Part shown: positions 1 through 64,000 of the stretch, in pieces
Layout: the number at the start of each line of letters is the position of its first letter
Position numbering within the stretch: the stretch's first letter is position 1
NCBI GenBank assembly: GCA_031835245.2
Contig: JAVKOQ020000010.1
Span: forward strand, 186,001 to 250,000
Length of the DNA stretch: 64,000 nt
Source of the DNA: Balamuthia mandrillaris
Lineage: Eukaryota
Direction: 5' to 3'
The notes under the pieces: generated by a model
Seen by the model: the letters and a program-made list of their open reading frames with translations, nothing else
The model's database searches: none
Told to the model about the DNA's origin: nothing
Made by a program: the position numbers and the translations under genes

Positions 1-504
1 CAGCCAAGGGAGACAGTGCGAGAGGCCATTGTACGGTTGGGTGCCATCCTTAAGGAGGAACGCAAAGCGCTGGGAATAAAAGAGGCCTCCCAGTCACCAA
101 CCTATCAAGCCACGAAGCAACAGCTAGACCAGCTGACAGGAGCAGCAGGCAGTCTCATGGACCAAGGCTGGACCAACGTCTATGACTATACAAAGGAGAG
201 AGTTGCTAGCTCGCTTCCGAGTTCCTCTTCATCACCATCCTCTTCTACTTCTTCTTGTTCTTCTTCTTCTTCTTCTTCTTCTTCGCTGTCGTCTTCTGCA
301 GCAGAATCCGGAAGCAGAGAAGTACAATGGGAGTACAAGATGAAGGCGGATGGGGAGATTTTTGGACCCTATCCCACTCACATCATTCAGCAGTGGGTGA
401 AGCAAGGCTTCTTCTTTGGGGAAAACGTGGCGCTGATACGGCAGGTGGCTCCCGCAGGGCAGTCTCCCCGCCCCTTTCGCCCTTCCGATACCATCCAATG
501 GTGA
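1..504 (+). CDS. CD2BP2: CD2 antigen cytoplasmic tail-binding protein 2 / U5-52K (Lin1/Snu40) homolog, 3' part
   Basis: C-terminal GYF domain (WEYKMKADGEIFGPYPTHIIQQWVKQGFF) preceded by QLDQLTGAAGSLMDQGWTNVYDYTKE, typical of this family; 5' end lies outside the window. Confidence 0.8.
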   Translation, partial: QPRETVREAIVRLGAILKEERKALGIKEASQSPTYQATKQQLDQLTGAAGSLMDQGWTNVYDYTKERVASSLPSSSSSPSSSTSSCSSSSSSSSSLSSSAAESGSREVQWEYKMKADGEIFGPYPTHIIQQWVKQGFFFGENVALIRQVAPAGQSPRPFRPSDTIQW

Positions 505-816
505 TGAACGCAGTCCATCACCAGCCACAAAGGAAGAGGGGGGGGGGCTCTCATGTATGTAAGTTGATGGCAACGCTGGTTGAAGTGGTACAGAAGGAGA
601 CGTGCTATCCTTTTCTCTATTGTATAAACAAACATGCTTATCCTCATCCTTCCATCTTCTTCTGCTTGTGACATGTGCACTCCAAAATGCTCTAGAAATA
701 GAGGCCAAAGAGGGTATACTGTATGCTGTACAAGAAGCACAACAACAACCACAATGACAACAAGTTTATTAGTATCCTAATGGTCGTGGTTGGGTTGGTG
801 ATGGTAGTGGAGTGGA

Positions 817-1452
817 TTAGTGTGGTTGGCGTTGGCGCAACGCCCCTTGCTCTTCTTCTGTCTCTCCTTCTTGCAGTTGCTGCGTGTTGGTGGGAACAGA
901 GGAAGAAGAGGAGGAAGAGGAGGAAGAGGAAGTGGTGGCATGGTCTTGGGCTTGCTCGTCCGAAACAAGGTAGCCAACAAGGTCATACTTCATTTCGAAG
1001 CTCTGCTCCCAGTCGTTGAGGGCGTCGAGCTCAGACCAGGAAAGACCCTCCAGGGAGGTATTGTCCATGTCTTTCTCTTCAAGGCTGCCAAGGGCCAAGG
1101 CACGGCTGGCGTCACGTCCTGCAAAGAGGTGGTAGGGTCCACCGGGTCCATAGAACTGGGGTCTGCTGGAGACGTCATAGATGCGTCCCTTTATGCAGAC
1201 ATAGATGGGCGTGTCTTGGCTGCTTCCGTCGTACTTGCGCAGCTCTTGGGCAGTGAAGTTGCGCGGGATGGGCTTGGGGCGGGGTTGATAGGTGGGTCGG
1301 GTGGCTGGGGGAGGCGCCCTTGCCGACAAGAATATTTCCTTGAGCAACCAAAGGATTACAGCCAGCAGCATGCCGTAGACTATGACTTCCCAGGTGGCCA
1401 GCTCATGCACCTCTCCCTCTACCGGGTTTTTCACGTCGTTTAGTGGTTCCAT
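817..1452 (-). CDS. Membrane-associated progesterone receptor (MAPR/PGRMC/Dap1) family, cytochrome b5-like heme/steroid-binding protein
   Basis: N-terminal TM helix then FTAQELRKYDGS...IYVCIKGRIYDVSSRPQFYGPGGPYHLFAGRDASRALA...WEQSFEMKYDLVGYL; first ATG at 1452. Confidence 0.9.
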   Translation of the reverse strand: MEPLNDVKNPVEGEVHELATWEVIVYGMLLAVILWLLKEIFLSARAPPPATRPTYQPRPKPIPRNFTAQELRKYDGSSQDTPIYVCIKGRIYDVSSRPQFYGPGGPYHLFAGRDASRALALGSLEEKDMDNTSLEGLSWSELDALNDWEQSFEMKYDLVGYLVSDEQAQDHATTSSSSSSSSSSSVPTNTQQLQEGETEEEQGALRQRQPH

Positions 1453-1805
1453 TGCAGCGGCAGCAGCAGTAGCACAAGCAGCAGTAGTACAAGCAGGAGG
1501 AGGCAGCAAGGAAAACGTTGTAGCGCTCTCGGTTGAGGAGGAGGAGGAGGAGGAGGCCAGGCAGCTGGCAGGCGGTGGCGGTGTGGTGAGCTTCCACGAG
1601 GTGGTGGGTGAGGAGTGGGGCGGCGCATTGGGGGGGTGTCAATGACCAATGCTTGGGGGGTGGGGCTTCCCGTTTGTTGACCTAATATGATAATAGCATC
1701 CCCATTTGCTGACCTTGCTCGTATGTTCGCAGGAGATGCCAGCTAACGCAGCGCTGCTCTTCTTGGCAGGCTCTTCGCATAATAGAGGACTCGCATAGCA
1801 GCAGC

Positions 1806-4148
1806 ATGGGTAACGCGCCAAGTGCGGCAACAGAGCAGCCGCCTTTTCTGGAGCAGCGTGTGGAGCTCCTAGAAAAGGAGTTGGCACAACTGAAAGAACT
1901 GCTATCGGCACATGAAGCACTCAAGGGGTCTTCTTCAGCCAACAAGAGAAAGCGTAAGCAACAAAGTTTAGCGGAGGAGGAAGGGAAGAGGGAGCAGGCT
2001 GGCTCGTCTGCTTATGAAGACGAAGGGGCAGAACGCGCCGAAGAGGAGGAGGAGGAGGAGAGGAGAGGAGGAGGAGGAGGAGGAGGAGGAGGAGGAGGAG
2101 GAGGAGGAAGAGCAAGTAGACGAATTGGTGCGCCTCGAGAGCCGTGGAAAACGGAAGAAGGCGAGAAGCGAAGCAAGCAGCCAACAAGGTTCGTTGTAGA
2201 AAGTTGAGACTCTGTACGGCCTTGTGGTTTTACGAAAAGTACTGGATTGCAGGAGAGAAGGGGCCGGAACTGCTGCCTGGACAAAAGGCCCCAAATTTCA
2301 CGGGAGTGGCCTTCACCCATGGTGATGGTGAGGCCAAATGGAAGCTTGGCACAGCGTTGCGAAAGCAGCAAGTAATTGTGCTTTTCTTTCTACCAAACCA
2401 CAAGGTTTCACCTCTTATTTGCTGCTCGACTCTTTTTCTTCTGGCTCATGGTCGCCCGGTTGGGTGCTGCACTTATGGTCAATGCTAACACAGGAAGCTA
2501 GCGCACAAGAAGCCAAGCTCTTCTCCAAATTGCTCCCCAAATTCACGAAAGCGGGCGCTACCGTGGTAGGTGTTTCATCAGTAAACGAGGTGAACACGGA
2601 GGGCGACCTCTCCTTGCCAGCATTCCTTTCTCAGAACAACATTCGCGGCCTGCCTATCATACGTGGTTTGTTACCGGGTGCTATTGTTGGAAGGTTGTAA
2701 GCTTCTCGTGTTTCACTCGTTAATTCCTTTTTACCCCTCCCCCCCAATGGACTGTGTGGCCTGCAACAGACAAAGAGCAACAAGTAAGTAAACTCTTCGG
2801 AGTATGGCAACCCAGAAGCAGCTGGGGTAAGGTCCACATGGCCGCCAATCGCAGCACATTCATTATTGACCCGAAAGGCATTGTACGTCGGGTCTTTCAC
2901 CTACGAACCCAAAAGACCATTGATGCTCATCCAGAGGCTGTCCTTGCCGCCGTAAAGGTATGACCCTATGTAACTGCATAATGCTTGGAAAGTAGAGCCT
3001 AACTATTATTTTTCAACTGCTGCGTTGATCAAAAAAAAACCAAAGGAGTTAGAGGCGAGCGATCACCCACATGAGCTTGTTGAGCTGAAGGTGGGGGATG
3101 TTGCACCGAGTTTCCGGGGCATCTCAGCAGATGGAAAGAAAGTTAAGTTGAGCGACTGGGCTGGCCGTCACTTGTATTTGTACTTCTTTACGGCCACCAA
3201 CAGCGAGGCGAACGAGAGACAGAACACCGAAATGTCCGCTGACTTTATTGCCTTCCAAGACATTGACGTGGACATCGTTGGTGTCAGTCCTCGCACTCAA
3301 GAGGACTTACAAGCTCTCCAGGTAGCTCATGATATTAGCTACACTCTTGTTTCCGATGTCGATCATAAGTAAGTAGCATAGCAATGGCTGCCACAGCCTG
3401 CTGTCGGTGATGATAGTTAATCATCTAATCTCTTACTTTACAGGATAGCAAACCTGTATGGCGCATGGAAGCAGCTCAATGTCTATGGAAATAAGTCGTG
3501 GGGCATTGATAGGACCAGCTTTTACATTGATGAGAAGGGAGTCATCCGCAAGATTTTTAACATTGCCAAAGTAGAAGGTAATGCTAGCCATGTTCTAGAC
3601 GCCATTCAGGAATGCAAGGAGTTGCAGCAACCCACCTACGTTGCAGAACTCAAGGTTGGGGACAAGGCTCCAACATTCCTCGCCAAGGACATCCACGACC
3701 AAAGCGTGAAGCTCAAAGACTTTATTGGAACGCCATTGGTCCTTTACTTTTGCCCAAAAGAAAGCGATACTTCTAAAGCAGAGCTTAGGGAATTATGTGA
3801 ATGCTCCGATGAGCTCAGTAGCAAAGGGGCGAGCGTGGTGGCTATTGTACCGGATAGCAAAGGCCTTCGCCTCGCCCAGTGTCCCTCCCTCATAGTCATT
3901 CCTGGTATATCCCTTCTCTACATCTGCCTCGTCCTTTCCTGACTTGCACATAATCCACAGATCCACACCATGAGCTAGCCTATCTGTATGGCACAAGGCG
4001 TAAGCTAAAGGCCTACGGAAAGGAATACTGGGGCATAGAGAGGAAGACCTTCATCATTGGCGCTAAGCAAGACATACACCACATCATCCACAGGAAGGGC
4101 AAAGTGGAGGGCCATGCGCAACAGGTGCTACAACACCTCCACCACTAA
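1806..4148 (+). CDS. Multi-exon protein with N-terminal coiled coil/acidic tract and three tandem AhpC/TSA (BCP/PrxQ-like) domains
   Basis: Three repeats of L(K/L)(V/P)G(D/Q)xAPxF...(V/Y)L(Y/F)F...(V/I)V(G/A)(V/I)...R(S/T/K)(T/S)F(I/Y)I; GT-AG introns between ORF pieces; apparent frameshift within the GAG run at ~2041-2110 (possible assembly error). Confidence 0.75.
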
Positions 4149-4550
4149 CCATTTTAACACTCGCAATTCCCTCTCCCTCCCTACTTCTCCACCGATAAAA
4201 TAAAATTCGTGTTGGGTTGGCGGCAAAAAAAAAGGGTTCTTGGGCACAATATTTTAACAAGCAGCAGTGTCAGCTTTCTGAACACCAAAACAAGAAAGCT
4301 CCCAAGCAAGATAAAGCAATGATAAAGAGGTGTCTACCCAACAGGCCAGACTCTTCTTCAGCATGTTGGTTCTCTGTCATCACTCACCACTCTTGGGAGC
4401 TTGGCTGCGTATCGAAAGTCGGTATTGGTAGGCGAGAGGAGGTGGGCGGTACAAAAAAAAGTGTGAGCAAAATAACCCACAAAAGGAGTTCAGCAAGTGG
4501 GCAGGGTAGCTTCAAAGACCGTCGTCACAGAACACCCAGTCCTGTAAAAG

Positions 4551-7373
4551 CTAGTTGGTAAGCTTCATAGGCCAGGCAGAAGGCTGCTGCTGTGATTGCT
4601 TGTGATCCTTGGTCCCATCAGCAGCCGCAGAAGCGGCAGCGGCGGCAGTTACGGATGCAATAAGAGCAGCGCGGGAGGGCAAATCCTTGCCCTCCGTCAA
4701 GAAGGTGATGTTGCAGGCTTGAGGTCTCCTGCCTTGGGCAAAGGCGGCACGTTGCTTGTAGCGGACCATCCTGCCACACAGGAAAGTGTCCCAATAACCA
4801 CATTTTTGGCTTCTGCTTACCCCTGGAGTGTCCTTCAACCACCAGTCCTCAAACCAGTCCCCTTCTGGGTCTATGTCCTTACGATGGAAGAAAATATCAA
4901 GATTTTGGCCATTAGACGGAGAGCTATTGTCCCACTGTTGAGAGATGAAGCCCCAGCAACCGTTGAACATCTTCAGGGTGCCAATTCTCCATTTGTTGGC
5001 CTGGTAACGGGTACGGTAGATTTCTTTCCACTTTTCGTTCTGTTGCAGGAAAGAGTGAATCCAAGCCCACTCCTCTTGGCGCGTGTCCCGCTTTTCATCA
5101 TCTTCATCGGAGGAGGCGGCTGCGGAGGCATCGGCCACGAGTTCCTTCTCCTCCGCAGCAGATTGAACGTTACTATTGGAGGCAGCAGCTACCTTAGCCG
5201 CATAGCTCATGGTCTTACCAACAGCGCCGTTCTCACGCGCTCTTGGCGACCTGGAAGAGGGTGATGATGACTGTTGGGATCTGGATGCAGCGACTTCCTC
5301 TGCAGTCAACTCGAACAGCTTCCATTTGGAGAGATATAACGCCTTCCAGAGAGAATTGTCGGAGGCCAAGGCTTGCAGCCTCCCTTTACACACGCACTCT
5401 ACGTGCGCCAATTCCTTGGCACCAAGGTAACCCAAAATCTTGAGCAAGATGTGGGAAGGGAGTTGAAGCAGCAGAGAGGAACTGTGGTTGGTGGAAAAGC
5501 CCAGGCCAAGCGAACTGGCGCCTGCGTAGAACAACAGGTCTTCTCCCATAGAACCAAAGAGGGGAGTGTCCCAACCGCCTCCATAGGAGGAGGATGGTGA
5601 AGACTGAAGGCTACCACGTGGGGAGTTGCTGCCCGACTGATGCTGATGCTGGTGGTAACGTGGAGAGAAAGTAGGACTGGTAGTGCCACTGCTTGCCCCG
5701 TAACGCTGGCCCGAACCGAAAACCGAATAGGAGAGATCATAGCTCTCTCCAGCGGTAGGAGCTCCGTTAATTGCCGAGAGATTGAGACTCAGTCCACCGC
5801 GCTGGCTCCCTATGACTCCTCCACTGCCATTGCTGCTGGCAAGGCCGCTGCTGCCCACACTGCCATAACGCTGATGGTGGTGGTGGCCACCGCGGCTGCG
5901 ACCAGAACTAGGGCTATTGCTGCCTGCTGATGTGGTAACAGTAATGGCCGTTGGCGTTGAGGAGCTCGTATTATAGGTGTTGCTTTGCATTGTCAAAAGC
6001 GGAGAACTGCTGCCCCCATGAAGCTGTTGCTGCTGCGAAGCGGGCAGAAAATGGAAGCTTTGTTGGTAGCTACTTCCAGTCACCGGTGTATCTTCTACGT
6101 GAGATGCATAGAAACCATTAGAATGATGACCATTGAACTGCAGCTGGGGATGATGGCTATTATGGTGTTGGTGATGATGGTGGTCTCCAAAAGAGGGGGC
6201 AGCAAGTCCATTCTGACCACGCAGTAGGGCTGGGCTGGAATAGGTTCGTTCCCTTCGCTCCCTGTTGCTTTGCATCATGGGGCGCGTAGAAGTGGACTGA
6301 GAGTGAGGGGTCCCACCCCCACCCCCACCCCCACCTCCACTCGCGGCATTGCGGCTGGAGTAGTACTTGTTGTATCCGGCTGTACTACTAGCTAGTGTTG
6401 CCGTAGGGGGGGCGTACAGGTTGTGTCCTCCTCTGGAGTGGGCCGACGTTGTTGCACCATTTGAAGTTGCAAAGTTGTCAGTGGGAGCATTGGTCTTAGA
6501 AGAAGCAGTAGCCGACTTTGCTAGGCCCCCTCTTTGCGGCTTGACAGCAGTGGTGTGGTCGTCTAATCTAAGGGAAGCAAGGCCGCCGTCCAAACTGGAT
6601 TCGTCAGAGAATAGGCTCTCTACCACTGAAAAGGAAGACCAGAAGGAGACATCGGACGTGCTGGCAGCCTTGGCGTGGTGATGGGGCCTTCCCCCTGGGG
6701 AGGAAATCATGGCATTACGCCGAGGGGAACTGGCGATTACATCCGTCCAGGGGCCTCCCAGAGAAGCTCTCCTACCAATAGAATGGGGCTTTCTGTTGCC
6801 CTCGGCCATGGATACAATTAGATCGGTCTCCTCTTCCTCCTCGGTTTCAACAGCCTCAGCTGCTCCTACCAAGTGTTGATAGTTTTGATGTTGGCGGTGG
6901 AGGTTTTGGAGGTCCTCCAAATAGTCCTCTTCTTCTCTTGGGAGCAGCCCTTCCGTGGGCGAGTGCAGCAAGTGCGAAGTCGGCTGGCTAGAAGTGGGGG
7001 TGCTGTTGGCGGAGGGGGAGGCCCAGGAGGGGAAGCCTGGAGGGGCAGACGCAGTCAAGGAGGGGGGAAGAGGGCTGGTGGAGTCTCCACCGTCCGGTGT
7101 TAACATCCCCGTAGGGGGCGCGGCTGCCTCGTAGCCTTGCCACCAGGAATATTTACTCCTGTCATAACTGTTCTTCCTCTCAGTAGTGCCGTTAGACTTT
7201 TGGTGGTGGTGGTGGTGGTTGTTGTTGTTGTTAGTACGCGGGTTATTGCTGTTGTTGGAGGCGAGGTTCCTCAGAAGGAGAGGAGACCCTCCTGCTCCCG
7301 AACTGGAAGAGGGCAATCCCGTGGGACCGTAGCTTCCCAAAGGACGGGCTGTCGAGGTTGGGCCGCGTTGCAT
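4551..7373 (-). CDS. Intronless 940-aa protein: low-complexity N-terminus, F-box, C-terminal cold-shock-like (OB-fold) domain
   Basis: F-box LLQLPSHILLKILGYLGAKELAHVECVCKGRLQALASDNSLWKALY; CSD-like IGTLKMFNGCWGFISQ...DIFFHRKDI...RPQACNIT. Confidence 0.75.
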   Translation of the reverse strand: MQRGPTSTARPLGSYGPTGLPSSSSGAGGSPLLLRNLASNNSNNPRTNNNNNHHHHHQKSNGTTERKNSYDRSKYSWWQGYEAAAPPTGMLTPDGGDSTSPLPPSLTASAPPGFPSWASPSANSTPTSSQPTSHLLHSPTEGLLPREEEDYLEDLQNLHRQHQNYQHLVGAAEAVETEEEEETDLIVSMAEGNRKPHSIGRRASLGGPWTDVIASSPRRNAMISSPGGRPHHHAKAASTSDVSFWSSFSVVESLFSDESSLDGGLASLRLDDHTTAVKPQRGGLAKSATASSKTNAPTDNFATSNGATTSAHSRGGHNLYAPPTATLASSTAGYNKYYSSRNAASGGGGGGGGGTPHSQSTSTRPMMQSNRERRERTYSSPALLRGQNGLAAPSFGDHHHHQHHNSHHPQLQFNGHHSNGFYASHVEDTPVTGSSYQQSFHFLPASQQQQLHGGSSSPLLTMQSNTYNTSSSTPTAITVTTSAGSNSPSSGRSRGGHHHHQRYGSVGSSGLASSNGSGGVIGSQRGGLSLNLSAINGAPTAGESYDLSYSVFGSGQRYGASSGTTSPTFSPRYHQHQHQSGSNSPRGSLQSSPSSSYGGGWDTPLFGSMGEDLLFYAGASSLGLGFSTNHSSSLLLQLPSHILLKILGYLGAKELAHVECVCKGRLQALASDNSLWKALYLSKWKLFELTAEEVAASRSQQSSSPSSRSPRARENGAVGKTMSYAAKVAAASNSNVQSAAEEKELVADASAAASSDEDDEKRDTRQEEWAWIHSFLQQNEKWKEIYRTRYQANKWRIGTLKMFNGCWGFISQQWDNSSPSNGQNLDIFFHRKDIDPEGDWFEDWWLKDTPGVSRSQKCGYWDTFLCGRMVRYKQRAAFAQGRRPQACNITFLTEGKDLPSRAALIASVTAAAAASAAADGTKDHKQSQQQPSAWPMKLTN

Positions 7374-7954
7374 CCCTCCCCACCGTTTTCAAAGGCAGCT
7401 GCTAGGTAAAGCGGTTTGCTGCTGGAAAAGGGGGGGGAAGGCAAAATATTGCGTTAGCTAACCGTGCCAAACAATTTGTTTGGAGTAACAATATGGCAAG
7501 TCGCAAGCGCACCCTTTTTTTTTTTTTTGGCTGTTTTCAAAATGCCCAACTGGTCAAGGCAGAGGTTTAAAAAGGAGAGGGAGGGAGGGAGGGAGGGAGG
7601 CCCAATGCGGCGGGGTACGGACGCTCTGGCTGCGCAACTTGACCAATTTGCAACTTCTTTCTTCTGGCAGGAAAAATACGAAGAGAACAACAACAACAAG
7701 AATAAGACGACTGACGGAAGGCCGAGGCGTTGTCGTTTTCCCTTCACCAATTAAAATGCGCGTCAAGTGCTGTCAGCAAGGGGAAAAAGGGAGAGACAGC
7801 AACTCATTAATTAATTGACGGAATATTAATTAAACAATTACAATTATTTGCCTAAATTTAACTCTGCCTCCCACTGGTTGACGGAGTTTTTGAGACTCCG
7901 TTTTTATAGACAGGAGAGCGGACGTGAGAGTACCCCTAATCAGCCAACCAACTG

Positions 7955-10900
7955 TCATGCACCATGAGCAGAGTTTGGCGGGGCGTCCGTCAGAGCCTTG
8001 AGGATTGCGTGGAAGGAAGGACGGTCAACGGGGTCATGCGCCCAACACGGAGGTATAAGTTTGAAAAGAACTGGCGGAAACCAAGGAGGAGGGCTTTGGG
8101 GCAGAGGCAATCTCTCTCCATTGAAACCCACAAGGGCTACCACTACAATACCACCAAGCGAAACACGTTGTTAATAGTCCAGCTGGTACAGTGAAACACC
8201 AACAAACTAGTCTCTAAGAAAACAATCAAACCTTCAATTTGAGTTTTATCTTTCCATGGCATACGCTGCATCATCATTTCCTGTGGTCATTTTTTGTTAG
8301 AATTATTCTGCCACAGCTGCAAGTTGAAGTGGAGTAAGGCTAGTGAGGAAAAGTACCCAGAGAAGTACTCCAAAACTCCAAACATCACATTTTTCATCAT
8401 AGTCTTCCTGCTTTAGACACTCTGGGGCCATGTATGCTGGACTGAAGCTCGGTTAAAAGTGAAAGGAATGCGTGGTGGCAAGTGTTTAGGTAGGGGGGGG
8501 GGGGGCAGGGAAAGGAAGCAGAATATGGACTGAAAACAACAGTCGTACCTTCCAGCAAAGTTGGTCCCTAGATTGTCTACTATAATCGCCTCCTTAGAGC
8601 GTACCAAACCAAGATCAGATACTTTGACCTGGTTTAATTGTTGGTTAGGAGAGGAGCAGATATGATGATGAGAATGGATAACGGAAAGTATCATCGTTAG
8701 CACTGCTGCTATTTACCTTCATACTGAGGAAGACCATCAAGTAAATAGAAATAATAATAAGAAAGAGGAGTGAGTCTTGGTCACAAGCAATGTCAAATAA
8801 AGTAACCAAAATACGTACTTGGCATCGAGAAGAAGGTTCTCTGGCTTAAGGTCCCTATGGATGAGGGGTGGATTCATCTGGTGAAGGTAGTTCATGGCCC
8901 GTGCCGTGTCTCTGGCGATGTTGAATATTAACTCAGGGTTCATTATGCCGTTACTGAAGTTGCTGCCGTTCTGATTGCTGTTATTCCCAGTACCACTACT
9001 GGACGCCGGATAAAGAAGATCATAGACGCTTCCGTTTTCCATGAGTTCCATGATAAGGGCCATGTTGGGATAGGACAGTGACACCGCCATTAGTTGCACG
9101 ATGTTACCATGACGTAGGCGACTATGCATAAAGGTTTGCCAGTCAGTGGTAAGGGTGATACGAAATAAATGAAAGGCGAAGCAAAAGAGCAAAATGAACA
9201 AGCAGACCTCAAGAAGGCTGCCTCTTGTTGGAAGGTTTTCATAAAGTCTGGCTCTTCACTTTGATTTTTAATCTTTTTTACAGCGACAGTATCGCCTCTC
9301 CAAGTGGCTTTATAGACGTCAGCAAAGCCACCACTGCCTATCTTTTTATCTATCACCATGTCATCATATTCAATAACTGGCACCGCCGCTGATATAGCGT
9401 TCACTGTGGGGTGCAGCGCACGTTTACAACTTTGGGTGTTACAGATAGGAAGAAAGGGGAGGCAGAGAGATATAATTTAGGAGCAAACCTCGAAGCCTCT
9501 CTTCTTGGTCAGCAATTTGCTGCTCTCGTTTGGAGAGCGCCTGTTCCCGTTTGGTTAACGTAGCTTCTACGCGTTTTAGTTTTTGTTCTTTCATTTGTAC
9601 AAAACCCTCCTGCGAGTTCACTTGAGAAGGATGTAGTGAGACCCAAACGAAAGAACCAACGAGGAGAGGAAATCAAGACTTACCTCTCTCCTCCAGTTCC
9701 GCGAGTTCCTTTTCTTTCAGGAAGAGTTCTTGCTCTTTTCTCGCCAAGCTTTCCAGCCGCTGGGCTAGTCGTTCCTGTTCTTGTTGTAGCTGGGCAAAGC
9801 CTTCTTTTGTTTCTTGGTCAAAGTCTGGCAGCTGTGTAGAAGCCGCAATGCTATCTGTTGGCGTTGGCAGCGCATCTTCGTCGCTGTTTGCCTTGCTTTC
9901 CCCTTTGTCAGCGCTCTCTGCTCTGGACTGTTATTGATCATCAACGACTAAGTGATTCCGACCACACAAAGGCTGCAGGGGAGAGGAGAGGAGAGGAGAG
10001 GAGAGGAGAGGAGAGGAGAGGAGAGGAGAGGGGGGGGGGAGAGGAGAGGAGAGAGGAGAGAGGAGAGGGAGAGGAAGGAGAGGGAGAGGAGAGAGAGGAG
10101 AGGAGAGGAGAGGAGAGAGGAGAGGAAGGAGAGGGAGAGAGGAGAGAGGAGAGGAGGAGGAGAGAGAGGAGGAGAGAGAGGAGAGGAGAGGAGAGGAGAG
10201 GGAGAGGAGAGGAGAGGAGAGAGGAGAGGAGAGGAGGAGGAGAGGGGAGAGGAGAGGAGGAGAGGGGAGAGGGAGGGAGAGGAGAGGAGAGGAGAGGAGA
10301 GAGGAGAGGAGAGGAGAGGAGAGGAGAGGAGAGGAAACCTGAGAGGGAAGTGGCAGACAGGGGCTTACCAAAGATGAAGTAAAGCTAAAACTAGAAAAAA
10401 GACCCCACGAGGGTTTGCCTTTGATCTTTTTATCCTGTTTTTTGGCTGCCTTTAATCGAGAGACAACGTGCTTGTGGTTCTTGGCAAGGTCTAACGGCGT
10501 TTGTTTTCGGTTATTGCGGGCAGAAGGGGAGGCGCCGTGCTGTAAGAGAACGTCCACAAGGGAAAGACTGCCGTTGTGAGCAGCATAATGGAGAGCGGTC
10601 CACCCCATCGAGTCACGTATGTTTGTTTCTACCTCTCTTTCGAGGAGAAACCGTGCGCTCGCTTCCTTCTTATTTAATACAGCCCAGTGGAGGGGAGCAA
10701 ACCCTGCCGAGGCAGCACTACTGCGTCAGTTATCAGCGAAGCAGCAGGGAGGGAAGGGAAGGGAAGGGAAGGGAAGGGAAGGGAAGGGAAGGAAAGAAGG
10801 AAGGGAAGGAAGGGAAGGGAAGGAAGGGAAAGGAAGGAAGGGAAGGGAAGGAAGGGAAGGGAAGGAAGGGAAGGGAAGGAAAGGGAAGGGAAGGGAAGGG

Positions 10901-11888
10901 AAGGAAGGGAAGGAAGGAAGGGAGGAAGGGAAGGGAAGGAAGGAAGGAAGGGAAGAGGAAGGGAAGGGAAGGGAAGGGAAGGGAGGGAAGGGAAGGAAGG
11001 GAAGGGAAGGGAAGGGAAGGAAGGGAAGGGAAGGGAAGGGAAGGGAAGGGAAGGGAAGGGAAGGGAAAAGGAGCAGAGAAGAGAGTTATAAAGGAAAGAA
11101 GTGAATAAGAGAAAGGCGGTACCACTGTTTTCTTCCTTGTTGTTAAACTCCGCGCCTCTGTGGTAAAGGTAGTCCAGACGAGAGAGATCCTGCCTTAGAA
11201 CCGCATCCATGATTTCTTCAGTGGAGATAAGCTCCGCCAAGACCGCTCGCTTCCTCTCTTCGAGCAACGAGACATCGCTTGGTCGGCGCTCGATATGCCG
11301 ACTCCTTTCGTCTCGTCCACCGATGGTCTCCGCTGAGTTTGCGAGGGGCGGGGGCGAGGCTTTCTTTTTTGTCTTTGGTAATGAGGTATAGGAAGAAGAA
11401 AGCGAATCCGCCCTCAGGGTGAGGCTTTTCGGTGGGACAGGTCTAGCACCTGCTTTTTTGGGGCGGCTACTTTGTGGACTGCCCTGCTCTTTCCTTGTTT
11501 TGCGTTCCTTTGACGGCGAACTGCCCTGTTTCCAGTTGCTATCCTCCTTTTCCTTTTTCTCCTCCGTTTCCGTTTGCTTATCTTTATCTCCCTCGCCGTT
11601 CACCTTGTCCTTGTCCTTGTCCTTGTCCTTGTCCTTGTCCTTGTCCTTGTCCTTGTCCTTGTCCTTGTCCTTGTCCTTGTCCTTGTCCTTGTCCTTGTCC
11701 TTGTCCTTGTCCTTGTCCTTGTCCTTGTCCTTGTGCCCGTCCTCGTGCCCGTCGTCCTTATCCTTGCCCTTCTCGTCCTTCTCCTCGTCCTTCACCTTCC
11801 TCCGAACCTGGTCCGGTGTGGAAGTTTGCTCGTGGGGTGCGTTGGCATCATGAGTGAGGAGAGAGGGGCTCTCTTCATCTTGCATCAT
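7955..11888 (-). CDS. Ankyrin-repeat tyrosine-kinase-like (TKL) protein kinase, multi-exon
   Basis: Ankyrin [25 protein letters not shown]; kinase motifs [54 protein letters not shown]. Confidence 0.88.
9980..10335. repeat. (GAGAG)n-like polypurine microsatellite in a kinase intron
   Basis: ~350 bp of almost only G/A in the sequence. Confidence 0.95.
10748..11070. repeat. (GGGAA/GGAA)n polypurine microsatellite in a kinase intron
   Basis: ~320 bp of only G/A in the sequence. Confidence 0.95.
11603..11733. repeat. (CCTTGT)n coding hexamer repeat encoding poly-(DK)
   Basis: Perfect tandem hexamer; minus-strand translation DKDKDK... Confidence 0.95.
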
Positions 11889-12211
11889 GATGCAATCCGT
11901 GTGTTAGCAACGCAGCAGCAGCAGCAGCAGGAGGAGGAAGAGGAGGAGCAGCTGGCGCCAATACGATTTCTTCGGGGGGAGGTGTTGCTGCTGCTCTCAA
12001 ATTAATTCAAGCCAGAGGATGGGGGTGATGATGATGATGGGGGGAAACGCTGGTAAAATAATTACAATGCTCCATGGGTATGTGCAAACCCTGCTGCAGC
12101 GGCGGCGCAGTGCAAGGTTAACTTTTTTGCCGACGCCGAAGGAGAAGAAAGAGAAAGCGAAAAAGTTTTCGGTGTGTGCTTCCTGCGGGAGGGAAGCCTT
12201 TTTTGCTGATC

Positions 12212-14562
12212 ATGGAGGAAGCGGACGGCATAATCTTATCTACGCTGCTGGACATAGGATGGTAGGATGCATCGCGTTGGAGGTGATATGGTCTGTGACG
12301 CTATTAAATGTTTTTTTTCTGATGCGCTTCAGCTCCTTTTCAGAGGACTACAAAAGCGTGAAGGAGCTCTCTCCCTATGAGGTAGCGCAGAGCGTGCTAA
12401 CCTGTGTGAAGAAGATAGATCTGCAACTTCCCTTCCCAGACTCCATGCCCCGGCACATGTCCCAGAAAGTAAGCCTTTGCTCTGAGGTGGCCAAACACAT
12501 CAAGGTTCTGCTTCACAACTCCACGGTCCCCTCCAGAGCTCTTCCTCCACTTACTACCTCTTACCTCGCCTCGCTTTGACAGGATAATCTGGGGTACAGC
12601 GACGACCTTGGCTACCACCAACTGCTCTACCCAAGTGAAAACGAGACACGAAAGCTTCTCCGTTTCCTGGTTGGAGAATTACCAGAGGAAGGAGGAGACT
12701 ACGTCGATAGCGAGTCTTTGGGCTTTGAGGCCCAACTAAATCGCTCTATACAGGCCGAGCTAGAGTTAGCCCTCCAAGCCTCCCATGAGCCTCCGCAAGA
12801 AGCGTGTGCGTCTGCATGTTCTTGGGTCGCGACCTCCCTCTATTTTGCAACGCTACCTTCTCATGCCCCCTATGACGGCAGTACGTACGCCCTCTCTCTC
12901 ACCCTCTCACCCTCTCACCCTCTCACCCTCTCACCCTCTCACCCTCTCACCTCTCCTCACCCTCACCCTCTCCTCTCTCCTCCCTCCTCCTCCTCCTCTG
13001 CCTTTTGACTGCCATCCATTACTGGTAACGCAATAACATTCGCTTCAGGTTTTGCCAAATATGTGAGAGAATATGCATACTATGCCACCGATCAAGTAAA
13101 GCAAGGACAAGATAACCCTGCTTCTATCATGGAACACAACCTTTTAAGCTTCATACAGGAGAGAGAAAGACAAAGGGAGCAAGATGAGTTTGGAGTGGTG
13201 AACCCTGTTTCCTTCCGAGAGAAGAAATTGGAAGGCATCCAAGAGAGTATATCCGAGGCCCTACGAACCGCCATGTCACAACACCAACAGCTTAAGGCTG
13301 GTGGCCGAGTTGAGAAACTGGATGACTTGCTGTTGGCCATGCAGGCCTCCCAACGAAGAGTGGGAGGTAAATTTGGACATGAAGTATCCTTCAAAGATAA
13401 AGCAGAGGAGGTGCACCACGAAACTAACGAGGTATGCATGTCCTGGTAGATGTGCCACCTATCTCCCTGCTCAGTCACTAACTCCTCCTGCTCTTGTTGT
13501 ATTATTTTGGATGGTGATTGCGCCTAAAGGAGTTACAAGCAAGAAGGAAACGAGAGACTCAAGAGCTGGACGACACTCTTAGCCGAATCAGAGAGGAAAT
13601 GGAAGCTTTGGAAAAGGCGATGCTCAGCATGCATCCTAATATTCATCAGGTAGGTGCACCCTTGTAAATTGATGACGGATACCTGTGACTGATTTATGCT
13701 ATCGAATTTTTGTTATTTTTAGATAGAAGCCAAATTACTGGCTGAAGCTGAGCGCAACAAAGAGCTCAAAAAGAAATACTTGGTGATGAAAAAGACGTTT
13801 GATTTGCTTCCAGATGCAGAGAACAACATTAAGCTTTTGCAAGGACTCAGCTCAAAAAGTGCGGCTCGTTTGGTGGAGCTGGCCAAGGAATGGGAGAAGC
13901 ACCGAGTGCCCCTTATTGAAGAGTACCGCAAGCACAAAGACCTGCTGCAACAACGCAAGGCTGCCAGTGAGAAACTATTAGAGGAGCTCAAGAAAATGAA
14001 AACACAAATGAAGGAAATAGAAGTGGATGTCAAAAAGAAGAACCAGTTGCTCAAGGCTTTGGCAGAGGAGTACCAATCCTTGCCTAAAGAACGAAACCGA
14101 AACATCTACACCCTGCGTATCTTAGATATTCTGAAGAATGTGAAAAAGCAAAAGATTGAAATCGACAAGATCCTGATAGACAAGCGCAACCTCATGAAGG
14201 ACATCAGCCTCATCTCAGACACCTTGAACCGAACCTTTGCTGTTATAGATGAACTTATCTACAATGACACCAAGGATAAGAAGAAAGATACCTTTGAACT
14301 CAGCAAGCGGGCCTATCAAAACCTGGTTCACATGAATGAATGCTTCCAAGAGCTGAAACAGTTAACTGAGGACATTAGTGGTGCTAGAAATGCTGTCATG
14401 GAATATGAGACCCAAATTGAAGAAATTCAAGGCCGAGTCAACAATCTCAACATAAAACGTTTGGAGGAGGATCACCAAGCCATTTGCCAAGAAAATGCCA
14501 AGCTTGTAGAACAAATCAAGGCTCTTAAAATGGACACACTTAAGAATAAACTTTTTGAATAA
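12212..14562 (+). CDS. CCDC22: Coiled-coil domain-containing protein 22 (Commander/CCC complex), multi-exon
   Basis: N-term MEEADGIILSTL; LGYSDDLGYHQLLYPSENETRKLLRFLV; C-term KTFDLLPDAENNIKLLQ...EWEKHRVPLIEEYR...RNIYTLRILDILKNVKKQKIEIDKILID. Confidence 0.9.
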
Positions 14563-14639
14563 TGGCGTTTTGCTCCACTTGAAACCCTAGTTTTCATAGG
14601 ACAGGTTCCCCTTTGTCTCTGTCAGGATGATCTGATGCC

Positions 14640-14960
14640 TCACGATTTTCTCATCAGATTGGACATTTTGGAAGTATAATGACACTGGCTGCTTTTTCCT
14701 TAGAGCAAACAAATGAAAGGTTCATCTGGTGACTCTGATATGACTGAGTGTACACCTCAGTCACAAAGGAGAGGAGGAAGTGTTCTTCCTCAGCATTGCA
14801 TGCAGGGCACTTACTGTCCTCTTCAGACTGCTGAATGGCTCCCCACTTTTTTCCAATGAGCAATATACCACAACAAATAGCATTCATTTATCGTTCTTTC
14901 CTTGGGTTGGTAATCACTAAGCTTTGTTGTTGTCCAACCAAATATCTGCCATTTATTTCA
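14640..14960 (-). mobile_element. Non-LTR retrotransposon C-terminal (Cys/His zinc-finger) fragment; inverted copy of ~23040-23330
   Basis: IGKKWGAIQQSEEDSKCPACNAEEEHFLL here vs IGKKWGAIQQSEKDNKCPACNAEEETAEHFLL at 23045-23248. Confidence 0.65.
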
Positions 14961-15049
14961 AAGTTTTGCCATTGACATGTTCTTGTTCCTCTTTCTCCTT
15001 CAGCAGCCTACTTTACCTTGGCTACTTGAACAAAGGCCTTCATCCTCTT

Positions 15050-15615
15050 GGCTTTCTTTACCTGCACATCTCCCCTTTATTTTGGGCCATCATGAACAAG
15101 GACATAGCGGTCATGGCCCTTTTGTTAGCGGCAGGAGCAGACCCCACCAACATGAAGGACCTGGAGGGTCGCATTGCTTGGGAGCTTGCCAGAGATCACA
15201 AATGGGAAGACCTGCTGAACCTCCTCAAAAAGCAGCAGAAGAAAGCCAAGAAGCTTCACTCCAAAAGAAGGAGCAAATTCAAAATGGTTTACTCACCAAG
15301 GCGAACCACTTTCCCTTGATTTTACACCAAGTTCACCAGGTTACCATCAGTCACCTTAGCCTTCAACTGTGTAAGTTGACACACTTTTGTGACAGCGAGC
15401 CTATTCTCAAAAAATTGAAAGCAGTGCTGGTTGCTACTGCCACAAGACAAAACATCACCACAAATGAAGACACAGAAGGAATGAAGTGCCCTGTAAAGAC
15501 CTGCAACAAAAAAACAGGAATGAGAATACACGTTAAACATGGAACAGACGAATTTTGTTTTTGCTGCATTGATCATCTTATGGAGTACTTGGGGACTAGC
15601 AGAAAAAGAAAGTGA
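15050..15615 (+). pseudogene. Ankyrin-repeat gene fragment followed by a Cys-rich segment
   Basis: SPLFWAIMNKDIAVMALLLAAGADPTNMKDLEGRIAWELA; no clear start codon; frame changes. Confidence 0.45.
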
Positions 15616-15689
15616 GAACAAGACCAACAACCACTACCACAAACACAATCAGAACAACCAATCACAGCAGCAGGTACCCAACCTTCCTC

Positions 15690-15925
15690 AACTTCTTCTT
15701 CTTCTTCTTCTTCTTGTTCTCGTTCTCATTCTTGTTCTTGTTCGTGTTCTTGTTCTTCTTGTTCTTGTTCTTGTTCTTGTTTTTGTTCTTGTTCTTGTTC
15801 TTCTTCTTGTACTGGTTTTTCTTCTTCTTCTTCTTTCTTCTTCTTCTTCTTCTTGTTCTTGTTCTTGTTCTTCTTCTTCTTCTACTTCTTGTTCTTCTTC
15901 TTCTTCTTCTTCTTCTTCTACTTGT
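15690..15925. repeat. (TTC/TTG)n microsatellite
   Basis: Direct inspection. Confidence 0.95.
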
Positions 15926-16078
15926 TGATGCCTGTAATAGCAAGCCTATCATTGTTTATTTATATTTTTGAAAGAAAAGAAAGTAAGTTAACTTGCTTTT
16001 TCATTATTTTATGGTTCTTCGTCTTTGTTTTTGTCTTTGTCTTTGTTTTTTTCTATTGTTTGCTCTTGACTTTCTGAA

Positions 16079-16735
16079 GTGTTTTGCTCTTTTTCTGGGT
16101 TGAAGAGAAAAGACTTTAGAGACTTATTGGCATGCATCAACAAAACAGGGCTGTTACCAAAGCAACACTTACCTGTAGAAAAGCGACTGCTTATGCTCCT
16201 TTATTACTGCCGTGGCTATCCACCTTTTCTGCGTTTGGCTTGGTTCTTCGGTGTGAGCAAGAAAACTGCGATTGGTATTGTGAACGTTGTCTTGGCAGTA
16301 CTGATGGTAGTGCTTCAACCTCATGTTTCTTGGAGGACGTTGGAATGGCGTTCCAAGCATGGAATGTGGTTGGGCGAGCATCATATCACTGCAACACAAC
16401 AAAAGATGATGTTTTCGTCACAGACAAAGGCTTTCCCAATCTTGGCCATCATTCCCACTGGACGGTCTTCCTTCCTAATAACCCAGACCCTACATCAGAA
16501 TACAACAAAAACGTGAGTCGAATCCGTTCAGTTGTGGAGAACTGTTTCGGCTCTTTGGAAAGGTTCAGGATTATAAGTGACTTATTTCGATTACATCTTA
16601 AAAAAGGACCTACCAGAAAGCAAAAAGCATAACGATCAATATTGGCATGTGCTTGGCGGTATCCATAACCTCTACTTTGCTCCTCTTCGTGACGCTGACA
16701 ATCGCGTCGGAGGCACACCAATGGTTATCTATAGT
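16079..16735 (+). mobile_element. Decayed PIF/Harbinger-ISL2EU-type (DDE_Tnp_4) transposase
   Basis: HTH part FSGLKRKDFRDLL...RLLMLLYYCRGYPPFLRLAWFFGVSKKTA and DDE C-terminal part VTDKGF...YNKNVSRIRSVVENCFGSLERFRII in different frames; central region with first catalytic Asp missing. Confidence 0.75.
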
Positions 16736-17099
16736 ATTTTTTCTTATTGATAATTCGCGCTATTGTGGGTTCCTTTTGGAAAACAAGATGAATTTTCATT
16801 TAAGGTGATTCCCATGTCGTCCTCAAACTTTCCATGTCGTCATTGACCCACGAAAGCGCGAAAAAAAATCCGCGGTGCTAGCGAAAAAAAATACACAGCC
16901 AAGCAAAAGTTACGGTCTTGCTTTTACAAGCCCCGTCTTGGTTGGGAAGTGAACCCTTGCCGGGTTTCAAACCGTAGTTTGCATGGGTTTGCTATTGTAA
17001 AGGGTCTGGGAAGTACCTGGATAGTGTAGCAATTGAGGATTTTTTGGAGGGCATCTAGTGCTGTGCAAGGTGTAGAAGGCGTAGACGGCGTAGACGGCG

Positions 17100-17800
17100 T
17101 TCTTTCCCTTGCCTAAGCAGTTTGATCGACAATGGGAGTCACTGGCCCAACATCTTGCAACCGAGTTGGACAAGAGGGAAGGCCACCTAATCGTACTCCG
17201 TTGTTTGGATCACGAGAGCAGCTCTCTTGAGGCGATGTCCCGCCTGGCAGATGTCTTGAGTTCTCTTTATGGCAGGACACCACCCCCACAGCGAATGGCT
17301 AGTGCTGGACAAAAGCAGAGCGTGCAGTACAGCCACTGGCCTTCCAAGTGCAGAAGAGGGCAAGTTCTATCCCTTGCAGCAGTTGGACCTAGTGCAGCAC
17401 GACGAAGTGGAGCCTACTAACGAGTACTCAGTAAGTGTGGCTACGCTTGGCCGAGACTTGCACTATGTCAACTTGGCACTGAAGATCTTCCAACGCCGAG
17501 ACTGGTACACACTCATCGAGTTTTCTGGTCTAGGAAAGGGTACTTTTGCTTCTGTTTTCGCAATATTACATTCATCAGTCGTTCTCTAACACAACTATCG
17601 TTTTAGCAATCCCCTCTATAGTATCTATTGCAGAAATATTAAAAAGGTATCAAGTCGCTGAGCTTCAAAGTACGTTTTCTCTTTTGCGATTCTTTTTAGC
17701 GGTATGTTTGCTAATTTCTTCTCTTCAAATACTTTACCAGGTATAAAAACATCAATGGTGGAGCTGAAGGACACCAGTTTATATTCCTCACAAAAGGCTG
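17100..17800 (+). pseudogene. Alba-domain nucleic-acid-binding gene, probably disrupted
   Basis: Spliced YVNLALKIFQRRDWYTLIEFSGLGK|AIPSIVSIAEILKRYQVAELQ|xIKTSMVEL matches the Alba core; upstream ORF pieces are out of frame and lack a clear start. Confidence 0.55.
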
Positions 17801-19070
17801 CATGGTCGACGCTTCACACACCAACCTACCTCCTGGTTGTTTCTTTTACCTTTTTGTTGTAGCAGGTTTTGCTCTTTTGACGGAGATACCACTGCCGCTG
17901 CTTAATCCGATTGTTTTGACGTTTTTGTTTGTTACGATGTCGTTCTCGCTTCTCCAAACACACCGTTGGTCTTCATCTTCCTTTTGCGTCTTTTTCTACA
18001 AACCGTTTTTGTTGTTCGTTTGAAAGCGCTTGCGTTGACCAAAAAGATTGAAGGGATCACGCGATTTTTGTGACATTTAGCAGGGAAACTCTTGACCTTA
18101 CCGCCAGCATAAGATCTGAGTCAGGAACTTCTCCGTCATCCGTCATTCTGCCAAAGTTCTAAGTTCGAGGTCTTCGCATTGCCTCGCGAACAGCCAGAGC
18201 CATGCTCACCTGGTCCCACTATCGTATCAGGCAGAGGCTCCTGAAAAATGCCTAAGAAAGCCTTTCTGGTTTTTCTCCTCTTCTTCCTTCTCCTCCTCCT
18301 CCTCCTCCTTCCTTCTTCTCCTCTTCCTCCTCCAACACCTTTTCTCCGTTAGGAATGTGCTTGTAGGTGGTGAACCTCCTGAACCACAGGCAAAGGTTTC
18401 TTCCAGGGCAAATCCTTTGGGCTTCAACGCTGACCCGTACTCAGCTCTTCGAAGGTTGGAACGAGAACAATTGCAGGCCCGGATTCTGGACCCTTCCATC
18501 AACATCGACACCCTTCAGCAAGAATCGGACGACCTTACCGCGCGTTTTGCTCTTGTAGAGAGAACTTCTGCACTGCGCGACCTCTTCTGACGATTCTCCC
18601 GCTGTGCCTCAACTCTGACGACATACCCTTCCTGTCTCTGAAGTAGCTGCAACGTTGTCCACCTCGATGGTGCTTCCCCGCTCGTTCTGTGGGACGGCAT
18701 GGAAGAAGCCGAACCACCTACACCTGAGGCAGCTGAAGATGACGAAGGAGGAGCCGGCGCTGAAGAAGCAAGAGATTGTTGTTGAAGGAGGGATTGTAGT
18801 TGTAGGTGCTGCTGTAGAAGTGCCAAGATTTGTTGTGCGGTTTTTGAGGTTTGCCTGATACGGCTTATGTCAGCTATTGCCTAAGGCAGAGCAAATAACC
18901 TAAGGACCTACTTCCAAAAGCTACATTCACAAGTGACAAAGTTATCCAATGCTCATCACTTTGCTTCCTCTATATATCATATGGATTGACCATATTTTGT
19001 TTTAAGGCAATTAAACATGAAAGGCAATACAATTTATTCCAAAGACCATCTTGGTGTTGCAACCACAGTA

Positions 19071-20219
19071 CTAAAATGAGTCAGGAAGATCCACATGTGG
19101 ATATACAAAGCGAAATATTTTTTTAAATTCCTTTTGTTGAGGGTGGCGGCACACAGTTTCCCACAGCTCCACTGGCTTAGCATAATGGGCTGCCACATTG
19201 CCAGCTGAAATTGCATTGGAATTTAACAAGTGCAAAACAGTTAGACCAAAGGGTTCTAAATGGTTTTCAATCCAAGATTGTATTGGCCCTTCGCGACTTC
19301 GGAGAAGCTCCCTGGTAGCATTTATTTCAGGATATTCTTGACCTTGAACTGCAAGTTAGAAATACAAGCCAGAGAATTACTCAATGAAAGAAAGAATTTA
19401 AAAAACCTTTAGCTTGAATAAATGCCTCCAATAATTGCTTCCTTGCTTTTTCTAAAAGCTTGCGTATGTTAAGGCGATCCAAGGTGCTGAGGTGTTGCTG
19501 GATCTGTACCAATGATTTTTGCAATTGTGCGTCGAGTCCTTGGCGATCCTTCTCCGCTTTCTCCAAGGCTGCCTTGAATTCTTCCAAGGCTGTCCTGAAT
19601 ACTTGGCGATCCTCCTCCGCTTTCTGGCGATCCTCCTCCGCTTTCTGGCGATCCTCTCTCGCTCTGCTCATTTCAGAAACAAAATAGTTGCGCAACTCCT
19701 CCACAGAAAGGCTGGTAATGTCCTTTTCGCCTTCCTGTGGTGGCGCTGATTTTTTCGATTGAAGTTGTTTTTTCTGCATTTCAATAACATTTTTTGCAAC
19801 CTTCAGAGCGGCAGCATCCTTGGTGGCTGAAGAAAAGGTAGTGAGAAGAATGTTAATCGAATGCATAGAGCAAGCCATTATTACTCACTTTGCTCCTGAA
19901 GTTGCAAGTAGTGGATGGCTTGCGGGTTTGGTTTTACTACATAAAATCCCCCCGCTGTCAAATGTTCTTTGATTGTAGCGTTCTTTATGTATTCTCCCCG
20001 ACGCACACCGTTGTGATGACTGCTCGCAGGAACCGCTGGGGGAAACTGAACATCAAAGCCCTCATCAGGGCCAAGAGCCATGCCTTCGTAGCCCTTGCAC
20101 AGCAGATCAAACATTTCCTTGCAATAAACTTCTTTTCCAAGAAGGTCTTTTGGAACGTTTATGATGGCATACGCCCCTTCCGCCACCAACAACGCCAGCT
20201 TTGGTTGCCCTTCTTCCAT
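19071..20219 (-). CDS. Three-exon hypothetical protein with coiled-coil heptad repeats and a C-terminal GNxAAH (HEPN/DUF4145-like) motif
   Basis: MEEGQPKLALLV...; 21-bp repeats encoding AEEDRQK; last exon ...LNSNAISAGNVAAHYAKPVELWETVCRHPQQKEFKKIFRFVYPHVDLPDSF*. Confidence 0.55.
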
Positions 20220-22415
20220 GGTTATGTTTGTGAAGTGTAGCGACGAAGGCCTTTGGTTCTCTTTTTGTTGTGAAAAGGCGGCCCAAACACTCACTTCAAG
20301 TAGTGTTGGATGGTTGTGACTCCTCAAGCTAATTTAGGGCCTGAGGAGCCTTTGTTGTTTTACGTGTTTTAGACACGAAATTTCAAACAGAAAAAAAGGG
20401 GAGTGACGTAGGGTCAGTGCTAAGATGGCGCCAAGATCAAGCCGATCAATGGGACAACGAAAATAAAGCAAAATTAGTTGACGGGGGAAAAAAACAGAGA
20501 AACAAGAAATAACCCACCTCCGGCGTGCCTAATCACGGCTTGTCTTACGACTCGCTATAAGCAACGGTGCCTAAAAAAAGTAGGGACCGTGAGGTTGGAC
20601 GAGTGAGTGTAAGACTGCCACGTTCGTTGAGTTCCAGGATCCCATTCCTTTACCGGCGAGTGCGAGTGCGAGTGCGAGCAGCAGTCCTCCACAATACGGT
20701 GGCGGCAGTCCTCCTCAGCAGCAGTCCTCCGTGATATGGAAAGCAGCAGTACTCCATAATACGGGACACAATCGCACCTGTCCAAACCAAGACGGTCCAA
20801 ACTGTGGGGATGATCACACGTGGGACCATTGTCCTCACCCATGCAAGAAGAAGCGAAAATGGTGGACATGTTCTTCCAGTTAATGAAGATGATCAGAGGA
20901 GAGCACTGCGTCACATTTGGCAGATCCTTCTGGAGGAGCACAACCTGCCCCTGGAGCAATTTGGCTTACCAATGGACGGCCTTGACAACCCTGAGGAAGC
21001 AGCATCTGAGTGTCACAACCCAGCCTTGGGTCGTGCCAATCCCTCTCTCTCACACAACGCTCACAAAGGAGAGATAAGATTGGGGTGGTTCTTGGCTTGC
21101 CCAAGTACCTAACCAGCCAATCAACAGAATCTCTAAGGCATAGTGCGTTACCCAAGGAGAAGGGAAAAGAGGAGAATAAGAGAGGGAAAAAGGAGAGATC
21201 TCTGCTCTTGCTGTTTGCAGATGATTAATAAATATTTTTCTATTGAATATTATTACTGTACACAATTAAGTTTTTCTGAATTTCTTCAATACTTTTTTAT
21301 TGTAGACAACCTTAAAAAAAACAAAAAAAAATAAAACAGACACAACACAACCCAGAGTTGAACTGGTACTGCTTCCAAGCAAGTTGAGCAGCAGAGGTTG
21401 TCCTCCAATTGGCAAGGAAAGAAGAATGATTATCAGCAGAAAGTGGTGCCAATGGTACTGCCTGGTGGCAAGTAGAACCATTGGTTCTTATTGACATCAA
21501 ATAGCATCTAAGCCTGTGGAACGTTGCCATTAGCATAGACTCTGTATCTTTGCCTGGCTCTGCACCAGTTCACAGTGTACAAAGTGCAGCTGCTTGTGTA
21601 GGCGATGAGTCTCACTTTGCTCACAGCAGAGCGCTCTTCCATCTGATGTGAGGTCTTTCTCTTCCTCTTCTTGTCCTTTTGCTTTCTCCTTGTCTTCTTT
21701 CCTCTTTCACTTCTTGTTGTTGTTCTTCTTCTTTCACTCCCTCCTCCGTTTCCTCTTCTGTTGTCTTTCTTTTATTCTTCTGAATACACTTCTTTTTAAT
21801 CATTTGTCCCTTTCTTTTGTTAAGTTGGACTTAATTAACAGGGAGAAGATATGAACTGTTGAAGGTGAAAGAGAAAGAAGATGTGGTGCTTGAAGAAGTG
21901 CTTCTTCCTGAGTTAGGAGCTTGATAATGCTTGAGGACAAGACACTGAGAAGTATCACAGCCTCTATAGAGTACAGAACTTCACTTTGCCAGAAGAGGAT
22001 GAAGAAGCTGGAACAGAAAAAGTTTTCTCTTGTGATGGTCAGCGAAAGTTGAAGAAGCCAAGCAAAGCTTGGAAAGCTCACCTTCAGAGTCTTTCTCAAA
22101 GTCACTCTTGGAGTTGTCAGAGTCATCCTCAAGGTCATCAGAGTCATTCTTGAGTTGTATTCAGAATCATCAGAGTTCTTATTATTAGAGACAAAAAGTT
22201 CCTTGTAAAAGCTATGAAGAGCAGAAGATCTCTTGCAGGAAGAATGCAGCTTCTTGTTATCAACCAAAAGAAGCAGTTGTTGGGGAAGTTAATATTTTGG
22301 GTACCTGTGGAACTCTCATAGTAGAAGTTGCAGCTTGAGAAAGAGGTAAGTTTGTTTCTGAAAAGAAGTCCTCAGTGAAGTCAGGAACCCCTTCCTTAGT
22401 AATGAGATAGCAGTT

Positions 22416-23336
22416 TTGTTCAATGTGTATATCGATGTGGTGGCAAGAAAGCTACAGGTGGCAGAGGAGAAGGAAAGAGGAGATAAAGCAAGGAATGTTT
22501 GCTTGTTGTTTGCAGATAGTTTGGCAGTGGTGGCCAGTGATCCTTTTGAGCTTCATAGAAGACTGAATGTGACAGTGGATGCAGTGAATGCTCTGGGACT
22601 TCAGTTCAATGCAAAGAAATGTGGTGCTAGTACAAGGAAAGAAGGCGCTTTTAAGAGTGGAGACTTTCATCAGCACAGCCTCCCCCTTATGGTGAAGCTG
22701 TGTGGAATGAGATAGCAAGAAGAGTTTTGCAAGTTTATCAAAGGACATGGCAGGAGTTTGTAGAGCAGAATTGGGCTGGTTGACCATCAAGGCCTACTGT
22801 GAGTTGGAAAGGCAAGCAGTTATTTGCCATGCTAAGAGGCAAAAAGGACACTTGAGCTGTTGGAAGTGATAAGCCAAGCAAGGGAAGAGGAAGAGAAGAA
22901 GAGAGAAGGTGAAGGAAGTGATGGAATGAGTGACATTGAAAAGAAAGCCAAGAGGATGAGGACCCTACCCTAACTTGAGTAGCCAAGGCAGAGTATGCAG
23001 TTGAAGGAGAAAGAGGAACAAGAGCATGGCTTTGGCATAACTTCTTGACAAATGGAAGATGTTTGGTTGGACAACAATGGAGCGTAGTGATTACCAACCC
23101 AAGGAAGGAACAATTGATGAATGCTATTCACTATGGTGGACTGCCCATTGGAAAAAAGTGGGGAGCCATTCAACAGTCTGAAAAGGACAATAAGTGCCCT
23201 GCATGCAATGCTGAGGAAGAAACAGCAGAACACTTCCTATTAAGATGACCAAATCTTTGAGAAGATCGTTTAGAATCTGGAATGTGAACAATGGAGATAA
23301 GGAACAAGTCAGAAAGCTAATCAGAGAAGATTGTAC
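22416..23336 (+). mobile_element. Decayed non-LTR (LINE-like) retrotransposon: RT fragment and C-terminal zinc finger
   Basis: LFNVYIDVVARKL...CLLFADSLAVVA (degenerate YADD)...LGLQFNAKKC; CPAC...ETAEHFLL; many stops. Confidence 0.7.
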
Positions 23337-23410
23337 TGTTATACCACTCTTCCATAATACCTATCCCTATCTCTCCTTGTATATATATCTCTTTCTTTCA
23401 TTTCATTAAA
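23337..23410 (+). repeat. Truncated LTR-like sequence; inverted copy of 32555-32628
   Basis: Starts TGTTATAC; ~74 bp near-identical to the reverse complement of 32555-32628. Confidence 0.65.
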
Positions 23411-23419
23411 CACAGCTCC

Positions 23420-26400
23420 TCAACTGCTTCTGGCATTGTGACCAAGCGACTGCTAAGATCATGAAGCTTGGTAACCTCTGGATGAACGTTGATGAGTCTG
23501 TAGACGCCTTGTGGAGAAGTGCAACTGGCCATGAAGTGAAGCCAAAGGGTTACGTCACTCTTTGTTTTCGGATGCCTACTTGCGAGAACGTCAAGGCAAC
23601 CGTTGCTGTCTTGGTGGAGGATGATCCGATGCCTCACGATTTTCTCATCAGCTGGGACATTTTGGAAGCACGATGACACTGGTTGCTTCTTGCTGAGAGC
23701 AAACCTGTGGTACCCCCATCCATGTGAAGCCTCACAAGGTCAGCGCCAAGGTTCAAGATGTTGGTAAAATCACCAACACTTATCTCAAGACTCCTCATGT
23801 TGGATCCGTCCCGGACCCTCAGCTCTCCTTTCTTTTGTATCCTCCATCCTTTCCTTCTCCCTTTTCCCTTTTCTCTCGGTGTACTTTGAAGCAATGTCGG
23901 AGATTCACTCCCGTTGTCCTTCCTCTATTCTCTTGAATACACTTCTTGTCTCGTCACCAACTCTTTTATTCTTGAGGTTGGATTCAACCAACAAAGAGAC
24001 CATTGACGCTGCCATGGATGACATGCTACTCATGGACGTCATTCACAAATCTGTCAGCAAATGGGCACACCCAGTAATCATCATCAAGAAGGACAGAAAA
24101 CCACATTTCTGTATTGATTACAGAGAGCTAAACAAACAGACAGTGAAGGACTCCTATCCTATGCCAAACATTGAGGACGGACTGAATTGCCTCCATGGCT
24201 CCAAGTTCCAGTCCAAGTTTGACCTAGCATGTGGTTATTGGCACTTCCTAATGGAGGAGTGTACCACAAATATGTGTGCCTTTGTTACAAAATCCGGCCA
24301 GTTTGAGCCTGTGGTTATGCCCTTCAGACCTACCAACGGTCCAGCTACGTTCCAACAAGGAATGGACAAGATCTTCAGCAAATTCAAGAAGTTTTCTTGG
24401 TGTCACATCGACAACCTCATCATTTTTTCCAAGACATTTGAGGACCACCTCGTTCACTTACACAAGGTCTTTGAGCATCTCCGTGAGTATCGACTCTACG
24501 TGAAGGTCAACAAATGCGCCTTTGTAAAGGAGACGATGGAGTACCTTGGACACATGGTGTCTAGCAACAGAATTAGTCCCATGCAGAGCAAGGTCAAGGC
24601 AGTGCAAGATTGCCCTTGCCCTACCACCAGGAAGCAACTACAAAGCTTCCTTGGACTTGCAAACTACTATCACAAGTTCATCCATCATCTCACCGAGATG
24701 GTGAAGCCCCTCACCGACCTCATGAGCCCCAAAACGAAGTTCATATGAAGTGACAAGCAGGAAAAGGCTTTCAAAGGGATAAAAGAGGCTCTCATTAGTT
24801 CTCCTGTCCTTGCCTATCCTGATGCTGAAAAAGACTTTCGGATCTGCTGTAATGCCAGCGATTACGCCATCAGGGGAACTCTGGAGCAGAAAGGAGAGGA
24901 TGGGCTATATCATGTTGTAACCTACGGTAGCAAGAAGCTTTCCGGTCTGCAGCTCAATTGGAGCACTATGGAGAAGGAGGCTTACGCCATTGTCTTCTTC
25001 TTGCAGCATTGGAGACATTACGTTCTTCAGCAGCTAGAATGTGTCATCACGGACCACTCAGCACTGCAATGGCTGTTCTCCCAGAAAAACCCTTCAGGCA
25101 AGTTGGCAAGGTGGATTGCCAAGCTGCAGGAATTCAGCTACATCCAAGTTACCCACCGACCAGGGAAAGAACATTTAAATGCCGATAGTCTCAGCCGTGA
25201 ACTGTTTGCTCTTGGTGCAGTCAACACTGTTACTTGTCCAAAGAACCATAAACAGGTTACTTTTGCAGATGGAGGGGAAGGCAGCCAGTCAGATGACGAA
25301 GACGACTGTGGGATACAGTCACAAGAGAATGGCTCCCCGCAGGCTTTACCGGATATGGAGTTGGATTCCGACTCATGGCTTGAGCTGCTGCGTAATGACG
25401 ATGAATTTTCATGGATCATCAAGGGCTGTGTGGAATGCCAGGAGGCGAAGGCTCTGTGGAAGAAAGCTGATGGGCCGTTGGGTCACATCATTGCAAACGA
25501 GCCAGGCGAGTTGGTCTGCATGGACCTGATTGGTGAGTTGCCCTTGACGGCTGAAGGGTACCGATACGCCTTGGTCACCATCGATGCCTTCACATGTTGG
25601 CCGGACATTTGTCCATTGAAGATGAAACAAGCAAAGGAAGTGGTGAAGGTCTTACTTGAGATCTTTGTGAGCACGGACCTCCTGAAGGAGCTTCTGTCTG
25701 ATCAAGGAAGAGAGTTTGTTAACAAACTCAACACTGAGCTTTCGACTCTTCTGGGCATCAAGTGTAAATACGCCACAGCAGAGCATCCCCAAGGAAATGG
25801 CATGGTTGAACGATACAACCGCACCCTTAAGGAGCAGCTCCACAAATTCGTGGATGGCAGGCAACAAGCCTGGAGTGTGTACCTTCCTATGCTACTTTAT
25901 TCTTATCACCATGCACCGCTGCCAGGACGATGATTTACCCCTTACAAGCTGATGTTTGGGAGGAAGTCCAACGGTACCAATTTGGTGGACACTACTCATC
26001 TGTCTGACGATTCGTGGGTGAGGCAACTGCAGGAGACACAGCGTGAACTTGCAGAAGAAGCCTGCAGAGTAGACAGCGTTCAAAAGAAGAAGACGGAGAA
26101 ACGGCATGGCAAGCCAGAGGATGAGTTTAAGGTTGGCAACCTGGTTCTCATTCACTCCAAAGCCACATCAGTAGGTGAGTCAAGGAAACTTCAACGTAGT
26201 TGGAAAGGAGGACCCTACAAGATTATCGAAATCTGTTCTCCGCAGACAATCAAGGTGCGGAATACTGCTGGTCCTGAAACGGATAAAGTGGTAAATCTCA
26301 ACCGCATCAAATGATTCATCCTGTGTAACGATGAAGATAGAGAGCTCGCTGATGATGAATATGAGGTTGAGAAAGTTTTAGATCACTGCTACACCAGTCG

Positions 26401-26470
26401 AGGACTTGAATATAGGTTGAAGTGGAAAGGTTTCTCCAACTGCCACAACTCTTGGGAGCCTGAGCGTTAT
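23420..26470 (+). mobile_element. Decayed Ty3/gypsy chromovirus pol (protease-RT-RNaseH-integrase-chromodomain)
   Basis: DFLISWDIL (protease); KPHFCIDYRELNKQTVKDSYPMP, MPFRPTNGPATFQ (RT); EKEAYAIV...TDHSALQWL (RNaseH); MDLIGELP...SDQGREF...HPQGNGMVERYNRTLK (integrase); EYEVEKVLDH...YRLKWKGFSNCHNSWEPE (chromodomain); stops and frameshifts. Confidence 0.92.
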
Positions 26471-28407
26471 CATAATACAACTACTTAACAAATTAAAATA
26501 ACCATATAAACAAAAAATGAATTCAAAAAAAAAACAATAGAAACATGTATTTAAAATGACTATAAAGAGGCTCATAAGAAAACAACCTAACTAACACCAA
26601 CTTGAAGAATGTAGCAAAAGACCTTTAATGAAATGAAAGCAAGCATAATAAAAAAAGGGGAATCTCTTAATCAAAATACTGCTTTTCTATGCATTGATTT
26701 AGAACAGATTATAATAATCTTATAAGGTCCTCCTTTTCAACTACATCAACGTTTCTTAGACTCACCAATTGACATTATCTTGGAGTAAATGAGTACCAAG
26801 TTGCTAACCTTAAACTCTTCCTTTAGTTCTCTATGTTACTTCTGAATCTTTTTTTGCATTGCAGGAAGCAGCATTAAATGTATCCTTCTTTCTTGCTTCC
26901 ATCAACACATTTCTTACTCTCTTGTTCTTGACTTGCTGTTAAAATGGACACTGAACAGGTAGCAAACTGCCAATCTTTATTTCTTTATAATGGTATTCAT
27001 CAGTGAGCTTCATGACTATGACGCTGATGGTAGTGCTAGCACTCCTCATTCTTCTCATAGTTTGTGTTCTTTTCTCTTTCTTCCCTGTTTCTCTTTCTCA
27101 TTTTTTCTTTCTCTTTTTTCTTTTTCTCTCTCTCTTGTTTTCTTGCTCATGCCACATTCTCTCCCATATCTCAAGCATTTACTATGCTTTCCCTGCCCAT
27201 GATCAGGAGGAGCTCAGCAGTGGTAAGAGAGCATGAGCACACTCTAGTACAAGGACTTGAACGATCAACACATTTCATTTCTAAGTACTCTCTTGTCCAG
27301 TGCTATTGCCTGGCAGTTAAAGTGTTTGTGAAGTGTGACTTTGTTGATGGGGAATAAACTCTGTGAATCAAGAAAGGGACAGCATGTAAGTGACTCTGGG
27401 TTTATTCACAAGAAAAGAGGTGTGGACCAAAGTGTGTGTTTTGAATGTGTTATGAGGAAAAAGGGAAAATAAAAAGGGGTGAGGAAAAAAAATGAACCTT
27501 ACTTTTTTTCTATTCCCTCAACTCTATTTTTACTAGTTAATTCCCCAAGGAGTGGAAACAGGGGGTGGTTATTCCTTTTATTACTACTACTATTACTATT
27601 ACTATTTTTACTAGTTAATAAGTTTCTTTTTTCTTTTTTTAAAAAAATAAAAATCATTAACTAATTTTATTTTTTATTTTTATTAACATTATTACTGTGC
27701 ACAATCAAGTTTTTCTGAATTTCTTCATAAGTCTTAGGTCAAGGTGACATTAAAGTGGCGAGGACAAAAGAACAGCCGCTATGTGAAACAATCCTGGTAG
27801 AACTGGATTATCTGGTGTGGCAAGATGGTGCTTAAAGGATTTCCAACCAAAACAGGAGGCACCACGGTGATGAAAACATGGCTTTGCTGCTGTTTTCTCT
27901 TTTTTCATTTTTTCTCATGCTAACATTGTCCAAAGGCAGTAGTTGCTGTACAGCAATAGCAAAGACAAATAATGGTTGAATGGAATTTTCTCATTGGTTG
28001 AAGTTTGGTAATGTGATGATTGGATGGAAGTAAACTCTACAAATCTTATCTTTCCTTTTTTATTGTTGTTTGTCCTAGTTACTGACCGTTTTTCTGCAAG
28101 AAATAGCAACACAGTATGGACTTGTCGCTTTATAAAAAAGAAAGAGACAACCTAAGTAAAGAGTTAAGTGAGAAGGAAGAAAATGAAGGAAGTGAAAAAG
28201 AGAAAGAAAAAGAAAATGAGGTCACCATAATCCAAGCTTTGAAAGTTATTTGCAAAGCCTTGGAGTAAACCCTGATGAGCAATTTCAAGGTCCAAAGGCA
28301 CTTCAACAACTCCTGCAATACATGTATGCCTATATTCAAATTGTGGAGGTGTCAAAAGTCAATGCTGCTGCTGCAGGCAAAATGAAAAACAAAGGTAATT
28401 TTTTCTA

Positions 28408-28443
<36 letters not shown>

Positions 28444-31400
28444 TTCTCTTCCTTCTTCTTCTCCTCCTCCTCCTCCTTTGTTGCTTAGATCGTTTCTTAC
28501 TTTTTTTGCTAGTGTGATAAAATTCGCAGTGCTATAGTGAAGCTCCTTTTTGCTCTGTGCCTTCTTCCTCATCTTTTGTTTTGCTATCTTCAACTGCCAC
28601 TGCCCCTGCCCCCTCTCCCACAACTACAACATTTCGAGTGCTGTTCTCCAATCCTGAGAAGGGAGTAGGTTGTGTGTAAAGGAAAAGAGTAGGTGAAGCT
28701 GACGTGATGGGAGAAAGTTGTGAGGTTGGAAGAGGAGATGTGTTGAAGGTAGAGGTGGGGTCAGCTGACTGTGGTAGGGTGGAAACTAGCTTCTAACTTC
28801 TTCAACTGTTCTCAAAAGCATGTAAGGACCTCATCAACTTTTGTTATCCGAATTTCTAGAGTGTTAGTCTGACATAGTGAACTCAATGTCATGACTCATG
28901 TCAGCTGTCATGTCATTGATACTGCTACATTCTGAAGATCTTTTTTCTGTCTTCTCTGGAACTTTCCTTATCCTAGAACTTGATACAGAGAAACCAAGAA
29001 GTCACTCCTCAACTTTGATCCTCTTTCTTGGTTGCCTTCTCAACTATTTATACTTTTCTACAGGAAGATAGAAATGTGGAAAAATAGGGCATTGACATGC
29101 AAGAGCACTGAAGTGACTGACAGTCAGGGACCAGGGCATCAATATGTGGATTTAGCAATAAAGGAATCTATCAGGCTGGGGACCTTAAACTGTTATCATT
29201 CATGAAAGCCTGCTTTGCAAGCTATGCAAAAAGAGACAAAGATCTCCAAGTGTTTTGTCAAAGGGGACCAATCATTTTTTGGAGGAAGTATTCAAGTTGG
29301 TGATGGAAAAGTATGGACACCAGAATATTACCACAGTCAAGTTTCCTCTGTTAAGAAGGGAACCAACAGTAAAGTAACTCTGCTGTTCGAGTGTTTCAGC
29401 AGTTTCTTGTGAGTGTGGTAAGCTCTCCAAGGCAGGCTTATAGATCTCCTGGTTGAGAGATTCAATCAGGTCCCTGAATCATACAATCACTGCAAGTGAA
29501 AGTAAAGGCATTCCTGCTCTGGGTTCCATAAGCAACATTCATATGTAGAGGTGGTTGGATTTACTCCATGGTGTGACCAGATTACTGTGGAAAGGAATTT
29601 AACAATGGCAACAAAGAAAACACAAAAGAAGCAGTGACATGGAAACAACATGCTCACCTTGGCTGAGATAGAAGCTATGGAGAAAATGAGGCAGTACAAA
29701 AAAGAGAAACGATGAACGAGATGAGCAAAAGCAAGTTGGGAAGATATAGACCCAAAACGAAATTTTGGATTGCCAAGAAGTCAAATGCTACCTCTGGTAG
29801 TGCTCACTTAGTTGGATTTAGTAGAAATGCTACAATTGCTGATGTCTTCTTGTAATTGCTTCCCTCAAAAGTCCTTGTTGCTTTTTGAAAAGAGCTTAGC
29901 AAAGAAAGATAGTCAACAACAAATTGCTTGAGTTGAAAAACATATACATGGCCTTTGCTCTCAACAACTACTTAAGTGCAGAGATGTTTGCCGTTGAGCC
30001 TGGAACAAAACATTTATGCTGTGTTTCCTCACTTGTCTTCAACACAATAGCAGGGTGGATAACTAACTTCACAAGGGACAGAAACTTGGTAAAAGAGTTC
30101 TTGATTCAACTCAGTGAAGAACTCTTTGAGAGCACGCCGTCAAAAAACAAAGGATTATTCTTATTGCTGACATTCATGTCATGGGAGTGACATGCCATCT
30201 ATCATAAACTGTGGAAGAGGACGTGCTCAAGGCTTTCAAGCTATACCACTTCCAGCAATAAGTCCTCTTCCACGAGCTCTTCCTCCAAAGGCATTGAGAT
30301 GGAGGAGAATAGCACCTAAAACCTTTAGTTATCTTGGCCCAGCCAAAAAACAAATGTATTCAACCATAAAATAGCATCAGTGAGGGATTCTTTATAAAAT
30401 AATTGAAAAAATTTGTCTGCAAAATCAAGGGAGGAAATTTATTATTTTGATTGGGAAATCAGTAAGGAAGGATGATAGAGAAGACACTGCAAGGAAGAAA
30501 TGGCAAAAGATCAAGAGATTTGTTGACAGGATAAAATGGACCAATGATATGGTAACTAACCCAAACTATTGGTTTACAGTAAAACCCAAGTATGGCTTTG
30601 CCAGTCTCTACTCCAAGGAAGGGGCTGTGGAGGGCAGATCGATTGTGATGAGTGGTAAGGACCTTAAGAAGGAAATGGTGTGCAGAAGGATCTTTGAGTT
30701 GGCTCAAGCATGTTGCAGTGTAAAAAGTAGGAGAGAAGAATGGCATGTGGCATTGAAGAGTTACTTTGGAGACGACCCAGGTTGCCTAGACAGTATTGTG
30801 GAATTAGCCAGACTATATGCTTTCATCTGCTGATGGGTGGGCAAAGCCTGAATTGAAGAAGCCAAGAATGAACGCAAACTGCTGTGGAAGCCTACAGAAC
30901 AAAGAAATAAAGAGAAAAGGAAAAGGAGGAGAATATTAGAACAGTGGCTTTGAACAGCTTGTTGGAACTCTTTAGCATTGTGCTGGCTGAGGAGGAGCAT
31001 CATGGCTGCCAACTGGTCAATTGTGGATGAAGAAGGATAGAAGACTCAATAACTTCTTAAAGCATCTATCAACTCTAGGGGCTGGGGACAAGAGTCAGCT
31101 GTTGGGCGAAGTGTAAGCAATTTTACATTGTTGAAGTGTGCCAATGTAGGAGGATAGTTGCCTCAAGGTTGACAGGCAGGAAAGCGAGGTCAACATGAAG
31201 AGAAGAAGAGCTATTATGTTGGAGTTTTCCAACATAATATAACAATTGGGAAGGCATTGAGAATAAGGAAGTAAGAAGTAAGAGTACTCTATGTATATAC
31301 GATGCTTACTTTTTATGTATTGGTTGGTGTGAGGAACAAAGGAAAACAAAAAGGGGTAAGAGAATTTGGTGTATCCAGGGAGAGTTTTGACAGGAAGTCA

Positions 31401-31859
31401 TAATGACGCCAATTGTTGTCTTCCAACACTTGCCAAAGCAAGCTAATTCTTTCACTTATACAAAGTACTCCTTGAGTGTGATTTGTTATTGATGGAAGGA
31501 CACAAGAAGAGCTTCTTGTTCCTATTTTGTTTTGTTGGAGTTCCTTAAGGAATGTGCTGCAGGCAAAGCATGATACAAGTGTTGTGGATTCGAGGAAGTC
31601 AAGCTCATCTTCATGGTCAAAAGCATGAGGGGAACCATAGTGTGAAGATTTCTTGTTTTTAACATCAGAGTCAAAGAAAGAGAAAAGAGAAGATAAAGAA
31701 AGAGAGACAAAATGAATGAGAAAAAGAACCTATCAAAAGAAGCCACATGTCTAAAAGAAGGAAGGAAAGTTCCTAAGGTCCACAAGAAATCTACAGGAAA
31801 TCAAAAGAAGCTGACATGGGCTGACGTAGGCTGAGGAAGAATGAAGAAAGAAGCATTGT

Positions 31860-32300
31860 GTTGGTTATATTGGCAGTTACCAACACTTTTTATGGAATAC
31901 TTTTGTACATCTTCATTTGAACAATGGTGAAGAAGTTAGTCATTTGTTCTATAGTTGGGATATCAAACAGCATGATCATGTTGTGTTGAACATATATGAT
32001 AGTTGTGTGTAGGTACCTCCTAGACCCCTAACCTTTTGAGTACAAGGTTCTCAACCTTGCCTGTTGCATGACCATCAACAAGTCCTTAAGAAAGGTGGGC
32101 ATCTTACATCCAACAAGTTCTTCCTCAACACTCCTTTGCAAGGAAGCACTGTTTTCACCAATGCCACCTTTACAACATATACTTGCCCACATTTCACCTC
32201 TATCTTTCATTTCTGTACAACAACCATTTACTTCTCAACGACTGTTCCACTATGCACCCTGACTATTTCACCATCATTTGCCACAGCTTGAGACAGGTTT
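31860..32300 (-). mobile_element. Highly decayed Ty1/copia RNaseH C-terminal fragment
   Basis: SLQRSVEEELVG (cf. ALSTxEAEYxA) and IMLFDIPTIEQMTNFFT (cf. IxLxYIPTxEQxADIFTK). Confidence 0.45.
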
Positions 32301-32488
32301 TCTAGTAGGAATTATTAAAGAGTAGTATAACTCAACAAACAACAGCTTTAGCTTGAAACAAAGTCTAGTCTTTGTAATAAAAGATGCTTAAGGGAGGAGT
32401 TCATAAAGTAAGTTTTGGAACTTAAGTAGAATCAAGAAAAAACTAAAGAGAAAAAAGGACCTAAATGTCTTAAATGAAAGGAAACTAG

Positions 32489-32628
32489 TGTTGTGATAAG
32501 GCCAGTAGAGGAATAACCTAATAGACACTAACTCCATGGGGTAGGGAAAAGACCTTTAATAGAATGAAAGAAAGAGATATATATACAAGGAGAGATAGGG
32601 ATAGGTATTATGGGAGAGTAGTATAACA
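32489..32628 (-). repeat. 140-bp LTR-like unit with TGTT...AACA termini
   Basis: Minus strand TGTTATAC...CACAACA, internal TATATATA; partial copies at 23337-23410 (inverted) and ~26616-26640; no obvious TSD. Confidence 0.5.
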
Positions 32629-33129
32629 GTGTGTTTGTGTGTTCTTGTCCAAGTTCTTTTTTTTTTTTTTTTTGTGAAGAGAGAGGATAGAAGTATTTAT
32701 AGTGGAGAAGCAAACCAAGGAAGGAAAGAGGCTTGGAGTTGAATAGTGGCTTAAGGTTAAAAGTTCTAGGCTCAGGAAAGTTCCAAGTATTGTCCCCTAA
32801 ATTTTTCTCCATATCTCGTTTTATGGTGGTAGCGTCACGTGGTTTTGCCCTTCCTTCACAAGTACAAGGCCTAGAACACTCCACGTCTGCTTGGCTCTGG
32901 AGGTCGTCCAAATGGTAACAGAGGCGATAGATGGGTCCTTTGTTGTAGCGACCCTACTCACGAGTGGACGCATAACACGTCCCAAAGGTTCACAACCCTA
33001 TCGTCTTTACTTTGGGTTTAATTAAAGTTCACAACCCTAGCGTCTTTACTTTGGGTTTAATTTTAACAGCGGTGCTCCGCAAAACTCTTTTTGCGGTTGC
33101 AACACCTTCAAGCGTAACAACCGTGTTCT

Positions 33130-36100
33130 ATGAGTGGTGACTCGTTCAGTGGAGACAGGGTGGAAACCCTGTCGGAGAGCATTCGCATAAAGTCCGAGGC
33201 CAAATATGATCCCTCCCTGGATCAATCTTTGCGGCAATGGGTAAGCCAAGTCCTGGGGGAACCCATCGACCCTTCTCCGAATGTCAGTTTTGCCTCAATA
33301 TTTAAAGATGGGGTACTGTTATGCCGACTGATAAATACTCTGCGTCCCGGCACGGTCCGCACTATACACACTAGTAGGCTTGCCTTTAAGCAAATGGTGA
33401 GTAACGCTCTTTTGTGCTTTGTCTTTGTCGTTCTCACACTTGAATCACAATTGTTATGAAAGGAAAACATTCAGCACTACTTGGAAGGGTGTGCAGAGCT
33501 GGGCTTAACCAAAGCCAACCTCTTTGACACAATAGACCTCTTTGAAGAAAAAGACATTAATAACGTACGTCCTCACGCCCTCGCTCGTTCACATAAGCTG
33601 AGACGTACACCACAAAAAAAAAAACAAACAAACAAACAAACCTGCCCTCGCTGTAGGTTCTGATGAACTTGCACAACCTTTCGCAAACCCCAGCAGCCAA
33701 GCTCTTGTCCTCGTCGGGCCAGAGCAGCAAAACCCCTCCTCTGAAAGCAGCCCATAGTCATAGAGGAGGCTCTCCCTACTCCTCTCCCCCTCGTTCCCCA
33801 TATAATTCGGCGAGGGCGCCCTCTCCCAATTCAGCGGCACCTCCAGCAACGCAGCCACTCACATTCCAAACTGCCCAACCACCACCACAATCCCAACCCA
33901 AACCGCCGCAACACCAACGGACCACGTGGTCCCCAATAGCAACCACTACGATTCATAAGGACGACGTAGAGCTGGCTTCCTCCCCACAAGAGCGCACCTC
34001 TCCTCCCCATGCTTTGCGCTCACAGGCCTCCGTAAGCACAACCATCCCGAGGGGCAGAGGAAGAGCCACAGAGAGTGGGCCTGCCTTCAGAGGCTGTGGC
34101 ACCCGTGGGACGGCTAGCGTGGCACGAGGTGATACATCCGGAAGAGGGGCAGGCAGAGGCGGGGTGGCGGCTGCCACAGGCGAAGGAGGAAGGAGAGGTG
34201 GAAGAGGAGGGGGAGCACCAGCAGTACCTGCCAGAGGAGCCACATCCATTGCCAGAGGGTCTGCATCTCGGAGTACAGCATTGAAGATTGGTGCTGGTAG
34301 AGTGGGAGCTCGTGCAATAATCGAAGCACAAAACCCATTAGCAACAAATTCAGCATCGTCATCCTCACCAGCAGAAGCCGCTGGTAGCCCGAGAGCAACT
34401 GGATCGTCTTGGCGCAGCTCCACACTCCAGAAAACAAGCTCTCAACCGGACGTATCTAGCCTTACGGACGACGTAAACGCCAAACAAGCGTTCAAGTACA
34501 ATCCCATCTTGGAAGAGCAAGCAATACGGTGGATAGAAGCATGTTTGGGTGAGGCTTCGCGACCTACCGCCACCCTTCACGAGGTACTCAAGGATGGCGT
34601 ATGGCTTTGTCGACTGATAAACAAGATAAAACCAGGCTTTATTCCCGAGAACAGCATTCACACGTCGGCCATACCATACAAGCAGATGGAAAACATCGGG
34701 TCCTATTTGCGAGCCTGCAAAGCTTTAGGCATTGCGGAAACAGACCTATTCAACACCCCAGACCTTTTTGAAGCCAAGAACGTCAATTTGGTTTGTTTAT
34801 AGCCCTTGACTCTTTCTTTCCCTTCTCCTTCTTCTCCCTGTTCGGCCTCCAATAGCATAATGACATTAACTCTGCTCCCTTTCTCTGCTATAGGTCATCA
34901 ACAACATTCATGTGTTAGCTAAACACGTGGAAATTAAAGGTTTAGCTCCAAACCTTCCGCCCATAGAAGATAGCTCCAAGGCACGCCGTGCCTATTCACT
35001 ATTTTTCACGGAAGTCGCCGGCCTCAAAGATGTCCAAGCCGCCCTAGCGCAGTTGGAACTGGTGTGCTTTCCTTTTTTCACAAGCGAGAGAACGAGAGAT
35101 ACAGACAAATTTCTAACTAACTCTACATTAGGAAGAGCAAAGCAAGGAAGAGCAAGAACTGATTAACTGGATGAACTCCCATCTTTTTCCTAATGGCCCG
35201 ACCCACGAAGAAGAACCTATTGTCAGTATTAAGTTGAACCTCAGTGATGGTGTGCACATTATTCGCCTTTTGGAATTGTTGACTGAGCAGGGGGTCGGTT
35301 TTTATGAGCAAAATCCAAAGCAACCTTGGCACAAAATGCAGAACGCTACTCTGATTCTGCGGTTTATTGCTGAACAAACTTTTTTTACTGTGAGGGGATG
35401 CACCACACATGGTACGTTCGTTTCGTCACGTGCTCTTATTCAGTACAGTTCCTTCAGTTCTTACCGCCCTCTTCCCGTGAAATAGATATTGTATTAGGTA
35501 ATGTACAGTCCATTATCGTGCTGCTAAAGTACATACGAGAAAAATTTGACCACGAATACCAATTCCGCGGAAGTATGTGCTAGTTATCTCTTTACTTTAC
35601 TTCTCTCCTTCAATAATGTGTAACATCTTTGCTACAGTGAAAGAAGATACGAGGCGGATGAAAATTGCTGAGGAGGTTTTGACTACCGAGCGTACCTATG
35701 TACAGAGTTTAAACGCCGTTATAGAGGTAGAATTTCACGTTCGTTCCTGGTCAATTTCATGCCTAAACTTTACTTTCCTGTACGCCTAGTGGATTGTAAA
35801 ACCCCTACGAGAAGCCCTAACAGCCTCAGCGCCCATACTAACGGAAACAGAAATAGAGGAGGTATTTGCCAATATTGAAGACATTGTGACATTTCATTCA
35901 AGCTTGTTAAATATCTTGGAGGAGCGTATGCGCAATTTCGGACCAGATACGCTCCTTGGGGATGTGTTTGTAGAAAAGGTACCTCATAGCTTCATTATTT
36001 TTTCTACAACTAACATAACCTTTCTTCTCAGTTTGATAGTTATTTTGTTGAAATGAACAAACGGTACGTGAGGGATTTTGACAACACCCATCTTGTCATC

Positions 36101-37113
36101 CCATTCCTCAAGAACGAGAAACCACAGTTTGAAGCTTTGATAGAGGTATGTCCTTAACCTTCCATCCCTTCAAGATACACCATCACCCTCAGCGCAAGTG
36201 CTCATCTTTACATTATTTGTTTTAAGACTTTTGAAAAAGAGCAAAAAAAGACAAGCGGCTTGCCTCTCAACTCCTTTTTGATACTGCCTGTACAGCGTGT
36301 TCCTAGATATATGTTGCTAATTCAGGTAAAGGCAACCGTCCTTCATGGCTTAAGCAGACTATTGACAGAAAATCCTTTGCATTTTCATTCATTACCTAGG
36401 AGCTAGCAAAGCATACACCCGCTGACCATCCAGATATGCCCCATGTTGAGCATGCCAAAGAAAAGTTGGGTTTCATCCTTGACGACATTAATCGCAGGTA
36501 AGTGAAATTTTGTTTGTTCCTCTCGCCACCAGCCCTTATTAACATTCAATGTGCGAACTTTCTCACACTTGTGAATTTGTATCCATCAAGCAAATCCAAA
36601 TCAGACAACGTGGAGAAACTGGGGCGGATAGAGGCCATGATAATTGGCTTGGATGAGCTCCCTATGGAAGTATGTTATCTCTTGTGCCTTTAGCTGCCTC
36701 AACCGAGATTTAACTCACGTTTTTCCAATACTCTTCACCTTGTTACGTAGACACTGGCTCACCCTAAACGACGATACATCAAAGAGGGTCCACTCATTTG
36801 GGAAGGAGAAACAGAGGAAGGGCAGGATGCCTATTTCTTCTTATTCAACGATTTTCTCATGTATACACGCCACCGTTCTGAGGAGGAACTGGAAGAGCAA
36901 GAGCCGGACAAGGAGTTTGAGTACATCACCCTGTTGCCCTTAAACTTCATTGAGGACATCCGACCTTGCCAGGATAACGCCCAGGCTTTTGAGGCTGTGC
37001 TAGAAGAGGATGTGGCCACCTTCATCGCACCTTCCTCCCAAGACCGAGACGCATGGCTCAAGGACCTTCGCCACTGTGTCCAAAGCAAAGTCGTCATTCA
37101 ATTCTTTTCGTGA
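33130..37113 (+). CDS. Calponin-homology (three CH domains) RhoGEF (DH)-PH protein, multi-exon
   Basis: CH: FKDGVLLCRLINTLRPG, LKDGVWLCRLINKIKPG, LSDGVHIIRLLELLT; DH: RRMKIAEEVLTTERTYVQSL...LILPVQRVPRY; PH: YFFLFNDFLMYT...DRDAWLKDL. Confidence 0.88.
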
Positions 37114-37182
37114 TGACCATGATCACTAACCACCCAATAAAAAAGTGAGGCCAAAAACTCCAGCAGAAATAGATTTAAAATA

Positions 37183-39200
37183 TTAGGCCTTATTATTACT
37201 CATCCAATTAATGGCCACGAAAACATTGCGATCTATTATGGTCTGATAAGCAATAGAGGGGTGACTCGAATCCTTAGCGTGCAGAGCGAGGCGTTCAAAT
37301 GGTAGGCTGCCCGGAGAGAATTCTTCCTTGGCATGATTTATAATTTCATCAGCCATGTCCCTGTCTGCAGAATTTGTACAAACGGAAACTAGCTGTTGAA
37401 AGGCTGAAGGTGGAAGTTTGATGCCAAGCTTTTTGGTTTTGTCGTATAACTTTATGGCCTGTTCTGTTGATTGTCCACATATGAGAGAAAAAAGGACCTC
37501 CAAAAATTGGGCATTTGGTTGCAGTCCAGCCGCAATAATCTCATCAAAGATTCTTTCTGCTGAATAGTAGTTCAATTACATCCGTTTCCTACAACCACAA
37601 AGAAGAGAAAACGAAAGAAAAGGCAGAAAAGAAAAACAAAACTACGAGAAAAAACAGGGTGAACCAAACGTTCAAAATTAATACCTGTTATGCCATCTAG
37701 TTGCTGCGTAGATATGGAGAGCAAAAGCTCAAAGGTGGAATGATCTGGTGACACCCCTATCGCTTTAAGGTCATCATAAATAGCAAAGGCTTGCTCAAAC
37801 AGTCCGTTTTGAATAACCATTTCTAAAAGCATATTATAGGATTTAATATCCCGATTATCGTTTTGGTGAAAGTATGTTTGCAGGAGAGAAGGCAAAGAGT
37901 CATCCAACTGAAATAAATAATAAAGTGTTAGCACAATATCTATTAAGAATAATTCTGCATTTGGCAGGACTTACTTGCAGCAAGGCCGAGCAGGCTTGTG
38001 AACTTGATGGTAGCTTGTTTGCAAAAAGTAATTGCAACAGCTTCAACGCGTTCGTTTTGTCATGCTCTTTTTGTAGACGGACTGACGTTGGATAACGATG
38101 ACAGATAAAGAGAAGAGTGTATATGGTGGAGGTGAGCATTAGTGGATCGATAATAAAGAGGAAAAAATATGAGCACATACCCGCAATCTTCTCAACAAGC
38201 CATGAAGGACAATGGTAGCCTGCCTCAACGGCAGCGACAATGAGGTCAAGCAGGTGGTTGATGTCTGTGTGTGGAGCAGAAGAATGTTTGTTAAACATCA
38301 TTCCACAAGTGACCAAATCCTGGGTGTTAAGCGGGGACACGCGGAGAAGGCCTTGTAGCATTTCTACAGCATGCTCCAGCCTGCCGGACAGTAAAAGCTC
38401 GTTTAGGGCAAACCGATAGCAAGCCTCTGCAATGTTGGCAGGGAGGCGCTCTGTTGTTTGTAGCAAACGCAGAGCGGTTTGCTCTTTGTGCGCTCGTATA
38501 TAAAATTTGACAAGATCGAAAATCATGGGGCTGGTAGGCAGCATGTTAAACCGTTGTTCGCAGATGAGGAGAAGTTTATCCACTTCCTCAGGGCCAGCCT
38601 GCCCTGCCACGCAATGTTGAAGGAGGGCGGCCATGACCGGAATGGAAGGGCTGGATGGAAGCGCTTCCAACTGCGAAAACAGTGCAGCCCACTTGGCATG
38701 TGAAGCAAGTTGCACAAGCTGAGAGCTCTCAGCTTGGTCCTGCTTTTTTTGTTGAGGATGGTAGTGATGTTGCTGTTGTTGCTGCTGCTGGGTCTGGTGC
38801 TGCGGCTGGTGATTGTGTTGCTTCTGCTTATGTTTCTGGTGGTGGTGGCGTTGAGGGGTGTGGTTGTTGGCGGAGGGAGGAGTGGACTGCGGTGTGTGTC
38901 TGGAGGGAGCCTCGAGCTCAGTTCCTGAGGAGGATGGCTTTCGTGGCCGCTTGTGTGGAGAATTCTTCGAGGAAAAGGGTCGCTGAAATGCTCCTATGGC
39001 AGTGCCAGCGCAACAACGAGGAGGAGAGGAAGAATAAGCTGAGAGCCACGCCCCCAAAAGTACAATTGGAAGAAGCACGTACCACCAACACCGCCGCCCA
39101 CGAAAGGGCGAAGGCCAAAAACGAGGCAATGCGGCCGTCGTGTTAAAGGAGACAGAGGAAGGAGGGGCAGCCTTCTGGTTTTCTTAACAAAGCAAGACAT
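37183..39200 (-). CDS. Pentatricopeptide-repeat (PPR)-like protein, probably mitochondrial, multi-exon
   Basis: DIKSYNMLLEMVIQNGLFEQAFAIYDDLKAIGVSPDHSTFELLL; AERIFDEIIAAGLQPN; ATG at 39200 joined via a predicted 44-nt intron to an Arg/Ser-rich transit-like peptide. Confidence 0.7.
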
Positions 39201-39696
39201 GTGAGGAGCTGCTTTTACTCTCCGCGTGTCGTTTTATGCAGTGTTTCTTCTTTTTTGTTGCGGTTCCCTCCGCTGTTGCTCTGTGGCAGGCTGGTGTGCG
39301 GGCGTGCGGGAAAGAAAAAAACCAAACAACCCGAATTCTCGCCGCTAATAAAAAATAGCTTTGTGTTCTCTCCACCCCCCCTAAAGCGGCGCCACGCAGC
39401 AAAATTTGGGGGGAAAAAAAAGGACAACACTTTGCCTCTGCTATTTTAGCTGGTGGCAATTTCTGTCGACTGCCCCCCCCCCCCCTCTGCAAAACTACAG
39501 CAGTAGCGCTGCTCAGGCGGGGTATTGATGGGGCGCATCGAAATTGGCCAATTGGGTAAATAGCGCGGATCTTATGATCTTGGCGCCATGGAGTGTACCT
39601 GTTCATTATTATGGGGGAGAAAGTAGCGGCCAAGCACTCAACCAGGAAACTGTTGCTAGGGGCCCTTAGTCAGGGCTTCTCTTCCACACCTGTAAG

Positions 39697-41007
39697 ATGC
39701 TGATGGAGGAAGAGACTTGGTTGGACTCTGAGGACGAATGGATCGTGCCTTCTCCCTTACGGGCACTGCGTGGTAGCGGAGAGTGGATCCTGCCCGCCAA
39801 TTCAGGGAGGAGGAAAAGCCTTCCCGATGACAAGGAGTCCTACTTGGTGGTGCACGAGCTGGCCCAACATGCCGCCAGGGCACGGAGGCGGCCTCTCAGC
39901 TGTGACCTCAGCCACCACATGAAGGTGCAGTCTCTAGCGGCTGAAACCAAACACCCCAACCACCAGCACCACAATAAGCAACAAAAAACAGAGGCAAAGA
40001 CTCCAGATGAACTGCCTCCTTTGGAGTGTACAGCGACGGGGTTTACGCGACCGAGATCTCGTTCCCTTCACGCCAGCTTTTCTCCACGGGACAACACCAT
40101 CACCGACACCATCGACGCAGGCTCAAAGCCAAATGCAGCTGAGCACTCCCGTCCAAAGCTAAGCTTCAGCGACAGCAGCGATATGGGAATGGATCTCAAA
40201 ACGTTGGAAGAGAAAACCCGGAAACGGTACTACAAGCAGCTGAAGAAACAGAAGAATAAGGGCAACTTCGTTGTGGGGCGTGCTCTCTGGCACAACATCT
40301 TGCATTTGCCACGAAAAGGCATGGTCGTCCTGGCCAGCAGCAACAGCAGTCCTGCCATTGACCTCGACTTTTACGGCAAGGACAAAGCGCACACAAAGCA
40401 CAAAACGAAAACAGGTGTCCTCAAGCCTAAAAGGAACAACACACCAGACAAGATCATACGAGAGCGGCGTACCAATTTGCCGCCGCTAAAGGACGGAGAA
40501 GGCTCAGACGAGTCAACAGAAGGAGAAGCAGGAGGCGGTTACGATAGCGACTCTGGCGTGGTGATTAGACCAAAGAGGGACAGGGCCAGACAGCGAACTA
40601 TCTCTCAACCAAAGGAAGCGACAAAGAGGCGACCACGTGCTACCCTATGGGAACTGGAGGAAATAGAGGAGGAAGGCGAAGAGACTTGCGTACAAAAAGG
40701 CATGGCACTGGGTGGACGGAATAAGTGTCCTCCAGAGGAGGGAGCAGCTGTCTACCTCCCCAACAAGAAAGAACGCAAAATCAGTCGGCAGGAGCTTAGT
40801 CATGCTGTACCTACTTCCTGCCGCCGAGCATCCAGTGGGCATGCTTCTCCTATTTCAACAAGGAAACAGACCAAACCAGCAGACCAAGAAAATGACTCAG
40901 AGCCAATAACAGAGCGGAGGCGAGGGCGGCGGCATACCTACGCCGTTGGACAAGGAAGAGAGCCCAAGGTGTTGCCTCAGCTTGTGCTCCAAGGGTTCAG
41001 TGGCTAG
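39697..41007 (+). CDS. Hypothetical 436-aa basic, low-complexity protein
   Basis: Long single-exon ORF with ATG and downstream AATAAA; no recognisable domain. Confidence 0.55.
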   Translation: MLMEEETWLDSEDEWIVPSPLRALRGSGEWILPANSGRRKSLPDDKESYLVVHELAQHAARARRRPLSCDLSHHMKVQSLAAETKHPNHQHHNKQQKTEAKTPDELPPLECTATGFTRPRSRSLHASFSPRDNTITDTIDAGSKPNAAEHSRPKLSFSDSSDMGMDLKTLEEKTRKRYYKQLKKQKNKGNFVVGRALWHNILHLPRKGMVVLASSNSSPAIDLDFYGKDKAHTKHKTKTGVLKPKRNNTPDKIIRERRTNLPPLKDGEGSDESTEGEAGGGYDSDSGVVIRPKRDRARQRTISQPKEATKRRPRATLWELEEIEEEGEETCVQKGMALGGRNKCPPEEGAAVYLPNKKERKISRQELSHAVPTSCRRASSGHASPISTRKQTKPADQENDSEPITERRRGRRHTYAVGQGREPKVLPQLVLQGFSG

Positions 41008-41098
41008 TAAGGCTGTTTCTTTTTAAAATAAAATATATTTCTGTTGTATGTGAAAGGAAGAGCTTGCTATGAGGTCATATATCCATTCTGTCTGTGGT

Positions 41099-44000
41099 TT
41101 ACTCTTGTAACAAATAAGTTTCGTCGGGAAGAGAGAATAAATAAACGCTACCGTCTTCATTGCCACTGGCCACCATGTCTTCGTTAGGTGTTAACGCAAC
41201 ACTCGAGATAGGATGAGTTGTTTTGATGGCGGCAATTTGAGCGTCCCGCCCTCCTCTGTGGCAATCCCAAAAACGCAAGCATGCATCTTCGCCACCGCTC
41301 ACGATGAAGCCGGTCTTAGTCCACTGACAGCTTTGCACACCACTTTCCTTATGGGTTCCTGTTATTGTTTGGAGGTGATCAACATGAGGCAACAATTGTG
41401 TATGAAATATGAGTCGTTAGGGGTAGCCTACCTCCGTGAGCAAACAGGTGAAGGGGTTCCTCCAATTTGCGAATATCATAGACGAGTATTGTGTCCGCAG
41501 TATCAGAGGAAAGGAAAAACCTGCCACATGGGTCAAACGATATTGTGTTTATATCTTGTTGCCCAGTGTTGATAACAGCGGAGCGGGTATGGCCTCCGTC
41601 CCGCATATCATACTGCCGAATGAGACCTTCCTCCGAACCCACCAAAAACGTGCTTCCTGTTTGGTCAGCCTGCATCATGAAGTATGAGAAAAATACTGCA
41701 GCAGAGGGGGAGAGGAGAAGACCTAAAATTAGTCTTCTTTTCAAGTTAAAACAAAACATACCACTACACAACAAAAGTCTTGAGTTGTTTCCCGTATAGA
41801 TTGTATCTGCATCTGAGCTTCCACATTCCATACCTGGATCTAAACAGTGAGTGGCAAGGCACAGCACATTGGTAGCATATTAGATTGCAATATTCTGGAA
41901 TGGGCGATGCTTACAGAGAAGACATACCTCGGCCTTTCTGTAATATGACCGAGCAATGGCAAGGAGTACGTTGGTATAAGGTGGAGTAGCGAATGTAATA
42001 TCATGCAAGCCAATTGGTCTTGAGGAATACCCTGCCTGAGAATGTAGCTCACAAAGGCAATCACCAGTTTCCATGTTCCACAGGAGCAATGTGCCGTTAT
42101 CGGCACAGGATGCAATGACGGCCTCCCTTTCTGGGTGCAAGGCGACACGGTTCACCGGTGCTGCATGACCCACTTCAGATCCACCTGATAGAATGACAAT
42201 TCTTTAGCAGATAATACGCTTGAAAGCTACGCAAAATATGAAGAACAAGATAATAATAATAATAACCAAGATTGTGCAACAATGAATAGCTCTTTGGATC
42301 CCATACCTATGAACATTGATGAGTATATTACTGAATAGAGCGCATCGGCGGAATCCGAAGTTACAAACCCGAACTATGTGGTCATGGCAGGCCGTTATCA
42401 AAAATGAGCCGGAAAGGGAAAATTGTGTATCGGATATGATGGCAGGAGGGCTATGTCCCTCTAGGACATGTACTTTTTTGCACTTTAAATCATAAACAAG
42501 TGACTCGTTTGGAGGACCTCCAGTACCTACCGCCAGCTGTTTTCTGTTATTCATTCTAGGTTAATTCAAGGAAAAAGACATAAAGGCCAGCAACTACAAA
42601 ATTACAATGCTGAGACATACTGATCAGGATTGGGATTGAACTTTACATCTATAACGGCCAGTGTTGCATATCTGATGGATTAAAAATCACACAAGTGAGT
42701 AAACTCACAAATGAAAGTTCTTGCGAAGACGCGGTGATGGGGTGGGCTAGAGGGCTACAGAAGCGCCCATCCACTTTCCCATCAGCACGCCCCCATATGG
42801 CTCCATCGGGCAACGCCGCAACAGAGGCTCCTAAGGAGTATGTTGCGAGCTCCATTTATATCTCGATCCAGTCGTATCCCACAGTCCCTGCGTCCGCACT
42901 CGAAGATTCGCTCACGCCGGTTGTGTTGCTTCTGTTCGTGAGTCACATGGAGGCACCAGGTGCAAGTCTTGCTGGTCCAGGCCTCCGAACGAATGTAGAC
43001 CTTGGTGCCCCATTCCCTCGCCTTGTGCAGCAACCACTGGCGGAATCGGTAATGTCCCCAGGAATAGAGCATCCTGGCGGTCTTTTTGCCGATCTTCCTC
43101 CGCCGCCTCCCTCGGGTGGCCGTAATGCCCTTCACACCAAAGGGAGGGATGATGATGTGGTCGTAGCGGCGGCACAGGAAGAGGGCCGTCTTGCGGTGAA
43201 AGTCATCGACCAGGTTGGTGACCCTCTTTCTCAGTTTGAGCAGAGCGCGAAGTTTTCTCTTGCGGCGGCTCGGTGGGGAGCGGTCGATTTTGGACTGCAG
43301 GGCGTCGGCATGCTTTCCGAGGCGCCAGATGCGACCAAAGTCGTTGCGTCCAAACTCCCTCACCGTTCTCTCGGTAGGACTATATCCACACAGAAAGGTG
43401 CGAACCCCTGGATCCAAGGCCACGATGCTCCCTTGGTTATCAGGAGCCCGTTCATGATGTTGGATCGGGATCGGCACGCAGAGCCAAAAATGTTGACGCT
43501 TGTCCTTGTGCAGTGTGCAGGTTCGTCTCAGTCGGCCCTTGTCGTCCAACTCCAGGCCTTCTAAAGCGTACGCTACAGGGTCGAACATGGGGTCTATGTG
43601 CTTAACGTGGGGATTCGGCAACCGCCGTCGTCTGGGTGTCCTCTTGCGGGTTTCATTGGCTTCTTTCCAACGCTCGTTCACGTGGAGCTCGTCGGGGTAG
43701 ACGAAGCCCTTCCACCAGTGGACGTAATGTCCGAGGATCTTGATGGACTCGGTGCGGTGGTCCTTTTTGCGCTTGTACTTGATGGAGAAGCGTCGGATAT
43801 GACCCTGCTTCTTGAGCGTCCAGCAGGTGAGGTAATTGCCGTGGAGCTGCTTTACCGCCTCGTGCTTGATGGAGTAGGGGACGTCTTCCAAGTAATCGAA
43901 TATGATTCTAGGTTTAACCACGCAGACGCCCTGCATCCGACTCAGCTTCCACGCCACTCTACTCCTCTTCTTTTCCTCCTCTTCTTCTTTCTCCGTTGTC

Positions 44001-46681
44001 TTGCAGTCTCGAAGAGTGGTGTTCCAGACTTTCCTCGCCCCTCCGAACCAGCGGTTGAGGATCCGGGCTTGTTCCTTGGTGGGCCTCAGACGTATCTTTC
44101 TCGTCTTGAACAGCGTCGGATCTTCCTCCTCCTCTTCGTCGTCGTTTGGATCCTCCTCTGTCGCCCTTTTCGGTTTGCCTCGGTCTCTTTGACGTGCTCG
44201 AGCTGCCTCCTTGGCCAGCTGTATATCGTCTTTGACCGTGGTGTCTACAGACAAAGACGGTAACGAGGGAGAGGAGGTCCTCGGCGAGGACGTTGCTTGG
44301 TTCGGCCTCGTCGTCGTCCTCGTCGTCCGGACGGTGCACCAGGAGACGGGTTCCGCACCTACGGAAGATGTGCTCGACGAGCTCGTAGGCGATCCGACAG
44401 AGGCGGTCTCGGTGGGCAACCACAACCTCCTCGACATGTCCAGCAAGGACTCGCTCCAGAAGGGCGACAAAGTCCTTGCGCTTCCAGTTGATGCCCGAGC
44501 CGATGTCGCTGTAGACCTTGTGCCTCGGGTAGGCTTCTCGCATACGCTCAACTTGATGCTTGAGGTGCTCTCGTTGTCCGTGACTGGAGACTCGACAGTA
44601 GATGGCCTTGATCTTTTCGGTGGCCTCGGGTTCTGGGACCGCGGCGGGGAGGCCAAGAAGCTCTCTAACGTGCTCTGCCGCGTAGCGGCGGTGCCCGCTT
44701 GGGGTGCGGAGGGCCGCCACCTTGCCCTCCGTGTGCCACTTGGCCAGCCCGCTGAGGGAGACGCCATAGCGTTTGATCAGCTTCGTGGGGGCGACGTAGT
44801 GCAGATCTTCGGTGGGTTCTCTGAGTCGTGGGGTAATGGTAGTGGTAGCGTCAATGGTGGTGGTTTGTGACATGTAGGGACTGTGGGATACGACTGGAAA
44901 GAACGGAGCGGTCGCTTAAATAGTTTCCACACGGCCCCGACAACCAAGCATTTGGTGTCAAGGACCGTGAAAACTGCGAAGGAACCCACAGGGGTCGTGT
45001 TGTAATTCGGGAAATAAAACAGTGAAACTTACCTGCTTGTTGAAACCGCCTGAAACTGCTTGAAATGGTTTCGCTGTAGCTGAGATTTTTGCTGTTCATC
45101 GATTAGCGCCTTCAGTAATGGACAGCGGAATGTAAAGAGAAACAAGTAAAACACACCCAAGAAGGATTCCGGCTCCAGTCGTAGCAAAAACGCCGTTTCT
45201 GAACCAAAGGATACCACTTATAACTGGCTGTCACCTCTATTGGAAGAACAGCAGGTCAGAAACGGAAACATAGAAACAAGCGAGATGAATATGGACTAAA
45301 AATAAGTACAGGATGACGTTTGTAATGGCTGCGAATGTATACTTTTTGAGGAGGGTTGGCCAAGGCGAGGAAACCTGTTATCGCTGTTACGATAACGCGC
45401 AACTTCTGGGTAGGAGTTCGGAGTGCCACTATGTGTGTGTTAGAAATAAAATAGGACAACAAAAACATGGAGAAACAACAATTGTTGCTAGGTCACCTTT
45501 CTAGATCCTCAAGATATCTTATGAGGTCCTCCATTGTCCGACCAGGTAATATTTTACAAAGGTGGAGGAGGTTAAGCCGTTCAGATCTGGCAGCTATTCC
45601 TGATGATTTCACGGTAGACTCCTCCTCTGGAGAAAATGGAACGTGCAGGATATCCCCTTCTGCTAGTTCCGGATTGTACACTTTCAGCAGGCGAACGAGG
45701 GCAGAAGCCTTCAGATAAGGGCGTTTAGTCAACTGCCCCGGCTCCAAAAAGTACTGTCGGTACTCCTCCTCACTGGTAGATAATGGGGAAAAAAAGCATA
45801 GGAGCTTAAATAAGGATGTACTGGCGTGTCTCTCTTAATAAATACCTCGTTGAAAAGAACGCCTCTTTCAGTTTTGTAGGCCACCACTCAAGTTCTGTCT
45901 TCAATTCGTCCTTCCGCTGTAACTGCAATTACGATGTAATGAGGACTATGTGTGTGTGAGAGAGAGAAAGTGAGAGGAGACGAACTTCCTCTTGTATCCG
46001 TTGTCTAATACAAGAAACCCGCGGAGAAGGAGCAGGACTAGAATTGGCAACAGCAAGAATTTGAAGCATTGCGTCCAGTTGTGTCAGCATAGAAGCGTAC
46101 GGTTGCTATCCAATAGTGACGGTAATGTGTCAGAAGAAGCACAGTTAAGAAATAGCGAAGTCTGGTACCTTGTCTTCCGGTAGAGACAGTGCAGCATTTT
46201 GAGATAACGTCCGTAATAGAGTGTCTTCTCCCATTTGAACAATCTGGCGTGGGTAAAGCTCGTTCAAGTTTCTTTGCAACGCCTCCAGTCTCTGCTTAAA
46301 GAGTTGCCATTCAGGAGTGAAGGTTTGTTTCTCCTCCTCCTCCTCCCCCTGTTGGTTCTTGTTATTGTTGTTGAGTGGGGTGGCGGTTGGAAGCTGCTGG
46401 TCTTGTTCGGGCCGTTTTCGTTTCTTTCCCTCAGGAGCTTTCTGAGCTGTGAAAGGCCTCGTTTGTGGTGTGGGTCCCGCAGCGCTACCGCTCGCGCAGG
46501 CAGCAGTGAGTGTTTGAAGTGATATTGGCGAGGGGAGTGAGCCCTCCGCGTGGTGGAACGTAGCGTAAGGCTGCTCTTTCAGTGAAGTCTCCGGCTTTTG
46601 CAGCAAGGCTTGCAACCGCGCCAGCTGCTTAACTTGTGCTTGTATTTCATAGAGTCTGCCAAAATAGATCAGAAGACGGCA

Positions 46682-46722
<41 letters not shown>

Positions 46723-46865
46723 GTGAGTGAGTGAGTGAGTGAGTGAGAGTGAAAGAGAGAGAAATACGTGGTCAACTGCAGGTTATAAAACGCAATCTGT
46801 GAACCAGGGGCGGCGGGGGCGGCAGCCCTGGGAGGAGTGGATTGCTTTCCCCACTCAGACGTCAT
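41099..46865 (-). CDS. WD40-repeat protein, multi-exon; one intron carries the IS607/Fanzor element
   Basis: GHSPPAIISDTQFSLSGSFLITACHDHIVR, GHAAPVNRVALHPEREAVIASCADNGTLLLWN, FIVSGGEDACLRFWD; exon join across 42672-45032 gives in-frame QAVSTSR-YATLAVIDVKFNP. Confidence 0.85.
42652..42890 (-). ncRNA. Predicted Fanzor omegaRNA: scaffold overlapping the ORF 3' end, plus a guide derived from the flank
   Basis: Hairpins at 42735-42784, 42719-42729 and 42695-42708 downstream of the ORF, where TnpB/Fanzor omegaRNAs are encoded; 5' boundary is a guess. Confidence 0.55.
42782..44767 (-). CDS. tnpB: Fanzor2 / IS607 TnpB RNA-guided endonuclease (661 aa)
   Basis: KTRKIRLRPTKEQARILNRWFGGARKVWN; RuvC-I IVALDPGVRTF; RuvC-II IIIPPF with the relocated Glu in SEAWTSKTC; zinc finger CTWC...CGRRDC; RuvC-III DRDINGARNILLR. 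Confidence 0.95.
   Translation of the reverse strand: MASPSAGWPSGTRRARWRPSAPQAGTAATRQSTLESFLASPPRSQNPRPPKRSRPSTVESPVTDNESTSSIKLSVCEKPTRGTRSTATSARASTGSARTLSPFWSESLLDMSRRLWLPTETASVGSPTSSSSTSSVGAEPVSWCTVRTTRTTTRPNQATSSPRTSSPSLPSLSVDTTVKDDIQLAKEAARARQRDRGKPKRATEEDPNDDEEEEEDPTLFKTRKIRLRPTKEQARILNRWFGGARKVWNTTLRDCKTTEKEEEEEKKRSRVAWKLSRMQGVCVVKPRIIFDYLEDVPYSIKHEAVKQLHGNYLTCWTLKKQGHIRRFSIKYKRKKDHRTESIKILGHYVHWWKGFVYPDELHVNERWKEANETRKRTPRRRRLPNPHVKHIDPMFDPVAYALEGLELDDKGRLRRTCTLHKDKRQHFWLCVPIPIQHHERAPDNQGSIVALDPGVRTFLCGYSPTERTVREFGRNDFGRIWRLGKHADALQSKIDRSPPSRRKRKLRALLKLRKRVTNLVDDFHRKTALFLCRRYDHIIIPPFGVKGITATRGRRRRKIGKKTARMLYSWGHYRFRQWLLHKAREWGTKVYIRSEAWTSKTCTWCLHVTHEQKQHNRRERIFECGRRDCGIRLDRDINGARNILLRSLCCGVARWSHMGAC
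43959..44873 (-). CDS. tnpA: IS607-family serine recombinase/transposase TnpA
   Basis: MerR-like HTH (YGVSLSGLAKWHTEGKVAALRTPSGHRRY), catalytic AIYCRVSSHGQ, SDIGSGINWKR, VVVAHRDRLCRIAYEL, LAEDLLSLVTVF. Confidence 0.95.
   Translation of the reverse strand: MSQTTTIDATTTITPRLREPTEDLHYVAPTKLIKRYGVSLSGLAKWHTEGKVAALRTPSGHRRYAAEHVRELLGLPAAVPEPEATEKIKAIYCRVSSHGQREHLKHQVERMREAYPRHKVYSDIGSGINWKRKDFVALLERVLAGHVEEVVVAHRDRLCRIAYELVEHIFRRCGTRLLVHRPDDEDDDEAEPSNVLAEDLLSLVTVFVCRHHGQRRYTAGQGGSSSTSKRPRQTEKGDRGGSKRRRRGGGRSDAVQDEKDTSEAHQGTSPDPQPLVRRGEESLEHHSSRLQDNGERRRGGKEEE
44915..44922 (-). promoter_or_regulatory. TATA-like box (TATTTAAG) of the element's internal promoter
   Basis: ~25 nt upstream of a pyrimidine-rich TTCCAGTC and ~45 nt upstream of the TnpA ATG. 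Confidence 0.35.
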
Positions 46866-47307
46866 GGCGATGAGTTGCTTGCTGGCTTCCCACCCTTTTC
46901 CCCTCCCCCTTTATCCCTCGCACCCCTTTTTGTTGCAGTTGTTTTTTTGGGTGTGTGTGATGCTTGATTTTTTGGCGGGAAGGCGTGGGTGGTCCTGGCA
47001 GCCTGCGCATTTTGGGAGGAAGTTGTGCAGGGCAGCCCAACAAAAAAAAAAACACATGAGGGGTATTTGGAAAATTCAGCTTCAGCGAAACTCCAACAGC
47101 AGCAGCAGCAAGAAGAAGTGCAAAAGCATGACCTGAGGAGTGCTTGCTACTGCCGCTGCTGCTAAAAACCAACCCAACCCAAACAACAACAGAAACCCTG
47201 AAAGACGAAAAGCACACCACCAACCGCCTTGACTGGGTAGTTGTTGTCAGGGGAGAAAAAAAAAGCAAAACAACAACAATAATAAGCAGCCTACCACCAC
47301 CACCAGC

Positions 47308-48477
47308 ATGCTGTGCTTGAAGGTTCGGTTGGAAGAGGAGGTGCGCAGGTTCTCCGTGCCTCAGGACATTGGCTTCTCGGAGCTTCGCAAGGCCGTTGCC
47401 AACATGTTCTCCGTGGCGCCTGAGCAGAGCCTGGTGCTGCGCTACCTCGACGACGAGCGGGAGGTCTGCACGCTGGGCTCCGACCTGGAGCTGGAGGAGG
47501 CCAAGCGTTTGCTGCCAGTGCTGGGCCTGCCTTTGCGGCTGGAGGTCAGCCTTCGCTCTGCTGCTTCTTCTCAAGTCAGCGCCCCTCAGCAGGAGGAGGA
47601 AGAGGAGGGGCAGGAGCAGCCTCAAGAGAACGAGGAGAGACTAAAAGCACAAGAGATTCCAGAGCCAAACAAGGCACTGGACTCCTCTTTTGTGAAAGGT
47701 TCCCCCCCCCCCCCGCCAGTTGGTTGCCCTTTAAACTAACAAGCGCTTTTCATTATAATAGATGTGACCATCGAGGATGGTGCTCAGGTCTCTGTCGGCT
47801 CCAAGTTCAAGAAAATATGGCGCATAAGAAACTCGGGAAGCCAAGCCTGGCCCGCTGATTGCGTGCTGAAGGTGGTCCACCCTGAGACCATGGACTTGTT
47901 GGGCGGTGGCTCGGGTCAGGTACGCCTTGCCAACGCCGTTCCTCCTGGTCAGGAAATGGACATTGCTGTGCAGCTGGTCGCTGCCTCCAAGCCTGGTTCG
48001 TCCATCCCCCTCCTCCTCACCTTCCCCCTAACAACAACAATTTCCTTGCTTACTCTCCCCCCCCTCCTCCTCTCTTGCGCAATAAAAAAAGGCCGCTATT
48101 GTTGCCATTGGCGGCTGTTCCATGGGGATGAGGCCTTTGGTGCACGCATCTGGTGTGACGTCAATGTAGTTCCTTTGCAAGGCTCCCCTGCTGGTTTGGA
48201 GGTCAGCCAACCCAAACAACAAAAGGAACAGCCCAAGGAACAACCCAAGAAAGAAGAAAAGGAAGTGGCGCAGCAACCGCAAACAGAGGATACCAAGCCC
48301 AGTGACCCCAAGCAACCAGAGCAGGCGCAGGCAGTGACAGCGCCGCCCGCCAAGTGGGCAAAGCAGCTGCAGGTGCTCGCTGAGATGGGCTTCCACCAAA
48401 GCGATACGGTGGTGCCCTTGCTTGATAACTATGACGGCGATGTGCAGCGCACTCTTGAGCACCTCTTGGGCCTTTAA
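47308..48477 (+). CDS. NBR1/p62-like selective autophagy receptor (PB1 - FW/NBR1 - UBA)
   Basis: PB1 LKVRLEEEVRRF...LRYLDDEREVCTL; FW DVTIEDG...FKKIWRIRNSGSQAWP...HWRL...FGARIWCDVNV; UBA LQVLAEMGF...YDGDVQRTLEHLL. Confidence 0.85.
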
Positions 48478-48894
48478 CCGTTTTCAGAAAAGCTCCCAGG
48501 CGGAGGTCTCCCCCCACAGGGCTGGCGGAAGTAGCTGGCCTGCTGTACATATTGATGTATCTATTCTGGCAATGGAGATCACCGCCCTCGATAGGGCTGG
48601 GTTTACCACCATCTTAACCATAAAACCAGTCTTTTGTACCTAGCTGTGTCTGCCCCTTCCTGCATAATACCCCTAGGGGGATTTTTCTTTGCAGCAGCAG
48701 GTGGGGCACGGGGGCAAGGACGGGGTCGCCGCGACCTGACCCCCCACCACCTCCGAAGTTGCCCTCCCAAGCAAACACGGCACAGAAAATTATTTGTTTT
48801 TTTTTGTTTAGTTTATTTCTATAGTTCGAACAACAGCAACAAAGAAAAAACGGGAGAGCAGAGAGCAGCTGCCGACGAAAGCCACAGCAAGAAA

Positions 48895-49864
48895 ATGGAG
48901 GGTAACCATACCAATGCTTCTTCCTCGTGTAGGCGAGCTGCTGTCCTCGCCAACCACCTCGCCACTGGTGCACCCGCCGCCCCTGCCCCCGCATTGAGCA
49001 CCATGGGTGTTGCTGGCACCGCCCAAACCCGTCCGTTCGCCCCAATGAGTGAGTGCAACCTCTCTCTCTCTCTTTTGCTCTTCTCTCGCTCTCTCATCTC
49101 TTGAGTTTTTGATCATTAATTTTCGTTTTTGTAAAGAATCGGACTTCTTTCAGCTGGATGATTTGTTGACGGAGGAGCAACGCAGCATTCGCAAGCGTGT
49201 GAGAGAGTTCATGGAAGTGGAAATAGCTCCACATGTACGTAGTCATGGTTTTGATGAGGTGACGGTTGTTAATCTTCATTTAAATTGTGCACTTGGTTTA
49301 CTATCAGGTGAACGAGTACTATGATAAAGCTGAATTTCCCTACGAACTTGTGCCCAAGTTTAAGAACCTGAACTTGGCTGGCGCCCACATCAAAGGCTAC
49401 GGCTGTCCGGTCCGTGTTTTTATCGCTTTTATTAATTTTTCCTTCAACAAGCCTTGCTAGTGCCTAACAGTCATCATGCTTACATTTGCTGCGTACAGGG
49501 TCTTAGCCATATCGCCTCTGCTATGATGGTTGTGGAAATGTCTCGTGTTGATGCCAGCATGGCCACTTTCTTCATGGTCCATAACTGTTTGGGCATGCTC
49601 TCCATTGACCTCTGCGGCAATGAAGAACAAAAGCAAAGGTAATGAACAAACGCTTGGTTCTCCTCAAAAAAGTCTATCAGTTTACTGACACTTTGCAACA
49701 GGTTTTTGCCGCCTATGGCCCGTATGGAAAAGATAGGCGCCTTTGGTCTTACTGAACCCGACTTTGGAAGTGACGCTAGGTACCCACCAGAATCTTGTTT
49801 CGATGCAAATCGTTGTTTCTTCAGGACTGACAATCTCATCATGCTCTCTCTCTCATTCTCTCAT

Positions 49865-49905
<41 letters not shown>

Positions 49906-51131
49906 TCTCTCGACTCTCCTGTCTTTTTGTCGCAGCTCATTGCAGACAACTGCTAAGCGTGTCTCGGGCGGGTGGATCCTGAACGGAAAGAAGAGGTGGA
50001 TTGGTAACGCGACCTTTGCGGACGTGGTGATCATCTGGGCACGCAACACAGAAACCGATCAGGTCAACGGTTTTATCGTTGAAAAAGGCGCGAAGGGCTA
50101 TTCTGCCACGAAAATTGAGAACAAAATATCTTTGCGAATGGTCCACAAGTGCGTCATTGTGCCCATCATGTCTTCTTCTCTACTCACTTTATTATCACAA
50201 TGTTGACTCAAAACTCTTCTCTTAGCGCTGACATTACGCTGACTGATTGCTTTGTTCCCGACCACAACCGCTTGGGTAATGCTGAATCGTTTACTACAGG
50301 TGTGGCCAGGGTGTTGGCGGTGTCGAGAATCATGGTCGGTAAGTTTCAATTTTAGGGTTACAGTACGCCCCTTCTAGTCTCTTCTCTCCCTTGCATGCGC
50401 TCTTTCCTCTCCCCTCTTTCTCCCTCTCCTCCTCTCTTCTCCTACTCTCGATTTTTTTTTTGTGCGTTCCTTAAACGGACCTATACAGCTTGGCAGCCAG
50501 TGGGCATGGCTATGGGCATCTATGACAATTGCCTCAAGTACTTGAAAGAGAGAGAGCAGTTTGGTGTCCCATTAGCCAGTTTTCAGGTAACCGTTTTTAC
50601 CAACTCATTTGAGTATTGGCTTCTGATCCTCATCACCACACACCAGCTTATTCAAGAGAGGTTAGTTCGTATTCTTGGCAATATCCAGGCCATGGCCCTT
50701 TTAGCTTGGAGGTTAAGCTCTCTCTACGAAGCTGGTAAATTGACTCCAGGGAAAGCCAGTTTAGTAAAGGTTACTTTCCCTTCCGCCCGTACGTTGTTCA
50801 TGGCTCGCCGCTAACAATCATAAACCAAACCAGGCCTGGAATTCGCTGCGTGGAAGAGAATGTGCTCAACTGGGCAGAGAGATTCTTGGTGGTAATGGAA
50901 TTGTTACCGACTTCCATGTGGCGCGTGCCTTTGCTGATATGGAATCCATTTACTCTTATGAGGGCACTTACGATGTTAACACCTTGTACGTAATTTACCA
51001 TTCCACCATTTCCATGCTGTATGCTCCGTTCAGCTGACTAGGGACGCCCAAACAGGATTGCCGGAAGAGAAGCTACCGACATCCCTGCATTCAAAGTACC
51101 AAAGCAAAAGCAGAAAAAGCAGACTGCGTAA
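48895..51131 (+). CDS. Peroxisomal acyl-CoA oxidase 4-like / glutaryl-CoA dehydrogenase family flavoprotein, multi-exon
   Basis: [86 protein letters not shown]-terminal PTS2-like RAAVLANHL. Confidence 0.88.
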
Positions 51132-51252
51132 ACCCGCGAAGAAGAACTTAATCTGCCCCAAAAACTCTTCATAAATAATACTAAAAATAACACGAGCATC
51201 CATGAATTGGAGCTGTACAATGTAATCAAAAGCACTCGTTTGCAACCTTCTC

Positions 51253-54200
51253 TTACGTCACTGAAGAAGAAGAAACAGTAGAAGAAGGCGACGAAGAAGC
51301 TTTGGTAGAAGTGATAGGAGTGGAAGGTGGAGTAGGAGGAAGAGGACTTCGAGCCTTCAATAAAAATTTTTGGGTGCTGGCAAAATCGACTCGCTGTGGG
51401 ATGCCTCGTATCTTGGGCTTCATGTTTTTGAGATAGGCATTCAGCTTGAAATGCATCGGTTGCTTCTGTCCTTCTGACAAGTCTTTGGAGAGGGCCAACA
51501 GGAACTCATTTGTCAGCCGTTGCTGTGCAGCGCGGAGGGCAGGAGGAAGAGTAAGGGTTGATGAGTGGAGCCCTCCTCCTCTGGTGTGTTGGGCAGCAAT
51601 GTAGAGATGGACATTTAAGGCAAAGCTGTTCGAACGGCTGCGTCGGCGGGTGCTGTGCCTGGCGCTTCCACGCGACGAGCCACCAACGTGGTTTGGTGGT
51701 GGCGTATAGCAGAAACGCAACGCGGGAAGCAACAGGATCTCAGCTCCAACGTGCACACAGTTGTGAAAGAGACTTGGCGTAGGGTCGCTGTAGTGAGACA
51801 CCCGCAACAAAGGTACTGACTGCATTTCGGCAAGCTCCCGCTCCTGACATAACAAAAGCATACGCGGCTGCGCAAATGTTATGACCCGTTCCACTTGGAA
51901 GCCCTGCCGCTTCAGCGTTGCGGAGAGAAACATGGCAAGCACAGCGCCTAGTCCATGCCCTGCGACGTACAGCGAGTAATCCTTGCAAAGTTGGAGCTGG
52001 CACAACTCGCTGTTGGCTATGTCTTGCGTTCGTTGAGAGAGGCCGTAGTAGTCAGAAGGTAAGAAGGCAATTCCATCCTTAGCGATGGCTTCTTTGGTCT
52101 GTTGTATTGTTGGAATAGAGTGTGGCCATTCGCTGTGTGTAGAGGAAGAGGATGTATTTGAAGGTATCTCACCTGAGGAAGTTAGATTCGTGGATGAAGA
52201 GGAGGACAGTGTGCTGCCGTTGCTGTCAATATTCCACAAAGGTGCACAAATGATCAACTTTTGAGCTTTTCTGCGTGGATAACGTACAACAAAGCAACGT
52301 ACACCGTTGATTTGTTCCGTGAAAGTGTAATCTCCTCCATACGTTTCTTTGATGGCGCGGTCTGACCTGTAGCATGTGGCACACATGGTTGCTAAAGTGT
52401 GCAAAAGTCGCCAATCAAAGCAGAGCTCTGCCCCGTTTTTTGTGCTTTCACCAACAGCAATGGTGCTCTCCATATCCCTCCTGCTTGACGTGCTAGTAAT
52501 AAGAGTGTGAGTAATGCGGCTGCTCTTTCCTGGTAGTGATTCATCCAGATTGTCAACGGCATCCTCGCTGGTTGAGTCCTTCCCATCTTCGTAGGTTTGA
52601 CTCCGTTTCGTCTTGCTGTCTTTTTCCTTCTCCTTCTCTTTTTCCCGTGCTAAAGCGCCAGTACCTCGAAGCGATCCTGAGAGAATGGAGTGAATGGTTT
52701 GTCTTCGTGCTTGTTGCATTGCCTTCCGCTTGTTTATCATCTCATGGAAAGGAGACCTGAAGATATTAGCGCGTAGAGCCGAAATCCATTCTTCCATATC
52801 CTTTTCCGAGTCAGCTATCATAACGTAGGCATCGTGGTGGCCTTGAACCGTAACACCGCCAACCATTTTACATGCTGTAATTTGCTGTTTTCCAGGCAGG
52901 TACAATTCGAACTCGTTCTTCTTTTTGGCCTTTCGAACCAACAAGTTGTTCAGTGGAACTATTCCGCACGGACTCTCTGCTCCCCTTGGCGTCATTCCAG
53001 CGCTTGGCTGCAGTTTAATGCATGCATGACATTACGAGAGGCAACACCAAGAAAAAGAGGGGAGGAGGGGAGACGAAAGAGGGACGAACCTCCGAAGGCT
53101 GGTTCTTGTAATAATACAAGCAGTTGTCCGCAAGAACAAACCAGCGCCGCTTTACGGTTTTAATGCGACCACCTTCTTTCATCAGCCATCCACTTTTACC
53201 TGTGGTAGTCCACAAATTGGTGTCCTCTTTCTCCATCTTGATTTGGTTGGATACAATGCTATCATAGATTTGCCCGAGAAACTCTGCGGGTAGATCTCCT
53301 CCTTCACTGATACCGGTGTTGTTGCGAAGGAATTGCTCCTTGGTCATCTTGTTTTTGATGGCGTCATTATGTGCATCCGTATTGAGCATAATGATCGCAA
53401 ACGACAAAAGGTAGGCAGTATCTGGTACACAAAAATTCGGGAGAGGAAAAAAAGGCACAAATAAGCAAAAAAGTCAATTCAGCCTGCACCACAGTAATAC
53501 AGTACCAGTATTAGGGAATACACTATCTGGATTGTCAGCACAGTAGCGGATAGCAAATGCCTCCATAAGCCTGTCGATCTTTTGTGCTTCTCCAGGAAGG
53601 CGAAAGTCGCTTAGGAAGAGCCGAAGACCATCATCTATCCGTAGACCTCGGAAACTGATAGCATCCAGGTAATGTTTCAAAATATCCAAAGTTACAGGAT
53701 CGCTGTAATGTGTATGTGTACCATCAGTTCAGAATGAGTTGGCCTTGTGTTGTAGAATTAGGGAGGAAGAGGGTGTATACATACGGTTCTCCCAAGAAAA
53801 CGCCTATTTGTGTCTTATTGAGCCCTGAAGCGTTGCGAAGAAAGTGCGCAATTTCTTTAGGATCATTAGCACACAATTCCTCTACTATCAGGTATTCTAC
53901 TCCTTTTTTGGGATTTGCATTGAACTTTTCCACAACTTTGAGAAGTCGAGCTTGCTTTTCCTTGTCTTCGGCGTCTTTTCTGCTCATAGATATACATTCA
54001 GTAAGCAACTAAAAAGCAGAGAGGAAGGGGGGGCTTCGTACCTTCTTTTGAGGCCCTCTGCAATGACAGGCTGCATTTCCTCATCAGCAACATCAGAAGG
54101 AGAGACACCTGTCTTATCACATAAGTTGGGGTCAGCGCCTCGATCCATCAATAGTGCTGCCGAGTCTTTAAATCCGTTAAGCACAGCATAGTAGAGCGGG

Positions 54201-57200
54201 GTCTTGCCCTCAAAATCTTGGCAATCTACTTCTGCCTTCTCTTCAAGCAGAAGCTTCACACAAGAGACATGTTCAACGGCATGATGAAGCGGGGTCATGC
54301 CTTGATCATCTGCTGCTTCAACCAATGACCCTCTTTGGATGAGAAGCGATGCACAGCCGTAGTGTCCGTTTAGAACAGCCAAATGGAGGGGGCTGGCTCC
54401 TGTGTTATCGGCACTGTTCAGGTTGGCTTGTAATGCTAGTAGAGCTTTCACGCACTCTGTGTGGCCGTTGAATGCTGCAGATATGTTTGCGTGTTAACAC
54501 TTTCATTCACACACAGCGTCACATAACTTTTTTAGCTTTCATACCTGCGTTATGAAGTGGTGTACCGTCCTCACCGTCTTGACTTTCTACATCAGCGCCA
54601 GCTTGAAGGAGATAGTTAACACATGTCACTTTTCCGGAAAAAGCGGCCTTGTGCAATGGGGTTGCGCCTTCCTCGTCTTGTGTACTCACATCAGCTCCGC
54701 ATTTTATCAACAAATCAACCCTTTTCGCCAACAATTATTGGTATAAATAGAAGGTAAGGTTTAGAGAGGGAGGAAGAGGCCGAAAATGGAACACAAAAAC
54801 AAAGAAAGACACGTACAAAAGTAAATGGCCGAAAAAAGCAGCTTTGTGTAGCGGAGTGGCGCCCTCTTTGTCAGTGATGTTAACGTCCAGGCGTTTGTGC
54901 TTGGTTAAAATCAACGATAAGCACTCGGTGTGTCCATTAATGGCGCAGTAATGCAGTGTAGTTGTGGTATTAGGCTCCAAGGGATCCTGGTTAGCCCCTT
55001 TGTCCAAGAGCAAAGAAACGATTTCTGTATCACCACGGAAGCAAGCGTTGTGCAGAGGGGTATGGTCCGCTTTATCCTTGGCGCGAACGTTGGCTCCTTT
55101 GCTTATCAGGAAGCGAGTGAATTCCACGTTGCCCTTAAAGCAGGTATGGTGTAGAGGAGAAACCTTTCCATCGTCTTGCGCATTGATATTGGCACCAGCC
55201 TCCACCAACGCCATCCCTGCTTCGAGCTTGTTCTTGTAGGCAGCAATGTGAAGAGGGGTCACTCCTTTGTCGTCTTTGACATTCACTTTCGCACCTGTAG
55301 ATATCAAGAATCGTATGGCCTCCGCTTGTCCAGCGTAGGCCGCCATGAAAAGAGGGGTAGAGCCTTCCAGATCAGGACTCTCTAGCTCCGCTTTGTCGTG
55401 CTTCAAAATGCATTCCATAGAGGAGACGTGACCTCGCAGTGCAGCCAGGTGCAATGGGGATACACCCATGTAATCCCTCGTTATCTTGGCTCCATGTTCG
55501 AAGAGCCGCTGCATGGCTTGTGATTGTCCTTCCAGCGCAGCTCTATGCAGGGCCGTTCGCCCTTCTGCATCAACGTTATTTACATTGGCTCCTTCTTTCA
55601 ACAGAAATTCTATACATTGCAAAGCACCATGAGAGGCGGCATGGTGCAAAATAGATGAGCCCTCTTCATCAACACTATTTGGCCCCTCTGCCCGTTTCAG
55701 AGCAGCCTGTAGTTGTTCCAATGCGTCGCTTGAAGCCGCCGCGAACAGTCCCATCGGCGCTAGGTTGGTTGTTCGCGGGGTCCTACCTGCTGATTTTCCT
55801 GTTATGCAATAGTGGCCCAAATTAACGATCAGCCAGTAATAAATAAGAAGACAACATTTGAAAACAGTAGAAAGCAGAGCAACGGTAGGGAAGGAAGAGC
55901 AACAGCCAGAGTAGAGGAAGGTGAAGTAGTAGTACTTGGTGAGGCAAAAATTTGCAAGCTGAACAGCTGAGCAGCATCAGCTCTTCCAGCCCATTGTGTG
56001 TAATCCATGGAAGAGAAGCCCAGATGATCAGCGGCAGCAGGATCAGCCCCCTTCTCCAACAACAATTTGAGTGAGTCTATGCTGCAGCCTCCCCAAGCGG
56101 CGTAGTGGAGAGGCGTGGCTCCGTGCAGGTCCTGCGCGTGGAGCTGAGGTAATGCTATCTGCTCTCCTCCTTCCAATAGAAACCAAAGAGTCTTCTCGAA
56201 CCCTAAAAGGCTGGCAAAGTGGCAGAAGCTCATGCCATGACAATCTCGTAAGCTCCGCAAAGGAGTATCTTTGGTCCGTAGTAGTTGTTCCTGTTGTAGC
56301 AAGCCCAATAAGGCTACGTCCTTCTTATTCATGTCCGCCGGTGGCTCCTTTCGTCCTCGCTCAACATGCTTCTTCAACCTTTTGATTGTTTTTTTACATG
56401 GTTTGGGGGTGCTGCCATCTCCTTCCTTTATCATTACAGTTAACAACATGTCCACTAGCCACTCAAGTGTAGCATGTATATCTGCATGACGGTGCCATTG
56501 CAAGTTAGAACAAGACGACAAACAAGGCCAAAGGAAAAAGAAGGCTAATAAGACGAGAATGAATCGAATGGAGAGAATGGTGCAGGGAAAAAGAAAGGCG
56601 GAATAGAAAGAAACGGCAAGAAGAAATGAAGGCCAACGGAGGGATAGGGTGTACCCTTGTCCATAGGTTTGTCTTCTACGACAATACCCCAAGACATGGG
56701 CAATGGCAGCGGGTTGTTGACAAGCCGCAACCACAGTTGAAACGCGGTGCCATCAGCCATGCGGGAGCAGCTCTCCGTCAAGCGAACGTAGAACAGCAGC
56801 TCGTTGCTGCCAACCACACTGACAACCGGGTAGAGTTCCTCCATGGAAGGCGGAGGCTTGGCTAGTAGAGGCTCCGCCAGTCTCCTCGGGGTTTTGTCTC
56901 TAGTGCCTCGGTGAGGTTTTAAAAGTTTGACCACCGCGTTTTTGCCCTTCTTCTTTGCCAAAATGGCCAGCGCCATGTACAAGTGCAGCCGTTCTCCCGA
57001 GGAAGTGCCCAAGGAGAACAGAATGCCCTGATCCTTGTGATAACGCTCGAAGCGGGCGTCCTCAAGCCGAAGGGCGGAGCCGCTCTCCTCCTGCAGCTGC
57101 ACGCGAAAGCAGGCGCATTGGCCGCGTCGCAAGTAGGCCTGTGGCTGCACCACCCACTCCAAGTTCACCTTTCTTTTTGATTGGCGTTGATTTGTTGCTT

Positions 57201-57389
57201 GGTTAGTTAATAGCTACTGTTTACTACTTTCCTCCGGCCACGATGATTTAATCCATAGCCTTGCAACCAAAAACACAAGGACAACACCCAAACGGTAGTA
57301 GAGAGACGGCCTTACCTTTGTTTTTTCTTGTCCTTATCCACCAGCTCTGGCAAATAGGTCTTGTCAAACTCAGCGCCGCTGCCCTTCAT
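51253..57389 (-). CDS. SecG-like ArfGEF: ankyrin repeats - Sec7 - PH, plus a C-terminal lipase class 3-like domain; multi-exon
   Basis: Many ankyrin repeats; Sec7 FRLPGEAQKIDRLMEAFAIRY, LSFAIIMLNTDAHN; PH KSGWLMKEGGRIKTVKRRWFVL; lipase-like VAGHGLGAVLA...VITFAQPR...SDPTPSL; 5' exon assignment less certain. Confidence 0.82.
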
Positions 57390-57917
57390 TGCGGTGGTTC
57401 GCTCTGCCGGCCTCAGCCAAGCCTCTCCGCCGCGCCGGCTAAGAACGAGCAGCAAAGGCGCCTTGCTAGCGGCGACGTAGCGGCCCTCTTCTGGCTTTTA
57501 GTTATTTTTTTGCGTTACCGCCCACTACCAGCTGCTGCGCCACCCCCACTACACCAGCTCCTGCTGCTCGTGTCTCGTTTGTGCTGCTGCTGCTGCGCGC
57601 AAGTGTTCCTTTTTTTTTTTGTTTACTTTTATTTTTGTTCCAATTATTAATTTATGGGGTGGCGCAGCAGCTGGTCGGGCGAAAAGCCCATAAACTTCGA
57701 CCACGATGCAAAAAGCAGCAAGAGGAGATTTCGGCCGGCCATAACGGAGCACTTTGGTGGTTGGGTTTCTCTCTCTCGGCCGGACATGGTTCTTGTTTGG
57801 GTTTAAAATTAAGAAAAAAATGACCATCTCGTCCTCGTGTCGTTCAGTCCATCCATCCTTACAAACCATTTCCCTTTATTTATTTTTTGTTTCCTTTTTG
57901 TTTGCTGGGTAGATGCT

Positions 57918-58899
57918 TTAGTCCTGTCTGCCTTGCAGCTCCTTCACAATAAACTCTGTGGGTGTCCTGTGGGTAACGGATAGGTCATCATCAACGCTTC
58001 AACAGAGAGAACTAAAAAAAAAAAGAGGAACGACGAAAGAGAAGCGAAAGAGAACGACGAGAGAGAGAGAGAGGGAGAGAGAAGAAGAAGAAAGAATAAA
58101 GAGAGGAAAAAGGAGAAAAAAGAGGCATACATGATGTAAACCACTGCTCCCCATCCACTGAATGCATCTCTGTTTACAGACGAGAGCAAGGCCTGAGAAA
58201 TAACCTCAAAGAGATCCTCAGGTTCCTGTAACGGAATACAAAGGTGATCAGTCTCCTCCAAAACAGTTGGCTACTTGGCGGGGAATGAAGAAGTTACCAG
58301 GTTTGGTTTGTAGAGAGATTCACAGGTTCCATAAAGAGCATCTGTACAGGTGCCAGAGATCACAAAGTCGGCAGCCTTCAGAGGAGCACCAATAAGGTCC
58401 ATTGCAGTGATGAAAGGTTTATGTTCAGGACCCTGCAGTCCAGCTATCACAGGCTCAACAAAGTAGGGACCAAATCTGAGCAACACAGTGAGTCCAGTGC
58501 AAATCCTCTTGACGACAACAAAAGGAACAGAGGAGACGCTTACCGCTTCTCGTAAAGCATGGTAGAGACAAGGTTGGCAAATACCTCAGGCTCCATCTCC
58601 CTGTTCTCCCGAAGTTTATACATATTCATGCGGAACTTGAAGCGGTTGTGACTAGCGCACAAAACAAAGAGAAACTACTGTGAGTCTACCCACGTACAAA
58701 AAGCAGCATCAAAACGGTATACGTACAGCGTCTGTGCATCGGTTGTGAGGCCAGCAAAGCCAATCATGGTCTTATCGTTCATTCTGTGGATCTTGGGCAT
58801 ATCAGTTGCCAGAGTTTGTCCTTGCACGCCAAAGCGAGTGTCACTGAGGGTTTTTTTGCATTCAGAAAGCCAGCCACAAAAAAGCAACAAGAGAGAGAG

Positions 58900-58976
<77 letters not shown>

Positions 58977-59069
58977 AGATGCAGAGAAAGATAAAAACCT
59001 GGCAATGGCCACGCAATCCTTTCCGACCATAGCAATGACAGCTCCTCCATTGTACTCCAAGATCGACAT
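57918..59069 (-). CDS. PSMB3: 20S proteasome subunit beta 3
   Basis: [31 protein letters not shown]...[14 protein letters not shown]...[26 protein letters not shown]. Confidence 0.95.
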
Positions 59070-59527
59070 GGCGAGAGGGGGCAACACAACAACAAAAAAA
59101 AACCGTAGTAAAATGTGAAAACGTGGGAGCACCAACTTCCTCCTCCTTCTTTCCCAACCAAAAAAAAAAAACAGTTGCGCCTCGCACTTTTGCCAGCGCC
59201 CGCTGCTTTGGCACCACCAACACCACAAAGAAATGCCCCCTCGTGCATGATGCTTCTCCAGCAAAACTGCGCGTGGACCTACATCGCCCCTCAAGCGAGC
59301 AAAAAAAAAAAGCTGGAGGTCCTTGTGCTTCCACGAAGAGAAACCAAAGTCACTGCAGAACTGCTACTTACTTGGCTGACGGATAGGTTGGTTGATTGAT
59401 GCTTGGGTTGTGGGAACAACAGTGTGTCTGACTCTCTCTCGCACGCACACACACCAAACATAAAAGGGCATTTGCGTAGCTAGAGGGAATAGGCTTGGAC
59501 AATAGCGCACCAGTGAAACAAACAAAA

Positions 59528-61022
59528 ATGAGCCTTTCCAACGCAATGGAGGAAGAGAGCATGGAGAAAATACCTGACCTGGACCTGGCCCAACAGAGAT
59601 TCCTTTTAACGTTGCCAGAGGACGTGGTCGGTGCAGAGGAGAAGGAAAAGGTGAAGCAAACGCTCTTGGCTGCAATCGAAAAAGACAGTACGTGAAAACT
59701 CTCTTACTGAAGAACTCTTTTGCTTTCGTATGCAAAACACGCTCATTGCTGGCACATTTATGAACAATAGACATGCTTCCTTTCTACCAAGCGCTCTGCG
59801 AACAGTTCAAGTGGAAGCAGGACGCTGCTCTGGTACAGAAAATGAGCGCTGAAATCGATGCTCACTTGAAGAAACTGGATGAAACAATCGCTGATGCAGT
59901 TGAAAACCTTGGAGAGAGCGAAGTTAGGGAGGGTCACTTGGCCAAATCAGACTACCTTTGCAGAATTGGTGACAAGGTAACACATTTCTTCTTTATTATG
60001 TTGGCAACTGCTCCCGGTTTTGTGCTAATCTCGCTTGTTTGTCTCGCGTAGGAAAAAGCCATTAGTTGCTTCAGGGAGACCACTGAAAAGACGGTGGGCT
60101 TGGGACAAAAGCTCGACATAGTGTTCACTCTGATTCGTATGGGTTTCTTCTGGAATGACAACGACCTCATCGTGAGGAATATTGAAAAAGCCAAAAGCAT
60201 GATCGAACAGGGAGGAGATTGGGACAGACGGAACAGACTGAAGGTATATGAGGCCCTCTACAACCTCACCATACGGAACTTCAAACAAGCGGCCACCTTG
60301 TTCTTGGAAGGTCTTGCCACTTTCACATCATACGAGCTGTTCGCCTACAAAGATTTCATTGTCTATACTGTCTTGGTCAGCGTGCTCTCTCTTAACCGCG
60401 TGGAACTGAAGAAAAAGGTACATAAACCTGAGGAATAGATGATATTGTTTGGCGTTGTAACCACTGACCCGTTGATTTTGCTTATCAGGTTATTGACACT
60501 CCTGAAATCCTCTCTGTAAAGAAAGAGATTGGCCGCGTCTATGACTTGCTGGATTCTCTCTACAATAGTCACTACAGCACCTTTTTCTTGTGCTTGGGTA
60601 TGTCTTATGTGTTCCATCTCTTTCAAATTTCGTATCGTAACACTTTTATTTATTCATGTGGGCCTGTGTTTTGTGCAGCGGACATCACCGACGCCATGAA
60701 GCGAGACAGATACATGGCGGCTCATGCACGCTATTTTTGCAGGGAAATGAGAATTGTGGCCTACGCACAGATGCTGGACTCCTACCGAAGCGTTCGCCTG
60801 GAGTCCATGGCCAACGACTTTGGCGTCAGCGCCGAGTTTCTGGACAAGGAGATTTCCCGCTTCGTAGCGGCTGGCAGGTTGCACTGCAAGATCGACAAAG
60901 TGGCCGGTATCATCGAGACCACTCGTCCCGATGCCAGGAACGCCCACTACCACGACGCTATCAAGCAGGGAGACCTCCTTCTCAACCGCGTCTCCAAGTT
61001 GTCCAGAATCATTAACCTGTAG
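59528..61022 (+). CDS. PSMD6: 26S proteasome regulatory subunit Rpn7
   Basis: [35 protein letters not shown] domain [20 protein letters not shown]...[11 protein letters not shown]. Confidence 0.95.
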
Positions 61023-61506
61023 AACGTTTCCCCCCTTCCTTCAAAAACGAGGACAAATACACAACATCATAATGGTTGCGGTTCACCTGTCATGCTCATC
61101 TCCCTTGTGTGTTTATGCATTGCGCTGTTGCATGGAGGGGTAGGGAGGGTGCTGCTTTGCTTTCGTCCCCCCCAATGGAGTGTGATAAGAGGGTGGGACA
61201 GGTCGTTTTCCACACAGGAGCCACAAAGGGAGACAATGGCTGCTATTTACGTGGTGGTTGGTTCCATGAAAAAGACCATTTCACTAAAAATAATAACTGC
61301 AAAGGAATAATAATAAAAAAAAAAGAGGAAAGAAGTGAAAGGGGGTGCGTCCCGTGTGTGTTGTTCACCTCCCCCTCTTTACCCTCTTCTGTGTGCGCGT
61401 GGAGGCACGGTGGTGAGGTTATTGGTGTTGGAAGAAGTAGCGGCAGCCACGACAAAAAAGCAATCTTTTCGCTCTGCTTTGCTTTCCCCCCTGAAGAATA
61501 ATAATA

Positions 61507-64000
61507 ATGACGGAGGAAGAAACAAGTGGAGGGGGCTTTGAAGAGGTTGACCTGTTGGACAACAAGGAGGATCGGTTGGGCAAGCACCAAGGGAAGGGAC
61601 AAGAGGAGAAGGAGGAGGATGAAGAGGAAAGTGGTTCGCAGAGCGAGGAGAGCACGGCTGGCGCTCAGGAGATGACAGAGTTTGCCAATGCCAGCAGCGC
61701 TGCGGAGTTGGGCCAACCAGGAGAGGAAGAAGAGGGCGAGGAAGAGGAATCCTCTTCCTCCTATTATTCCTCTTCCTCTTCTTCGAGTGACTCGGAGGAA
61801 GACGACGATGAGGAGGAGGAGGACGAAGAGGAATTGTTGGAAGAGGAGGAGACCTGGCACCTGGTGATAGGGCAACCACCAGAGGGGGGCGCTGAGGAAG
61901 AAAAGCGGTTGATTCAGAACCTTGACATTGACAACATTGAGATCAAGCCTGGACAAAAGTGGTACCTCATCTGTTACCGCTGGTTACAGTCTTGGAAGGA
62001 TTACGTTCGTTTCGACGACGACGAAGAAACAGACGACGACGACGACGAGGAGGACGATGAGGACGGGGAAGTCAAAGCAGCAAAGAAGGCAAAAGGCAAA
62101 GAGGTGGTGGAGGGGGAGAGTGGACCACGACCAGGACCCATCACCAACCACACTCTGCTGGAGGAGGGAACGGGCTGGTTCAAACCGCACAACGAGGAAG
62201 GGCAGGACTTTGACATAATCCCCAGCGAGGCCTGGCACCTCTTCCACAGCTGGTACGGTGGAGGTCCTCCGCTGCGAAGGAGGGTGGTGGCCGCCGGCTG
62301 GCGCAACGAGTACCGGGTAGAGGTCAGGCTGCTACGCCTCAAGGCCGCCAAGTCCTCGGCCAAGGAGCAGGAGGTCGCCTACTCTTGCAGCAAATACACC
62401 AGCGTGGGCACTCTGCTGCGCAGGCTTGCCAAGAAGCTTGAGGTGGACCCCAAGGAGGTCCGCTTCTGGGACTGGCATAACCACAACAAGATAAAGGTGT
62501 TGGAGGACATGGATGAGACATTGGAGGTGGCACAGATAGTGGACCAGCAGTACCTCCTCTTGGAGGAGAAGAACAGCCAGGGCAAGTTCCCTCCCATTGT
62601 CAACCGCTCCAGCCGCCCCTCTACAAGACTATACGGCAACACCTATTCCACCTCTTCCTACAATTATTACAATTCCTCTTCCAACTACTACAATCGCTAT
62701 GAAGACGAAAGCGTGGAACCCGGCACCGTTGGCCTCAACAACCTCGGCAACACCTGCTTCATGAATTCTGCCCTCCAGTGCCTTAGCAACACCACTCCCC
62801 TCACCAACTTCTTCCTCACCAAGGAATTTTACAAAGATCTCAATCGTGCTAACCCCTTGGGCATGAAAGGTTTGTTGTTTCCTCTATCTTTTTGCTCCTA
62901 GCAGAGCACACTCTCCAATAAATCGACCGTTCTCACCCATGAATAGGTGCTCTGGCTGAAGAATATGCTCAGTTGCTGTCCGAGCTTTGGTCTGGGAAGT
63001 GCAGAGCAACAGCCCCGCGCAAGTTCAAGTACACTTTGGAGCATTTTGCTCCCCAATTTTCTGGCTACCAGCAGCACGACTCACAGGAGCTACTTGGCTT
63101 TCTGCTGGACGGCTTGCATGAAGACCTTAACAGAGTACGAGACAAACCCTACGTGGAAACCAAGGAAGCAGATGGCAGGGAGGATGCAATAGTGGCCCAA
63201 GAAGCTTGGGCTGGACACAAGGCAAGGAACAACTCGGTTATAGTGGATTGGTTCCAAGGCCAGTTGAAATCTACTCTCGTCTGTCCGGAATGTGCCAAGA
63301 TTAGCGTCACCTTTGATCCCTTTATGTATCTAAGTCTTCCACTGCCGATGAAGATGGACAGAGACGTCACTATCACGGTCGTCTTCAATGAGGGCAATGT
63401 TGGATCAATAGACGATGCTGGCGACACCTCCTCAGGCGACTCCCACTCACGATTGCCTCTGAAGTGCAAAGTTTCAGTACCCAAGTTTGGGACCATGGCA
63501 GACTTGAAGCAGGAACTAGCGAGTCTTACCGGCCTGCCAACTACAGCACTTTCACTTGTGGACATCTACAATTGTAGATTCTTTAGAACATTTAAGGACA
63601 GCGATAACCTTAACATGATTCAAGATAGGGATCATGTTTGTGCCTTTGAAATCCCACTGCCACCCTCTTTGAAAGCCGAAGCTGAAGTAGAACCGCCCAA
63701 AGAGGAGCGTGATACCGGCAAGCAAAAGGCGCGAATTTACGATGATGACTCTGATTGGGACGATTCCGATGATGATGGCTATGGAAGTTACCGTGCGCTG
63801 ACTTCGTATCGTGACGAAAAGAGAAACGAAGCCCCAACTGAAGAAAATGGACTCATCTATCTGAATGTGCTGCATCGCAAAGACGAGGTCGTTCGGTATT
63901 CCACCTATTACAGTGGATATACCTCCTACACACGCAAAACGCTCTTTGGTATGCCTAATATCATTGGTGTCCAACGAGGCCTTACCTACAAAGAACTCTA
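61507..64000 (+). CDS. USP4/11/15-like ubiquitin carboxyl-terminal hydrolase (DUSP-UBL-UCH), 3' truncated by window end
   Basis: [20 protein letters not shown]...PGPITN...WYGGGP; Cys box [44 protein letters not shown]. Confidence 0.92.

What the first reader, a model, noticed from the sequence alone, without database searches (positions are those of the whole stretch)
42672..45032. IS607/Fanzor2 transposon that may itself be a spliceosomal intron (eukaryotic IStron analogue)
Seen: on the minus strand the host WD40 exon ends ...TCAACAAGCAG, the 2361-bp insert begins GTAAGT and ends ...TACTCAC-N-AATCCATCAG, and the next exon begins ATATGCAACACTG. Removing the insert gives an in-frame WD40 peptide (AVSTSR-YATLAVIDVKFNP). 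The intron is over 20 times longer than typical neighbouring introns. It is almost entirely tnpA+fanzor, with only 159 nt before the TnpA ATG and 110 nt after the Fanzor stop. CAG sits at both junctions. Established: IS607 serine recombinases insert via a short (2-nt) core shared by target and element end. Bacterial IS605/IS607 IStrons hide insertions through group I self-splicing. Inference: if the core here is AG, an element starting GTAAGT and ending AG would be removed cleanly by the spliceosome after any sense insertion at an exonic (C)AG. That would make it an autonomous, RNA-guided, intron-generating element. The alternative is an ordinary insertion into a pre-existing short intron, since AG|GT is also common at normal splice sites.
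Basis: partly seen in the sequence, partly recalled or inferred. Interest (0 to 1): 0.92.

Follow-up and report, generated by a model that had tools for sequence, protein, structure and literature searches.

The report
RNA-guided transposon that builds spliceosomal introns
In an amoeba, a mobile DNA element carrying a serine recombinase and a Fanzor nuclease gene begins and ends exactly at splice signals and sits in an exon where another strain has no intron, so it likely hides as a spliceosomal intron and would be a new kind of intron-making transposon.

Summary
The 2361-bp stretch is the whole element. A genomic run of another strain joins 42671 to 45033 exactly, so its empty allele has no intron. 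Other copies end at the same CAG (13 flank contigs in that run) and start GCAG|GTAAGT with three further flanks. A near-identical copy interrupts conserved RICTOR coding sequence in sense, with no gap on removal. A 93-nt intron in a RhoGEF gene of this window has both element ends. TnpA and Fanzor2 catalytic motifs are intact, and a perfect 23-bp inverted repeat could loop out 2 kb of the RNA. NCBI names give the host as Balamuthia mandrillaris. Not shown: splicing of the full element in a carrier strain. One carrier RNA-like contig runs unspliced into the element, and an in-frame stop lies upstream in carrier transcripts. Orientation bias was not tested fairly; no whole genome was held. Verdict: most likely an autonomous IS607/Fanzor2 introner, a spliceosomal counterpart of bacterial IStrons; my literature searches found no report of one.

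The parts
42672..45032 (-). Whole IS607/Fanzor2 element, coextensive with a predicted GT-AG intron (2361 nt); no target duplication beyond the shared (C)AG
   Evidence: Empty-allele joint 42671->45033 in genomic run X13 at depth 53.5, within that run's flank depth of 42-79 in bins near the site; ends from other copies
45027..45032 (-). Left end = 5' splice site GTAAGT; this allele has a left end 10 nt shorter than other copies and than the same locus in sample S2
   Evidence: Loose ends behind 45022 in 4 of 4 runs, and two insertions in the X11 contig at this locus
45033..45036 (-). Target motif GCAG (exon end; predicted TAM and recombination core)
   Evidence: GCAG precedes the left end here, in three further flanks and at 36494-36497
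44876..44898 (-). 5' arm of a perfect 23-bp inverted repeat, in the leader just before the TnpA ATG
   Evidence: 0 of 500 leader shuffles exceed 12 bp
43959..44873 (-). TnpA, IS607-type serine recombinase (N-terminal MerR-like HTH, YCRVSS catalytic motif), 304 aa
   Evidence: solved IS607-family TnpA hits
42782..44767 (-). Fanzor2 ORF (661 aa from the only in-frame upstream ATG, overlapping TnpA in the +1 frame; domain-bearing part 42782-44248); DPG, alternative Glu six residues before the zinc finger, RuvC-III Asp
   Evidence: best solved nuclease hit is the mimivirus TnpB-like protein L79, 9b0l
42867..42889 (-). 3' arm of the 23-bp inverted repeat, inside the zinc-finger/RuvC-III codons
42672..42860 (-). 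Predicted omegaRNA scaffold region, which also carries the predicted branch point and the 3' splice site
   Evidence: Fold of 42655-42860: z -2.49, 3 of 200 shuffles as stable, terminal stem closing just before the AG; no Rfam match; boundary inferred from known TnpB/Fanzor anatomy
42695..42699 (-). Predicted branch-point motif CTCAC, 28 nt from the 3' end
   Evidence: similar motifs in 8 of 9 host introns
42672..42674 (-). Right end = 3' splice site CAG
   Evidence: Loose ends before 42672/42671/42670 in 4 of 4 runs
42652..42671 (-). Predicted guide (first about 20 nt of the downstream exon); would match the empty allele next to GCAG
   Evidence: Inference from TnpB/Fanzor anatomy (PMC10711439, PMC10530073 passages)
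45033..45091 (-). Upstream host exon half (WD40-repeat gene)
   Evidence: RNA-like contigs X9, X5
42621..42671 (-). Downstream host exon half
   Evidence: Joint 42543-42621 in X12 and X17
36498..36590 (+). 93-nt intron in a RhoGEF gene carrying both element ends (after GCAG, starts GTAAGTGAAATTT, ends ATCCATCAAG): candidate old non-autonomous copy
   Evidence: Best of 9,421 other AG-ending 60-mers in the window against the right end (score 42; mean 14, sd 3.8; 99.9th percentile 33); in-frame join; RhoGEF Pfam in 3 upstream exons

Best explanation
This is an IS607-type transposon with a Fanzor2 gene whose two ends are a 5' splice site (GTAAGT) and a predicted branch point plus 3' splice site (CAG), which sits after GCAG in host exons, and which is likely removed from pre-mRNA by the host spliceosome, making it a likely autonomous, RNA-guided intron generator. 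Steps: (1) Shown: the ends coincide with splice sites, the empty allele is intron-less, there are many copies plus short deleted derivatives, and insertions in coding sequence are precise. (2) Inferred from IS607 biochemistry: TnpA excises a double-stranded circle and integrates it by crossover at a 2-nt core; here the core is predicted to be AG rather than the GG of characterised members, so any sense insertion at exonic GCAG yields AG|GTAAGT...CAG|, a perfect intron. (3) Inferred: the 23-bp leader/3' helix loops out about 2 kb so that a spliceosome used to 60-90-nt introns can pair the ends. (4) Inferred: element transcripts run through the right end into the exon, giving an omegaRNA whose guide directs Fanzor to cut empty alleles at a GCAG TAM and re-copy the element. 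(5) Inferred: short non-autonomous copies with the same ends decay into ordinary-sized introns such as the one at 36498-36590.
For: Empty allele: X13 joins 42671 to 45033, skipping 2361, at depth 53.5; X13 is genomic by its behaviour, since it skips 0 of the 6 host introns listed and has contigs running across introns. Right end: loose ends in X13 at 42672 (8 contigs), 42671 (3) and 42670 (2), also X12 (2+2), X15 (1+1) and X17 (6 reads). Left end: 4 of 4 runs show copies reading GCAG|GTAAGTGAAATT/TC with 3 distinct flanks. Five NCBI accessions of near-identical TnpA-Fanzor models plus one 75% relative. P0122: an element inside RICTOR; host residues 40-190 and 894-1060 align to human RICTOR 666-815 and 816-995; the model reads straight from host Gln into the left-end peptide VSEISFFCF; an X15 contig joins the right-end CAG directly to the codons YLQETGFVDS (the last two translations by eye). 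The right end of a second copy sits sense inside the RICTOR_M domain of the same model. Short derivative: joint 42760->44977 at depth 63.4 in X13. RhoGEF mini-intron. Intact catalytic motifs. 23-bp helix: present in the whole-element MFE, duplex -47.2 kcal/mol; shortens the 5' splice site to branch point path from 2336 to 306 steps alone, 35 in the full MFE. X9 (RNA-like, same sample as X1) has a spliced host contig that stops matching exactly at 45033 with one further unmatched letter, and no cover at 45026 (suggestive only).
Against: No read or contig from a shown carrier spans the spliced junction. The 3 junction reads in X17 probably come from an empty allele (only 4 of 147 reads 99% alike; shares 42486 T>C with X13). 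X12 (RNA-like, holds near-identical element contigs) shows no 42671-45033 joint among the 15 of 24 joints listed. X5 contig 14 (depth 20.6) runs from spliced upstream exons unspliced into the element; contigs drop rarer forms, so this shows retention, not absence of splicing. The dominant upstream joint 45310/45236 in X9 and X5 creates an in-frame TAG 46 codons before the element, so this carrier allele may be non-functional and need no rescue. The junction peptide was not a significant WD40 blade (22 of 300 shuffles scored as well). The element has many internal pyrimidine-rich AGs (17 besides the true end). Long inverted repeats in a similar arrangement also occur in 3 of 94 distant relatives (14-20 bp, two on viral contigs), so the helix need not serve splicing. 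The RICTOR evidence rests on a computed protein model and one short flank; its DNA was not seen, and the insertion could be heterozygous. Antisense and intergenic copies were not searched for.
Confidence: 0.75

Rival explanations
1. A real IS607/Fanzor2 family whose ends resemble splice sites and which targets GCAG, but whose full-length copies are spliced poorly or not at all; only the short derivatives work as introns, and long copies in exons are damaging alleles tolerated by heterozygosity or polyploidy.
For: Unspliced run-through in X5; no junction in X12; in-frame TAG upstream in carrier RNA; host introns only 62-92 nt; most known introners are non-autonomous (PMC12130899 passages).
Against: Exact splice consensus kept at both ends of full-length copies; two sense copies in RICTOR coding sequence; no empty-allele loose end at 45033 in DNA run X1 (absence in contigs is weak); X9 contig leaves the genomic path exactly at the donor; the 23-bp helix.
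Confidence: 0.18
2. Ordinary insertion into a pre-existing short intron, with the intron-less allele of the other strain made by later precise intron loss.
For: AG|GTAAGT is the common splice consensus; both terminal 30-nt segments are AT-rich like host introns.
Against: The same terminal sequences, up to the exact GT and AG, travel with other copies to unrelated flanks; a pre-existing intron would be unique to this gene.
Confidence: 0.03
3. The splice-site ends belong to a separate small intron-like mobile element (introner of another mechanism) into which, or around which, an IS607 unit was captured; TnpA does not recognise these ends.
For: Several subfamilies share only the terminal about 48 nt of the right end and then diverge (loose ends behind 42710 and 42719); the RhoGEF mini-intron has an unrelated interior.
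Against: No inner IS607 boundary is seen; the predicted omegaRNA stem closes at the terminal AG; shared short ends with unrelated interiors are usual for non-autonomous derivatives; no TSD or TIR, as for IS607.
Confidence: 0.04

Closest known systems
IS607-family IStrons of bacteria (CboIStron; bioRxiv 10.1101/2023.11.20.567912, passages read)
   Same: Serine-recombinase TnpA plus TnpB-type nuclease; what is inserted in DNA matches what would be removed in RNA; splice signals overlap the predicted omegaRNA at the right end.
   Different: There a self-splicing group I ribozyme, GG core and TGGG target; here no Rfam match, only short spliceosomal signals, a (C)AG shared core, a GCAG target and a eukaryotic nuclear host.
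Fanzor2/IS607-like elements of eukaryotes and giant viruses (ACa-1, ISvMimi_1/ApmFNuc; PMC3627910, PMC10711439, PMC10530073, passages and supplement hits)
   Same: TnpA_IS607 next to Fanzor2, DPG and alternative Glu, no TIR or TSD at the ends.
   Different: The deposited ACa-1 runs from aacc... to ...agcg and ISvMimi_1 from ggg... to ...gcgg: no GT...AG ends; ApmFNuc TAM is GGG. None is described as an intron in the passages seen.
Introners (bioRxiv 10.1101/2022.06.06.494994 and PMC12130899, passages read)
   Same: Transposons whose insertion creates a spliceosomal intron without changing mRNA length; families of the AG|gt...ag type; autonomous and non-autonomous members together in some families.
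   Different: Classes listed are TIR DNA, LTR, non-LTR, helitron and tyrosine-recombinase; 'IS607', 'Fanzor' and 'Balamuthia' do not occur in the 12 of 14 supplement files searched, nor 'IS607' or 'Balamuthia' in the main text. About 72% of families were unclassified, so some could be IS607 derivatives. No RNA-guided nuclease is mentioned in the passages seen.
Zipper stems of yeast introns (PMC12350175, passages read)
   Same: [quoted passage not shown]
   Different: Defined there with 42-85 nt of linker; here the 23-bp helix alone leaves about 306 nt, and only further predicted folding shortens it.

Membership tests
IS607 family | Serine-recombinase TnpA with N-terminal HTH and catalytic serine motif | tested here: met
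   MerR-like HTH 32-64, Resolvase 90-215, YCRVSS at 92; IS1535, ISC1904 and ISC1926 TnpA hits
IS607 family | No terminal inverted repeats, no target duplication beyond a short core shared by end and target | tested here: met
   Empty allele joins with 3 shared letters, CAG; no terminal inverted repeat among 9 inverted pairs
IS607 family | GG core as in the characterised members | tested here: not met
   Shared letters are (C)AG; GG is the rule in IS607, ISXfa1 and CboIStron. Read as a variant core; that GG is not family-defining is my judgement
IS607 family | Circular double-stranded intermediate; TnpA activity | not testable with these tools
   No back-joint of right end to left end among the 15 of 24 joints listed; contigs drop rare forms
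Fanzor2 | DPG at RuvC-I, Glu six residues before the first CxxC, Asp after the zinc finger | tested here: met
   Pattern after PMC10711439 matches 452-636, with zinc-finger spacing relaxed; D279, E422, D463 invariant in 30 of 30 aligned sequences
Fanzor2 | Eukaryotic or giant-virus host and IS607 TnpA association | tested here: met
   Intron-rich nuclear context; NCBI names
Fanzor2 | omegaRNA from the right end; TAM-dependent RNA-guided cleavage | not testable with these tools
   Structured right end and RNA-like records running past it are compatible, not proof
Introner | Repeat boundaries coincide with intron boundaries in several copies | tested here: met
Introner | Intron-less orthologous allele | tested here: met
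   X13 joint 42671->45033; one locus only
Introner | Precise removal from mRNA by the spliceosome | tested here: inconclusive
   No junction from a shown carrier; retention in X5; suggestive break in X9
Introner | Enrichment of sense insertions in genes | tested here: inconclusive
   4 of 4 readable contexts sense and coding, found by sense-biased searches; no genome held
IStron | Group I self-splicing ribozyme at the left end | tested here: not met
   0 Rfam matches at E<=1 over 42500-45200; leader only 159 nt. Works like an IStron, is not a member

The most novel reading that the evidence does not exclude
The first RNA-guided homing spliceosomal intron: an IS607/Fanzor2 lineage that changed its recombination core and TAM to (GC)AG, took on spliceosomal ends and an RNA zipper so that even the 2.4-kb autonomous copy is spliced, drives itself into empty alleles with exon-derived guides, and has been seeding ordinary short introns across the amoeba's genes.
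Probability: 0.5. Interest if true: 0.94.

Novelty: new variant of a known kind. Interest (0 to 1): 0.86.

Why it matters
How new spliceosomal introns arise and spread is a long-standing question, and most introner families have no known enzyme. Here the enzyme genes, target motif, empty allele, short derivatives and a likely decayed product intron are all in hand, which makes intron gain traceable copy by copy. It would show that the IStron strategy evolved a second time, with the host spliceosome in place of a ribozyme. It would give introns a drive mechanism through Fanzor, and it suggests a natural role and a new predicted TAM (GCAG) for a Fanzor2.

Tried and rejected
No whole genome held, so no census of copies, orientation or orthologous sites. 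No RNA holder was listed as such; X9, X5 and X12 were judged RNA-like from skipped host introns. The X17 junction reads were rejected as splicing evidence (probably an empty-allele strain). Contig depths were not used as copy numbers or expression levels, although right-end depth in X13 reaches thousands against about 60 in flanks, and in X12 downstream exons (25-63) exceed upstream ones (4-11). Exact right-end patterns: 0 hits in metagenome and viral contigs. Single-protein scan of viral contigs: 0 relatives. Alignment scans gave 80 + 79 distant loci (25-45% identity); 111 of 159 had TnpA beside the nuclease; only 4 of 111 had AG|GTRAG within 400 nt upstream of TnpA, which I read as chance; their ends were not defined, so spread of the trait is untested. 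Left-end peptide against 50% representatives: 2 unrelated repeat-like hits. Right-end peptide: 1 more sense gene model, P0126, of doubtful quality. Mismatch-tolerant motif counts in the window were not above chance by themselves; the mini-intron rests. The N-terminal host exon had no Pfam or Atlas hit; the WD40 part is unassigned to a family. WD40-blade test of the junction inconclusive. Covariation of the 23-bp helix could not be tested (variant tables truncated, 379 rows unseen). Earlier scan findings: nothing in 3 look-ups. Literature: 'Fanzor'+'introner' 0 papers; 'Balamuthia'+'Fanzor' 0; 'Fanzor'+'IS607'+'spliceosomal intron' 2 records, 1 listed, the IStron paper; searches listed nothing describing this. 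The library lacks most subscription papers; 2 of 14 supplement files were unsearched in each of PMC12130899 and PMC3627910, and bioRxiv supplements were not looked at.
Full report
1. Observation. The insert is GC-rich (0.57) against 0.28-0.43 for nine host introns of 62-92 nt, whose boundaries come from joints in RNA-like runs. With the insert removed the host frame runs through the WD40 repeats to the stop; with it retained a stop follows at once. NCBI names on identical proteins give the host as Balamuthia mandrillaris. No whole genome was held.

2. The proteins. TnpA has the IS607 order, HTH first and then the serine-recombinase domain with YCRVSS. The nuclease has the DPG, alternative-Glu and post-zinc-finger Asp signature given for Fanzors in PMC10711439 (passages), invariant in 30 of 30 aligned homologs; the best solved nuclease match is the mimivirus protein in 9b0l. 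The Fanzor frame has no ATG near its first domain; it stays open for 173 codons over TnpA back to an ATG at 44767 (P about 0.02 under synonymous shuffling). Leaky scanning is my guess. The NCBI models instead join TnpA to Fanzor by three different predicted introns.

3. The element is the intron. I laid 8 of the 20 listed runs. Run X13 behaves as genomic DNA: 0 of 6 listed host introns skipped, and contigs that run across introns. It joins 42671 to 45033 at depth 53.5, like its flanks, so its allele has no intron here. Other copies stop matching at the terminal CAG: 8, 3 and 2 contigs in X13 at 42672, 42671 and 42670, the spread expected from chance matches of one or two flank letters, with more in X12, X15 and X17 (50 loose-end rows unseen). 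At the left end all 4 runs show copies that diverge from the window allele at 45022 and read GCAG|GTAAGTGAAAT on the element strand, with three different flanks. The X11 contig carries those 10 extra letters at this very locus, so the window's shorter left end is a derived or allelic variant that still keeps GTAAGT. X13 also holds a short derivative (joint 42760 to 44977), about 150-160 nt long by my count.

4. Other insertion sites. Five accessions encode near-identical TnpA-Fanzor models and one is 75% identical. Model P0122 lies in RICTOR: host residues 40-190 and 894-1060 align with human RICTOR 666-815 and 816-995. Residue 894 comes from the element in that model and host Gln191 would take its place, so removal leaves no gap. 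The model reads from that Gln directly into VSEISFFCFISR, the translation of the left end seen, and an X15 contig joins the right-end CAG to codons for YLQETGFVDS (both translated by eye). The first 42 residues of P0122 are the right-end peptide of another sense copy inside RICTOR_M. In the window itself a RhoGEF gene has a 93-nt in-frame intron after GCAG that starts with the 13 letters of the common left end and is the best match to the right end among 9,421 other AG-ending 60-mers. All 4 readable contexts are sense and coding, but the searches could not have found antisense ones.

5. How a short-intron spliceosome might handle 2.4 kb. A perfect 23-bp inverted repeat links the leader (44876-44898) with the zinc-finger codons (42867-42889); 500 shuffles of the leader reach at most 12 bp. 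It forms in the whole-element fold and cuts the donor-to-branch path from 2336 to 306 steps, 35 with the rest of the predicted fold. Yeast zipper stems are the precedent (PMC12350175 passages), with shorter linkers. Against a splicing role: 3 of 94 distant relatives, two on viral contigs, have 14-20-bp repeats in a similar arrangement, though with the 3' arm behind the ORF. The helix lies at the 5' edge of the predicted omegaRNA, and the branch point and acceptor lie inside it, which would set up the same splice-or-guide conflict described for bacterial IStrons (passages; abstract listing).

6. What is not shown. No record from a shown carrier spans the spliced junction. The three X17 junction reads most likely come from an empty allele. 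X12 lists no such joint. X5 has a contig running unspliced into the element at depth 20.6. X9 has a spliced host contig that stops matching exactly at the donor with one extra letter and no unspliced cover, which fits splicing but is one letter. Contigs drop minor forms, and both lay calls are spent. In X9 and X5 the upstream joint makes an in-frame TAG 46 codons before the element; this allele may be dead, which would remove the need for splicing here. RICTOR and the RhoGEF intron therefore carry more weight than this locus for function.

7. Mechanism. IS607 TnpA recombines over a 2-bp core shared by end and target, GG in the studied members (passages). Here the shared letters are CAG, and only AG in the mini-intron, so an AG core is the simplest reading (inference). 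A sense insertion at exonic GCAG then gives AG|GTAAGT...CAG|, an intron whose removal restores the mRNA exactly. The right-end RNA would take its guide from the next exon and match the empty allele beside a GCAG TAM, the allele found in X13 (inference). I put 0.75 on this, 0.18 on long copies being poorly spliced, and little on a pre-existing intron or a captured unit.

8. Comparison and novelty. It is a member of IS607/Fanzor2 by protein and end anatomy, with a non-GG core; deposited ACa-1 and ISvMimi_1 lack GT...AG ends. It works like an IStron but has no group I ribozyme. It meets two introner criteria, with two left inconclusive. The introner classes in PMC12130899 do not include serine-recombinase elements, and Balamuthia does not appear in the main text or the 12 of 14 supplement files searched. 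Searches found no paper describing a Fanzor or IS607 spliceosomal intron; the library lacks most subscription journals. All papers were seen as search listings, keyword passages or supplement hits, none in full. Verdict: a real feature, a new variant joining two known kinds, interest 0.86.

Noticed in passing
window 36498-36590 (+): 93-nt intron of a RhoGEF (DH-PH) gene with both element ends after GCAG; candidate old non-autonomous copy.
   Followed up: partly
window 45236/45310 joint (-): The dominant RNA joint in X9 and X5 creates an in-frame TAG between two stretches open in the same frame; nearby alternative splice sites would keep the frame. Unexplained.
   Followed up: partly
window 44248-44767 (-): Fanzor frame open for 173 codons over TnpA with no ATG near the domain start; short upstream ORF from an ATG at 44951.
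   Followed up: partly
window 44981, 42719, 42710: Loose ends show subfamilies that share only part of the left region or only the last about 40-48 nt of the right end; one such record is deep in RNA-like runs X5 and X12.
   Followed up: no
P0122 (KAL6067239.1): The RICTOR gene carries two sense copies of the family; the public model wrongly fuses host and element and names it transposase.
   Followed up: partly
P0003 (ENA contig, 1656 bp): Closest Fanzor outside this species' records, 57% identical; its DNA and ends were not available.
   Followed up: no
L059, L132, L138: Distant TnpA-nuclease loci with 20-, 16- and 14-bp inverted repeats between the TnpA leader and the region behind the nuclease gene.
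   Followed up: partly
window 47308-48477 (+): NBR1-like gene (PB1, N_BRCA1_IG, weak UBA) next to the host gene.
   Followed up: no
run X15 (organism B label): Holds contigs 99% alike to this host gene and to the RICTOR flank, so it probably contains the same amoeba under another label.
   Followed up: no
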